Positions 1 through 42,497 of a stretch of 42,497 nucleotides of DNA are shown one piece after another. Below the pieces are notes generated by a model. That model saw nothing but the letters and a program-made list of their open reading frames with translations. It did not search any database and was not told where the DNA came from. Both the position numbers and the translations under genes were made by a program. The stretch comes from a virus (taxonomy: Duplodnaviria > Caudoviricetes). The DNA lies in the IMG/VR virus record IMGVR_UViG_3300037423_000981, positions 1 to 42,497 of that record, one strand, 5' to 3'. How positions within the stretch are numbered: position 1 is the stretch's first letter; each line of letters begins with the position of its first letter.

Positions 1-41
1 GGTGTTGCTCATATCGACCGCTGTTTTGACCCACTCCCACT
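1..41. repeat. 41-nt terminal direct repeat, left copy (circular assembly overlap)
   Basis: ggtgttgctc...cactcccact is identical to 42457-42497. Confidence 0.95.
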
Positions 42-222
42 CATGTACACATTGCCCAGCTAATGCCGCATCCCTCTCCTTAAGCAGGGTAGAGATTGCT
101 TCTGCTGCTTCGGTACAGATACCTTGCACGGTTGCGTCACGATCCTTGACATACCAGTCAGCAACCGACTGCAACCGCTCAATCAGCTTCTCATAGTCAG
201 GCTTCAGCTCAACCTCACCCAT
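1..222 (-). CDS. N-terminal part of a 106-aa hypothetical protein spanning the circular junction (continues 42456 to 42358); CxH...CxxC zinc-ribbon-like motif
   Basis: Manual translation MGEVELKPDYEKLIERL...QCVHEWEW...MRCSKCGTTR...PRA* reads through the junction. Confidence 0.75.
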   Translation of the reverse strand, partial: MGEVELKPDYEKLIERLQSVADWYVKDRDATVQGICTEAAEAISTLLKERDAALAGQCVHEWEWVKTAVDMSNT

Positions 223-502
223 TACGACTGGCTCCTTCTCGTGCTCTTAGGGCGGCGGCTTCTGCCCGGATCATCCCAGCGTCTTTGTTGTCGAAGGTCC
301 AGCCATGCAGCCAGTAGATGATGGCAGCATTGTGCACCGGATCGTTGGGCCATCCTCCGAGTTCGCGGATGGTCACGGCCTCGTTGATGAAGCTCATGCG
401 CCGCGCCATTTTCTCAACGCGCTCAGCAAGCTCCAACTTATCCATCCTGCTTCTCGCTTTTCGGGGAAAGGGCGGCGCGGGCGATTTGTTCGACCTCGCC
501 AA
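215..502 (-). CDS. Hypothetical protein (true start may be the later Met, MDKLELA)
   Basis: ORF in a tightly packed leftward operon. Confidence 0.6.
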   Translation of the reverse strand: MARSNKSPAPPFPRKARSRMDKLELAERVEKMARRMSFINEAVTIRELGGWPNDPVHNAAIIYWLHGWTFDNKDAGMIRAEAAALRAREGASRNG

Positions 503-845
503 TTACGTCAGCACGCTCGCGATACATGCCAGCCCATCCTCCAGTGAAGCTGCTGCTCAGACGCTCAAGGGCGGCACGATACCGCTCGTTCTCCTCCATC
601 ACCGGGGCGATGAGTGCGAGAAGCGAACGAAGGTCTGAAATCTTCGGCGGCGCTGGGTACATTGTCGGGCCGCCCCAATTCGATGCGTCCTCATACTCAG
701 CGATGTAGCGCTCGATCCGCGCGATCTTATCCCGCATCGTGTCAGTCACAGGCCAAAAGGTTTCTCCGGGTGCGTGGAAGCCGTCTGAGCAATACTCGTT
801 CTCCTCGGGCTTCTTCGCGCCGCACGTTGGGCATACCTCCCGCAT
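438..845 (-). CDS. Hypothetical protein with N-terminal CPTC motif
   Basis: MREVCPTCG...; abuts the upstream stop. Confidence 0.6.
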   Translation of the reverse strand: MREVCPTCGAKKPEENEYCSDGFHAPGETFWPVTDTMRDKIARIERYIAEYEDASNWGGPTMYPAPPKISDLRSLLALIAPVMEENERYRAALERLSSSFTGGWAGMYRERADVIGEVEQIARAALSPKSEKQDG

Positions 846-846
846 C

Positions 847-1167
847 TCAGTCACGGGTTGAGTCCTTGGGCTTTGGAGATTTTTCGTCTCGAATAAGCCA
901 GTCTTCGGGCCGCATCTGGAACAGCGACTTACCCATTCGCGCGTCGGCGAACGGATCGAAACGCCAGCCTTTCGGCACTTCTCCATCTTCACCTGTTGTC
1001 ATGACTTTGCCCTCTGGCTTAGGCGCTTCGTCTTTCTCGCGCATCGGCCCGAGCTGCCCTGATGGGCTCCGATCCAAGTTGTAACGGTGCTTGTCCTGAT
1101 GGTGCCATGGGTGCATGTTAATTTCCTCCCAATGCTGAGAAACACGCGCCGAATAGAACCGCACCAA
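847..1167 (-). CDS. Hypothetical protein (likely start MHPWHH near 1116)
   Basis: Packed ORF. Confidence 0.5.
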   Translation of the reverse strand: MVRFYSARVSQHWEEINMHPWHHQDKHRYNLDRSPSGQLGPMREKDEAPKPEGKVMTTGEDGEVPKGWRFDPFADARMGKSLFQMRPEDWLIRDEKSPKPKDSTRD

Positions 1168-1306
1168 TCATGAAGACCGCACAGCCAGCATTGCCGGTTC
1201 TACCATCGTAGGGACCGCCCATCGCATCGGCACCGAACATGCCCACACCCGCTGATGCAGCGATAAAGCCAATGATGCTGCCGATGATGAGGAGGGCGTG
1301 GGTCAT
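1118..1306 (-). CDS. Small membrane protein with two hydrophobic helices
   Basis: Hydrophobic segments; ATGA-type coupling to the upstream gene. Confidence 0.65.
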   Translation of the reverse strand: MTHALLIIGSIIGFIAASAGVGMFGADAMGGPYDGRTGNAGCAVFMIGAVLFGACFSALGGN

Positions 1307-1491
1307 TGTAAGGTGTCCATCAGTCTGGCGACCCGTCTATCACGTCTCAATTCTGCGATTGGCTTGGCGAAACCATCCGGGCGAAAAAGCTCAGTATAGA
1401 GTCCCGCCGCAATCGCCGCGCCGATTAACCCTTCGAACCGTAGCGGGTCGAGCCAGAGCGCGCGGTCAAAATCAGGCGGAAGTTTGCTCAT
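1303..1491 (-). CDS. Hypothetical protein
   Basis: SD GGAGAGG and coupled start. Confidence 0.6.
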   Translation of the reverse strand: MSKLPPDFDRALWLDPLRFEGLIGAAIAAGLYTELFRPDGFAKPIAELRRDRRVARLMDTLQ

Positions 1492-1840
1492 GCTGCCTCT
1501 CCGAGCTTGGCGAGGAGGGCGTCAGTCAATGAAGAGCGTCCAGCGACGACCGCACCTAAAGCATTCGCAGTCATAGCAGTGGATTCCTCCCGGTGAGCGC
1601 CGATGCCAGCGTTTGTGAAAGATGTTACAAAACAGCCGCTCCACAATAGGCAGCGCTGCCCCTGCTTCTTGGTGTGTCGCCATCAGTCGAACACTCCAGT
1701 TGAATGCGTGAAGTGACGCGACCAAATCGGCACGAAAAGCAGATATAACGTCATCGTTCCTGTGCTGTCGTCACGCCATATTTCGCTCATGCCAAACATT
1801 CTGCGCGGCGTATGTCCTGCTTCTCGATGTGAGTTAGGTG

Positions 1841-2221
1841 TCATGCTGCCGCATCCTCCTCGAAATAGTTGCTGCCCGGTCGGTTGCGGGCATACATTTC
1901 CTCGACAAGCTCTTGCGTGCGAGGAGTTGGCTTCACTCCCCCTGTCCATTGCAGGAAGCCGTCGCGATCTATTTCAAAATAGACGTGATACTCCCGCACT
2001 TTGCGGTGATAGTTGTACCGCCCGACCTTCTGCGATGCTTGCCTCACACAGAAGCGATAACCCGGAATCCAAGGCGTTTGGCGAGGGTTCACCAGATATT
2101 GCCAACCAGTGCTCACCCAATATCCAGCGCAAGGATGCGTCTGAGCGTTCCACTCTCCGACAGTCACAATTTGCTCACAGACATTGCAGACGCCGTAAGG
2201 CTCCCACGGCTCGGGCTTCAC
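1841..2221 (-). CDS. Hypothetical protein with CxxC motif
   Basis: Coupled ORF ending EEDAAA. Confidence 0.6.
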   Translation of the reverse strand: MKPEPWEPYGVCNVCEQIVTVGEWNAQTHPCAGYWVSTGWQYLVNPRQTPWIPGYRFCVRQASQKVGRYNYHRKVREYHVYFEIDRDGFLQWTGGVKPTPRTQELVEEMYARNRPGSNYFEEDAAA

Positions 2222-2418
2222 TCAGGTTCTCCCCAAATCGGAATGACGCCCTCGCCTCGGCAAGTCGTGCAGGGCACTCCACCGCAGTCGGTGCCGTAGC
2301 CGTGGCAAGCATCGCATTGTTCGAAATCAAGTGGTGCGAGCGTCCAGTGAAGGTCCGCGTTAGGGATCAAAGCCTTCGACCCCGAAGGGGTAACGCCAGA
2401 ACACTGTCGGTTAGGCAT
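2218..2418 (-). CDS. Small zinc-finger protein with DnaJ-type CxxCxGxG repeats
   Basis: CDACHGYG and CTTCRGEG. Confidence 0.65.
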   Translation of the reverse strand: MPNRQCSGVTPSGSKALIPNADLHWTLAPLDFEQCDACHGYGTDCGGVPCTTCRGEGVIPIWGEPE

Positions 2419-2648
2419 TGTCGGACCCTTTCTGGGTGGGGAGGTAGGCTATGCGGTCCCAATCAGCGGCGGCAGCCCAGCAGCCAAGGCCATGCGCCCA
2501 TCCGTAACCGCGCATGTGATAAAGTTTGCCGTCTCTGCACAAATACGGCCCTCCATCCCAGTCGCTTGGCGCATTCGGGTAGTCAGGGTGATCTGGGCCG
2601 TAAGCCACCATATCCGCAGGGACGCGCCCAGAATCAGTCATCATCATT
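2411..2648 (-). CDS. Hypothetical protein, first gene after attP (MMMTDSGR; start coordinate approximate)
   Basis: SD-like GGGGGA; the upstream in-frame extension runs through att and is not credible. Confidence 0.55.
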
Positions 2649-2660
2649 CCCCCGGTGAAG

Positions 2661-2678
2661 TTGTACGGGATTTGTACG
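2661..2678. promoter_or_regulatory. Putative integrase arm-type sites, left pair (TTGTACG x2, 11-bp period)
   Basis: Direct repeats at 2661 and 2672, matched by a pair on the other side of the core. Confidence 0.65.
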
Positions 2679-2730
2679 CGGTTTCGCGGTTTGTTCGGCG
2701 CGCGTTCCTGCATGGAACTGCAAGCGTCTA

Positions 2731-2777
2731 TGGCGCACCCGACAGGATTCGAACCTGTGGCCTCTGCCTTCGGAGGG
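2731..2777 (-). other. attP: attP core: 3' half of tRNA-Arg(CCG)
   Basis: Reverse complement CCCTCCGAAGGCAGAGGCCACAGGTTCGAATCCTGTCGGGTGCGCCA has anticodon CCG, T-loop GTTCGAATC and CCA end; no 5' half; 15 bp from the int stop. Confidence 0.92.
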
Positions 2778-2792
2778 AATTGGTCCAATCAC

Positions 2793-3884
2793 CTAATTAG
2801 ACCCTGTTTTCAGTAGTTTGATGCCTGTCTCCGTTTCGGCTTGTACGAGCCCTGTACGAAAACCGGCCAAAATCTTGTCCTCGAAACCCTCCGCATGGGT
2901 ATAGGTGCGGTTGAGCAAAACGGTGTCTGACCATCCGCCGAACTTGCCGACAGATTTGCTGTCCACACCTTGCCTGATGACGTGCTCCTGTCCGAAGCCG
3001 TGACGACCAGCGGCGTGAGGAGACAGATACGGAATACCCGCGTCCCTGCATGCCCGTTTCCAAGCCTTCAGCGGCCCGCACGATGAGGCAAAGCCGAACA
3101 CGCGCTTGTTCTCCGCCGTGCGCTTCCATCCTCTCGGCACCATCGGCGTCAAGTTAGCGAGCTCCGACACCAGTTCAGGCGGGATCTGAATTTCCCTGTC
3201 ACCGTGGCCCTTGGCTCCGGGAATGATGACCTTGTTTTGATCCAGCTTGAGATGGCACGGCGCCATCTGCACTGCCTGTCCCACTCTGGCTCCCGTAGCG
3301 AACATGAATAGCGCCAGTGCACCGTGCCTTTGCGGAGCTGTAGTGCGGAAGCTGAGCAGCCAAGCCCAATCACCAGGTCTGCGCTCAAGGCGACTTGCCT
3401 TCTTGCGCTTCTTGTCCTGTGCCACTCGCTCTTGTTCGGAGTAGCCCTTGATTTTGATGGGCGGGCACTTCCCTTTGTCGTTCGCGTTGTTGATGACGGC
3501 GCGGGCAGGAGTGACGACCCATCGCCTCCAAGTGTCCGTGCAGGCAGTGGGATATAGCTTAGGCCCGAGGTCTCGGATCATGCCCGGAGTGATGCGGTCA
3601 CAGCGGATTGGTCCTAGTTCGCGCAACAGAGGCTTTAAGTAGCGGGCCATCATCGGGGTTGGTTGGTACATCATGACGGCTGCCGCGAACGTTAGCGGCT
3701 GCTCCTCTTCGCCGATGAGATAGCGACGACGCTCCCGCTCCTCCCTCTCTGCGATCCAGTCCCGCGCTCCAACCTCATCAGATGCTCCAGTGCTTTCGCG
3801 GACGTAGCTGCTGATGGGCCGACCGTTGTATTCGACGCGCCCTTTCGCCCACCACGTTGACCCTCTGCGATATGCGGTGAGCAT
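2793..3884 (-). CDS. int: Tyrosine integrase
   Basis: ATGAR, GAKG, HAAGRH, GGW and catalytic Tyr (RTYTH); next to attP; SD GGAGG before ATG 3884. Confidence 0.93.
   Translation of the reverse strand: MLTAYRRGSTWWAKGRVEYNGRPISSYVRESTGASDEVGARDWIAEREERERRRYLIGEEEQPLTFAAAVMMYQPTPMMARYLKPLLRELGPIRCDRITPGMIRDLGPKLYPTACTDTWRRWVVTPARAVINNANDKGKCPPIKIKGYSEQERVAQDKKRKKASRLERRPGDWAWLLSFRTTAPQRHGALALFMFATGARVGQAVQMAPCHLKLDQNKVIIPGAKGHGDREIQIPPELVSELANLTPMVPRGWKRTAENKRVFGFASSCGPLKAWKRACRDAGIPYLSPHAAGRHGFGQEHVIRQGVDSKSVGKFGGWSDTVLLNRTYTHAEGFEDKILAGFRTGLVQAETETGIKLLKTGSN
2841..2858. promoter_or_regulatory. Putative integrase arm-type sites, right pair (TTGTACG/CTGTACG), inside the int 3' end
   Basis: Same motif and 11-bp period as 2661-2678. 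Confidence 0.65.
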
Positions 3885-4075
3885 GCTTCCTCCAGGATTC
3901 TGTCGATTTGGTCTGGCGTGATAATCATAGCCTTGCCGAGCACATGGCAAGCGCCAAGTTCGCGAGCCTTGGAGCGAAGGGTGCGCTCAGACATGGGAAT
4001 GCCCTTCGCTGCGAATACCTCGCACCACTCAGCCGGCGGCTTGCCGTGCTCGAGAATGAGGCTCACAGCGCTCAC
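3692..4075 (-). CDS. Putative excisionase / winged-helix DNA-binding protein
   Basis: SERTLRSKARELG helix motif; directly upstream of and overlapping int. Confidence 0.7.
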   Translation of the reverse strand: MSAVSLILEHGKPPAEWCEVFAAKGIPMSERTLRSKARELGACHVLGKAMIITPDQIDRILEEACSPHIAEGQRGGRKGASNTTVGPSAATSAKALEHLMRLERGTGSQRGRSGSVVAISSAKRSSR

Positions 4076-4076
4076 C

Positions 4077-4271
4077 CTACCGCACCCGCCTAAGCTTAGG
4101 ATGCACTATACGGAAATCGCTCCAGCTGCGTGACCATTTCGGATGCGACCTTGAGCGAATCGCCCTCACGCATAACCACTCATGCTCATCGTTACGCCAT
4201 GAGACGATATTGCAGACGCGGGTGGCTATGGGATCCAATGTCTGCTCAGCACGGAATTGAAGTTGCTTCAT
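4077..4271 (-). CDS. Hypothetical protein
   Basis: Coupled ORF. Confidence 0.55.
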   Translation of the reverse strand: MKQLQFRAEQTLDPIATRVCNIVSWRNDEHEWLCVRAIRSRSHPKWSRSWSDFRIVHPKLRRVR

Positions 4272-4720
4272 GCCGCTTCTCCGAATTGAGCTTGGCCTTC
4301 AGCGCGAAGTGTGGTCACGTCGCAGCCGATCCATTTGCTTAGCGTCTCAAGCGCTTGGTCAATGTAGGCCATGCGCTCGCTCTCGGGCATGGACTCGAAC
4401 GAAATGCTTTCGTCATCCCACTCGATAATCTCGCCAGTTTTCTTCGACATGATTGGCGAGGACAGGCCGCAGCGGCGCTTCAAATAGCGATGGAGCAGGC
4501 GGGGGGACATGCGCCCGTCCACCGCATCTGAAAGCTGTTCGCAGCCGACCTTGAGGCAGCACCAGTACAAAGCCAGCCTCCGAGTGTTGCCCTTGATGTT
4601 CTTAATCTCGATGCGGACGGCGCGGTCGGGAACCGATGAGAGCAATTCCTCCGCTGCCGGCGTAACCGGGCGAAGCGAGCCAAACACCTTGCGGAAGAGT
4701 GCTGGTTGATTGTCAGGCAT
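4268..4720 (-). CDS. NinB/DUF1367-like recombination-associated protein
   Basis: LALYW...LHRYLK...ESISFESM...YIDQA pattern; position in the recombination module. Confidence 0.65.
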   Translation of the reverse strand: MPDNQPALFRKVFGSLRPVTPAAEELLSSVPDRAVRIEIKNIKGNTRRLALYWCCLKVGCEQLSDAVDGRMSPRLLHRYLKRRCGLSSPIMSKKTGEIIEWDDESISFESMPESERMAYIDQALETLSKWIGCDVTTLRAEGQAQFGEAA

Positions 4721-5054
4721 AAGGATTATCCAACCGGTTGCGGAATGGCGAGCGCTCAAAAAACTCGCGAGCCAGCGCCATAAGGTTGACGCGATACTTG
4801 GCCTCGAAGCTCTTCTCGCCTATGCGGTGACATTCTCGGTGATGTTCGGCACAGCCGCTCGCGCAGTAAGCGTCCGATGGCTTCATGCCGGTGCCGGAGT
4901 TGGCTGCACGGCGAATGTGCATTGCCTCTATCGGCATGTTCGCGCAGCCAGGAACGACGCACAGATGGGTGCGTACCCAATCGCGATGAGCAGGCGAGCG
5001 AAGCCTAGGCTTGCCGCGCAGCTCACGTGAGTTGATGCGCGCTGGCAGCGTCAC
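4713..5054 (-). CDS. DUF968-like HNH-type nuclease
   Basis: RSPAHRDWVR, CVVPGC, HIR, KPSD, CAEHHRECH. Confidence 0.8.
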   Translation of the reverse strand: MTLPARINSRELRGKPRLRSPAHRDWVRTHLCVVPGCANMPIEAMHIRRAANSGTGMKPSDAYCASGCAEHHRECHRIGEKSFEAKYRVNLMALAREFFERSPFRNRLDNPYA

Positions 5055-5218
5055 GCCGCAGCCCTCATCTTCGCCCGCAACCTATCCTCACGGTTGGCTT
5101 TTAGTTTCGTGAGCCTCCAGATGGCGTCGGTGCGGTAGAGCTCGCGTCGGCGCATCCTTCGCTCAAGGTTCCTGACAAAGCGCCAGACGCGCTCTGTTTC
5201 TCGTTCGGAGGCGGTCAT
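5051..5218 (-). CDS. Small basic hypothetical protein (55 aa)
   Basis: Manual ORF MTASERE...MRAAA, coupled on both sides. Confidence 0.55.
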   Translation of the reverse strand: MTASERETERVWRFVRNLERRMRRRELYRTDAIWRLTKLKANREDRLRAKMRAAA

Positions 5219-6192
5219 TAAACACTCGCCTCAGCAACGGTTTTCAGCGCGGCCGCGCGTTCGTCATAGATCTGTTCGAAGCGTCTGGACTCCTCGCCGT
5301 CGAGCGATTCTACGGCATCGCCGTTCCTGCTCAGCCAGCCCTGCAATTCCTGCCAGCTTTCGACTTCGGCCAAGGTCGAGCAGAGCAGTTGATAGGTGAG
5401 GCTTTCTTGCTTTGGAGCTAGCGCCTCACGGTAGTTTTTAATGAACGCCTTGTAGCCCTCAAAATCCTCGCCATCTCCTGTCCACCACTCGTGGTTGGCG
5501 TCTTTGATCGTTTGCAGATCATCCTTGTTGGCCGAGATGATGGCGTTGAACTCTTCCAGGCTTTGCGCCTTCTCGCATTCAGTCTGCATGGCGCGCAGCC
5601 GCTGCTTGATCTTATGGATGCCGACGACTTTCTGGCGCTCTGGTTGAGCTTCCAGAATTTCGCCAGTCTCAGGATCGTGAGGCTCGTCCGCCTTAGGTTC
5701 GAAGCTCGCTACTTCCTCAGGCACGTAAAGGCCGCTGGTAGCGCCAGGGTACACTGTGCGGACGCCTTCGCTGATGACGCGGCTGCGGAACATCTGCCGG
5801 GGATATTTGGCGTACATGCCATTGCTGCCGAGCTGAGCCTTCTTGGCCCGCTCCTTGTCCCATGAAATACGGGCCGATCCGGCAGGATGCGTGAACGTCG
5901 CGTCGGCGCCGTCATCGTCCAGCTTGTGCCACTCCACCTTGCCGCCCGAGTTGATAAAGTCGCGCAGCATCGCCTCGGCCTTCTTGGCCGGCTTGCCGCT
6001 GATGACGCTGTAGTCGCGGAACACCACGGCAGGATGCTGCCCCTCAGCTTGGGCGAGCAGACAGAGCGTGAGAACGCCGTAGGGGTCTTTCAGTCCGAAC
6101 ATGCCGCTCTTGGCGATCGCTCCGGCGATGCGCTCAACCTCGCTCATGCTGAATGAGGGTGCGCCGCCTTTGATGATGGTAAGGTCGTTCAC
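5218..6192 (-). CDS. RecT/Red-beta-like single-strand annealing protein
   Basis: IAKSGMF, VISGKP and YAKYPRQMFRSRV...GLYVPEE core; acidic C-terminus. Confidence 0.75.
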   Translation of the reverse strand: MNDLTIIKGGAPSFSMSEVERIAGAIAKSGMFGLKDPYGVLTLCLLAQAEGQHPAVVFRDYSVISGKPAKKAEAMLRDFINSGGKVEWHKLDDDGADATFTHPAGSARISWDKERAKKAQLGSNGMYAKYPRQMFRSRVISEGVRTVYPGATSGLYVPEEVASFEPKADEPHDPETGEILEAQPERQKVVGIHKIKQRLRAMQTECEKAQSLEEFNAIISANKDDLQTIKDANHEWWTGDGEDFEGYKAFIKNYREALAPKQESLTYQLLCSTLAEVESWQELQGWLSRNGDAVESLDGEESRRFEQIYDERAAALKTVAEASV

Positions 6193-6455
6193 TTGTTCGT
6201 CGGGAGGCGCTTATTCGGCTGACCCTCCCGTCCCTTGTGTTCGTTCGAAAGTTGATCGAAACGCGAAGCGCCAAGACGCGCAGCGGCTTGGTCCGAAGGA
6301 TGAGAGCAACGGTGCTGCGAAGCAGCATTCGCCAACCCTTGTTCCCTTGGTTGCTCACTCGCTTTGCGAACGATGAGACAGCAGTAGTCTGCTACAGCGT
6401 CGGCTCTCCGCGCTTCAGCGTCAGTCATTCCCCATGCGGATTGTTGAGCGATCAT
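6189..6455 (-). CDS. Hypothetical protein
   Basis: Packed ORF. Confidence 0.5.
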   Translation of the reverse strand: MIAQQSAWGMTDAEARRADAVADYCCLIVRKASEQPREQGLANAASQHRCSHPSDQAAARLGASRFDQLSNEHKGREGQPNKRLPTNK

Positions 6456-6460
6456 GCGCT

Positions 6461-6670
6461 TCAGGCTTTCTCGACAAAATCGATAATCTCGGTTGGGACG
6501 TTGCGCTTGGATTGCGCACAGACTTGGAGCTGCACCTTGACGGTGCGGATAATCTCGCGCGCCTGAGAAGCGATTGCGTCACCTTGTGCGGGCAGCATGT
6601 TGTCGCTTTTGATGGACTGGAGCGTTTCCCAAAGGGCGTCTTTGAGATTAACGGCCGACAAGGTTTTCAT
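6461..6670 (-). CDS. Hypothetical protein (MKTLSAVNLKD)
   Basis: SD AAAGGAG. Confidence 0.65.
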   Translation of the reverse strand: MKTLSAVNLKDALWETLQSIKSDNMLPAQGDAIASQAREIIRTVKVQLQVCAQSKRNVPTEIIDFVEKA

Positions 6671-7172
6671 AATCGCGTCTCCTTTGAATCCATTTGTTAA
6701 GGGTGCCGTTGGCGGCGTAGATTTCGGTTCTTGTCGCCCGCGACGAGATTTCGTTTTCAAGGTCGCGGAGGACGAGCGCGGCTTCGGCGAAGGGGCCGAA
6801 GTCTTTGCGCGCACAATAGATGCGGTCATATTCGGCCTTCCATTTCCGGTATTCAGGGCGCCGGCAGTACTCGACGTGCCGTGGCATGGTTGCTTTGCGG
6901 TAGGCTCGCTCACGCTCTGGATCGCGAGTACGTTGGTAGTAGGCTGCCTTCTGAGCCTTCAGCCTGGCTCTGTTTCGCTCGCGATATTCAGCGTCGTATT
7001 TCGCCTTATCCGCTCGCTTTTCAGCGTCTGTTCTGGTATCGCATCGGCGAGCCAGTCCGGCGCAGTCGCGATTGCAATACAGCGGCCATGATCGCTTGAT
7101 CGCGCGGTTGATTTCACCGGTATTGCGGTAAGCGGTCTTTCCGCAGTGCGCGCAGATGAACGGACGCTTCAC
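6648..7172 (-). CDS. Basic protein with CxxC...YCxxxC zinc finger
   Basis: CAHCGK...YCNRDC; Arg/Lys-rich helix; GTGA coupling. Confidence 0.65.
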   Translation of the reverse strand: MKRPFICAHCGKTAYRNTGEINRAIKRSWPLYCNRDCAGLARRCDTRTDAEKRADKAKYDAEYRERNRARLKAQKAAYYQRTRDPERERAYRKATMPRHVEYCRRPEYRKWKAEYDRIYCARKDFGPFAEAALVLRDLENEISSRATRTEIYAANGTLNKWIQRRRDYENLVGR

Positions 7173-7399
7173 GCCGCCACCTGCCAACGTCCATCAGGAC
7201 GCTCCTTCGGCTCAAGGTCAGCGCGCTCTGGCTTTACGCCATAATGATGAGCCTTGATTTTGAACCAAGCGCCATCCCTGAGGAAGTAACCACCAGCTTG
7301 TGGGCAGTTGCTCAAATCGTTTGGATCGCCACGGAGTTCGCGCAGAAACTCTGCTGCGCTTGTGGTGCTGGCATCTGCGATAGTGGCGCGGTCAGGCAT
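7169..7399 (-). CDS. Hypothetical protein
   Basis: Coupled ORF. Confidence 0.55.
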   Translation of the reverse strand: MPDRATIADASTTSAAEFLRELRGDPNDLSNCPQAGGYFLRDGAWFKIKAHHYGVKPERADLEPKERPDGRWQVAA

Positions 7400-7724
7400 C
7401 TTGCGCCTCCGCGAGTGCAATGGCTTTGTCGAAGGCGGCTATGACTTCGGCTTGGGAGCGCTCTGGAGCGTCATTCCAATGAAGGACATCAGGCTCATCG
7501 CCATCGCCGCCTACTGCCAGACTGAGGTATTTCATCCCCGGCAGTTGACTGTTCGGCCATTGCTTGTTCGCTGCCCCGATTGCACCAGCGGCGCAGAAGC
7601 ACACAGCTTTGCGCTTCAGGAAATCAATCCCGGAGCCTTGCTCGCCGCGAGCATATTGACCTTGCGTCCACCCGCGCTCAATCAGCGCCCGCGCCTTGCG
7701 CAACTTGTCGGCAGCGGCGCTCAC
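7392..7724 (-). CDS. DUF6197-like phage protein
   Basis: LIERGWTQG...CAAGAI...WND...EVIAAFDKA motif. Confidence 0.7.
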   Translation of the reverse strand: MSAAADKLRKARALIERGWTQGQYARGEQGSGIDFLKRKAVCFCAAGAIGAANKQWPNSQLPGMKYLSLAVGGDGDEPDVLHWNDAPERSQAEVIAAFDKAIALAEAQDA

Positions 7725-8020
7725 CGGAACAGCTCCTGCCCGCCGAAGTAAACGATGCAGAACACGGCGACTGCGAGACAGAAAGCCCTGACGACCCTCT
7801 GCCACCTCAACCTACGCTCTACCTTATGGCGCCATTCGTGTTGGCCTCGCTGATCGAAAGGATCGCGGTTGTTGAAGAGGTCTGGGCGATAATCGTACTG
7901 AGCGCTGAGACGGTCGCGTTCGGCGTGTAGATCAGTGTTGAACTGCTGCTCAGCTTCCGTGATGTAGCCAGTGCGGAGAGGGATTACCTCGCCCCATGGT
8001 GTGACGGCGGGGCGGGTCAT
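7721..8020 (-). CDS. Hypothetical protein with C-terminal TM helix
   Basis: AFCLAVAVFCIVYFG. Confidence 0.6.
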   Translation of the reverse strand: MTRPAVTPWGEVIPLRTGYITEAEQQFNTDLHAERDRLSAQYDYRPDLFNNRDPFDQRGQHEWRHKVERRLRWQRVVRAFCLAVAVFCIVYFGGQELFR

Positions 8021-8400
8021 GCTTCACCGCCGATCTTGGCGAGAGCTTCGCGAGCTATCTGGCGCTGCGAACGGGCCATGGTTTCCCATGCGGATTTGTG
8101 TAACGGGGACCCGATTAGGTGGCCGTCTCGAATGGCGGTCAGCGCCTCTACGAGCTCTGCATGATGCGCCAGTTTTGGCGCATTAACATTCGCCTGCTCG
8201 TCCATTGCATCCAACGTCTTGCGGTAACTGTCGCAGTCCCCTTCCAGATCGCGGATGCGCTTCTCGGCAGACTGGAGCTGTTCGGTTAGTTCTGCATGAT
8301 GGGAGGCTTCGATGGCGGCGCGAGCGCGAGCTTCGTTGGAATGCTCGACTGCAATCGCAGCTTCAACCGCCTCCACCATTGCTGAAGGATTGTGAGGCAT
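8017..8400 (-). CDS. Coiled-coil hypothetical protein
   Basis: Heptad-rich; coupled. Confidence 0.6.
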   Translation of the reverse strand: MPHNPSAMVEAVEAAIAVEHSNEARARAAIEASHHAELTEQLQSAEKRIRDLEGDCDSYRKTLDAMDEQANVNAPKLAHHAELVEALTAIRDGHLIGSPLHKSAWETMARSQRQIAREALAKIGGEA

Positions 8401-8600
8401 TAGAAGCCCCCAACCTTGTCGAGCTTGATGGGCGCTAGGATCAGGACAATGAGGCCCGTTCCGGTTTGCGCTCCAATAATGCCGCCTTCGATGGCGATAT
8501 GATCGCCCTCTTCAGGGCCGAACACCACGTTGGCCTCGGAGCGATATTCATCTTCCGCGAGAAGGCGGTCGATCTGCTCTTTCAGTTCGCGAAGTTTCAT
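8400..8600 (-). CDS. Hypothetical protein, first gene of the PL operon
   Basis: SD GGAGG. Confidence 0.7.
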   Translation of the reverse strand: MKLRELKEQIDRLLAEDEYRSEANVVFGPEEGDHIAIEGGIIGAQTGTGLIVLILAPIKLDKVGGF

Positions 8601-8626
8601 GTGCCGTGCCTCCGTTGATGGAGACC

Positions 8627-8681
8627 GGTGTACGCTCGGGGCGTACGTACGTCAATACTAAATCGTACGCGTCAAACGTAC
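8627..8681 (-). promoter_or_regulatory. PL promoter (TTGACG-N17-TACACC) with two OL operators GTACG-N7-CGTAC at 8630-8646 and 8665-8681
   Basis: Palindromic 17-mers flank the -35 box at 8650-8655. Confidence 0.8.
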
Positions 8682-9413
8682 TTAGTGGAACGCGAGCAAT
8701 TCACGCCTTGGAATGACGCGGTGAATGGCCTTGATTCGTCGCGTTTCGACTCGGAAAGTGGTGGCCGGGTTGAACTGCTCCAGCTCAACAAATGAAGCGC
8801 TGCGGCGCGCAAGGCGTTTCAGCAGCACGGCTTCAAGCTCGCGCTCTTCACCAGCTGTCTGCATGAGATAGACCACTACGTCATCGCCGATTGCCGGCGG
8901 GCGCTTTGGGTCCACATAGAGAGGGTCTCCGCTCTCCCATCGCGGCTCCATAGATGGACCGACGACATAGAGACCGTAGAGGCCAGTTCGGTTCGCATAG
9001 CCAGGTGGCCGCGTGAAATGATCGATGATGTCGGAGGGATCGATAAACGCTTGTTCGACCTCTTGCCCTTCGCCGCCCGTCTTATAGGTTCCCATAGCCG
9101 TCCCGTACACTGGAACGTCACGCGATAGCTGCATGTAGTTGGCTAATGGCGTGTCGTTCGGGCGCACTTCAGCTAAAGAGACCTGGGAAAGGCTCGTCAC
9201 TTCTTCCCGACGAATCGGAGGCGAGCCTGTGTCCTCGAAAACGTCAGCTAAGCGCAACGCGTCCAAAGGGTTAAGTGTTTCAATTTCCCCGTTGAACAAC
9301 CGCTGAACGCTCGAACGGCCACTTAGTCCCATCCTTTTTGCGACCTGTTCCATTGTGAGTCCGGAACGAAGGCGAAGAGCGATGAGGCGCTGTCCTACTG
9401 TTTGATTTGCCAT
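8682..9413 (-). CDS. cI: CI-type repressor (HTH plus S24 autopeptidase)
   Basis: LTMEQVAKRMG..RSSVQRLF HTH; VVGPSMEP Ser and LKRL Lys dyad; divergent from cro. Confidence 0.92.
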   Translation of the reverse strand: MANQTVGQRLIALRLRSGLTMEQVAKRMGLSGRSSVQRLFNGEIETLNPLDALRLADVFEDTGSPPIRREEVTSLSQVSLAEVRPNDTPLANYMQLSRDVPVYGTAMGTYKTGGEGQEVEQAFIDPSDIIDHFTRPPGYANRTGLYGLYVVGPSMEPRWESGDPLYVDPKRPPAIGDDVVVYLMQTAGEERELEAVLLKRLARRSASFVELEQFNPATTFRVETRRIKAIHRVIPRRELLAFH

Positions 9414-9436
9414 GCCGTACTTATCGACGGATGCGG

Positions 9437-9485
9437 GTACGTTTTCACCGTTGACGTTCGTACGTTGCGAGCGTACGTACGTGGA
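9437..9485 (+). promoter_or_regulatory. PR promoter (TTGACG 9451-N17-TACGTA) with OR operator at 9460-9476 and a degenerate site near 9437
   Basis: Same 17-bp palindrome as OL; -10 box lies 6 nt before the cro ATG (leaderless). Confidence 0.8.
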
Positions 9486-9689
9486 ATGGAAACCCATCGG
9501 AAAGTGATCGAGCGGTTCGGCGGCATCCGAGAAATGGCCCGAAAGCTCGAGCACGCCAACCACACTACGGTTCAAGGCTGGTACGACCGAAGCAAGATTC
9601 CGGTCGAGCGATGGAACGAGGTTCAGACTGCGGCCGAGAAGCACGGCGTTCCCTTCAACATTTCAGAGCTTCTTCCGGAGGCGGCATGA
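9486..9689 (+). CDS. cro: Cro-like repressor
   Basis: VIERFGGIREMARKL...TVQGW...IP. Confidence 0.88.
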   Translation: METHRKVIERFGGIREMARKLEHANHTTVQGWYDRSKIPVERWNEVQTAAEKHGVPFNISELLPEAA

Positions 9690-9720
9690 CCGCATGGCCC
9701 CGCGTTGCAGCCATGCAGTT

Positions 9721-9756
9721 GGCTGGCAGGAGCGTTGCCCCCGTTTCCTGCCAGCC
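9721..9756 (+). terminator. Strong hairpin after cro (tR1-like)
   Basis: GGCTGGCAGGA / TCCTGCCAGCC stem; weak U tract. Confidence 0.45.
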
Positions 9757-9930
9757 TTGCTTGGTATTGTAGCTATGTCGGGGGGATTCCGCGAGCCACA
9801 TACTAAGCGCTGCGGCAACAAGGTGCTTACGCTGCTCGATTGCCATGTTTGCGGATCGTTGGGGCATTTTCCGATAGTTCGTCTGGATGATGGGCGGTTT
9901 GCCTGCCCCAAATGTGCGGAGCGCCGTTAG

Positions 9931-10221
9931 ATGTCGCTCCTGTACGCCACCCTCGCAATCCTCGGGCTGCTGCTCACCGGCCTCACCTTGCTCGGTATCT
10001 GGCTCTTGTTCGAGCACGTTCTCGATTTCGCCGCGAAGACGCATGAGGATTTCGACCGCGAGTTCGCCCACGGCGACTGCCCGCACCTTCCGCGCGAGCT
10101 GAGGACGAGCCAGCGAAAAGGTGCTCACCGAGCTAGCGCCGGCCCGTCCGGTACATATTCTAGTCAAGTTCTTCTTCCTTCAACCCGCCTTCTTCTGGGC
10201 GGTGCGGAGGATTGTATATGA
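9931..10221 (+). CDS. Hypothetical protein with N-terminal TM helix
   Basis: LLYATLAILGLLLTGLTLLGIWLLF. Confidence 0.5.
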   Translation: MSLLYATLAILGLLLTGLTLLGIWLLFEHVLDFAAKTHEDFDREFAHGDCPHLPRELRTSQRKGAHRASAGPSGTYSSQVLLPSTRLLLGGAEDCI

Positions 10222-10601
10222 ACTGCCTTCGAAACGAATACCCGGTTAACGCGAAATCAATTTCGCCATCGCTGTTCGGCAAGCCAAGCAAGCGCTCAAT
10301 CCGCGCCGCTGTAAAGCAGATGATACTCGACGTTCAGGCGTCGAATGGCCTCTCTGACGAAGAGCTAGCTGAGGTCATTGGCGGCTGCAAAGAGACCGTC
10401 GCCAACTGGCGCGAAGAAGCGTCCACCATGAACACCGAGGCACTACTTCTTTTCGCCTATTGCTTCGGCGAGGACGCGATTGCGCCGGTTCGCAACCTCT
10501 ACCTGTATGCGCCACCGCAGGGCGATGAAAGCCCCGCTAAGAAGGTCGATCGACTTTACCGCGAACTGGCCCGCGCCATTCAAGAGGAGCGGGGGGAATG
10601 A
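10212..10601 (+). CDS. CII-like HTH regulator
   Basis: LSDEELAEVIGGCKETVANWRE HTH; position after cro. Confidence 0.7.
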   Translation: MYMNCLRNEYPVNAKSISPSLFGKPSKRSIRAAVKQMILDVQASNGLSDEELAEVIGGCKETVANWREEASTMNTEALLLFAYCFGEDAIAPVRNLYLYAPPQGDESPAKKVDRLYRELARAIQEERGE

Positions 10602-11449
10602 GCGCGCCCAATCGTCCTCTTCTTCGTTGGCACGGTGGCAAGTGGATCCTCGCGCCATGGATCATCAGTCACTTTCCTGCGCATCGCGTGTATGTCGAGC
10701 CTTATGGCGGAGCGGCTTCTGTCCTTATCCGAAAGGAACGTTCGTACGCGGAAGTCTATAACGACTTAGACGAAGATGTCGTGAACCTGTTCCGCGTCAT
10801 GCGGAATAGCGCGCAAGCTGCCTCCCTCACGCATCATCTCTACTATACGCCGTTTGCCCGCCAAGAGTTCGATGAGGCCTACGAAATAACTGACGATCCT
10901 GTGGAGAGGGCGCGGCGGCTTATCATCCGCAGTTTCATGGGCTTTGGTAGTGACGGACACAATGGTGCGCGTCACACAGGCTTTAGGGCAAACAGCAATC
11001 GTTCAGGAACGACGCCGGCCCATGATTGGGCGAACTATGGTGACGCGCTTTGCGAGATCATCACACGAGTAAGCGGCATCGTCATTGAGAACCGCCCTGC
11101 TCTGGATGTGATGGCGCAACAGGATGGTCCGGAAACCCTTCATTACGTTGACCCGCCCTACGTTTGGGAGACTAGGTCCAAGGGCAGGAACTCATCTCGG
11201 AAGAATTATCGCCACGAGATGAATGACGCTGACCACAAGCAGCTGCTCGAGTTTTTGCAGTCGCTTGATGGCATGGTGGTCCTATCTGGCTACGACAACC
11301 AAATCTACGCTGATTACCTGGATAACTGGCGTCGAGTTGAGCGAGCTTCTCTAGCCGATGGTGCCCGCCCCAGAATCGAAGTCCTTTGGCTCAATCGAGC
11401 GGTATCCGAACGTCTCGGTCATGGGCCGTTGTTCTCGGAGGCAGCATGA
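10598..11449 (+). CDS. dam: Dam-family (D12) N6-adenine DNA methyltransferase
   Basis: RWHGGK, VEPYGGAASV, YNDLD, YVDPPY. Confidence 0.9.
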   Translation: MSAPNRPLLRWHGGKWILAPWIISHFPAHRVYVEPYGGAASVLIRKERSYAEVYNDLDEDVVNLFRVMRNSAQAASLTHHLYYTPFARQEFDEAYEITDDPVERARRLIIRSFMGFGSDGHNGARHTGFRANSNRSGTTPAHDWANYGDALCEIITRVSGIVIENRPALDVMAQQDGPETLHYVDPPYVWETRSKGRNSSRKNYRHEMNDADHKQLLEFLQSLDGMVVLSGYDNQIYADYLDNWRRVERASLADGARPRIEVLWLNRAVSERLGHGPLFSEAA

Positions 11450-11637
11450 ACTTCATCCGCAACTGGCTCTTCGTTCGCCGCCATCACCACTCCTGTAACC
11501 GCACAATCGCAAGCGCTCGTGAGCTGGCGTGTGAAGCATTGGCTCGCGATGTCGAGAAACGGCGCAATAGCTTTGAGGTTCAGGATTACCGGAAGCGCCG
11601 TGAAGCTGCGCTGAAGCGGACGCGGGGGTTGGCGTGA
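11446..11637 (+). CDS. Hypothetical protein
   Basis: ATGA/GTGA coupling. Confidence 0.6.
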   Translation: MNFIRNWLFVRRHHHSCNRTIASARELACEALARDVEKRRNSFEVQDYRKRREAALKRTRGLA

Positions 11638-12599
11638 TGTTTCGCGTGCTTAGCCTCTTTGCCGGAATCGGCGGCTTCGACCTTGGTCTGGAGCGGACGG
11701 GCGGTTTCGAGACCGTCGCGTTCTGCGAGATCGATCCGTTCTGCCGACGCGTGCTCGAGAAGCACTGGCCCGAGGTTCCCTGCTATGAAGATGTCAAAGA
11801 GCTTACCGGAGAACGTCTCAGAGCAGATGGAGTTGCCGTCGATTGCATCGTTGGCGGCTTCCCGTGTCAAGATATCAGTGAGGCAGGAAAGGGGCTTGGC
11901 CTGGCGGGGGAGCGGAGCGGACTATGGTCCGAAATCGCTCGTCTGGCTAGCGAGCTTCGACCGCAATTCATCATCGTGGAGAACGTCGCAGCGTTGCTTG
12001 GTCGAGGGCTGGGAACGGTTCTCGGAGACTTGGCCTCGCTCGGGTATGATGCTGAGTGGCACTGCATACCAGCTGCCGCCATTGGCGCTCCGCACCGCCG
12101 CGACCGTATTTGGATCATCGCTTATCCCAACGCCGACAGCGGGCGACTTCAAGAGCACGGCGAACGCGACAGCTGGACGACGCGAGGACTCGGAGCATCA
12201 CAGCGGAGTGACGCTGACGGACTTTGTGCGCCTGTGGCCGACACCGAATGTGGCGGGCGGCGGCAATCCTCCCGATCGGCTGAAGAAGCACGGAAATCAT
12301 TATGTGAGGCCGTCAGGGAAGAAGGCCCATCTATCGTTGGATCAGGCGGTGAAGCTTTGGCCTTCGCCAACCGCTCGGGACACAAAGGGGCGGGATGCGA
12401 ACTGCCGAGAGGGCGGCCCATCCTTACCGGAAGCGCTCTACAGGACTTCGGGCAGTGGGAAACTGAACCCTCCGTGGGTCGAGTGGCTGATGGGATACCC
12501 GATTGGTCACACCGAATTAGATCGCTCGGAAACGCCGTAGTTCCCCAAATCCCTGAGCTTATCGGTCGCGCAATTCTCGAAGCAGAGCGCGCTGCATGA
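11634..12599 (+). CDS. dcm: C5 cytosine DNA methyltransferase, alpha chain (motifs I-VIII and X)
   Basis: FAGIGG, GFPCQD, ENV, HRRDRIW, LGNAVVP; motif IX absent from this frame. Confidence 0.92.
   Translation: MMFRVLSLFAGIGGFDLGLERTGGFETVAFCEIDPFCRRVLEKHWPEVPCYEDVKELTGERLRADGVAVDCIVGGFPCQDISEAGKGLGLAGERSGLWSEIARLASELRPQFIIVENVAALLGRGLGTVLGDLASLGYDAEWHCIPAAAIGAPHRRDRIWIIAYPNADSGRLQEHGERDSWTTRGLGASQRSDADGLCAPVADTECGGRRQSSRSAEEARKSLCEAVREEGPSIVGSGGEALAFANRSGHKGAGCELPRGRPILTGSALQDFGQWETEPSVGRVADGIPDWSHRIRSLGNAVVPQIPELIGRAILEAERAA
11659..12540 (+). CDS. C5 methyltransferase beta chain in the overlapping +1 frame (motif IX and PTP repeats); start uncertain
   Basis: 293-codon open frame ending KLNPPWVEWLMGYPIGHT. 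Confidence 0.75.
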   Translation: MPESAASTLVWSGRAVSRPSRSARSIRSADACSRSTGPRFPAMKMSKSLPENVSEQMELPSIASLAASRVKISVRQERGLAWRGSGADYGPKSLVWLASFDRNSSSWRTSQRCLVEGWERFSETWPRSGMMLSGTAYQLPPLALRTAATVFGSSLIPTPTAGDFKSTANATAGRREDSEHHSGVTLTDFVRLWPTPNVAGGGNPPDRLKKHGNHYVRPSGKKAHLSLDQAVKLWPSPTARDTKGRDANCREGGPSLPEALYRTSGSGKLNPPWVEWLMGYPIGHTELDRSETP

Positions 12600-13066
12600 C
12601 CCCACAAACCCAAACACCTCCAGAGGGGTCGGTGCTGATCGAACTCGCAAGCGTGAGCATCGTTGTTCCAGGCGCTCCAGTGCCAAAGGGTCGGCCAAGG
12701 CTCTCGACCATCAACGGCCAAGCGCGCGCTTTCACGCCCACCAAAACGCGCCGTTACGAGGATCTTATTCGTCTTGAGGCTGGGCATGTGATGGAAGCAC
12801 GCGCTCAGCTTCAAGGCCCCACCAGCGTTCGCATCCGCGCCTACATGCAAATGCCCCAGGCAATGGCGAAGAGCAAGTTCAAGTCCCAGAGCGCGGAGGC
12901 TGGTGTTATCCGCCCGCTCACCAAGCCAGATGTAGATAACTTCGCCAAGGTCATCGATGCCCTCAACGGCATCGTCTGGCCCGATGATAACCAAGTCGTC
13001 GAGCTAACGGTAGAGAAGTTCTATTCAGCGCGGCCACGGCTCGAGCTGACGGCGAGCGAGCTGTGA
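12596..13066 (+). CDS. rusA: RusA Holliday junction resolvase
   Basis: PVPKGRPR, KPDVDNFAKVIDALNGIVWPDDNQV. Confidence 0.92.
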   Translation: MTPQTQTPPEGSVLIELASVSIVVPGAPVPKGRPRLSTINGQARAFTPTKTRRYEDLIRLEAGHVMEARAQLQGPTSVRIRAYMQMPQAMAKSKFKSQSAEAGVIRPLTKPDVDNFAKVIDALNGIVWPDDNQVVELTVEKFYSARPRLELTASEL

Positions 13067-13368
13067 TCCTCGTGCGGGACATACAGCGAGCCACAGCAGA
13101 GCACTATGGCGTATCGTTTGAAACGATGAGCACGCCGGGAACGCGCGGCGGCCGTCAGCGTCAATTCGCTTGGCCGCGGCAGATGGCGATGCTGCTTTCC
13201 CGGCGCATGACGGCTCACAGCAAGGTCCGCATCGGCCAGTTCTTCGGTGGCCGCGACCATTCCACAATCATCTACGGCTGTCGACAGGCCCGCCGGCGCT
13301 GCCTCGCCGATCCCAAGCAACTCAGGATGCTCTGCGAGATCAGGGCGAAGGTTCTGGCCGATGCCTAA
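13063..13368 (+). CDS. DnaA C-terminal (domain IV)-like HTH protein
   Basis: PRQMAMLLSR..T..IGQFFGGRDHSTIIYG. Confidence 0.85.
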   Translation: MILVRDIQRATAEHYGVSFETMSTPGTRGGRQRQFAWPRQMAMLLSRRMTAHSKVRIGQFFGGRDHSTIIYGCRQARRRCLADPKQLRMLCEIRAKVLADA

Positions 13369-13624
13369 GACACCAGAGCAAATCAGGCTGCATAGGGCCA
13401 TGCTAGATTCTGCACTGGCTACGGCCAGGCTTCAGGGAATGAAGCTGCGCGCCAAGCTTGATCCGCCAAGGGCCGCCACTGGCAAGTTTCCCTTCCCGCA
13501 CCGGACATGCGCCGAATGGAGCGAGACCGAGCCCCATCGAGATATGTCCCAAAAAGAGCGCCACGATGATGCTCGCGAGGGATCTGCCAAGCTGCGCGAT
13601 GCGCTGCGGAAGGCGGCAGCGTGA
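13361..13624 (+). CDS. Hypothetical protein
   Basis: Coupled ORF. Confidence 0.55.
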   Translation: MPKTPEQIRLHRAMLDSALATARLQGMKLRAKLDPPRAATGKFPFPHRTCAEWSETEPHRDMSQKERHDDAREGSAKLRDALRKAAA

Positions 13625-14361
13625 GCAAGGCCGACACTTGGATGCCGCTCTACATCGGAGACTACCTCTCCGACACGATGCACCTCACGTGCGAGCAGAG
13701 TGGAGCTTACCTGCATCTCATCATGCACTATTGGCGGTCCGGATCGCTGCCAGACAATGACGTTGCGTTGGCGCAGATAGCACGTCTGCCGGCCAAGTCA
13801 TGGAAAGCTCATAAGCCGATCATCGCGGCATTCTTTAGTGCTGGGTGGACGCACAAGCGGATCGATGCTGAGCGCAAAAAGTCGGCAGAGGTCAAAGAGC
13901 GATATGCCGAACGCGCCAAAAAGGGAGCGGACAAGCGTTGGCATAAGGATGCTTCAAGCAATGCCAAAAGCAATGCTTCAAGCATACACGAAGAATGCAA
14001 CGGGCATGGTAACTCACATCTACAGGTTTCTAACGAAACCATTGAATCCTCTAACGAGGATTTGTCGGCTGAGCCGACCGATGACCCCGTAACTGAACAG
14101 GAAATCTTGCAGGCTTGGCATGATCGGATGGTGCCCTTGGGTTTTCCAGCTGTTCGCAAGATGACCCCACAACGCAAGCGCTGCCTTGCTGCAAGACGGC
14201 GTGAATATCCTCGCATCGATGACTGGCAACGCGCTTTCTCGGCTCTTGAGAGGTCGAACTTCTGTCGCGGCGAAAATGAGCGTGGATGGCGAGCCGATTT
14301 CGACTTTCTCTGTCAATCCAAGTCCTTAACCAAGCTGATCGAGGGTGCGTATGACCACTAA
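13621..14361 (+). CDS. DUF1376/YdaU-like replication initiator
   Basis: WMPLYIGDYLSDT.HL...GAYL.L..HYW; C-terminal GWRADFDFL...KLIEG. Confidence 0.85.
   Translation: MSKADTWMPLYIGDYLSDTMHLTCEQSGAYLHLIMHYWRSGSLPDNDVALAQIARLPAKSWKAHKPIIAAFFSAGWTHKRIDAERKKSAEVKERYAERAKKGADKRWHKDASSNAKSNASSIHEECNGHGNSHLQVSNETIESSNEDLSAEPTDDPVTEQEILQAWHDRMVPLGFPAVRKMTPQRKRCLAARRREYPRIDDWQRAFSALERSNFCRGENERGWRADFDFLCQSKSLTKLIEGAYDH
13949..13984. repeat. Three 12-bp iterons, putative replication origin
   Basis: ATGCTTCAAGCA ATGCCAAAAGCA ATGCTTCAAGCA inside the initiator gene, followed by a relatively AT-rich tract. Confidence 0.7.
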
Positions 14362-14563
14362 CCGACTAGCCAAATCGAGCTCCACATTCACCAGCAAGAT
14401 CAGCGCCAAACAGTGGGCTCAAATGGCCCGAGATAAAGGTCTGATGAGCCATGCTGTGGCTTGGGAAAAAGCCTACCGCGAAGGCTGGGACGATCTACAC
14501 TACCGGCCCGATCCGCAGCCCGAGCCAATCATGCGCCTCTCGCATAGGCCGGAGCAAAGCTGA
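14351..14563 (+). CDS. Hypothetical protein
   Basis: Packed ORF. Confidence 0.55.
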   Translation: MTTNRLAKSSSTFTSKISAKQWAQMARDKGLMSHAVAWEKAYREGWDDLHYRPDPQPEPIMRLSHRPEQS

Positions 14564-14736
14564 TGCCGACCAAGGAAGAGATCGCGGCCGCAATGACGTT
14601 TCGCGGCGGATGGACGAAAGCCCAGTTAGCGGAGTGGGGTGTACCGTGGCCGCCGCCCAAAGGCTGGCGCGCAGAACTTGAGGAGCGCGCCAAAACACCA
14701 ACGATTTCAACCATCTCACCCACCGGAGGAGGGTAA
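14563..14736 (+). CDS. Small protein (57 aa) with GGWTKAQLAEWGVPWPPPKGW motif
   Basis: Manual ORF; TGATG coupling. Confidence 0.65.
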   Translation: MPTKEEIAAAMTFRGGWTKAQLAEWGVPWPPPKGWRAELEERAKTPTISTISPTGGG

Positions 14737-14759
14737 TGGCGTTGAGGGGGAGGGAGTAA

Positions 14760-15221
14760 ATGTTCATGGGTATCTTCCACGGAGCGGCAACGCTCGAAGC
14801 AAGGCGCGCAGCTGGTCTTCCAACCTCGCTGCCATGCCCGAAAGACTTTGACACCGTGTTCGTCCTGATTGGACGGCAAGCGTGCGAGGAATGGTATCGC
14901 GTAGGCCGGGCAACAGTCACCCGCTGGCTCGATGACCGCGGCAAGGAACTGCTCATCTCGGCGAGGTCGGATCATGTTAGGTCCCAGGCCCGAACAAGGC
15001 TGCGCGCATGTCCGCCTGATTTTGCCGCGGCGTTTCCGTACCTTGGGCTCAAGGGATGCCGTCGACGCTACCGAGCTGACTGGCGGCAAATCTACCGCTG
15101 GCTTGAGGAATGCGGTCGCGAGAAGCTGATTGAGGCTCGCCGCAGACAAACCGGCGACCGCGATGTCGGAAGACATGTGAGGTTGATGGGTAACGTCATC
15201 GGCAATGCGTGTCAGGTTTGA
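14760..15221 (+). CDS. Tandem-duplicated HTH-like protein, candidate late activator
   Basis: Two CPxDF...Y....RWL...G.E.LI.AR units. Confidence 0.6.
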   Translation: MFMGIFHGAATLEARRAAGLPTSLPCPKDFDTVFVLIGRQACEEWYRVGRATVTRWLDDRGKELLISARSDHVRSQARTRLRACPPDFAAAFPYLGLKGCRRRYRADWRQIYRWLEECGREKLIEARRRQTGDRDVGRHVRLMGNVIGNACQV

Positions 15222-15234
15222 TAGGATACGTCGC

Positions 15235-15459
15235 ATGAAGGAAACACGCCCCATGAACGCCCGACCCGAAGGCTTTTACTGGCTGCGCGACAAGCTGCGG
15301 CCGACGCGGCACCCGAACCCGACGTGCGCTTATTGGAACGGGCACGACTGGGAGTTCGTCGGGACCGACATGACCTGGGCGGAAGACGAAGAAGACCTGG
15401 ACGGCCGCTTCTTTCACGAGCGCTTTGCCGTCCTGGACGAAGCGAAACCCGCCCTATGA
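15235..15459 (+). CDS. Hypothetical protein
   Basis: RPEGFYW...AYWNG..W. Confidence 0.6.
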   Translation: MKETRPMNARPEGFYWLRDKLRPTRHPNPTCAYWNGHDWEFVGTDMTWAEDEEDLDGRFFHERFAVLDEAKPAL

Positions 15460-15680
15460 CCGACCGACCCGCTTTCGCCATTAGCGATGACACGATCGCA
15501 GCGCTGCGTGAGGCGCAACGCGCTGAAGCTGCAGGTGATGATGCGTTGCTGCGCCGTCAATGCAAGGAAGCGCTCGACTTGCTGGCGCGCGATTGCATCC
15601 GGCATTTGCTTGAACGGGCTATAGGCCAGCTGATGCAGGTCTCAAACCTAAAGACCGCTCCCTCAGTTGGTGGACAATAA
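15456..15680 (+). CDS. Hypothetical protein
   Basis: ATGA coupling. Confidence 0.55.
   Translation: MTDRPAFAISDDTIAALREAQRAEAAGDDALLRRQCKEALDLLARDCIRHLLERAIGQLMQVSNLKTAPSVGGQ
15643..15662 (+). promoter_or_regulatory. Late promoter motif 1 (before terS)
   Basis: CAAACCTA-aagac-CGCTCCC. Confidence 0.8.
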
Positions 15681-15687
15681 GCGCGCT

Positions 15688-15966
15688 ATGCCCAGCAAAG
15701 TAGTGAGATCTGCTATTCGACCGCCGAATGCCGGCAAGGGTCGGGTGAAGGGCGTTCCGAACAAGGTGACTAAGGCCGTCAAGGAAATGGTCATTGCTGC
15801 CCTGAACAAAGCCGGTGGGGTAGATTATCTCGTCGAACAAGCTGACAAGAACCCGAATGCTTTCCTGTCGCTCGTTGGCAAGGTGCTGCCGCTTCAACTC
15901 ACGGGCGAGGATGGCGGACCAGTACGGATCTCGCGCATCGAGTTGGTCGCGCCAGGGCATGAATGA
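15688..15966 (+). CDS. terS: Terminase small subunit
   Basis: GRVKGVPNKVT...AFLSLVGKVLP; directly upstream of terL. Confidence 0.8.
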   Translation: MPSKVVRSAIRPPNAGKGRVKGVPNKVTKAVKEMVIAALNKAGGVDYLVEQADKNPNAFLSLVGKVLPLQLTGEDGGPVRISRIELVAPGHE

Positions 15967-17246
15967 CGACCCAGCGTCTCGAGTTGCCGCCCAAACTAAT
16001 TCCCGTGTTTACAGGCGAAGCGGATTATCGTGGAGCATACGGTGGACGTGGCTCTGCAAAGACGCGGAGCTTCGCCAAGATGACGGCTGTTCGAGCAATT
16101 CAGAGCGCTGCGTCCAATGACAGCGGGCTGATCGTCTGCGCCCGCGAGTTTATGAACTCTCTGGACGAATCCTCCCTTGCTGAAGTCAAAGCGGCGATTG
16201 CATCTGAGCCTTGGCTGGCCGAACATTTCGATGTCGGCGAGAAATATGTCCGCACCCGCTGTGGACGCATCGAATATGATTTCGTGGGTCTCGCCAGACA
16301 CTTGGATAGCATCAAGTCGAAAGCGCATATCCGTCTGCTGTGGGTGGATGAAGCGGAGCCTGTTTCAGAGGCGGCTTGGTCGAAGGCAGTCAACACGGTT
16401 CGCGAGGATGGCGCGGAGATATGGGTAACGTGGAACCCGGAGCGTAAGAACAGCGACACTCATAAGCGTTTCAGGATCGATCCGCCCAAGCGGTCCAAGA
16501 TCATCGAACTCAATTGGAGGGATAATCCATGGTTCCCCGAGACGCTCAACCGCAAGCGCCTCGACGATCTTGAGAAGCGTCCAGACAGCTACCAGCACGT
16601 CTGGGAAGGCGGGTTCGTCACGGCGATGGAGGGCGCATACTTCGCATCCGCGTTGACTGAGGCTAAGGCTAATGGTCGTATCTGCAACGTCGACTTCGAT
16701 CCGATGATGACGGTGCGCTTGTTTTGCGACATCGGCGGCACCGGAGCGAAGGCAGATGCCTTCTCCATGTGGCCGGCGCAATTCATCGGCGATGAGATCA
16801 GGGTGAGGGACTATTACGAAGCTGTCGGCCAGCCGCTTTCATCCCACATAGCGTGGCTCGCGAAGATGGGTTACGGCCCTGGCAAGGCGCAGTTTTGGCT
16901 ACCACATGACGGCGCCACCCATGACCGAGTTTACGCTGTCAGTTACGAGTCCGCGCTACGATCTGCTGGCTATCAAGTTACGGTTGTGCCTAACCAGGGG
17001 CGAGGCGCTGCCGCCGATCGGGTTGAAGTGGCTCGACGACTGTTCCCCAAGATCAAGTTTGATGAAGGGACCACCGAAGCAGGGCGCGATGCCTTGGGCT
17101 GGTATCATGAGAAACGCGATGACAAGCGAGGTATAGGACTAGGGCCGGAACACGACTGGTCGAGCCATGCTGCAGACGCCTTCGGGCTCATGTGCGTCGC
17201 TCACAAACCGCCGAAGATACAGCGGGTGCAGATCGTCGGCATCTGA
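15963..17246 (+). CDS. terL: Terminase large subunit (PBSX-like)
   Basis: GGRGSAKT Walker A, LLWVDEAE Walker B, TWNP, HAADA. Confidence 0.95.
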   Translation: MTTQRLELPPKLIPVFTGEADYRGAYGGRGSAKTRSFAKMTAVRAIQSAASNDSGLIVCAREFMNSLDESSLAEVKAAIASEPWLAEHFDVGEKYVRTRCGRIEYDFVGLARHLDSIKSKAHIRLLWVDEAEPVSEAAWSKAVNTVREDGAEIWVTWNPERKNSDTHKRFRIDPPKRSKIIELNWRDNPWFPETLNRKRLDDLEKRPDSYQHVWEGGFVTAMEGAYFASALTEAKANGRICNVDFDPMMTVRLFCDIGGTGAKADAFSMWPAQFIGDEIRVRDYYEAVGQPLSSHIAWLAKMGYGPGKAQFWLPHDGATHDRVYAVSYESALRSAGYQVTVVPNQGRGAAADRVEVARRLFPKIKFDEGTTEAGRDALGWYHEKRDDKRGIGLGPEHDWSSHAADAFGLMCVAHKPPKIQRVQIVGI

Positions 17247-17266
17247 CAAACCTAACCCGCGCTCCC
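17247..17266 (+). promoter_or_regulatory. Late promoter motif 2 (before portal)
   Basis: CAAACCTA-acccg-CGCTCCC; TAGCGT at +30. Confidence 0.8.
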
Positions 17267-17291
17267 CGTTGCTGCGTAGCGTTCGCAGAGC

Positions 17292-18755
17292 ATGGCCGGC
17301 ACAGGTGTAAGAGCGACCCACGCGGATTACGACGCCTATTCCGCGAAGTGGAAAAGGTGCCGCGATGTCGTCGCCGGTCAAGACGCGATGCATACTGCGC
17401 GCACGGCCTACCTACCCAAGCTTAAGGACGAAAGCGACGGTGCTGACGGCTATCTCAACGGCACATCGGACGGAGATTACGGCGCGAGGCTGAAGCGCAG
17501 CGACTTCTTCAACGCGACGTGGCGCACGATCGATGCTTTGGGCGGCATGGTCTTCCGCAAGCCGATCAAGGTCGAAGTCCCCGCTGGGATCAAGGACTAT
17601 CTCGATGACATCACCATGTCCGGCGTGTCGATGGAGGACTTCGCCAAGGAAATCCTCGAGGATGAACTGGCGGTAGGCCGCATCGGCATCCTGGTCGATT
17701 ATCCTCAACGTCCTGACAATGTTGTTCCGCTCACCGTCGCTGCCGCCCAGGCGCAGGGTTATCGCCCGACGCTTCAGCTTTATTCAGCCGAGAATATCCG
17801 CAACTGGAAGTTCACCCGCATCAACAATTCATGGATGCTGAGCATGGTCGTGCTTGGCGAGAAGGCGCCAGTTCCCAAGGACGAGTTCACCGATGACATG
17901 GAGGACCGTTATCGCGTCCTCGATCTGGAGAACGGCTCGTACCGGCAACGATTGTTCAAGGTCGTCGACCAGAAAGATGTCTTGATCGACGAGTTCTACC
18001 CGCTGATGAACAACGCGCCGCTCGACTTCATCCCGTTCAAAATCGTTGATCCCAACGGCAAGGGCGACTGCATCGATGAGCCGCCGCTGATCGATCTGGT
18101 GGACAAGAACGTCGCCCATTATCAGGTCAACTCAGACTATCGGCACGGACTGCACTTCACTGCGTTGCCGGTAGCCTTCTTCGCTGGGCTGCAGCTCGAT
18201 GAAGGCGAGAAGATCACCATCGGCTCGTCATCGGCAATCGTCGCACCAGATCCCACCGCCAAGGCGAGCTACCTCGAGTTCAGCGGCGATGGGCTGAAGA
18301 CGATCGAAAGCGCGCTCACCCGCCTTGAGACGCAGATGGCGCTGCTCGGCGCCCGGATGATCGCCGACGAGACCAAGAGTGCGGTCGAGACCTTGGGCGG
18401 AACGATCATCAAGCGCGCCGGCGAGAATGCCGTGCTGTCAAAGATCTCGCGTTCGGTCAGCCGTGCGCTCGAATGGGCATTGGGCGTATTTGCCGATTGG
18501 GCAGGCTCGCCGGGGAAAATCACTTACGAGCTTAATCGCGACTTCATCCCGCCAGCAATGGATGGACGCCAGTTGGTTGCTCTGGTCACTGCGGTACAGG
18601 GCGGCTTCATCAGTCACGAAGAGTTCTTTGAGCTAATGCAGCGGTCGGACGTGATCGACAGCGACAAGACGTTCGAGGAGCATCAGGCGCAGGTAGACGC
18701 GCAGGGACCGACTGCTGTTCCAGCGCCATCACCGCAACAGGGAGCAGCGGCGTGA
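17292..18755 (+). CDS. Portal protein (DUF4055-like)
   Basis: YLP..Y.ARL..FFNAT.RT...G.VF.K; PPLIDL...N.AHYQ..SDY. Confidence 0.9.
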   Translation: MAGTGVRATHADYDAYSAKWKRCRDVVAGQDAMHTARTAYLPKLKDESDGADGYLNGTSDGDYGARLKRSDFFNATWRTIDALGGMVFRKPIKVEVPAGIKDYLDDITMSGVSMEDFAKEILEDELAVGRIGILVDYPQRPDNVVPLTVAAAQAQGYRPTLQLYSAENIRNWKFTRINNSWMLSMVVLGEKAPVPKDEFTDDMEDRYRVLDLENGSYRQRLFKVVDQKDVLIDEFYPLMNNAPLDFIPFKIVDPNGKGDCIDEPPLIDLVDKNVAHYQVNSDYRHGLHFTALPVAFFAGLQLDEGEKITIGSSSAIVAPDPTAKASYLEFSGDGLKTIESALTRLETQMALLGARMIADETKSAVETLGGTIIKRAGENAVLSKISRSVSRALEWALGVFADWAGSPGKITYELNRDFIPPAMDGRQLVALVTAVQGGFISHEEFFELMQRSDVIDSDKTFEEHQAQVDAQGPTAVPAPSPQQGAAA

Positions 18756-18997
18756 CAGCCAAACTTCTTGCCATCGAGCCAGAGCCGTGCGTGTCTCCTG
18801 ATGTTATCGGGAAACTAACAACCGTTTGCGATTGGGTGCAGCACGATCAGGTCTCATCTATTGGGATCGCTGTCGTGCATCGCGACGGATCTATCAGCAC
18901 AACGTGGTCAACCCCGTGCGCGCTCGTCACCCTTCTCGGGGCTGTCGAGCGCCTGAAGCACCGCCTCAACTCCGAAATGGATGCGGGCCACCCGTGA
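18752..18997 (+). CDS. Hypothetical protein
   Basis: GTGA coupling on both sides. Confidence 0.65.
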   Translation: MTAKLLAIEPEPCVSPDVIGKLTTVCDWVQHDQVSSIGIAVVHRDGSISTTWSTPCALVTLLGAVERLKHRLNSEMDAGHP

Positions 18998-20010
18998 GCG
19001 AATTGGAACTCCGTGACGCGATCATTCGCCACGCGCTCCAGCTTCAGCGATTGGCAGCCGGTCAATCGGCCGATGTGGACAAGATCCTCGCCCAGCTAGA
19101 GGCCGAACTCAGAGCGCTGCTCAACTCCAACGTCTTGAGCGAAGCAGGCAAGCGCGAGATTCAGCAGCTCATCAACCAGGCCGATGAACTGATTACCCCG
19201 GCCTATGCCGATGTCGCATCAGCGGTCGATACCCATGCCCTTGCCATCGTCGTCGCGGAAAAGACCGTTCAAGCGCTTGAGGACGTGCTTCCGGTCACCA
19301 TCGCTACTCCAACTGCCGAACGCCTCGCCAGCCTCACCAAAGACGTGATGATCGATGGTGCTCCGTCATCGGCATGGTGGGACAAGCAGGCTGAAGACAC
19401 GGTGTTCAAGTTCGCCGCGGCGGTCAGACAAGGCGTGATTAACGGCGAGACGAATGAGGCCATCGTTGCCCGCGTTGCCGGATCGCGAGACACCACAGGG
19501 ATACTGGACGTTGCGCGAAGGAATGCCCGTGCTCTGGTTCACTCATCCGTCATGTCTGCAGCCAACGATGCGCGGCTCGCTACCTTTCGTAAAAATTCGC
19601 GGTTCGTTTCAGGAGTTCGCTGGCTTTCGACGCTCGACAGCCACACCTGCATCACCTGCGCCGCTCTCGACGGGCAGGCGTGGAATCTTCAGGGCGACAA
19701 GATCAGCGGTACCGAACTCGACTTCACCGCGCCGCCCAAGCACTGGTCATGCCGCTGTGTGCTCTCGCCGATCCCCAAGGGCTTCAGCGATCTTGGATTG
19801 AACATCGATGTGCCTGAGGGAACGCGGGCGTCATCGCAAGGTCCGGTGCCGGCAACAACCACATTCGCCGATTTCCTCAAGCGGCAGTCGCCTGAGTTTG
19901 TCGATAAGGTGCTCGGGGCGAGAAGGACTGAGTTGTTTCTCAACGGTAAACTTACACTCACCGATCTGGTGAGCGGAACCGGGCGCCCACTGACGCTCGA
20001 GGAATTGTGA
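18994..20010 (+). CDS. Minor head morphogenesis protein (SPP1 gp7 / Mu gpF family)
   Basis: WLSTLDSHTCITCAALDG, PPKHWSCRC. Confidence 0.9.
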   Translation: MSELELRDAIIRHALQLQRLAAGQSADVDKILAQLEAELRALLNSNVLSEAGKREIQQLINQADELITPAYADVASAVDTHALAIVVAEKTVQALEDVLPVTIATPTAERLASLTKDVMIDGAPSSAWWDKQAEDTVFKFAAAVRQGVINGETNEAIVARVAGSRDTTGILDVARRNARALVHSSVMSAANDARLATFRKNSRFVSGVRWLSTLDSHTCITCAALDGQAWNLQGDKISGTELDFTAPPKHWSCRCVLSPIPKGFSDLGLNIDVPEGTRASSQGPVPATTTFADFLKRQSPEFVDKVLGARRTELFLNGKLTLTDLVSGTGRPLTLEEL

Positions 20011-20026
20011 GAGGAAGGAATTAATC

Positions 20027-20686
20027 ATGGCTGAGGACAAGACATTTACGAAAGCAGAGGTCGACGCGATGATCGAGGCCGCTGTTGCCAAGGTCGGCGA
20101 GAAGGTCGATGAGCTATCATCCAAGAATGCTGGCCTGCTCGATGATCTGAAGAAGGCCCAGCGCGAAGTGAGGGCTGCCAAGGACATCAAGCCGGAAGAT
20201 CTGGCCGCGGAATCGGAGCGCGCCGACAAGGCCGAAGCTGCTCTGAATGAGGCAACCAAGAACCTCAAGGCAATCACGACCGAGCGCGACAAGGCGATGA
20301 AGGCGCTGGAAACCGAGCAGGGTGCGGCCCGCACTTATGCGCTCGACGCTGAGATTAACTCGGCTATCGCGTCGGGCAATATCGTGCCGGCATTGGTTCC
20401 CGCGTTCATGGCGATGGTCAAGCAGCAGGCCAAGGCCGATCTGGTCGACGGCAAATATGCTGTGAGCATCGGCGACAAGCCCGCGACTGACTATATCAAG
20501 ACGTTCCTCGAGAGCGAGGACGGCAAGGCGTTCAAGGCCGCTCCGATCAATGGCGGCGGCGGCTCGCCCGGTGGACAGGGGCAGGGCGGTAGCGGCAAGA
20601 CCATTCCCCGCTCTCAGTTCGATGGATTGAGCCAACCCGAGCGCGTCACGTTTGCCAAGGAAGGCGGCAAAGTCGTCGACGCTTAA
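20027..20686 (+). CDS. Capsid scaffolding protein
   Basis: Coiled coil with Gly-rich C-terminal linker; upstream of the capsid gene. Confidence 0.8.
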   Translation: MAEDKTFTKAEVDAMIEAAVAKVGEKVDELSSKNAGLLDDLKKAQREVRAAKDIKPEDLAAESERADKAEAALNEATKNLKAITTERDKAMKALETEQGAARTYALDAEINSAIASGNIVPALVPAFMAMVKQQAKADLVDGKYAVSIGDKPATDYIKTFLESEDGKAFKAAPINGGGGSPGGQGQGGSGKTIPRSQFDGLSQPERVTFAKEGGKVVDA

Positions 20687-20717
20687 CGAGGCGGCAGGAA
20701 TGCGCTATGAGTTGCCC

Positions 20718-21092
20718 ATGCGCTTCCTGCCCGTCTTGCTACTCGCTGTAGCAACCCCATCCTTCGCGGCTGAGCAGTTCGATCTGCAATGCTCTGGCTC
20801 AGTCTATGATGGTGGGCCTATCAGCCGCCATTACCGCGTCGATTTAACGGCCAACAAATGGTGTGCCAACGGCGACAATGGCGTCTGTGCGACCAGACCG
20901 ATTGCCGAAACCGATCCGGATCTGATCTGGTTCGAAAAGGAGCCACGCAAGTTTCCCAGCGATGTGGGGATCATCCACTATGTCAGCCGGCTCAATGGCA
21001 AATGGTACTGGCATCTGGGACCAATGGAAGTCGAAGGAACCTGCGAGAAGGCTCCCTTTTCCGGTTTCCCCAAGCTAGACACCAAGTTCTAG
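20718..21092 (+). CDS. Secreted Cys-containing moron protein
   Basis: Signal peptide MRFLPVLLLAVATPSFA; 4 Cys; own TTAACG-N15-GCTATGAG promoter at 20683-20711. Confidence 0.75.
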   Translation: MRFLPVLLLAVATPSFAAEQFDLQCSGSVYDGGPISRHYRVDLTANKWCANGDNGVCATRPIAETDPDLIWFEKEPRKFPSDVGIIHYVSRLNGKWYWHLGPMEVEGTCEKAPFSGFPKLDTKF

Positions 21093-21096
21093 CGCT

Positions 21097-21116
21097 CAAA
21101 CCTATCTAGCGCTCCC
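21097..21116 (+). promoter_or_regulatory. Late promoter motif 3 (before capsid)
   Basis: CAAACCTA-tctag-CGCTCCC; TAATCT at +30. Confidence 0.8.
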
Positions 21117-21139
21117 CATACCCACATAATCTTTCGCTT

Positions 21140-21189
21140 GGCCGGTGGACCCGGCCCCGCGACCGCCAGTGGACCTGGCTGCGGATGCA
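21140..21189 (+). promoter_or_regulatory. Tandem GGA-loop hairpins in the capsid 5' leader
   Basis: GGCCGG-TGGAC-CCGGCC; GCCAG-TGGAC-CTGGC; TGC-GGAT-GCA. Confidence 0.65.
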
Positions 21190-21213
21190 CATTCTGCAAC
21201 CGGAGTCATACCA

Positions 21214-22362
21214 ATGGCGAACGTCTTCACCAATCTTGCCGCAGACATCTACAAGGCCGCTGACATTGTCGGCCGCGAAGTCGTCGGCTTTGTTTCATCG
21301 GGCACCATCAACGGTGGCACCGAGCGCGCCGCGAAGGGCGATACCGTCCGATCCGCATTCACTCGCCCGCAGACGGTCAACACGACCTACGCGCCGAGCA
21401 TGACCATTCCCGAGGGCACCGATCAGACGGTCGATAACAAGACCGTGGTCCTCAACAGCTACGTCTCGGTGCAGATCCCGTACACCGGAGAGGACATCAA
21501 GCACCTCAACAACGGCATCGGCTACGAGACCGTTTATGGCGACCAGATCGCCCAGGCATATCGTACCTGCGTCAACAAGATCGAGCTCGACGGCTGGAAC
21601 GAAGCCCGCAAGAACGCAACCCGCGCTTATGGTACGGCGGGAACCACTCCGTTCGCGTCTAACTTCAACGATCTGGCCCAGGTCCAGAAGATCCTCGTCG
21701 ACAATGGTATGCCGTTCGATGGCCAGCTGTCGGCAATCTACGACACGACCAGCATGGCGAACCTGCAGTCGCTCTCGCAGCTGCAGAAAATGAACGAGGC
21801 CGGCACTGGCGAACTGCTTCGGCAGGGCTCCGTCGCTGAGCTGATGGGCTTCATCCTGAAGCGTTCGGCGCAGATCGGTGTCACGACCAAGGGCACTGGC
21901 GCCTCCTACACGACCGACACCGCTGGTTATGCGGTCGGAGCGACGGCAATCACGCTCATCACCGGCACGGGCACGATCCTTGCGGGCGATGTCGTGACGT
22001 TCGCTGGCGACACCAACAAGTATGTGGTCGCGGTCGGCAATACGGCGCCTGGCGTAATCACGCTGGCCTCTCCCGGCCTTCGCGTGGCGATCCCGACTTC
22101 GGCCACTGCAATGACGATCGGCGGCAACTTCACGGCAAACGTTGCCCTGCACCGCAATGCAATCGAGCTTGCCATGCGTCCGCCTGCCCAGCCTGAAGGC
22201 GGCGACGCTGCTGTCGACAACATGGTTGTGCAAGATCCGCATTCGGGCCTCACCTTCGAACTGGCGGCCTACAAGGGCTACCAGAAGATGATGATTGAGG
22301 TCCGCGCGCTCTACCAGTGGAAGGCGTGGAAGCCCGACGCGATCGTCTTGCACCTCGGCTAG
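21214..22362 (+). CDS. Major capsid protein (P22 coat-like)
   Basis: 382 aa; DIVGREVVGF; insertion domain GTILAGDVVTFAG; follows the scaffold gene. Confidence 0.9.
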   Translation: MANVFTNLAADIYKAADIVGREVVGFVSSGTINGGTERAAKGDTVRSAFTRPQTVNTTYAPSMTIPEGTDQTVDNKTVVLNSYVSVQIPYTGEDIKHLNNGIGYETVYGDQIAQAYRTCVNKIELDGWNEARKNATRAYGTAGTTPFASNFNDLAQVQKILVDNGMPFDGQLSAIYDTTSMANLQSLSQLQKMNEAGTGELLRQGSVAELMGFILKRSAQIGVTTKGTGASYTTDTAGYAVGATAITLITGTGTILAGDVVTFAGDTNKYVVAVGNTAPGVITLASPGLRVAIPTSATAMTIGGNFTANVALHRNAIELAMRPPAQPEGGDAAVDNMVVQDPHSGLTFELAAYKGYQKMMIEVRALYQWKAWKPDAIVLHLG

Positions 22363-22421
22363 TCGACTTGGAGCCGGGGCGGCCCCTTGGTCCCGGCTCC
22401 ATCCTTTGAGGAGAGCCAGAC

Positions 22422-22568
22422 ATGGCAGCGAAGAAGAAGCCCGAACCAAAGGCTGCGGTTGAAGAGGCTGAGCCCAAGCAGGTTCACATGCGCCGCGGCG
22501 ATGCCAATGCCTACGTGTCACCTGCGGAGGTGGACACCTTCATCGAGGCCGGATGGGAGAAGGCATGA
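22422..22568 (+). CDS. Small capsid-adjacent protein (48 aa)
   Basis: Manual ORF MAAKKKPE...VSPAEVDTFIEAGWEKA; SD GAGGAG. Confidence 0.7.
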   Translation: MAAKKKPEPKAAVEEAEPKQVHMRRGDANAYVSPAEVDTFIEAGWEKA

Positions 22569-22759
22569 ACAAGGTCCACACGATCAAGGGCCTCATCGAC
22601 CGTGATCTGCTCACTGTGAACGACATCGTGAGCGAAGACGACAATTCGCGCGCAGTCGCGACCGAATGGTTTCTCGATGGTGAATTGGTGCGGCGCGATG
22701 TCGCGGTTTCGATCCTTCGCGGCCAAGCTCTGGCTGGCGAGCAAGCGGAGATGGCATAG
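22565..22759 (+). CDS. Hypothetical virion protein (64 aa)
   Basis: ATGA coupling; ends LRGQALAGEQAEMA. Confidence 0.7.
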   Translation: MNKVHTIKGLIDRDLLTVNDIVSEDDNSRAVATEWFLDGELVRRDVAVSILRGQALAGEQAEMA

Positions 22760-23238
22760 TGGCGAACACTCAGGCAATTTGCGACAGCTTCCGTGTCGAC
22801 CTGCTCAACGGCACTCACGCTTTCGGAGCACAGGGCGCTAACGGCACTCGCACCGTCACTACCAAGGACGTGTTCAAGGCCGCGCTGTATCTCGCTTCCG
22901 CCACGATCAACCGCTCAACGACCGCTTACTCGGCGACGGGAGAACTAGCGGCTACCGGTAACTATACGGCTGGCGGCGTCACAGTCACGAACGCCACTGC
23001 GCCGGCCAACACTGGCGGAACAGGCATTGTCGCCTTCTGGACGCCATCGGCTTCGCTGTCGTGGGCCAACCTCACCAGTTCGGGCGCGTTCGACGCTATG
23101 CTGCTCTACAACTCGAGCAACACGGCCAATGCGGCAGTCGCGGTGTTCACGTTCGGCTCGCAGAGCGTCACGGCTGGCACATTCACCCTGACGATGCCGA
23201 CCAATGATCTTACCAACGGGTTGATCCGCCTCTCGTAA
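22759..23238 (+). CDS. Beta-rich structural (fiber or decoration) protein
   Basis: Thr/Ala/Gly-rich; F..DLL.G.H.F...FKAALY...YTAGG pattern. Confidence 0.7.
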   Translation: MANTQAICDSFRVDLLNGTHAFGAQGANGTRTVTTKDVFKAALYLASATINRSTTAYSATGELAATGNYTAGGVTVTNATAPANTGGTGIVAFWTPSASLSWANLTSSGAFDAMLLYNSSNTANAAVAVFTFGSQSVTAGTFTLTMPTNDLTNGLIRLS

Positions 23239-23263
23239 GACCCCTTACCAGGAGGTCTGACGC

Positions 23264-25840
23264 ATGTACTTCGTCGGCTCGAAATCAGGCGGTTACTCCT
23301 CCACCAGCACGCAATCGATCTCACTGACGAACCTGCTTGGCATCGGGGGCACCTCGCTCACCGTCAAGCAGAACGACCTGGTGATTGTCAGTGTCTCGCA
23401 TTCGATGGCGACGACAGCCAGCAGGACACTGGCGCAGCTCACCCCGGTTGATCCATCTGCGGCAAACTATAGCAGCCCGCTCGGTTCGTCGGTCCAGTCC
23501 AACGATACCAATGCTGTCTCGCTCGGTCTGTTCTACAAGTTCATGGGGTCCACCCCAGACGCAACGGTAACGCTGCCGGCTTGCGCTGCTTCGACCAACA
23601 GCATTGCCTACACAATTGCGATTTGGCGAGGCGTCGATCAGACCACTCCATTCGCGGGGGTAACGGTCACAACGGCGAGCGGGGCCAATACAGGTCTTGC
23701 TGATCCGCCATCGGTCACAACCCCGACAACGCCCAAGGATTGCGTTGTAGGTGGCGCGTTCGGTGCGGCTGTCGCTTCGGCTAGTGTCTTCACGAATAGC
23801 GGGGCCACGCCTTACGACACGGCGACCAATCTCTTTTCCTCGGGCGTTCAGAACACGGCCACCAACCGCTCTGTCAGCGGCATGGGGTTCAAGCGTGGGA
23901 TGGCCGTCAGTACCGCGTTCAATGCGGCAATTACTGGCTCGACGACGACAAATACAGGCTCATGGGCAGCGGTTGCTTTTGTCCTCAAGCCAGACACAAG
24001 TCTTTCTGCCGGTTCAACTCTTACGGACGACTTCAGCTCCGATAGTCTGACATCCGGAACGCCTGACGGGTTCAACCAGAATGCGGCCTGCACCGCCACG
24101 GTAACAGGCGGCGAACTCGTCATTCAACCAGACAATGCGACAGTCGGCTATAATGGGCGATACAGCAGCGCATATTATTCACTACGCGGGCAGTCGATCT
24201 ACGCTGCGCTAACTCAAGCGCCGAGCGGGGTGACCAATCCCGGCTTCTCGGACACGTTCTTTGGCTTCGCTTCGGACGATCGGGGAAACATAGGAATAGG
24301 AGTCTACGTCAACGGGGCAGGAGCGCTAACTCTGCGTCGTGGGCCAAACGGCGCCGATATTGGTTCGGGCACGTCCTACAATTCTACCAACCACTTCTTC
24401 TTCCGCATCTCGCACAACGACGCCAACGACCACCTCCTGCTTGACGGAGCTCCGAACAGCAGTGGTTCGCCAGGAACGTGGACGAATATCTATGACGTTT
24501 CCCGCCCGGTGGACGTGGACGTTGACTGCGGTCAAATCGCCTTCATTGGCGGCAACTTTGGCGGCGGTTCGACCCCGGGTGCGATCAAGTGGGACGGGCT
24601 TAATACCTCGCTAAGTGCCGGGACTTCCGTAGCGCTCACCGGTCAATCCGTATCTGGTGCGATTGGGGCGCTGCTGGCGGCGACTGCTCTGGCATTGTCA
24701 GGCGGTGCCCTCACAAGCTCTCAGGGAACGGTACAGCAGGGAGCGCCCTTAACCGGTCAATCTGTTGCTGCAGCCAAAGGCACGGCCTCTGGCGCTATCT
24801 CTGTCGCGCTCACAGGCCAATCGCTTTCGGTCGCACAAGGCAGCGTCTCGCTCGCAGGTCCGACCCTCACCGGACAATCTGGAACGGTTGCCCAAGGGAC
24901 CGCGGTTCCCGTCACGTCGATCGGTCTTACCGGACAGGCGCTTTCTGTCGCTCGCGGGACGGTCGCGCCAACATCAGCGCCAGTCCTCAGTGGGCAGGCC
25001 CTAGCCAGTGCTCAAGGGTCGGTGCTGCAGGGCGCTCCAATCACCGGGCAAGGCACGGCTGTAGGTCAAGGCTCGGCTGCGCCCATTGTGTCCGTTGGCC
25101 TCACTGGCCAATCGGTTTCAGGCTCAAGCGGCTCGGTCTCGCCCTCTTTCGCCCCAGCGCTTTCAGGTCAAAGTCTCACTGCGGCAGCGGGTTCTCTGGT
25201 TGCTGCCCGGAGCTTCGGTTTAAGCGGACAGTCTGTGGCCGGGTCGCAGGGGTCGGTCCTCGCTTCCTCCACCCTCGCACTGCTCGGGGGATCTCTCACC
25301 GCCTCGCAAGGTATCGTCACGGTCGCGGGGTCGTCCAACGTCACCGCTGCACTAACCGGCCAACCGCTAAGCGTTGCTCAGGGTTTGCTCACGTCCTCGA
25401 GCAGCGTTGGCGTTACCGGACAGCAGGCGACTGCAGCCAGAGGCTCGGTCATTGCTGCCCCCAGTATCGGTCTAAGCGGGTCCGCCACGCAACTGGCACA
25501 GGGGAGCATCAGCGCGAGCAGGTCGGTTGCTCTGACCGGTCAATCCCTCACCAGCGGGCAGGGAAGAGCGACATTCAGCCCGACTCTGACTGGCCAAGTC
25601 GCTGTCGTCAGTCTCGGCACGCTGCTACCGAGCATATCGCCTGCGTTAGCGGGGCAGGCACTCACTCTCGCTCAGAACGACCTGACGACGCGCCCTGCTG
25701 TTACCTACCCGTTGGCGGGCGTCTCGCAGCCCTATCCAGGCGTACCGCAAACCTATGACGCGCTCCCCGCTCAGCCGTACCCAATAGATACCGCTCAAAC
25801 CTATCCGCTGGAGGGCAAGAGCCAGAATTATCCGCTGTGA
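23264..25840 (+). CDS. 858-aa structural protein: N-terminal beta domains, 18 L[TS]GQ repeats, YP-repeat tail
   Basis: Translation; position between capsid and head-tail adaptor genes. Confidence 0.8.
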   Translation: MYFVGSKSGGYSSTSTQSISLTNLLGIGGTSLTVKQNDLVIVSVSHSMATTASRTLAQLTPVDPSAANYSSPLGSSVQSNDTNAVSLGLFYKFMGSTPDATVTLPACAASTNSIAYTIAIWRGVDQTTPFAGVTVTTASGANTGLADPPSVTTPTTPKDCVVGGAFGAAVASASVFTNSGATPYDTATNLFSSGVQNTATNRSVSGMGFKRGMAVSTAFNAAITGSTTTNTGSWAAVAFVLKPDTSLSAGSTLTDDFSSDSLTSGTPDGFNQNAACTATVTGGELVIQPDNATVGYNGRYSSAYYSLRGQSIYAALTQAPSGVTNPGFSDTFFGFASDDRGNIGIGVYVNGAGALTLRRGPNGADIGSGTSYNSTNHFFFRISHNDANDHLLLDGAPNSSGSPGTWTNIYDVSRPVDVDVDCGQIAFIGGNFGGGSTPGAIKWDGLNTSLSAGTSVALTGQSVSGAIGALLAATALALSGGALTSSQGTVQQGAPLTGQSVAAAKGTASGAISVALTGQSLSVAQGSVSLAGPTLTGQSGTVAQGTAVPVTSIGLTGQALSVARGTVAPTSAPVLSGQALASAQGSVLQGAPITGQGTAVGQGSAAPIVSVGLTGQSVSGSSGSVSPSFAPALSGQSLTAAAGSLVAARSFGLSGQSVAGSQGSVLASSTLALLGGSLTASQGIVTVAGSSNVTAALTGQPLSVAQGLLTSSSSVGVTGQQATAARGSVIAAPSIGLSGSATQLAQGSISASRSVALTGQSLTSGQGRATFSPTLTGQVAVVSLGTLLPSISPALAGQALTLAQNDLTTRPAVTYPLAGVSQPYPGVPQTYDALPAQPYPIDTAQTYPLEGKSQNYPL

Positions 25841-25852
25841 GGACCGGCTGAA

Positions 25853-26350
25853 TTGGCTTTGATTACCGAGGATGGAACGGGGCTCGCGAATGCGGAGAGC
25901 TATATCTCCGTCGCGGACGCCGACACGCGCCTCGGCAATATGGGCATGACCACTTGGGCGACACTGGTCCAAGCCGAGAAAGAGCAGGCCCTCAGGCGCG
26001 CCACGGCATACATCGAACAAGCCCTCAGGGAGCGCTGGACAGGATACCGTCTGCACAAATCCCAGGCCCTGTCATGGCCGCGCTGGTACGTAGTGGTGGA
26101 CGGCTATCCGATCGATCCCAATGTCGTTCCCGCCGATGTCGCCAATGCCACTGCCGACCTCGCGCTCAAATCCGCTGCCGGCGATCTTAATGAGGATCTT
26201 GCGCCTCGGGTCATTCGGAAGAAGGTCGGCCCGATCGAGACCGAATATGACCGCTATTCGCCACAGTCGAAGCGGTACCGGGCGCTCGAGATGGCTCTAT
26301 CCCCGTATCTCAAGGGATCGTCGTCAAACGCGATGCTGGTGAGAGCGTGA
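25853..26350 (+). CDS. Head-tail adaptor (DnaT-like family)
   Basis: EDGTG...AESY.SV.DAD, ALRRAT.Y, Q.L.WPR, KVGPIETEY; TTG start. Confidence 0.85.
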   Translation: MALITEDGTGLANAESYISVADADTRLGNMGMTTWATLVQAEKEQALRRATAYIEQALRERWTGYRLHKSQALSWPRWYVVVDGYPIDPNVVPADVANATADLALKSAAGDLNEDLAPRVIRKKVGPIETEYDRYSPQSKRYRALEMALSPYLKGSSSNAMLVRA

Positions 26351-26712
26351 GTTATGCTGACGACCAGACCAGCGCCAAGCAGCTCCTGGCTGAGGCAGGG
26401 CAGGCGGTGACGCTGACTCCGCCCACCACCGGGACCTATGACCCGAACACGGCGACGGTGACTGGAGCTGCGCCTACTCCCGTCACGACAACCGGCGTTG
26501 TGCTCCCACTTTCGCGCGGGCTCAAGCATATGCCGGGGACGGACATCACCGCGTCCGATCAGCAGCTCTTGCTTCCCGGCGATATTGCCGAGCCGGTGCT
26601 CGACACCAAAGCAACCATCGGCGGCGTCGACTACACGATCAAGGAAGTCGCTCCGCTCAATCCCGGTGGAACGTCACTTCTCTATGACTGCGTCATCCGG
26701 GGGGCTCCATAA
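26347..26712 (+). CDS. Head closure / head-tail joining protein
   Basis: G..VTL...G.YDP.T; synteny. Confidence 0.75.
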   Translation: MSYADDQTSAKQLLAEAGQAVTLTPPTTGTYDPNTATVTGAAPTPVTTTGVVLPLSRGLKHMPGTDITASDQQLLLPGDIAEPVLDTKATIGGVDYTIKEVAPLNPGGTSLLYDCVIRGAP

Positions 26713-27146
26713 TGGGCAGCTTCTCGGTCCAGCTTCAGCAGTTCTCCGACAAGACGAGCAAGCGCGCCGATGACATCGTTGGTCGCGTTATCGTTGGCAT
26801 TGCCCAGCGCCTTGATGAGCGCTCTCCTGTGGGAGATGCAACCTATTGGCAGAGCAAGCCGCCCAAAGGCTACACAGGCGGGCGTTTCAGGGGCAACTGG
26901 CAGCTAGGCATCGGCATCATCCCCGCAGGCGAGACCGACCGCATCGATCCTTCTGGTTCGGCAACGCTCGGAACGATCATCGCGTCGATACCGGATCAGC
27001 CGGCAGGAACGATAGCGTACCTATCGAACAACGTTCCATACGCCCAACGGATAGAGGATGGCTGGTCGCGGCAGGCTCCCCAAGGCTTGGTCGGAATTAC
27101 CGCGATGGAGTTCCAGCAGGTCGTTGACCAGGCGGCAGCGGCATGA
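26712..27146 (+). CDS. Neck / tail-completion protein (HK97 gp10-like)
   Basis: SPV...GRFRGNW...NNVPYA.RIE.GWS.QAP.G. Confidence 0.85.
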   Translation: MGSFSVQLQQFSDKTSKRADDIVGRVIVGIAQRLDERSPVGDATYWQSKPPKGYTGGRFRGNWQLGIGIIPAGETDRIDPSGSATLGTIIASIPDQPAGTIAYLSNNVPYAQRIEDGWSRQAPQGLVGITAMEFQQVVDQAAAA

Positions 27147-27550
27147 CCGCGCTTCCCGCAGTCCGCGCCGCGCTCGAAACGCAGCTGGCGACCATCTCTC
27201 CCGCGATCGACACGGCATATGAGAACACGCCCTACGTTCCCGTAACCGGGACACCTTATCAGCAGGTGACGCTTCTCCCGGCCACACCGGCGAACATAGA
27301 GATAGGCCCTGCCTACACCGAGCAAGGGTTGTTTCAGGTCAATTTGTTTTATCCCAAGGATACCGGGGCTGGAGCTGCACAGGCCCGCGCCGAACTGATC
27401 CGCGCCAAATTCCCGTTTGCCGCCTCGCTCATCAACGGCGGAGTCACGGTGAACGTCATCAATACGACTGAGATCGGCCCCGCACGACCCGAGGACGATC
27501 GCTTCATGGTGCCTGTCCGCGTGAGATGGCAAGCGAGGATAGGCGGATGA
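27143..27550 (+). CDS. Tail terminator (DUF4128-like)
   Basis: AYEN, G.FQV...P...G; synteny. Confidence 0.8.
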   Translation: MTALPAVRAALETQLATISPAIDTAYENTPYVPVTGTPYQQVTLLPATPANIEIGPAYTEQGLFQVNLFYPKDTGAGAAQARAELIRAKFPFAASLINGGVTVNVINTTEIGPARPEDDRFMVPVRVRWQARIGG

Positions 27551-27555
27551 ACGCG

Positions 27556-28113
27556 CTAGGCCACATGCTTCCAAGTGCGGCGGTGTATGATCGCGTTCAC
27601 CGGACCTTTTGTAATGCCGAACTTGGCCGCGAGCTTGCTGTTGCTCATTCCTTGTGCAGCGAGAGATCGAAGCTCGCGCACCTGCTCTTCAGTCAGCTTG
27701 GCGGTGTTGACATCTACGCCAATGATTTTGGCGCGCAGGCCAGTGTCGTAGGCATGTTTTGTGTTCTCGCTCGGCGTCACCCATTCGAGGTTAGCAGCCG
27801 CGTTGTTCAGCTTGTTCCCATCAATGTGGTTGACCTCTTGCCGAGCGCCGATCGGCGAGCCGTGAAAGGCTTCGGCGACGACTCGGTGGACAACGCGGAA
27901 CGTGCTCCGTCGATCAACGGAGAAACCGCAAACCAAATAGCCGCGCGGCGACAGCCACTGACGCAAGCATTTCTGCCGCGTCGTCATTGCGGACTTCGTT
28001 CCATCTCTTCTCGTGCGGCCGCCATAAAACGTTCTCGGAACCGTGCGCACTCGACCAAGGCTGGAAACCTCATGCGTCGTTTTGAACCCCTCAACAGGCT
28101 TCCAGATTTCCAT
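27556..28113 (-). CDS. Free-standing NUMOD4-HNH homing endonuclease with C-terminal HTH
   Basis: EIWKPVEG..EVSSLGRVR; VHRVVAEAF; VNHIDGNKLNNAAANLEWVT.SEN. Confidence 0.92.
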   Translation of the reverse strand: MEIWKPVEGFKTTHEVSSLGRVRTVPRTFYGGRTRRDGTKSAMTTRQKCLRQWLSPRGYLVCGFSVDRRSTFRVVHRVVAEAFHGSPIGARQEVNHIDGNKLNNAAANLEWVTPSENTKHAYDTGLRAKIIGVDVNTAKLTEEQVRELRSLAAQGMSNSKLAAKFGITKGPVNAIIHRRTWKHVA

Positions 28114-28199
28114 TTCGTCTCTCCACAAGCGGTCCGTTTCAAGCCTGTGTATTGGTCTGGTTTGAGTGGCAAAGCAACCGGAAACTTAGGAGGTTAACC

Positions 28200-29414
28200 A
28201 TGACCGTAGCACAAGGCCTTTATAAAAAGATTGCGTACAAGAAGCAGACCGCGCTCGGCTCGGCTGCCTCGGGCTCTGGCGGACAGCTGGTGCGCCGCGA
28301 CAAGGCGACATTTGCGAAGGTGAAAGACATCTTCACCTCCGACGAGATCAATAGCTATCAGCAGTATAGCGGCGACAATTTCGGTTCGTCCAAGACGACC
28401 GGCTCGCTCGATGGCGAGCTTTCGCCCAAGACCTACGCCGACTTCCTCGGTTCGCTCAATCGCTCGGCATTCGCGGCTGGCGTATCGGCATCGGCTGCTT
28501 CGCTGACGATTGCTGGGGCTGGGCCGTTCACCATCACTCGCGCGGCGGGTTCCTACCTCACCGATGGTTTCAAGGTCGGCGATGTCGTCCAGATCACTGC
28601 CGGCACCTACACGGGCATTGCCCGGAACCTCAACATGGTCGTGACGGCCCTGACGGCAACTGTGATGACGGTGATCGTCCCCAATGGCAAGGTGCTGTCG
28701 GCGCAGGGACCGATTACCTCTTCGACTATCGCCGTAGTCGGGAAGAAGTCGGTCACAGCGAGCACCGGGCAGCTCAACGACTATTACACGATCGAAGAGT
28801 GGCTTTCGGACATCTCGAAGAGCCGTCTCTATACGGACACGCAGGTTGCCACCGCCGACATCACCATTCCGGCAAATGGCGATTGCAAGATCGCGCTCAC
28901 GTTCATGGGCCTCGGGCGCACGCTCGGTGTGGCGCAGGTGCTCACGACCCCAACCACTGAAACGTCGACGTTCATCCTCTCTGGTGTGAACGCCGTCATC
29001 ATGGTGAACGGCACGCAGCAGCTAACCGCTACGTCACTGAGCATCAAGGTCGACGGCCAGCTCGCTCCTGGCGAGCCGGTGATCGGTTCCAAGACGATCA
29101 GCGACAACGTGAAGGGCGACATCAAGGTGTCCGGCTCATTCTCCTTGGTGAAGCAGGATGAGAGCGGAGCGACGATCTTCGAGAACGAGATAGCGGTCCA
29201 GATCATCGCGGCCGTGTTCAACGACACCACCGACAACGCTGCGTTTGTGTCTTTCTCGATCCCAGCTGCAAGCGTGCTTACCGACGAGAACGACGATGGC
29301 AAAAAGCAGATCGTCTCAAGCCATAATTTCACAGCCGAATACAACGGTTTGAGCGGCGGAACCGGTCTCGCGACTGACTCGGGGATCATCTCGATCCAGG
29401 ACAGCGCAGCGTAA
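28200..29414 (+). CDS. Major tail tube protein with inserted beta domain
   Basis: SD AGGAGG; SDEI, GSLDGELS, DGFKVGD insertion; upstream of the tail chaperone. Confidence 0.85.
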   Translation: MTVAQGLYKKIAYKKQTALGSAASGSGGQLVRRDKATFAKVKDIFTSDEINSYQQYSGDNFGSSKTTGSLDGELSPKTYADFLGSLNRSAFAAGVSASAASLTIAGAGPFTITRAAGSYLTDGFKVGDVVQITAGTYTGIARNLNMVVTALTATVMTVIVPNGKVLSAQGPITSSTIAVVGKKSVTASTGQLNDYYTIEEWLSDISKSRLYTDTQVATADITIPANGDCKIALTFMGLGRTLGVAQVLTTPTTETSTFILSGVNAVIMVNGTQQLTATSLSIKVDGQLAPGEPVIGSKTISDNVKGDIKVSGSFSLVKQDESGATIFENEIAVQIIAAVFNDTTDNAAFVSFSIPAASVLTDENDDGKKQIVSSHNFTAEYNGLSGGTGLATDSGIISIQDSAA

Positions 29415-29448
29415 GTTTAGCCGCGGGAGAGGCGCGGTTTACACAGGT

Positions 29449-29495
29449 CACCGGGGGCGCGTTCCTCTCTCGCTCCCGGTGGCACAAGAGAGGAA
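29449..29495 (+). promoter_or_regulatory. H-type pseudoknot sequestering the chaperone SD
   Basis: Stem 29449-59 pairs with 29471-81; loop TTCCTCTCT pairs with AGAGAGGAA 29487-95. Confidence 0.65.
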
Positions 29496-29501
29496 GATAA
29501 C

Positions 29502-29927
29502 ATGGCAACGAAGAAAAGTGGGTTCAACCTCGCGTCACTCGATACTGTCGCGGCGTGCAACAAGCCCTTCGAAGTCGAGATCAAGAGCGTGAACGGAGAT
29601 CCGACCGGCTTCTTCGTGTCGGTCCTGGGGGCTCACAGCGATGTCTACCGTGGCCGCATCCGTGCCCTAGCCGACGAATCCCTGCGCAAGCAGGCGACGG
29701 GCAAGGCTACCGCAGAAACGCTGGACAAGCTGGAAGCCAAGAATATCGACGCGCTCGTCGCGGCTAGCGTGGGATGGCGCTTTGGCGATGCTACTGTTGT
29801 GCCGCTGGACGATGAGGAACTCGACTTCAGTCCCGCCAATGTCCGCAAGGTCTATGAGCGGCTTCTTCCGGTTCGTGAACAGGTCGCGGAGGCAATCAAC
29901 GACCTCGCAAATTTTATGCCGCGCTAG
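29502..29927 (+). CDS. Tail assembly chaperone (gpG-like)
   Basis: Between tube and tape measure genes; ends in the slippery site. Confidence 0.85.
   Translation: MATKKSGFNLASLDTVAACNKPFEVEIKSVNGDPTGFFVSVLGAHSDVYRGRIRALADESLRKQATGKATAETLDKLEAKNIDALVAASVGWRFGDATVVPLDDEELDFSPANVRKVYERLLPVREQVAEAINDLANFMPR
29909..29915 (+). other. -1 programmed frameshift site A AAT TTT
   Basis: X XXY YYZ heptamer in frame; the -1 frame stays open to 30289. Confidence 0.85.
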
Positions 29928-30289
29928 TCGAGAATTTCGAGGCGTTCGCCGATTTCCAGTTCATGCTCAACGAACCGGAAGAGGATGGAGCGCCGCTGCT
30001 CGACCATTTGTTGGCGACCGAACGGCAGACAGGCAAGCGTCCGCAGATCCTTTTAGATGCCCCCAAACTCCCTGAGGGATGCGAGGATCTGTGGGCGATA
30101 TTCAATGAGCTTCACGGCTGCCGGGGATCGAATGGCTTTGGCCCGAGCCGGATCACGTTCGTTGATATAGACGCTTGGCAGCGGATTACCGGCGTTCGTC
30201 TTTTGCCGTGGGAAGTCGACGCAATCCGCCGTGCGGACAAGGCTTTTCTCTCCCGCTGGGCTGAGTCCAACAAGGCTTCCCAAACCTAA
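29915..30289 (+). CDS. Tail assembly chaperone gpT part, frameshift product
   Basis: LW..F.EL...R..GFG...I...DI.AW....G..L.PWE...I...D. Confidence 0.85.
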   Translation, partial: YAALVENFEAFADFQFMLNEPEEDGAPLLDHLLATERQTGKRPQILLDAPKLPEGCEDLWAIFNELHGCRGSNGFGPSRITFVDIDAWQRITGVRLLPWEVDAIRRADKAFLSRWAESNKASQT

Positions 30290-30300
30290 CCCGCGCTCCC
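30281..30300 (+). promoter_or_regulatory. Late promoter motif 4 (before tape measure)
   Basis: CAAACCTA-acccg-CGCTCCC; TATCGT at +30; leaderless GTG. Confidence 0.8.
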
Positions 30301-30322
30301 TTGCCGACAATATCGTCGCAGC

Positions 30323-32896
30323 GTGGCGGACCTCGCGAACCTAGTTCTAGCCGTTGACAGCACGTCCGTTCCCAAGGGCACCGCTGCGCTCAATGAGCTA
30401 ACGGCTGCTGGCACGCGGGCTGAAGCGGCTGCGATCGGTCTCGGCAGAGGCAGCAAGACGGCTGCCGCCGAAGGTGTCGCAATGGCGACCGCGGCCCAAT
30501 CTGCCGCCCGCGCTGCGATGGATCAAGCATCCGGGTTCAAGGTCGCGACCGATGCTGCGCGGATCAACACGCTGGCGCTTCGTGAATCGCTTGTCGTGGC
30601 GCGTGAGATCAGCCGCGGTAACTTCACACGCATTCCCGGCTCGCTGACGCTCTTGGCCCAAGGCATTGGCTCACAAGGAGGCATTAGCTCCTTTCTGTCG
30701 GCCATTTCGCAGCAGATTGGCCTCGTAAAGACGCTTCAGAACGCCGAACTCGCGGAAGCAGCGACGGCCGCCGCGAACGCTGCTGCAGGTGTCGAGGCGG
30801 CAGCGCGCCGCGCGTCAGCTAATGTCATGGCTGCCGACACCGAGATCGCGCTTGCCGAGGCGCAGGTTCGCGTGACGGAAGGCACTTCAGCAGAGGCGGC
30901 GGCCCAAGCGCGTCTTGCGGCAGCGCATGAAGCTGTCGGTGTCGCAGCGGCAGAGGCCGCGGTTGCCGAGAATGCGCTCGCCGTAGCGATGGGCCGCGCA
31001 AACGAAGCGCAAGCGGCATCCGCTGCTGCGTCGCGGACGGTGATTGGAGGAGCCGGGATAGGGCTTATCGGCCTCGGTATCGTTGCTGCTGTCGCCTATG
31101 GAGCGGTCAAGCAGTTCCAGGACCAGGTTAAGGAGAGCGGACAGCTCGACGATTTTGCAGACAAGCTGAACTTGACCGACGCACAAATCAAAAAGCTCGG
31201 CGGCAGCGTCACCTATCTCGGCCACAACATAAAAGAAGTGCACGGACTGACCGTCACGTTTGGCGATGTCATGTACGCCGTGTGGCATGAGATCGGAAGG
31301 GAAGTCAGCAACGCCGGCCCGTGGAACGCGATGGAGGCGGCAGCGACGAGCGCCTTCAATGCCATTCTCTCGGCGTGGAACAAGGTGAGCGCTGGAATCA
31401 GCGCTGGTCTCTTCTTCATTATAGATGCCGGAAAGGCCGCCATCAACGGCTCGCTGTTCACCGGCAAGTTCGATGCCATCGGAGACATCAAGAGCCGCTA
31501 CGCCGACGAGCTCAAGCGCAATGCGGACGCTTTCGGCCGTATTGGTGCTGGCGCTATCGCGCACCGTGAAAAGACGCTGCAGGATCTCTCGGACGGCAAC
31601 AATCCGCGTGCCCCGAAGAAGCCGAGGAAGGAAAGCGACCACGGCCTTCAGGAAGCGCTCGACAAGCTCGATGCAGAGATCAAGGGCCAGTATGCGCTCG
31701 CAGCAGCCTACCAAGTCAGTGACGTTGCCGCCCAGCGGGCGATTGCTCACCAGAAGGCTGCCGAGGATGCGATCCAGCACAAGGGGCTCGAGAGTCAGTT
31801 CTACGCCAAGGAACTACAGAAGGCGGTTGCCGAAGACGTAGCAAGGCAGGCCAAGAGCAACGGCGATCTTCAAACCGAAACGTCGATCCGTGCACGGCTG
31901 AACGCCCAGGTTGCCAATGGGGCGATCAATCTCGGGCAATACAACAGTGAGCTGAAGCTGCAAACTACGCTGCACCACCTGAACGTCGATCTGGAAAACG
32001 CCGATGCTCAGCACAAGGGCGTCGTTCTAAACATCATCAAGCAGACGGTCGACCTCCAGACAGAGCAGCTCCAGCTCGAGGCTCAACTAAACGCGCTCAA
32101 GCAAAATACAGCCAATGACAATGAGATCGCCAGACTGCAGCTAGAGACGCGGCTGATTGGTTCATCGAACAAGGAGCGCGCTGTTGCCTTGGCCCAACTT
32201 TCGGCGATGCAGCAGCTGAAGGAAATCGACCCGAATGGCCTGTTGACCAAGGGAGAACGCAACGACTTTGTCGGAAAGCAAGTCCTGAAAGCTCAGCTAT
32301 CTGTCCAGACGCCTTTTCAACAATGGGCGCAGAACATTCACACGTCATCTGCCGGCATTCTGCAGGACCTGCAACAGATTGAGTTCAGGGGCTTCGACAA
32401 CCTCGCCTCATCGATCGCCGATGTCGCCACCGGCACCAAGAGCTTGGGCGCGGCCTTCCGCGACATCTCGCGCCAGATCATCAACGACATCATCCAAATG
32501 ACGGTGAGGATGCTGATCTTCCGCGCGGTCAGCAGCATCTTCGGCGGCAGCAGCGGGCTCGGCGGTGCTGGAGCGGGATTATCGGCTGCAGGTGCCGTCG
32601 CTGGCCACAGAGCCTCAGGCGGCCCCGTATCGTCCGGACAGACTTATCTCGTCGGCGAGAAGGGGCCGGAACTGTTTCGCCCGTCATCGTCGGGAACGAT
32701 CATTCCCAACCATAAGGTTGCGGCTAACAACAATGGTCCGATCGAGATCAAGATCGGCTTCGGCGATGCGCCTGACTTTGCTCCCTATGTACAGGAAGTA
32801 TCGGCAGCTCACGCCAATCAGGCTGTGGCGATCTCTGTAGATCACACGAACAAGACGTTGAGCGCACTCGCTCGCCCCAAACTGATGGGGCGGTGA
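30323..32896 (+). CDS. Tape measure protein
   Basis: 857 aa, Ala-rich helical; C-terminal RASGGPV...YLVGEKGPELF. Confidence 0.92.
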   Translation: MADLANLVLAVDSTSVPKGTAALNELTAAGTRAEAAAIGLGRGSKTAAAEGVAMATAAQSAARAAMDQASGFKVATDAARINTLALRESLVVAREISRGNFTRIPGSLTLLAQGIGSQGGISSFLSAISQQIGLVKTLQNAELAEAATAAANAAAGVEAAARRASANVMAADTEIALAEAQVRVTEGTSAEAAAQARLAAAHEAVGVAAAEAAVAENALAVAMGRANEAQAASAAASRTVIGGAGIGLIGLGIVAAVAYGAVKQFQDQVKESGQLDDFADKLNLTDAQIKKLGGSVTYLGHNIKEVHGLTVTFGDVMYAVWHEIGREVSNAGPWNAMEAAATSAFNAILSAWNKVSAGISAGLFFIIDAGKAAINGSLFTGKFDAIGDIKSRYADELKRNADAFGRIGAGAIAHREKTLQDLSDGNNPRAPKKPRKESDHGLQEALDKLDAEIKGQYALAAAYQVSDVAAQRAIAHQKAAEDAIQHKGLESQFYAKELQKAVAEDVARQAKSNGDLQTETSIRARLNAQVANGAINLGQYNSELKLQTTLHHLNVDLENADAQHKGVVLNIIKQTVDLQTEQLQLEAQLNALKQNTANDNEIARLQLETRLIGSSNKERAVALAQLSAMQQLKEIDPNGLLTKGERNDFVGKQVLKAQLSVQTPFQQWAQNIHTSSAGILQDLQQIEFRGFDNLASSIADVATGTKSLGAAFRDISRQIINDIIQMTVRMLIFRAVSSIFGGSSGLGGAGAGLSAAGAVAGHRASGGPVSSGQTYLVGEKGPELFRPSSSGTIIPNHKVAANNNGPIEIKIGFGDAPDFAPYVQEVSAAHANQAVAISVDHTNKTLSALARPKLMGR

Positions 32897-32897
32897 C

Positions 32898-33479
32898 ATG
32901 TCCCTTATCACCGCGCCTGCCTTCGCATTCAGAGAAATAGAGTGGGAGCTGGACCAGCCGGCGCAAGTCAATCGCTCGCAATGGACCGGCAAGCGCACTG
33001 TGGTCACGTCGCCGTGGCACGGTATCTGGCGCTCCACGATCTATCCGAGGACCGAGCAGGGCGAAGCTAATTTCCGGGCACTGCGCGGCTTCTTTGTGAA
33101 CCTTCAGGGACCGGTTAACACCTTCCTGCTGCCTGCCACAGAAGCGGCCCAAGGGGTTGCCGATACAACCGTCGCATCCGGGGGAGCGCAAGGAAGCCTG
33201 ACGCTCGTCATGGCGGCATCGCGCACCGTGACAACTGGAATGCTGGCAACCGTCACCCTGCCGAGCGGCAATTTCCAAATGGTGATGATTACCGTCGACA
33301 GCACGGGAACGACACTGACGTTCAAGCCCGCGCTTCGTGAATCTGCCGCGGTAGGAGCAGCAGTGGCTCTGTCGAGCCCGGTTTGTCAGGTAGCGATGGC
33401 GGATAGCAAATTTCGTTGGAGCGTCGGCTCGTGGAGGCGATACTCGACCAACGGAATTGCCGTCGAGGAGGCTTTCTAG
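32898..33479 (+). CDS. Distal tail protein
   Basis: Follows the tape measure gene; L.F.P.LR motif. Confidence 0.7.
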   Translation: MSLITAPAFAFREIEWELDQPAQVNRSQWTGKRTVVTSPWHGIWRSTIYPRTEQGEANFRALRGFFVNLQGPVNTFLLPATEAAQGVADTTVASGGAQGSLTLVMAASRTVTTGMLATVTLPSGNFQMVMITVDSTGTTLTFKPALRESAAVGAAVALSSPVCQVAMADSKFRWSVGSWRRYSTNGIAVEEAF

Positions 33480-34138
33480 TGCCGACCCTCGACAGTACCG
33501 CAAAGGCGGCGGTCAACAGTAGCTTCGCCCCGGCGTGGTTCATCTATCTTGATATTCTCTCAGACCCGCTGCGCGTCACCACGTTCGGTGCCAATGTTGC
33601 TTTTTCCGGGACAGGCGACAGTGACCTCGACGGCAACACCTTCACAGCATTCGCCGGAAAGCTGATTGAGGTCAGCGATGTCAGCAATGGGGAAGCCGGG
33701 TCTGAAACCCTGACCATCACGCTTTCCGGTATCGTCAGCATCGATACCACATTGGTCAATGAGATCGGTGACAAGACCAAGTGGCAGGGACGCACCGCAA
33801 GATTGTGGTTCAGGGTCTATGACGCGGCCGGCGTAACCGCCCAAGGCGCGATCGTCTCTTTCTACACCGGGTATATGAGTTCGGTTCGCCTGATTGCCGC
33901 GCCGGAAAGCCAGACGATCCAGCTCTCGATCGAAAATTACCTAGCCTACACGACCCAAGCGTCGAACCGCTCCTATCTCAACCAGAAGGACTACGATTCC
34001 GCCGACACAAGTGCGGCCGCGACGATCACCGCGGCTAATGGCTTGAGGCGAGATTCTGGGGCTGTTGCCGGTTATTCTGGTTCTGGCGGTGGGCCAGCCA
34101 GCAATATCCGCGAACCCACACTGACGCACCTCGTATGA
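33479..34138 (+). CDS. Tail tip / hub protein (gpL-like)
   Basis: LTITLSG...WQGR.ARLW...TGYM; GTG start. Confidence 0.7.
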   Translation: MPTLDSTAKAAVNSSFAPAWFIYLDILSDPLRVTTFGANVAFSGTGDSDLDGNTFTAFAGKLIEVSDVSNGEAGSETLTITLSGIVSIDTTLVNEIGDKTKWQGRTARLWFRVYDAAGVTAQGAIVSFYTGYMSSVRLIAAPESQTIQLSIENYLAYTTQASNRSYLNQKDYDSADTSAAATITAANGLRRDSGAVAGYSGSGGGPASNIREPTLTHLV

Positions 34139-34611
34139 GCCGCCATCCGCAATGGGAATCTCGCTTGAGCGCTCTTGTCGCCAAGCGCATGAGCGCTCCC
34201 TACGTCCCAAGTCGCCATGACTGCCTTTTGTGGCCAGCGGACGTGGCCAAGGCCGTAACCGGCACGGATCACGCGCGCGGACACCGCGGCAAGTACAAGA
34301 GCACCGCAACGGGATATCGCTATCTTCGTGAGAAACTAGGCCACGACACCCCTGAATCGCTGCTCGACAGCCTGTTCGATGAGAAACCGGTTGGGTTTGC
34401 TGGCCGCGGTGACTTGGTTCTCGCCGAAGATGCGATCCCGGCTGTGTGCATGGGCGCGTTCGCTCTGTCCGTAGGACAGGAGGGCAATCACGAAGGCTTG
34501 GTGCGCGTGCCTCGCGAGCAATGGGTCAAGGCGTGGGCGGTCGGGGAACACCATAGCGGTGAGTTGAAGCTCTCTAAAAAGCGGAGGGCGAAATCTCAAA
34601 AAAGATCATAG
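34135..34611 (+). CDS. NlpC/P60-like tail assembly protein (DUF6950-like)
   Basis: W..RL...HDC....D...A.TG.D...RG.Y; RGD. Confidence 0.8.
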   Translation: MSRHPQWESRLSALVAKRMSAPYVPSRHDCLLWPADVAKAVTGTDHARGHRGKYKSTATGYRYLREKLGHDTPESLLDSLFDEKPVGFAGRGDLVLAEDAIPAVCMGAFALSVGQEGNHEGLVRVPREQWVKAWAVGEHHSGELKLSKKRRAKSQKRS

Positions 34612-37538
34612 GCATTGCGCTCGCCGCAGTTTCGCTCGCCATCCCGGTTGTAGGCCCCGCCATCGGGCTGTCCATTCTCGCGACCACGCTTGTTGCCGTT
34701 GGAGTAGGGCTGGCCGGAAGCTTTCTCCTTGGTCCGGCCAAGCCCAAGGGACTGAGTACCAGCCCTAGTGACAGGCTGACTGCTACGCTGGTTCCGACAG
34801 ATCCCCGCAAGATCGTCTTCGGCAATACGGCGATGGCGACTGACGTTCGCTATCAGGCGTTCACCGGGACCAACCAGGAATATCTGGAGATGATCGTCTG
34901 TGTCGCCTCGCACGAGGTGAACGCGATCTCCGAAATATGGCTGGACAATGAGAAGGCGTGGAACGGCAGCGTTCTTGGGAGATACGTTGGTTATCTGACG
35001 GTCACCACCAGAACGCTCGGAACCAGCGCCAACGGCATTGCCATTGACGGCACATGGACTTCTAGCTGCACCCTCACCGGATGCGCTTACGTCTACATGA
35101 AGTTCAAGCTCACCGGAAACTCGGACAAGGTAAGCAGTCCATTCTCTGGGGGCGTCACTTCCCGCATGACGATCCGCGGCAAGGGTGCCAAGGTTTACGA
35201 TCCGCGATTGGATAGCACTGTCGCTGGAGGCTCGGGAACGCAACGCGCCAACGACCAGACGACTTGGGCGTGGGATGACAACGGCTCGAGGAACCCTGCG
35301 CTTCAGGAACTGTGGTACGAACTCGGCTGGAAGATCAATTCCAAGCTTGCCGTGGGCAAAGGCGTCCCACCTGCCCGCATAGACCTAGCCAGTTACGCAG
35401 TCGGCGCGAACGCCTGCGACGAGAGCGTTACACTGAACGGCGGAGGGACTGAATCCCGCTACCGCAGCGATGGGGTTCTTTCAGAAGCGGATGACCCAGG
35501 GGCGGTCAGGGACAATCTCTGCGCCACGATGAACGCGGTCCTGAGGGACGCTGGCGGAAAGCTAGCTCTAACCGTCCTTCACGACGATCTTTCGACGCCG
35601 GTCACTCCATCCGGCAAGAGCGCGTTCGATGATAACGATGTGATGGGCGAGATGCAGTGGGACCAGACCCCCGATCTCAACCAGAGCTTCAACATCGTTC
35701 GCGGGAGAAGAATAGATCCATCCGATAATGCTCTCTACCAGGCTGTTGACGTTCCCGAAGTCAGCCTGACGAGCATCGACGGCATCGATCGCATCGATAC
35801 TGTCGATTACGTCATGGTGCAGTCCAACGGTCAGGCGCAGCGCCTGATGAAGCAGAGGCTGCAGCGGAACCAGTATCAGGGACGGCTGAGCTTCACCGGA
35901 AAACCCAGCTTCTGGGGCCTCAACATCGGCGACGTCTTCCCGTTGACCCATGCCGCCTTTGGGTGGTCGGCCAAGCTGTTTCGTTGCGCCGGCCAGAAGA
36001 TCAGCCGGACAGGCGAGACGCAAATCGTCGCGATTGAGGAAAACAGCGCGATCTATGCATGGTCGAACAATGAGACTGCGGCGGTCACTCCCGGCGCTCC
36101 AGTCGTTTACAATCCAGTCAATGACCCGCTTGTCAGCGGCATTACCGACATCAACGGCATCTCCGTTCTGGGCGATGCCAACCGCGTTCGCTTCAGCCAG
36201 ATGGAGCAGGGCGCGCTTGGCTACAACCTCCTCTACAACTCTGCCAGCTTGCCCTTCACTCTGGGAAAGACAGTGGCCTCGGGCTACAACATTGTTCAAA
36301 TTGGCGTGACATTCACGGCGGCCAGTCAGGTCGTCATTATCGGGACCGATTTTAGCAAGGCAGCTTTCCGCATTCCCGTAACTGCTGGAGAGCGAATTTT
36401 CGTCGGCCTCCGCACCCAATGCGACCCTCCAGGGGGCGTGTCGACGGGAAGTTGGCAATATTTTATCCGATTTATGGACAGCTCGGGGACTTATATTAGT
36501 GGGAGCGGCGCTCAAATCGGTGCCGGGACCGGCGACTCCTTCGGAACGAGGATCGGCATATTCACCACTGTTCCAGCTGGAGCATTCTCTGCATACATTG
36601 AGGGCGATCTAAGCTCGGATTCTTCCACTGGCGCTGCATCAATCGGTATCATCGAACCGATGGTGGTCGGTGCTACAGCTACCCAGACGGCTTGGCCTGC
36701 GTTCAGTCCCGGCCCAAGCAGCGAGTTCGGCGCGGACGTTACAGCAAACCTTGTCGGCCCAGCTGCGTCTGATGTGAATTACGACAACCCAGGAACGACA
36801 TTCCAGAGCGCGCTAGACCTGAATTACAAGGTGCAGACATTCGCCGGAACCGTGACGAGCGGCGTGACGATGACTTACAAGGTCAAGTCGGGAACGTTCA
36901 ACGGCTTCAGCTCGGCCAGCGGCGCTCAAACGATGACGGTCACAAGCGGCGCGTCGACAATAACGCCAACGTCGCTCGCGACAGACAGCGCGACAATAGA
37001 GGTCACGGCGATCTATAATGGCCGTACACTGCCCGCCTTCACGACCGTTCTCAACAAGGTTCTAGCGCCGGCAACCCCCACAGGCACGGGAGGTGGAGGT
37101 GGTGGATCTACTGACGTTCCCTCTCAGACTAGCGGGTTCACCGCGATCAATACCGCCACGTTCACGACCATCACGTCGAGCCTCACTTTCACCATGCCGA
37201 CCGGGAAGACAACGCTTCGCTGCGTCGTCAATCTGTCGTGCAAATATGGAAAGACGGCCAACCAGACAGGGCCGTGGGACGTGGAGTTCAAGGTGCAGCG
37301 CGGCGGCGTGGATCAGGGCACGACTCAGCACTCAAACCCTGATCCGGAAATCGTGAACGACCCTGACTTTGGCGACGTAGCCAATCCGGGAACGATGCAA
37401 TACACTCTCGATATGACTGGCCTCACCGTGGGCGTCCAATATACCGTTGTTCTGCAGGCTCGGGTTGCAACCGGAACCCTTCCCACCAACGGCGTCAACA
37501 TGACCTTCTCTGGCTCTGTAGCATTGAGCGCGCCATGA
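34593..37538 (+). CDS. Central tail fiber / host-specificity protein (gpJ-like), apparent ATC start
   Basis: PRKIVFG, RGKGAKVYDPR, NPAL, A.ACDE; variable C-terminal beta domains; frame open from 34593. Confidence 0.85.
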   Translation: MSKKIIGIALAAVSLAIPVVGPAIGLSILATTLVAVGVGLAGSFLLGPAKPKGLSTSPSDRLTATLVPTDPRKIVFGNTAMATDVRYQAFTGTNQEYLEMIVCVASHEVNAISEIWLDNEKAWNGSVLGRYVGYLTVTTRTLGTSANGIAIDGTWTSSCTLTGCAYVYMKFKLTGNSDKVSSPFSGGVTSRMTIRGKGAKVYDPRLDSTVAGGSGTQRANDQTTWAWDDNGSRNPALQELWYELGWKINSKLAVGKGVPPARIDLASYAVGANACDESVTLNGGGTESRYRSDGVLSEADDPGAVRDNLCATMNAVLRDAGGKLALTVLHDDLSTPVTPSGKSAFDDNDVMGEMQWDQTPDLNQSFNIVRGRRIDPSDNALYQAVDVPEVSLTSIDGIDRIDTVDYVMVQSNGQAQRLMKQRLQRNQYQGRLSFTGKPSFWGLNIGDVFPLTHAAFGWSAKLFRCAGQKISRTGETQIVAIEENSAIYAWSNNETAAVTPGAPVVYNPVNDPLVSGITDINGISVLGDANRVRFSQMEQGALGYNLLYNSASLPFTLGKTVASGYNIVQIGVTFTAASQVVIIGTDFSKAAFRIPVTAGERIFVGLRTQCDPPGGVSTGSWQYFIRFMDSSGTYISGSGAQIGAGTGDSFGTRIGIFTTVPAGAFSAYIEGDLSSDSSTGAASIGIIEPMVVGATATQTAWPAFSPGPSSEFGADVTANLVGPAASDVNYDNPGTTFQSALDLNYKVQTFAGTVTSGVTMTYKVKSGTFNGFSSASGAQTMTVTSGASTITPTSLATDSATIEVTAIYNGRTLPAFTTVLNKVLAPATPTGTGGGGGGSTDVPSQTSGFTAINTATFTTITSSLTFTMPTGKTTLRCVVNLSCKYGKTANQTGPWDVEFKVQRGGVDQGTTQHSNPDPEIVNDPDFGDVANPGTMQYTLDMTGLTVGVQYTVVLQARVATGTLPTNGVNMTFSGSVALSAP

Positions 37539-38044
37539 TCCTGATCGAACAAGACGGCCGCAGGCAGCTTGTGGCCAGCCTCGATGGCTATGATGCCGCC
37601 ACGGTTATTAAGGAGAATGTGGCTGAACCCCCTCCTTATGTCACGGCAGATGATCTGGATGACGAAGGCTCTATCCCGCTAGAACTGCTCAAAAACATTC
37701 TGTGGGGGCGCGTAAAGGAGATCCGCGGCGAGAAGGAAACGGGGATCGCTCCAACTCCTCTAGGTGATGTTCAGATAGACGAAAAGAGCAAGGCCAAGAT
37801 TATGGGTGCGCTCGACTTTTGTAAGCTCAAGGAGGAGCAGGGCCAGCCCTTCACGATGAACTTCACGATGGCCGACAATACACGTGTCGTGCTCGACAAC
37901 ATTAAAGTGCGCCAACTAGCGGGGGCTGCGGGTCTCTACGTCGCCCAGCTTTATGATTATTCCTGGACGCTCCGCGATGCGATCGAGGCAGCGGCTACTA
38001 CAGACGAAATAGATCAGATCAACGTTGAGACTGGCTGGCCATGA
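37535..38044 (+). CDS. DUF4376-like tail fiber-associated protein
   Basis: VQIDEKS..KI.G, FTMADNT.V.L, LRDAIEAA...EIDQI..GWP. Confidence 0.8.
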   Translation: MILIEQDGRRQLVASLDGYDAATVIKENVAEPPPYVTADDLDDEGSIPLELLKNILWGRVKEIRGEKETGIAPTPLGDVQIDEKSKAKIMGALDFCKLKEEQGQPFTMNFTMADNTRVVLDNIKVRQLAGAAGLYVAQLYDYSWTLRDAIEAAATTDEIDQINVETGWP

Positions 38045-38400
38045 GCAGCTTCACGGAACCCTTGATCGTTGAGGTTGAAAGCAGGGAGCGCAGCGGGATT
38101 GGCTTGGTCAAGCTGGCCAAGGAGTTTTCATATTACCTTGAGGACGGTAGCGACACGATCGCTATCCCTATCGGATATGAAACGGACTTCTGCTCGATCC
38201 CTAGGTTTGCCAGGCCCGTCTTCTGCACGATGGGCAAGTCGGCAAAGCCTGCGCTGCTTCACGACTGGCTTCTGCGAAACAAGGACAAGCGTGCAACGCG
38301 GATATTCAACGAAGCGCTGAAGGTGGCAAACGTCAGCACAGTTGGGCGCTGGATCATGGTCGCGTTCGTCTTTGTGTGGACGTTCTCAGAACTCCACTGA
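38041..38400 (+). CDS. DUF1353-like protein
   Basis: IP.GYETDF.SIPR...ALLHDWL. Confidence 0.85.
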   Translation: MSSFTEPLIVEVESRERSGIGLVKLAKEFSYYLEDGSDTIAIPIGYETDFCSIPRFARPVFCTMGKSAKPALLHDWLLRNKDKRATRIFNEALKVANVSTVGRWIMVAFVFVWTFSELH

Positions 38401-38408
38401 TTAGCCTC

Positions 38409-38428
38409 CAAACCTAACCGCCGCTCCC
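38409..38428 (+). promoter_or_regulatory. Late promoter motif 5 (before the lysis cassette)
   Basis: CAAACCTA-accgc-CGCTCCC; TAGCCA at +30. Confidence 0.8.
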
Positions 38429-38509
38429 CTCAGCGCTCTAGCCATGCGTCATGGCCAGCGCGAAAGATCGGCTTCACGCGCCCCCTTTTGCGCAAGGGCG
38501 CGCGTAACT

Positions 38510-38878
38510 GTGCCCACCCCTGTTCCCACCGACAGCCTTAACTGGACGATCGCTGGTTTCTGGATGGCCGTTCTGGCCTTCTTCGGCGTTCTCCTTCGCC
38601 AGATAGGCCCGTGGCGCAAGCAGATCAGCGATCTGGAGGAGCGCCTTCGGCTAGAGCTGTTGCAAGAGCGGCGAAGGTGCGAAGCCGAGCTGCGCGTAGT
38701 TCGTCACCGCACGAGAAACCAGCGGCAGATTATCTATTCGCTGCTGCACTTGTTCGATCTTCCCGCGACCCGCCGCAAGGAACTGCTGGCGAGCATCCGA
38801 GCAGACTTAGCGGCTCTCGAGCAGGCAGAGGCAACCGAGAGCGGGATCGTCGCATCTGCTCTTGGTGATTCGGTATGA
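38510..38878 (+). CDS. Single-TM coiled-coil lysis-cassette protein (holin- or antiholin-like)
   Basis: WTIAGFWMAVLAFFGVLL followed by coiled coil; precedes the endolysin. Confidence 0.6.
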   Translation: MPTPVPTDSLNWTIAGFWMAVLAFFGVLLRQIGPWRKQISDLEERLRLELLQERRRCEAELRVVRHRTRNQRQIIYSLLHLFDLPATRRKELLASIRADLAALEQAEATESGIVASALGDSV

Positions 38879-39393
38879 CGGCCGCCAATTATGCCCCGTC
38901 ACTCAGGCTCATGCTCATTCACGAGGGCGGCTTCGTTTGCGATCCCCAAGACCCAGGTGGAGCGACATGCAAGGGCGTCACTCAGGCCGTTTATGATGAC
39001 TGGCGAATTGGCGAGGGACTGGACAAACGTAGCGTCAAGCTCGTCAACGACTATGAGGTCGGGAAGATCTACCGTTCCCTATATTGGGACAGGATTTGCG
39101 GCGATGCACTTCCTGTAGGCGTAGATTATTGCTGCTTTGATTTTGCTGTCAACAGCGGCCCTGCGCGAGCGGCGCGATACCTTCAGCGCGCGGTCGGTGC
39201 GTTTCAGGACGGCGACATCGGACCGGCTACGCTGGCCTCCGTCAATAGCAGCCATATTCCTGATGTGATCGATAACGTCTGCGATGCGCGGCTTTCCTTT
39301 CTCAAGCAGCTGCCGATCTTTGACAGGTTCGGGCACGGATGGACAACGCGGGTCCAAGACGTTCGCGCCAAGGCCAAGGAGATGGCGGCGTGA
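38875..39393 (+). CDS. Endolysin, glycoside hydrolase family 108 with peptidoglycan-binding domain
   Basis: HEGG...DP.DPGG.T..GVTQ, FDFAVNSG, DG.IGP.T, FG.GW..R. Confidence 0.93.
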   Translation: MTAANYAPSLRLMLIHEGGFVCDPQDPGGATCKGVTQAVYDDWRIGEGLDKRSVKLVNDYEVGKIYRSLYWDRICGDALPVGVDYCCFDFAVNSGPARAARYLQRAVGAFQDGDIGPATLASVNSSHIPDVIDNVCDARLSFLKQLPIFDRFGHGWTTRVQDVRAKAKEMAA

Positions 39394-39821
39394 GCCTTCC
39401 TGTCGTCCGCAACCCGATCCGCCTGTTCGCGGTCATCTGCGTAGCCGTCACGTCCGCCTTCGTCATGGTGATGAGCTATCGCCTGCTGAACGTGCTGAGC
39501 GGGCCGGGATGGTGCGCCACGGCTCTCGGCGCCGGCAAGGCGACCTCGGTTGATGGCACGGTCAAGGGCTTGGATTCATGCGTTAACCTGCTGACCATTC
39601 AGCTCAAGAGCCTCGCAAACAACAGCTATATATTCGGCGGCGTCATCGCGCTCTGCCTGCTGACCCTGATTGTCATTGTGATCGCTGGCGGGCGCCTGAC
39701 ATTCAAAGGCCCAGCCAACATCGAAACCGACATCAGCGGCAATCCAGCGCCAGCAGCGGCACAGGCTGTTGCCGACAGTGCTCAGACGACCGCCAACGTC
39801 ATCAAGGAAACCACGCCATGA
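39390..39821 (+). CDS. Putative holin with two TM helices
   Basis: Two hydrophobic helices; follows the endolysin. Confidence 0.6.
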   Translation: MSLPVVRNPIRLFAVICVAVTSAFVMVMSYRLLNVLSGPGWCATALGAGKATSVDGTVKGLDSCVNLLTIQLKSLANNSYIFGGVIALCLLTLIVIVIAGGRLTFKGPANIETDISGNPAPAAAQAVADSAQTTANVIKETTP

Positions 39822-40057
39822 GAGACGAAGGAGACCTCCACATGTCTATCGAGCCTAAAAGCCGCTGGACGCACAAATACGATCACTACGCCGTCATCAT
39901 CGTTGGCCTTCCCACACCTCAGGTCAAGGATGCGAACGACGCCAACTGGCAGCCTGCAGTTGCCTATCACCAAGAGGACAACGCCGGCGATTCAATGACG
40001 TTCGTCCGTCCCGAAAAGGACTTCCTCGCCAAATTCGTACCGGAGGTAAAATCATGA
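39818..40057 (+). CDS. DUF1653-like small protein
   Basis: W.H....Y.V.......V.Y......FVRP..DF..KF. Confidence 0.65.
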   Translation: MRDEGDLHMSIEPKSRWTHKYDHYAVIIVGLPTPQVKDANDANWQPAVAYHQEDNAGDSMTFVRPEKDFLAKFVPEVKS

Positions 40058-40215
40058 GCATCCTGATCTTCGCACTTATCGTCGTGATCGTTCTGGCCCT
40101 GCTCGTGTGGGCGGTGGACATGCTGCCTCTGGGCTCGCCGTTCAACAACATCGTGAAGGTGCTCATCATCGTCATTGGCGTGCTGCTGATTGCTCAGCGG
40201 GCGATGCTACTCTGA
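40054..40215 (+). CDS. Small two-TM membrane protein (53 aa)
   Basis: Manual ORF MSILIFALIVVIVLALLVWAVDMLPLGSPFNNIVKVLIIVIGVLLIAQRAMLL; SD GGAGGT. Confidence 0.75.
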   Translation: MSILIFALIVVIVLALLVWAVDMLPLGSPFNNIVKVLIIVIGVLLIAQRAMLL

Positions 40216-40811
40216 TGAGCGGCCTTGCCGGCCTTGGGCTGCTCGCGAAGCTCGGCGGGGCTAAAGCCACGCTTGCGAAGGTACCGCCCAAGGTCTGGTA
40301 TGGTCTCGCCATCGTGGCAGCGGTCGTCGGCAGTTTCTTCGTCCATCAGCACTACGCCCACAAGGCACTGAAGGCCGCTGACGCCTCGGGATACAACCGC
40401 GCTCGCCAAGAGGACGCCAAGGTCATCGCTCAAATGCGAGTCCGAGCAGAGGCCGCCGAAGCGAACGCCAAAGCTATCTCACAGGACACAAGGAACCGCA
40501 ACGATGAAACGAACCGCCGCATTGCTTCTAGCGCTGACGCTCTGCTCGTGCGCGGGCCGGGAGCGGCCAGTTGCCGACGCGTCAGTAATCCCACCGTTTC
40601 CGCCTCCAGCAGTCAACCTCGCGCGTCCAGTGGGGCCGGAGATGCTGCCGCAAGTCCAATGTCTTCAGATGACGGGACAGCCGCAGTGCCGTGGGTCTGG
40701 CTCGTCAACTCCTCCCGCGAAGCCGACCTCAACCGCGCCGAAGTCCTGAGTTGGCGCGACTGGTACCAACGCCAGAGCGCGGAGTGGGCCAAGCTACGGA
40801 GCAAGCCATGA
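40215..40811 (+). CDS. Rz: i-spanin (Rz-like)
   Basis: N-terminal TM, periplasmic coiled coil, embedded lipoprotein ORF. Confidence 0.8.
   Translation: MSGLAGLGLLAKLGGAKATLAKVPPKVWYGLAIVAAVVGSFFVHQHYAHKALKAADASGYNRARQEDAKVIAQMRVRAEAAEANAKAISQDTRNRNDETNRRIASSADALLVRGPGAASCRRVSNPTVSASSSQPRASSGAGDAAASPMSSDDGTAAVPWVWLVNSSREADLNRAEVLSWRDWYQRQSAEWAKLRSKP
40504..40749 (+). CDS. Rz1: o-spanin lipoprotein (Rz1-like), embedded in Rz
   Basis: Lipobox LCSC; Pro-rich; alternate frame inside Rz. Confidence 0.8.
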   Translation: MKRTAALLLALTLCSCAGRERPVADASVIPPFPPPAVNLARPVGPEMLPQVQCLQMTGQPQCRGSGSSTPPAKPTSTAPKS

Positions 40812-42361
40812 ATAGATTCCACGTTCTTCTCCTCGCGTTGGTGCTCCTCATCGGAGTGATGCTGTTCGCCTGTCCAGCACATGCTGCCAGTCAACCTCCG
40901 ATCATCACCGTTCCCGATGTAACCTGCGTCGAGAATGCATCCTGTACGCTCATCGTCACCAAGACCAAGGCGAACAGCTACTCGCGTATTCAACTGACTA
41001 GCGTTGACGGAACAGCCAAGGCGGGAATCGACTACCGCGCGCTCAACGCCATCTACACACTGTCGAATAACCAGACGCAGCTATCCGTACCACTGAGCCT
41101 GATCGACAATTCCAGCTATCAGGGCTCGCGTACATTCGCGGTCAGGATCACCGTGCTTCGCTTTGCCCAAGTTGCGCCTGGCTATGTTCCGCCAACGGTC
41201 ACGATCACCGATGACGAGACGCCTCCACTTCCACCACCTCCGTCAACAGGAGTGGCCGGCGAGACACCCATTGCCGACAATTTCGACGTATCACAAGCGA
41301 TCGAGCAGACATGGTACGGCCCTCTCGGCAGGGGAGGAATAGCTCCAGCTTCAGCCGATCCTGTAGGTGCCTTTCGCGAGTTCTGCGCACCGGGCCAGAT
41401 CCTCAGGGACGACCCGATGGTCTATGCTGGCCAACCCGGAGCCTCGCCGCATCTCCACCAGTTCTTTGGCAACACCGGAACGACCGGAAATTCCAATTAC
41501 AACAGCCTCAGGACCACGGGACAATCCACCTGCGGCAATCGAGGCTCAAGCACTCCGACGAACCGCTCGGCATATTGGATGCCCGCAATGCTCGACGGAG
41601 TTGGTAACGTAGTCAAGCCCGACTACATGAACCTATATTACAAGCGGAATCCCGCCTCAGACCCATATTGTAAATCTCCCGACCTCGGCGGAATCGGGAT
41701 TTGCACAGACCTCCCCAACGGCATCCGGTTCATCTTCGGCGCCAACATGAAGACCATGACCGATGGTCCCACCGATGTTAATTCCCAGAATCACGACGCG
41801 ATCACCTTCCAATGCTGGGCGAGCTTCGACAACTCGGTGAGCAACAACGGCCTCAACGCTTATTATCATTCTATGGAAGAGGTTCGCGCAGCGGGTTGCC
41901 CGGTTGGTGCTCGGCTGATGATTATAGCCGCAGCACCCAATTGCTGGGACGGGGTGAACCTCGATTCAGCAGACCACAGATCACATATGACATGGTCGAA
42001 CGGAGCGATGTATCCCGGCCAGTTCTTTCGTGCATGCCCGTTGGATCATCCGTACGTCATTCCCAATCTCGAGGTACAGGTCGCCTATACGATCGACGCC
42101 AATTTCGTCGCCGGCAAATGGCTACTCGACAGCGATCGGCAGATGGATGCAAGCGGGATGCAGGTTGTCCCTGGTTCGACCTGGCACATGGATTATTGGG
42201 AAGCGTGGAGCCCTACGGTCAAAGCGACTTGGCACCGTACCTGCATCAACCAGAAGCTGTCATGCGCTGGTGGAGACTTGGGAGACGGCACCGATATTCT
42301 GAAGGCCGACCATTATCCTAATACGGACTTTCCAACGCATGTGCTGGTGCCGGTGCCTTAG
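40808..42361 (+). CDS. Secreted Calx-beta plus DUF1996-like domain protein
   Basis: Signal peptide ending AHA; DGTAKAGIDY..VTITDDE; RDDPMVY.G...PHLHQFFGN, NRSAYW.P, PNCWDGVNLDSADHRSH, HMDY. Confidence 0.85.
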   Translation: MNRFHVLLLALVLLIGVMLFACPAHAASQPPIITVPDVTCVENASCTLIVTKTKANSYSRIQLTSVDGTAKAGIDYRALNAIYTLSNNQTQLSVPLSLIDNSSYQGSRTFAVRITVLRFAQVAPGYVPPTVTITDDETPPLPPPPSTGVAGETPIADNFDVSQAIEQTWYGPLGRGGIAPASADPVGAFREFCAPGQILRDDPMVYAGQPGASPHLHQFFGNTGTTGNSNYNSLRTTGQSTCGNRGSSTPTNRSAYWMPAMLDGVGNVVKPDYMNLYYKRNPASDPYCKSPDLGGIGICTDLPNGIRFIFGANMKTMTDGPTDVNSQNHDAITFQCWASFDNSVSNNGLNAYYHSMEEVRAAGCPVGARLMIIAAAPNCWDGVNLDSADHRSHMTWSNGAMYPGQFFRACPLDHPYVIPNLEVQVAYTIDANFVAGKWLLDSDRQMDASGMQVVPGSTWHMDYWEAWSPTVKATWHRTCINQKLSCAGGDLGDGTDILKADHYPNTDFPTHVLVPVP

Positions 42362-42456
42362 GCGCGGGGAAGGCTGCCGCCGCCACTTCCGACACCGCCC
42401 AAATGTTCCTCATATCGCGTGGTGCCGCATTTTGAGCATCGCATGGTCACAAAGTT
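42358..42456 (-). CDS. C-terminal part of the junction-spanning hypothetical protein
   Basis: In frame with 222 to 1; stop TAA overlaps the convergent TAG of the DUF1996-like gene. Confidence 0.7.
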   Translation of the reverse strand, partial: NFVTMRCSKCGTTRYEEHLGGVGSGGGSLPRA

Positions 42457-42497
42457 GGTGTTGCTCATATCGACCGCTGTTTTGACCCACTCCCACT
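42457..42497. repeat. 41-nt terminal direct repeat, right copy
   Basis: Identical to 1-41. Confidence 0.95.

Follow-up and report, generated by a model that had tools for sequence, protein, structure and literature searches.

A nested gene in a phage replication region

The window, i.e., the entire 42,497-nucleotide stretch of DNA analysed, covers a virus record in its entirety, has direct terminal repeats, and encodes an integrase, a repressor, a RecT-like protein, a terminase, a portal protein, and head and tail proteins. The integrase, repressor, terminase, portal, head, and tail genes therefore identify it as a temperate tailed phage. Its replication region contains a gene that is read in two frames, flanked on one side by a D12 adenine methyltransferase gene (10598-11449) and on the other by a RusA gene (12596-13066); no endonuclease partner was recognised beside it, these two genes being its neighbours. 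With the D12-class enzyme encoded directly upstream, two orphan methyltransferases lie side by side in this phage. By its motifs and family matches, the dual-frame gene encodes a predicted cytosine C5 DNA methyltransferase, laid out as two chains, with alpha in the main frame and beta nested in the +1 frame. Motifs I-X of both chains are named according to the established C5 methyltransferase nomenclature. The features of the locus are as follows:

11637..12599, + strand: alpha chain, 320 aa, with C5 cytosine methyltransferase motifs I-VIII and X (ATG start; GTG 11634 as alternative)
11772..11776, + strand: likely ribosome-binding site GAGGT of the nested gene (duplex energy -7.1)
11785..12540, + strand: likely beta chain, 251 aa, +1 frame (stop depletion, PHROG 1008, length and start region as in the related protein P0005)
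12031..12123, + strand: conserved beta segment WPRSGMM..., over alpha motif VII (beta alignment; predicted pairing with alpha 138-156)
12124..12234, + strand: cassette 1 (IPTPTAG...LTDFVRL), 37 aa, in 73 of 841 related proteins (a set enriched through being searched with the window's beta) at many array positions
12235..12357, + strand: cassette 2 (WPTPNV...LDQAVKL), 41 aa, in 58 of the same enriched 841, 53 of them without cassette 1 or 3
12358..12456, + strand: cassette 3 (WPSPTARD...LPEAL...), 33 aa, adjoining motif IX, in 9 of the same enriched 841
12457..12501, + strand: motif IX, beta frame, GKLNPPWVEWLMGYP (beta pN/pS 0.25, alpha 0.88; predicted packing on alpha motif X)
12528..12545, + strand: motif X (GNAVVP), alpha frame (alpha pN/pS 0.20, beta 1.36)

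The initial annotation had assigned motifs I-VIII and X to the main frame, and their positions could be located, with motif I at 11649, IV (GFPCQ) at 11856, VI (ENV) at 11979, and VIII at 12096. The Pfam match of alpha to PF00145 (E 8e-44, 150.9 bits) covers residues 2-167 only; alpha also matches PHROG 363, as well as TIGR00675 at 121.2 bits, above the cut-off of 100.65. Residues C77, E115, and N116 (of the catalytic PC and ENV) are invariant in 140 sequences, as are G298, N299, and P303 of motif X in the alpha alignment. The C5 methyltransferase motif set is thus complete across the two chains, with IX in beta and X in alpha; the motif-IX-like segment expected in the +1 frame was found after the third module.

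No stop interrupts the +1 frame between 11638 and 12540, a span of 300 codons from stop to stop, or 293 aa when counted from TTG 11659. That this openness is due to chance is disfavoured, as the frame stayed open over alpha codons 50-300 in just 49 of 5000 synonymous recodings of alpha. While the 293 open codons of the initial annotation are indeed present, their whole length is not the likeliest beta chain: +1 stops occur in relatives at approximately the expected rate up to alpha codon ~55-60, so beta is probably shorter. The best start is ATG 11785, preceded by the GAGGT Shine-Dalgarno sequence and yielding a product of 251 aa, the length of the close relative P0005. This start falls on aligned alpha codon 49. 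Among the 36 loci that have a start codon there and keep the frame open, 78% possess a strong Shine-Dalgarno sequence, compared to 20% of 117 others; at aligned codon 57, the corresponding values are 86% of 35 loci with a start and 9%. No such enrichment was found at starts on aligned codons 63, 68, 136, and 137. Starts at TTG 11659 and at ATG 12046 were set aside in view of the stop and Shine-Dalgarno statistics.

Further along beta, the WPRSGMM segment stands in the same register as W37-M42 of the EcoHK31I-type beta chain and is homologous to a PRAG segment in one-chain relatives (both described below). Beta has no model in Pfam, NCBIfam, or PADLOC, and its profile gave no match at E 10 to the sequences of solved structures; among clusters at 50% identity, of any gene layout, the profile matches 51,041 (E up to 0.001) and 12,605 (1e-30).

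Selection by reading frame and the predicted complex

The two-frame layout is widespread. Across 240 viral and metagenome loci (from three scans, each the best 80 of ~600 candidates), 229 combine an ORF for motifs I-VIII and X with a +1 ORF that contains motif IX; two of the other 11 have a stop in alpha, and nine are cut by contig ends or are without a detected motif. All 80 of these loci that were retrieved with alpha as the query have motif IX in the +1 frame. Bacterial and archaeal genomes contain the same arrangement, with 74 of 80 loci nested likewise (69 of these 74 with a motif-X-like alpha tail) and four in which alpha ends before IX; named hosts include Proteobacteria, Actinomycetota, Spirochaetes, and Verrucomicrobia, among others.

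For stop counts and pN/pS, the 230 loci of complete layout were reduced to 202 full genes, and then to 153 genes without near-duplicates. Stops in the +1 frame of relatives, proposed at the outset as a sign against a nested gene, are found near the expected rate across alpha codons 1-60 (437 observed vs 502 expected) and nearly vanish across codons 61-165 (11 vs 730); the +2 frame is not protected and keeps its stops in the same 153 genes. Conversely, beta-synonymous recoding would be expected to create ~634 alpha stops across the cassettes, for which the 153 genes have 0 by construction and the 240 loci have two with a stop.

Protein-level constraint, measured as pN/pS from disjoint gene pairs region by region, follows the frames in turn. 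It lies on alpha over codons 1-45 (alpha 0.19, beta 1.81) and 70-110 (alpha 0.23, beta 1.37), such that beta upstream of approximately alpha codon 110 is kept open, yet without constraint as a protein, and is more evenly distributed over motifs VI-VIII (alpha 0.33, beta 0.69). Over the cassettes, in three identity bands (125, 60, and 6 pairs), beta pN/pS is 0.30, 0.17, and 0.07, and alpha pN/pS is 1.75, 2.85, and 2.56. As cassette groups had been defined by beta similarity, pairs were also re-picked on DNA similarity alone; these 50 pairs differ at beta codon positions 1, 2, and 3 by 0.13, 0.07, and 0.37, respectively, with 301 of 301 matches in phase. Among the differences listed from public contigs (mixed relatives), the four at 12307-12450 are all silent in beta while changing alpha, and three of them fall inside cassette 2. 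The anticipated switch of purifying selection to the +1 frame over the cassettes was therefore observed, and as alpha pN/pS exceeds 1 there, alpha in this region behaves as filler that must stay open, in keeping with the proposal that the main frame merely avoids stops.

Overlapping conserved motifs always leave some shadow in the other frame, and the +1 frame could in principle be nothing but such a shadow, with alpha working alone; however, this is contradicted by the depletion of stops, by the switch in pN/pS, and by the presence of motif IX in the +1 frame only, leaving the idea with practically no weight. Alternatively, a single chain could result from a programmed ribosomal frameshift that leads from alpha, after motifs I-VIII, into the beta frame. 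One-chain relatives with this motif order do exist, and a DNA frameshift joins the frames in a few loci (L282 and L391). Nonetheless, the +1 frame is already protected from approximately alpha codon 60 onwards, long before motif VIII is reached, and codons 49 and 57 have starts linked to Shine-Dalgarno sequences; motif X remains in alpha, so that a second shift would be required; and a shift after VIII would skip the conserved beta segment over motif VII. We consider such frameshifting very unlikely. In L282 and L391, the frameshift lies in the last cassette region and moves motif IX into the alpha frame, these being either real variants or assembly errors.

For separately made chains, an association between them was predicted. 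Alpha was co-folded with beta 45-251 in the presence of SAH, alongside three controls. The complex scored 0.91 vs 0.01 for the best control (of 157 solved complexes, 116 reached the mark for this score, as did 2 of 215 mismatched pairs). This pass may stem from a resemblance to the solved structures of one-chain C5 enzymes, which would apply equally to the halves of any split gene. Overlapping codons can also create covariation between the alpha and beta alignments. Separate runs agreed in at least 64% of contacts, with a partner pLDDT of at least 57. Beta 225-245 is predicted to contact alpha 293-303 along with residues 11 and 39, and beta 81-107 to contact alpha 138-156. Loss of beta residues 37-50 is described as abolishing EcoHK31I activity in vitro (PMC2836561), and the predicted interface includes the equivalent beta segment. 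With stop depletion, the pN/pS frame switch, and co-folding all having come out in favour of the heterodimer proposed initially, alpha and beta very probably form one.

A shuffled cassette array in the probable recognition slot

The position of the cassettes within the enzyme is best seen in relatives with a single chain. A search for longer forms detected one-frame proteins with motifs I-VIII, cassettes, IX, and X; the catalytic region and motif IX occur together in 50 of 330 proteins, a few of which are probably broken genes. Profile comparison equates the one-chain form with alpha 1-168 plus beta 75-248 (probabilities 100 and 99.6), so that the cassettes come to lie between motifs VIII and IX, a slot with 0-6 counted cassettes in the one-chain relatives. 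In C5 enzymes, this slot carries sequence recognition according to PMC3404938. The predicted structure of a three-cassette one-chain protein (mean pLDDT 76.6, upstream cassettes under 50) aligned with M.HhaI over 272 residues (Z 26.3, rmsd 2.8); that of a one-cassette protein (P0253, which is without catalytic motif IV) has a mean pLDDT of 87.8, cassette included, and aligned over 224 residues (Z 18.4, rmsd 3.2).

The three modules noted initially near 12124, 12235, and 12358 were found at those starts in the +1 frame. Across the 153 genes, 446 cassettes were counted, at 1-7 per gene and with a median of 36 aa, falling into ~179 rough clusters (46 with at least three members, 111 singletons) and 129 arrangements. 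Cassettes start at W-P-T-P and finish at L..AV.M, with conservation at the DNA level lying at the junctions. Arrays differ between close relatives: within the 202 full genes, the array is the same in 53 of 65 pairs with catalytic regions at least 97% identical, but in only 5 of 643 pairs at 80-90% identity; at 90-97% (56 pairs), 11 have the same array, 32 have some cassettes in common, and 13 have none. Cassettes of the window also occur mostly apart from each other, with 70 of the 73 occurrences of cassette 1 lacking cassettes 2 and 3, and cassette 1 is present in one-chain relatives as well. Cassette exchange in the hidden frame, as initially suggested, is borne out by these comparisons. Mapped onto the alpha tree, cassette-group presence changes nearly as often as with shuffled labels (21 changes vs a mean of 25, and 6 vs 10); some tree signal persists, so exchange is not free.

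Tandem interchangeable modules between VIII and IX are a feature of multispecific phage C5 methyltransferases, and they are present here. Compared with the recognition regions of SPbeta MtbP and Streptococcus phage MM1 ORF13, the cassette profile matched neither significantly (best scores ~0 bits or below), its best, non-significant alignments falling on the PT[LI] motifs of these proteins; the term "recognition domain" for the cassettes therefore draws on their position and behaviour, which point to a probable role in recognition. Whether each cassette reads its own target is a narrower question, and we regard true multispecificity of this kind as an evenly balanced prospect.

Two other accounts of the array bear on this. 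In the first, the enzyme would have a single specificity: only the last cassette would dock, with those upstream forming a stored reserve that becomes active once recombined into the last position. Cassette 3 (beta 189-200 and 214-222) is the only cassette with confident alpha contacts in the predicted complex, upstream cassettes are of low confidence in the one-chain model, and certain cassette groups are found preferentially at the end of the array (in the largest, 24 of 27). However, a model of a single conformation can fit one cassette only, even if all were to take turns. Upstream and last cassettes are also equally constrained (0.18 from 50 pairs and 0.20 from 32 pairs), and 10 of the 23 larger cassette groups are never in last position, making a single specificity improbable. 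In the second, cassettes would jointly form one domain, either composite or of relaxed specificity, or would bind a partner protein, instead of being independent readers of DNA. This would suit their shortness (median 36 aa) as well as the lack of a significant sequence match to known recognition domains. Nevertheless, each cassette of the window is mostly found without the other two and at varied positions, and one cassette fills the small-domain slot in the confident model of P0253, which leaves joint action less probable still than a single docking cassette.

Taken as a whole, the locus is probably best explained as a two-chain C5 methyltransferase with shuffled recognition cassettes in its nested beta chain. 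Each cassette of 33-41 aa would comprise a WPTP anchor, a variable loop, and a short L..AV helix. Cassettes would dock by turns into the small-domain position, allowing one gene to mark several sequences in the manner of the tandem recognition domains in Bacillus phage enzymes. The comparison of relatives shows cassettes being gained, lost, and swapped in whole codons, probably via recombination at the conserved WPTP junction. For its part, alpha would need only to remain stop-free across the cassettes in order to reach motif X. The likely role of the enzyme would be to methylate phage DNA during replication as a protection against host restriction; we infer this from the position among replication genes and the fact that no endonuclease was recognised beside the gene.

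Known systems and alternative splits of the enzyme

M.EcoHK31I of E. coli recognises YGGCCR, belongs to a restriction-modification pair, and has one specificity. Its beta chain is encoded wholly within the alpha gene in another frame, with I-VIII and X in alpha and IX in beta (PMC2836561, PMC3404938). With a published EcoHK31I beta primer as the query, a matching E. coli gene was found (80 of 5426 genomes). One such E. coli locus, L402, encodes a 309-aa alpha and a 176-aa +1 beta adjacent to a NotI-family endonuclease; as at least one residue differs from the primers, it is a near relative of M.EcoHK31I and not necessarily the same gene. L402 resembles the window in its +1 beta, in which a W..SGM segment overlies motif VII and motif IX immediately precedes X, with the same register at both ends. 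Unlike in the window, PTP cassettes are absent from its beta, the start of which is at alpha codon 104 instead of 50. The window beta profile matches the EcoHK31I-type beta only weakly (9.9 bits, pairwise E 2.5e-5), and no endonuclease was recognised beside the gene in the window, its neighbours there being D12 methyltransferase and RusA genes. Moreover, the predicted recognition domain of M.EcoHK31I is reported in alpha (PMC3404938, PMC2836561), whereas the variable region of the window has alpha pN/pS at 1.75-2.85 and beta at 0.07-0.30. The parallel with M.EcoHK31I drawn in the initial annotation thus holds for the nested frame, the motif split, and the register, but not for the recognition domain, which these sources describe in its alpha, nor for the cassettes, which its beta lacks.

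Phage genomes contain further counterparts. In Streptococcus phage MM1, ORF14 is annotated as a DNA methyltransferase gene nested in the +1 frame, starting at alpha codon 51, and corresponds to the N-terminal portion of beta by profile match (38.8 bits, pairwise E 3e-14); in contrast to the window, ORF14 has 141 aa without cassettes or motif IX, while ORF13 has the variable region, IX, and X. In Paenibacillus larvae phage Tadhana, the annotation names both nested genes (gp54/gp55) DNA-cytosine methyltransferase, and the +1 frame contains three WPTP-type cassettes as well as IX; that annotation is by similarity only, and the genes are listed in PMC6070908, in the accessible text of which their overlap is not discussed. 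Mycobacteriophage Perplexer (gp76/gp75) has the beta segment and cassettes as in the window, but its alpha ends after VIII, with IX and X on the +1 chain as in M.AquI. The second chain of M.AquI reportedly carries both of these motifs. In Perplexer (L403:1062-2157), the start of gene 75 has probably been called too late, as the conserved beta segment lies upstream of it, within gene 76 and in an open +1 frame shared with gene 75. Besides L403, motif X is also on the beta chain in P0006, P0171, and L314. Together, motif-X-in-beta, MM1-type, EcoHK31I-type, and one-chain forms constitute a series of different splits of one enzyme.

Orphan C5 enzymes of temperate Bacillus phages (SPbeta MtbP and its kin) carry several recognition domains between VIII and IX and protect against many restriction systems, as described in PMC12707154. 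SPbeta MtbP differs from the enzyme of the window in having one chain in one frame, and its variable region has no significant sequence match to the window cassettes. Relaxed-specificity m5C enzymes of Paracoccus and Sinorhizobium prophages, considered as a precedent, were set aside, being described in the accessible sources as proteins of ~700 aa with no overlap. The two-chain nested layout is thus already known from M.EcoHK31I and is annotated in MM1 and Tadhana. For a cassette array on the nested chain, no published account was found in a mostly open-access literature, with older primary reports outside its scope, and the accessible portions of PMC3925955, PMC5537653, PMC6536676, PMC6070908, and PMC2884959 do not describe such a layout. 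What is apparently new, as judged from sequence, is that the variable region, shuffled and composed of several modules, has been displaced into the nested chain.

One-chain forms may retain traces of an overlap. PR[AS]G follows VIII in 37 of 41 one-chain forms (shuffled mean 0.7), like the WPRSG of beta, and, resembling the alpha reading of the motif IX DNA, W..EP..RV follows IX in 31 of 41 (shuffled mean 1.6, maximum 13); the spacing from IX to X is 38 in one-chain forms vs 20-21 in SPbeta MtbP and MM1 ORF13. When the same idea was tried with short profiles, 1 of 41 and 0 of 41 reached 10 bits, a weak outcome. Among the best 80 loci of a viral scan with the one-chain alignment, 72 were nested and no clean one-chain locus was found. 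As a hypothesis favoured by the motif counts, one-chain forms may have arisen through "unzipping" of the overlap, with both readings placed in tandem.

More broadly, a very large phage family (i.e., tens of thousands of 50%-identity clusters, without a Pfam or NCBIfam model) may have moved DNA recognition into a hidden +1 frame, with hundreds of cassettes of 30-45 aa recombined into arrays of 1-7 providing programmable multispecific anti-restriction methylation and with one-chain forms having been unzipped later, a scenario that we put forward tentatively and at slightly less than even likelihood. If each cassette reads one sequence, these arrays would amount to a library, provided by nature, of small and exchangeable modules for DNA recognition, much larger than the few Bacillus phage examples, and a cassette-to-motif code would be readable from expressed arrays combined with methylomes. 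This would also explain many orphan phage methyltransferases that seemingly have no recognition domain. The locus is also a case of an annotated frame serving as filler while the frame nested within it evolves under selection.

Several further features were observed. In P0144 (13 member sequences), a beta-type protein with at least three cassettes and motif IX is fused in frame to RusA, which in the window is also encoded directly after the alpha/beta gene. An antisense ORF of 281 codons (12149-12994, minus strand) overlaps the cassettes and RusA, and is probably a by-product of the overlap. Elsewhere in the window, an 858-aa ORF (23264-25840) among the head genes has no Pfam or PHROG match, and a 556-aa protein (40691-42361) with Calx-beta and DUF1996 domains, encoded after the lysis genes, is a possible accessory gene product.
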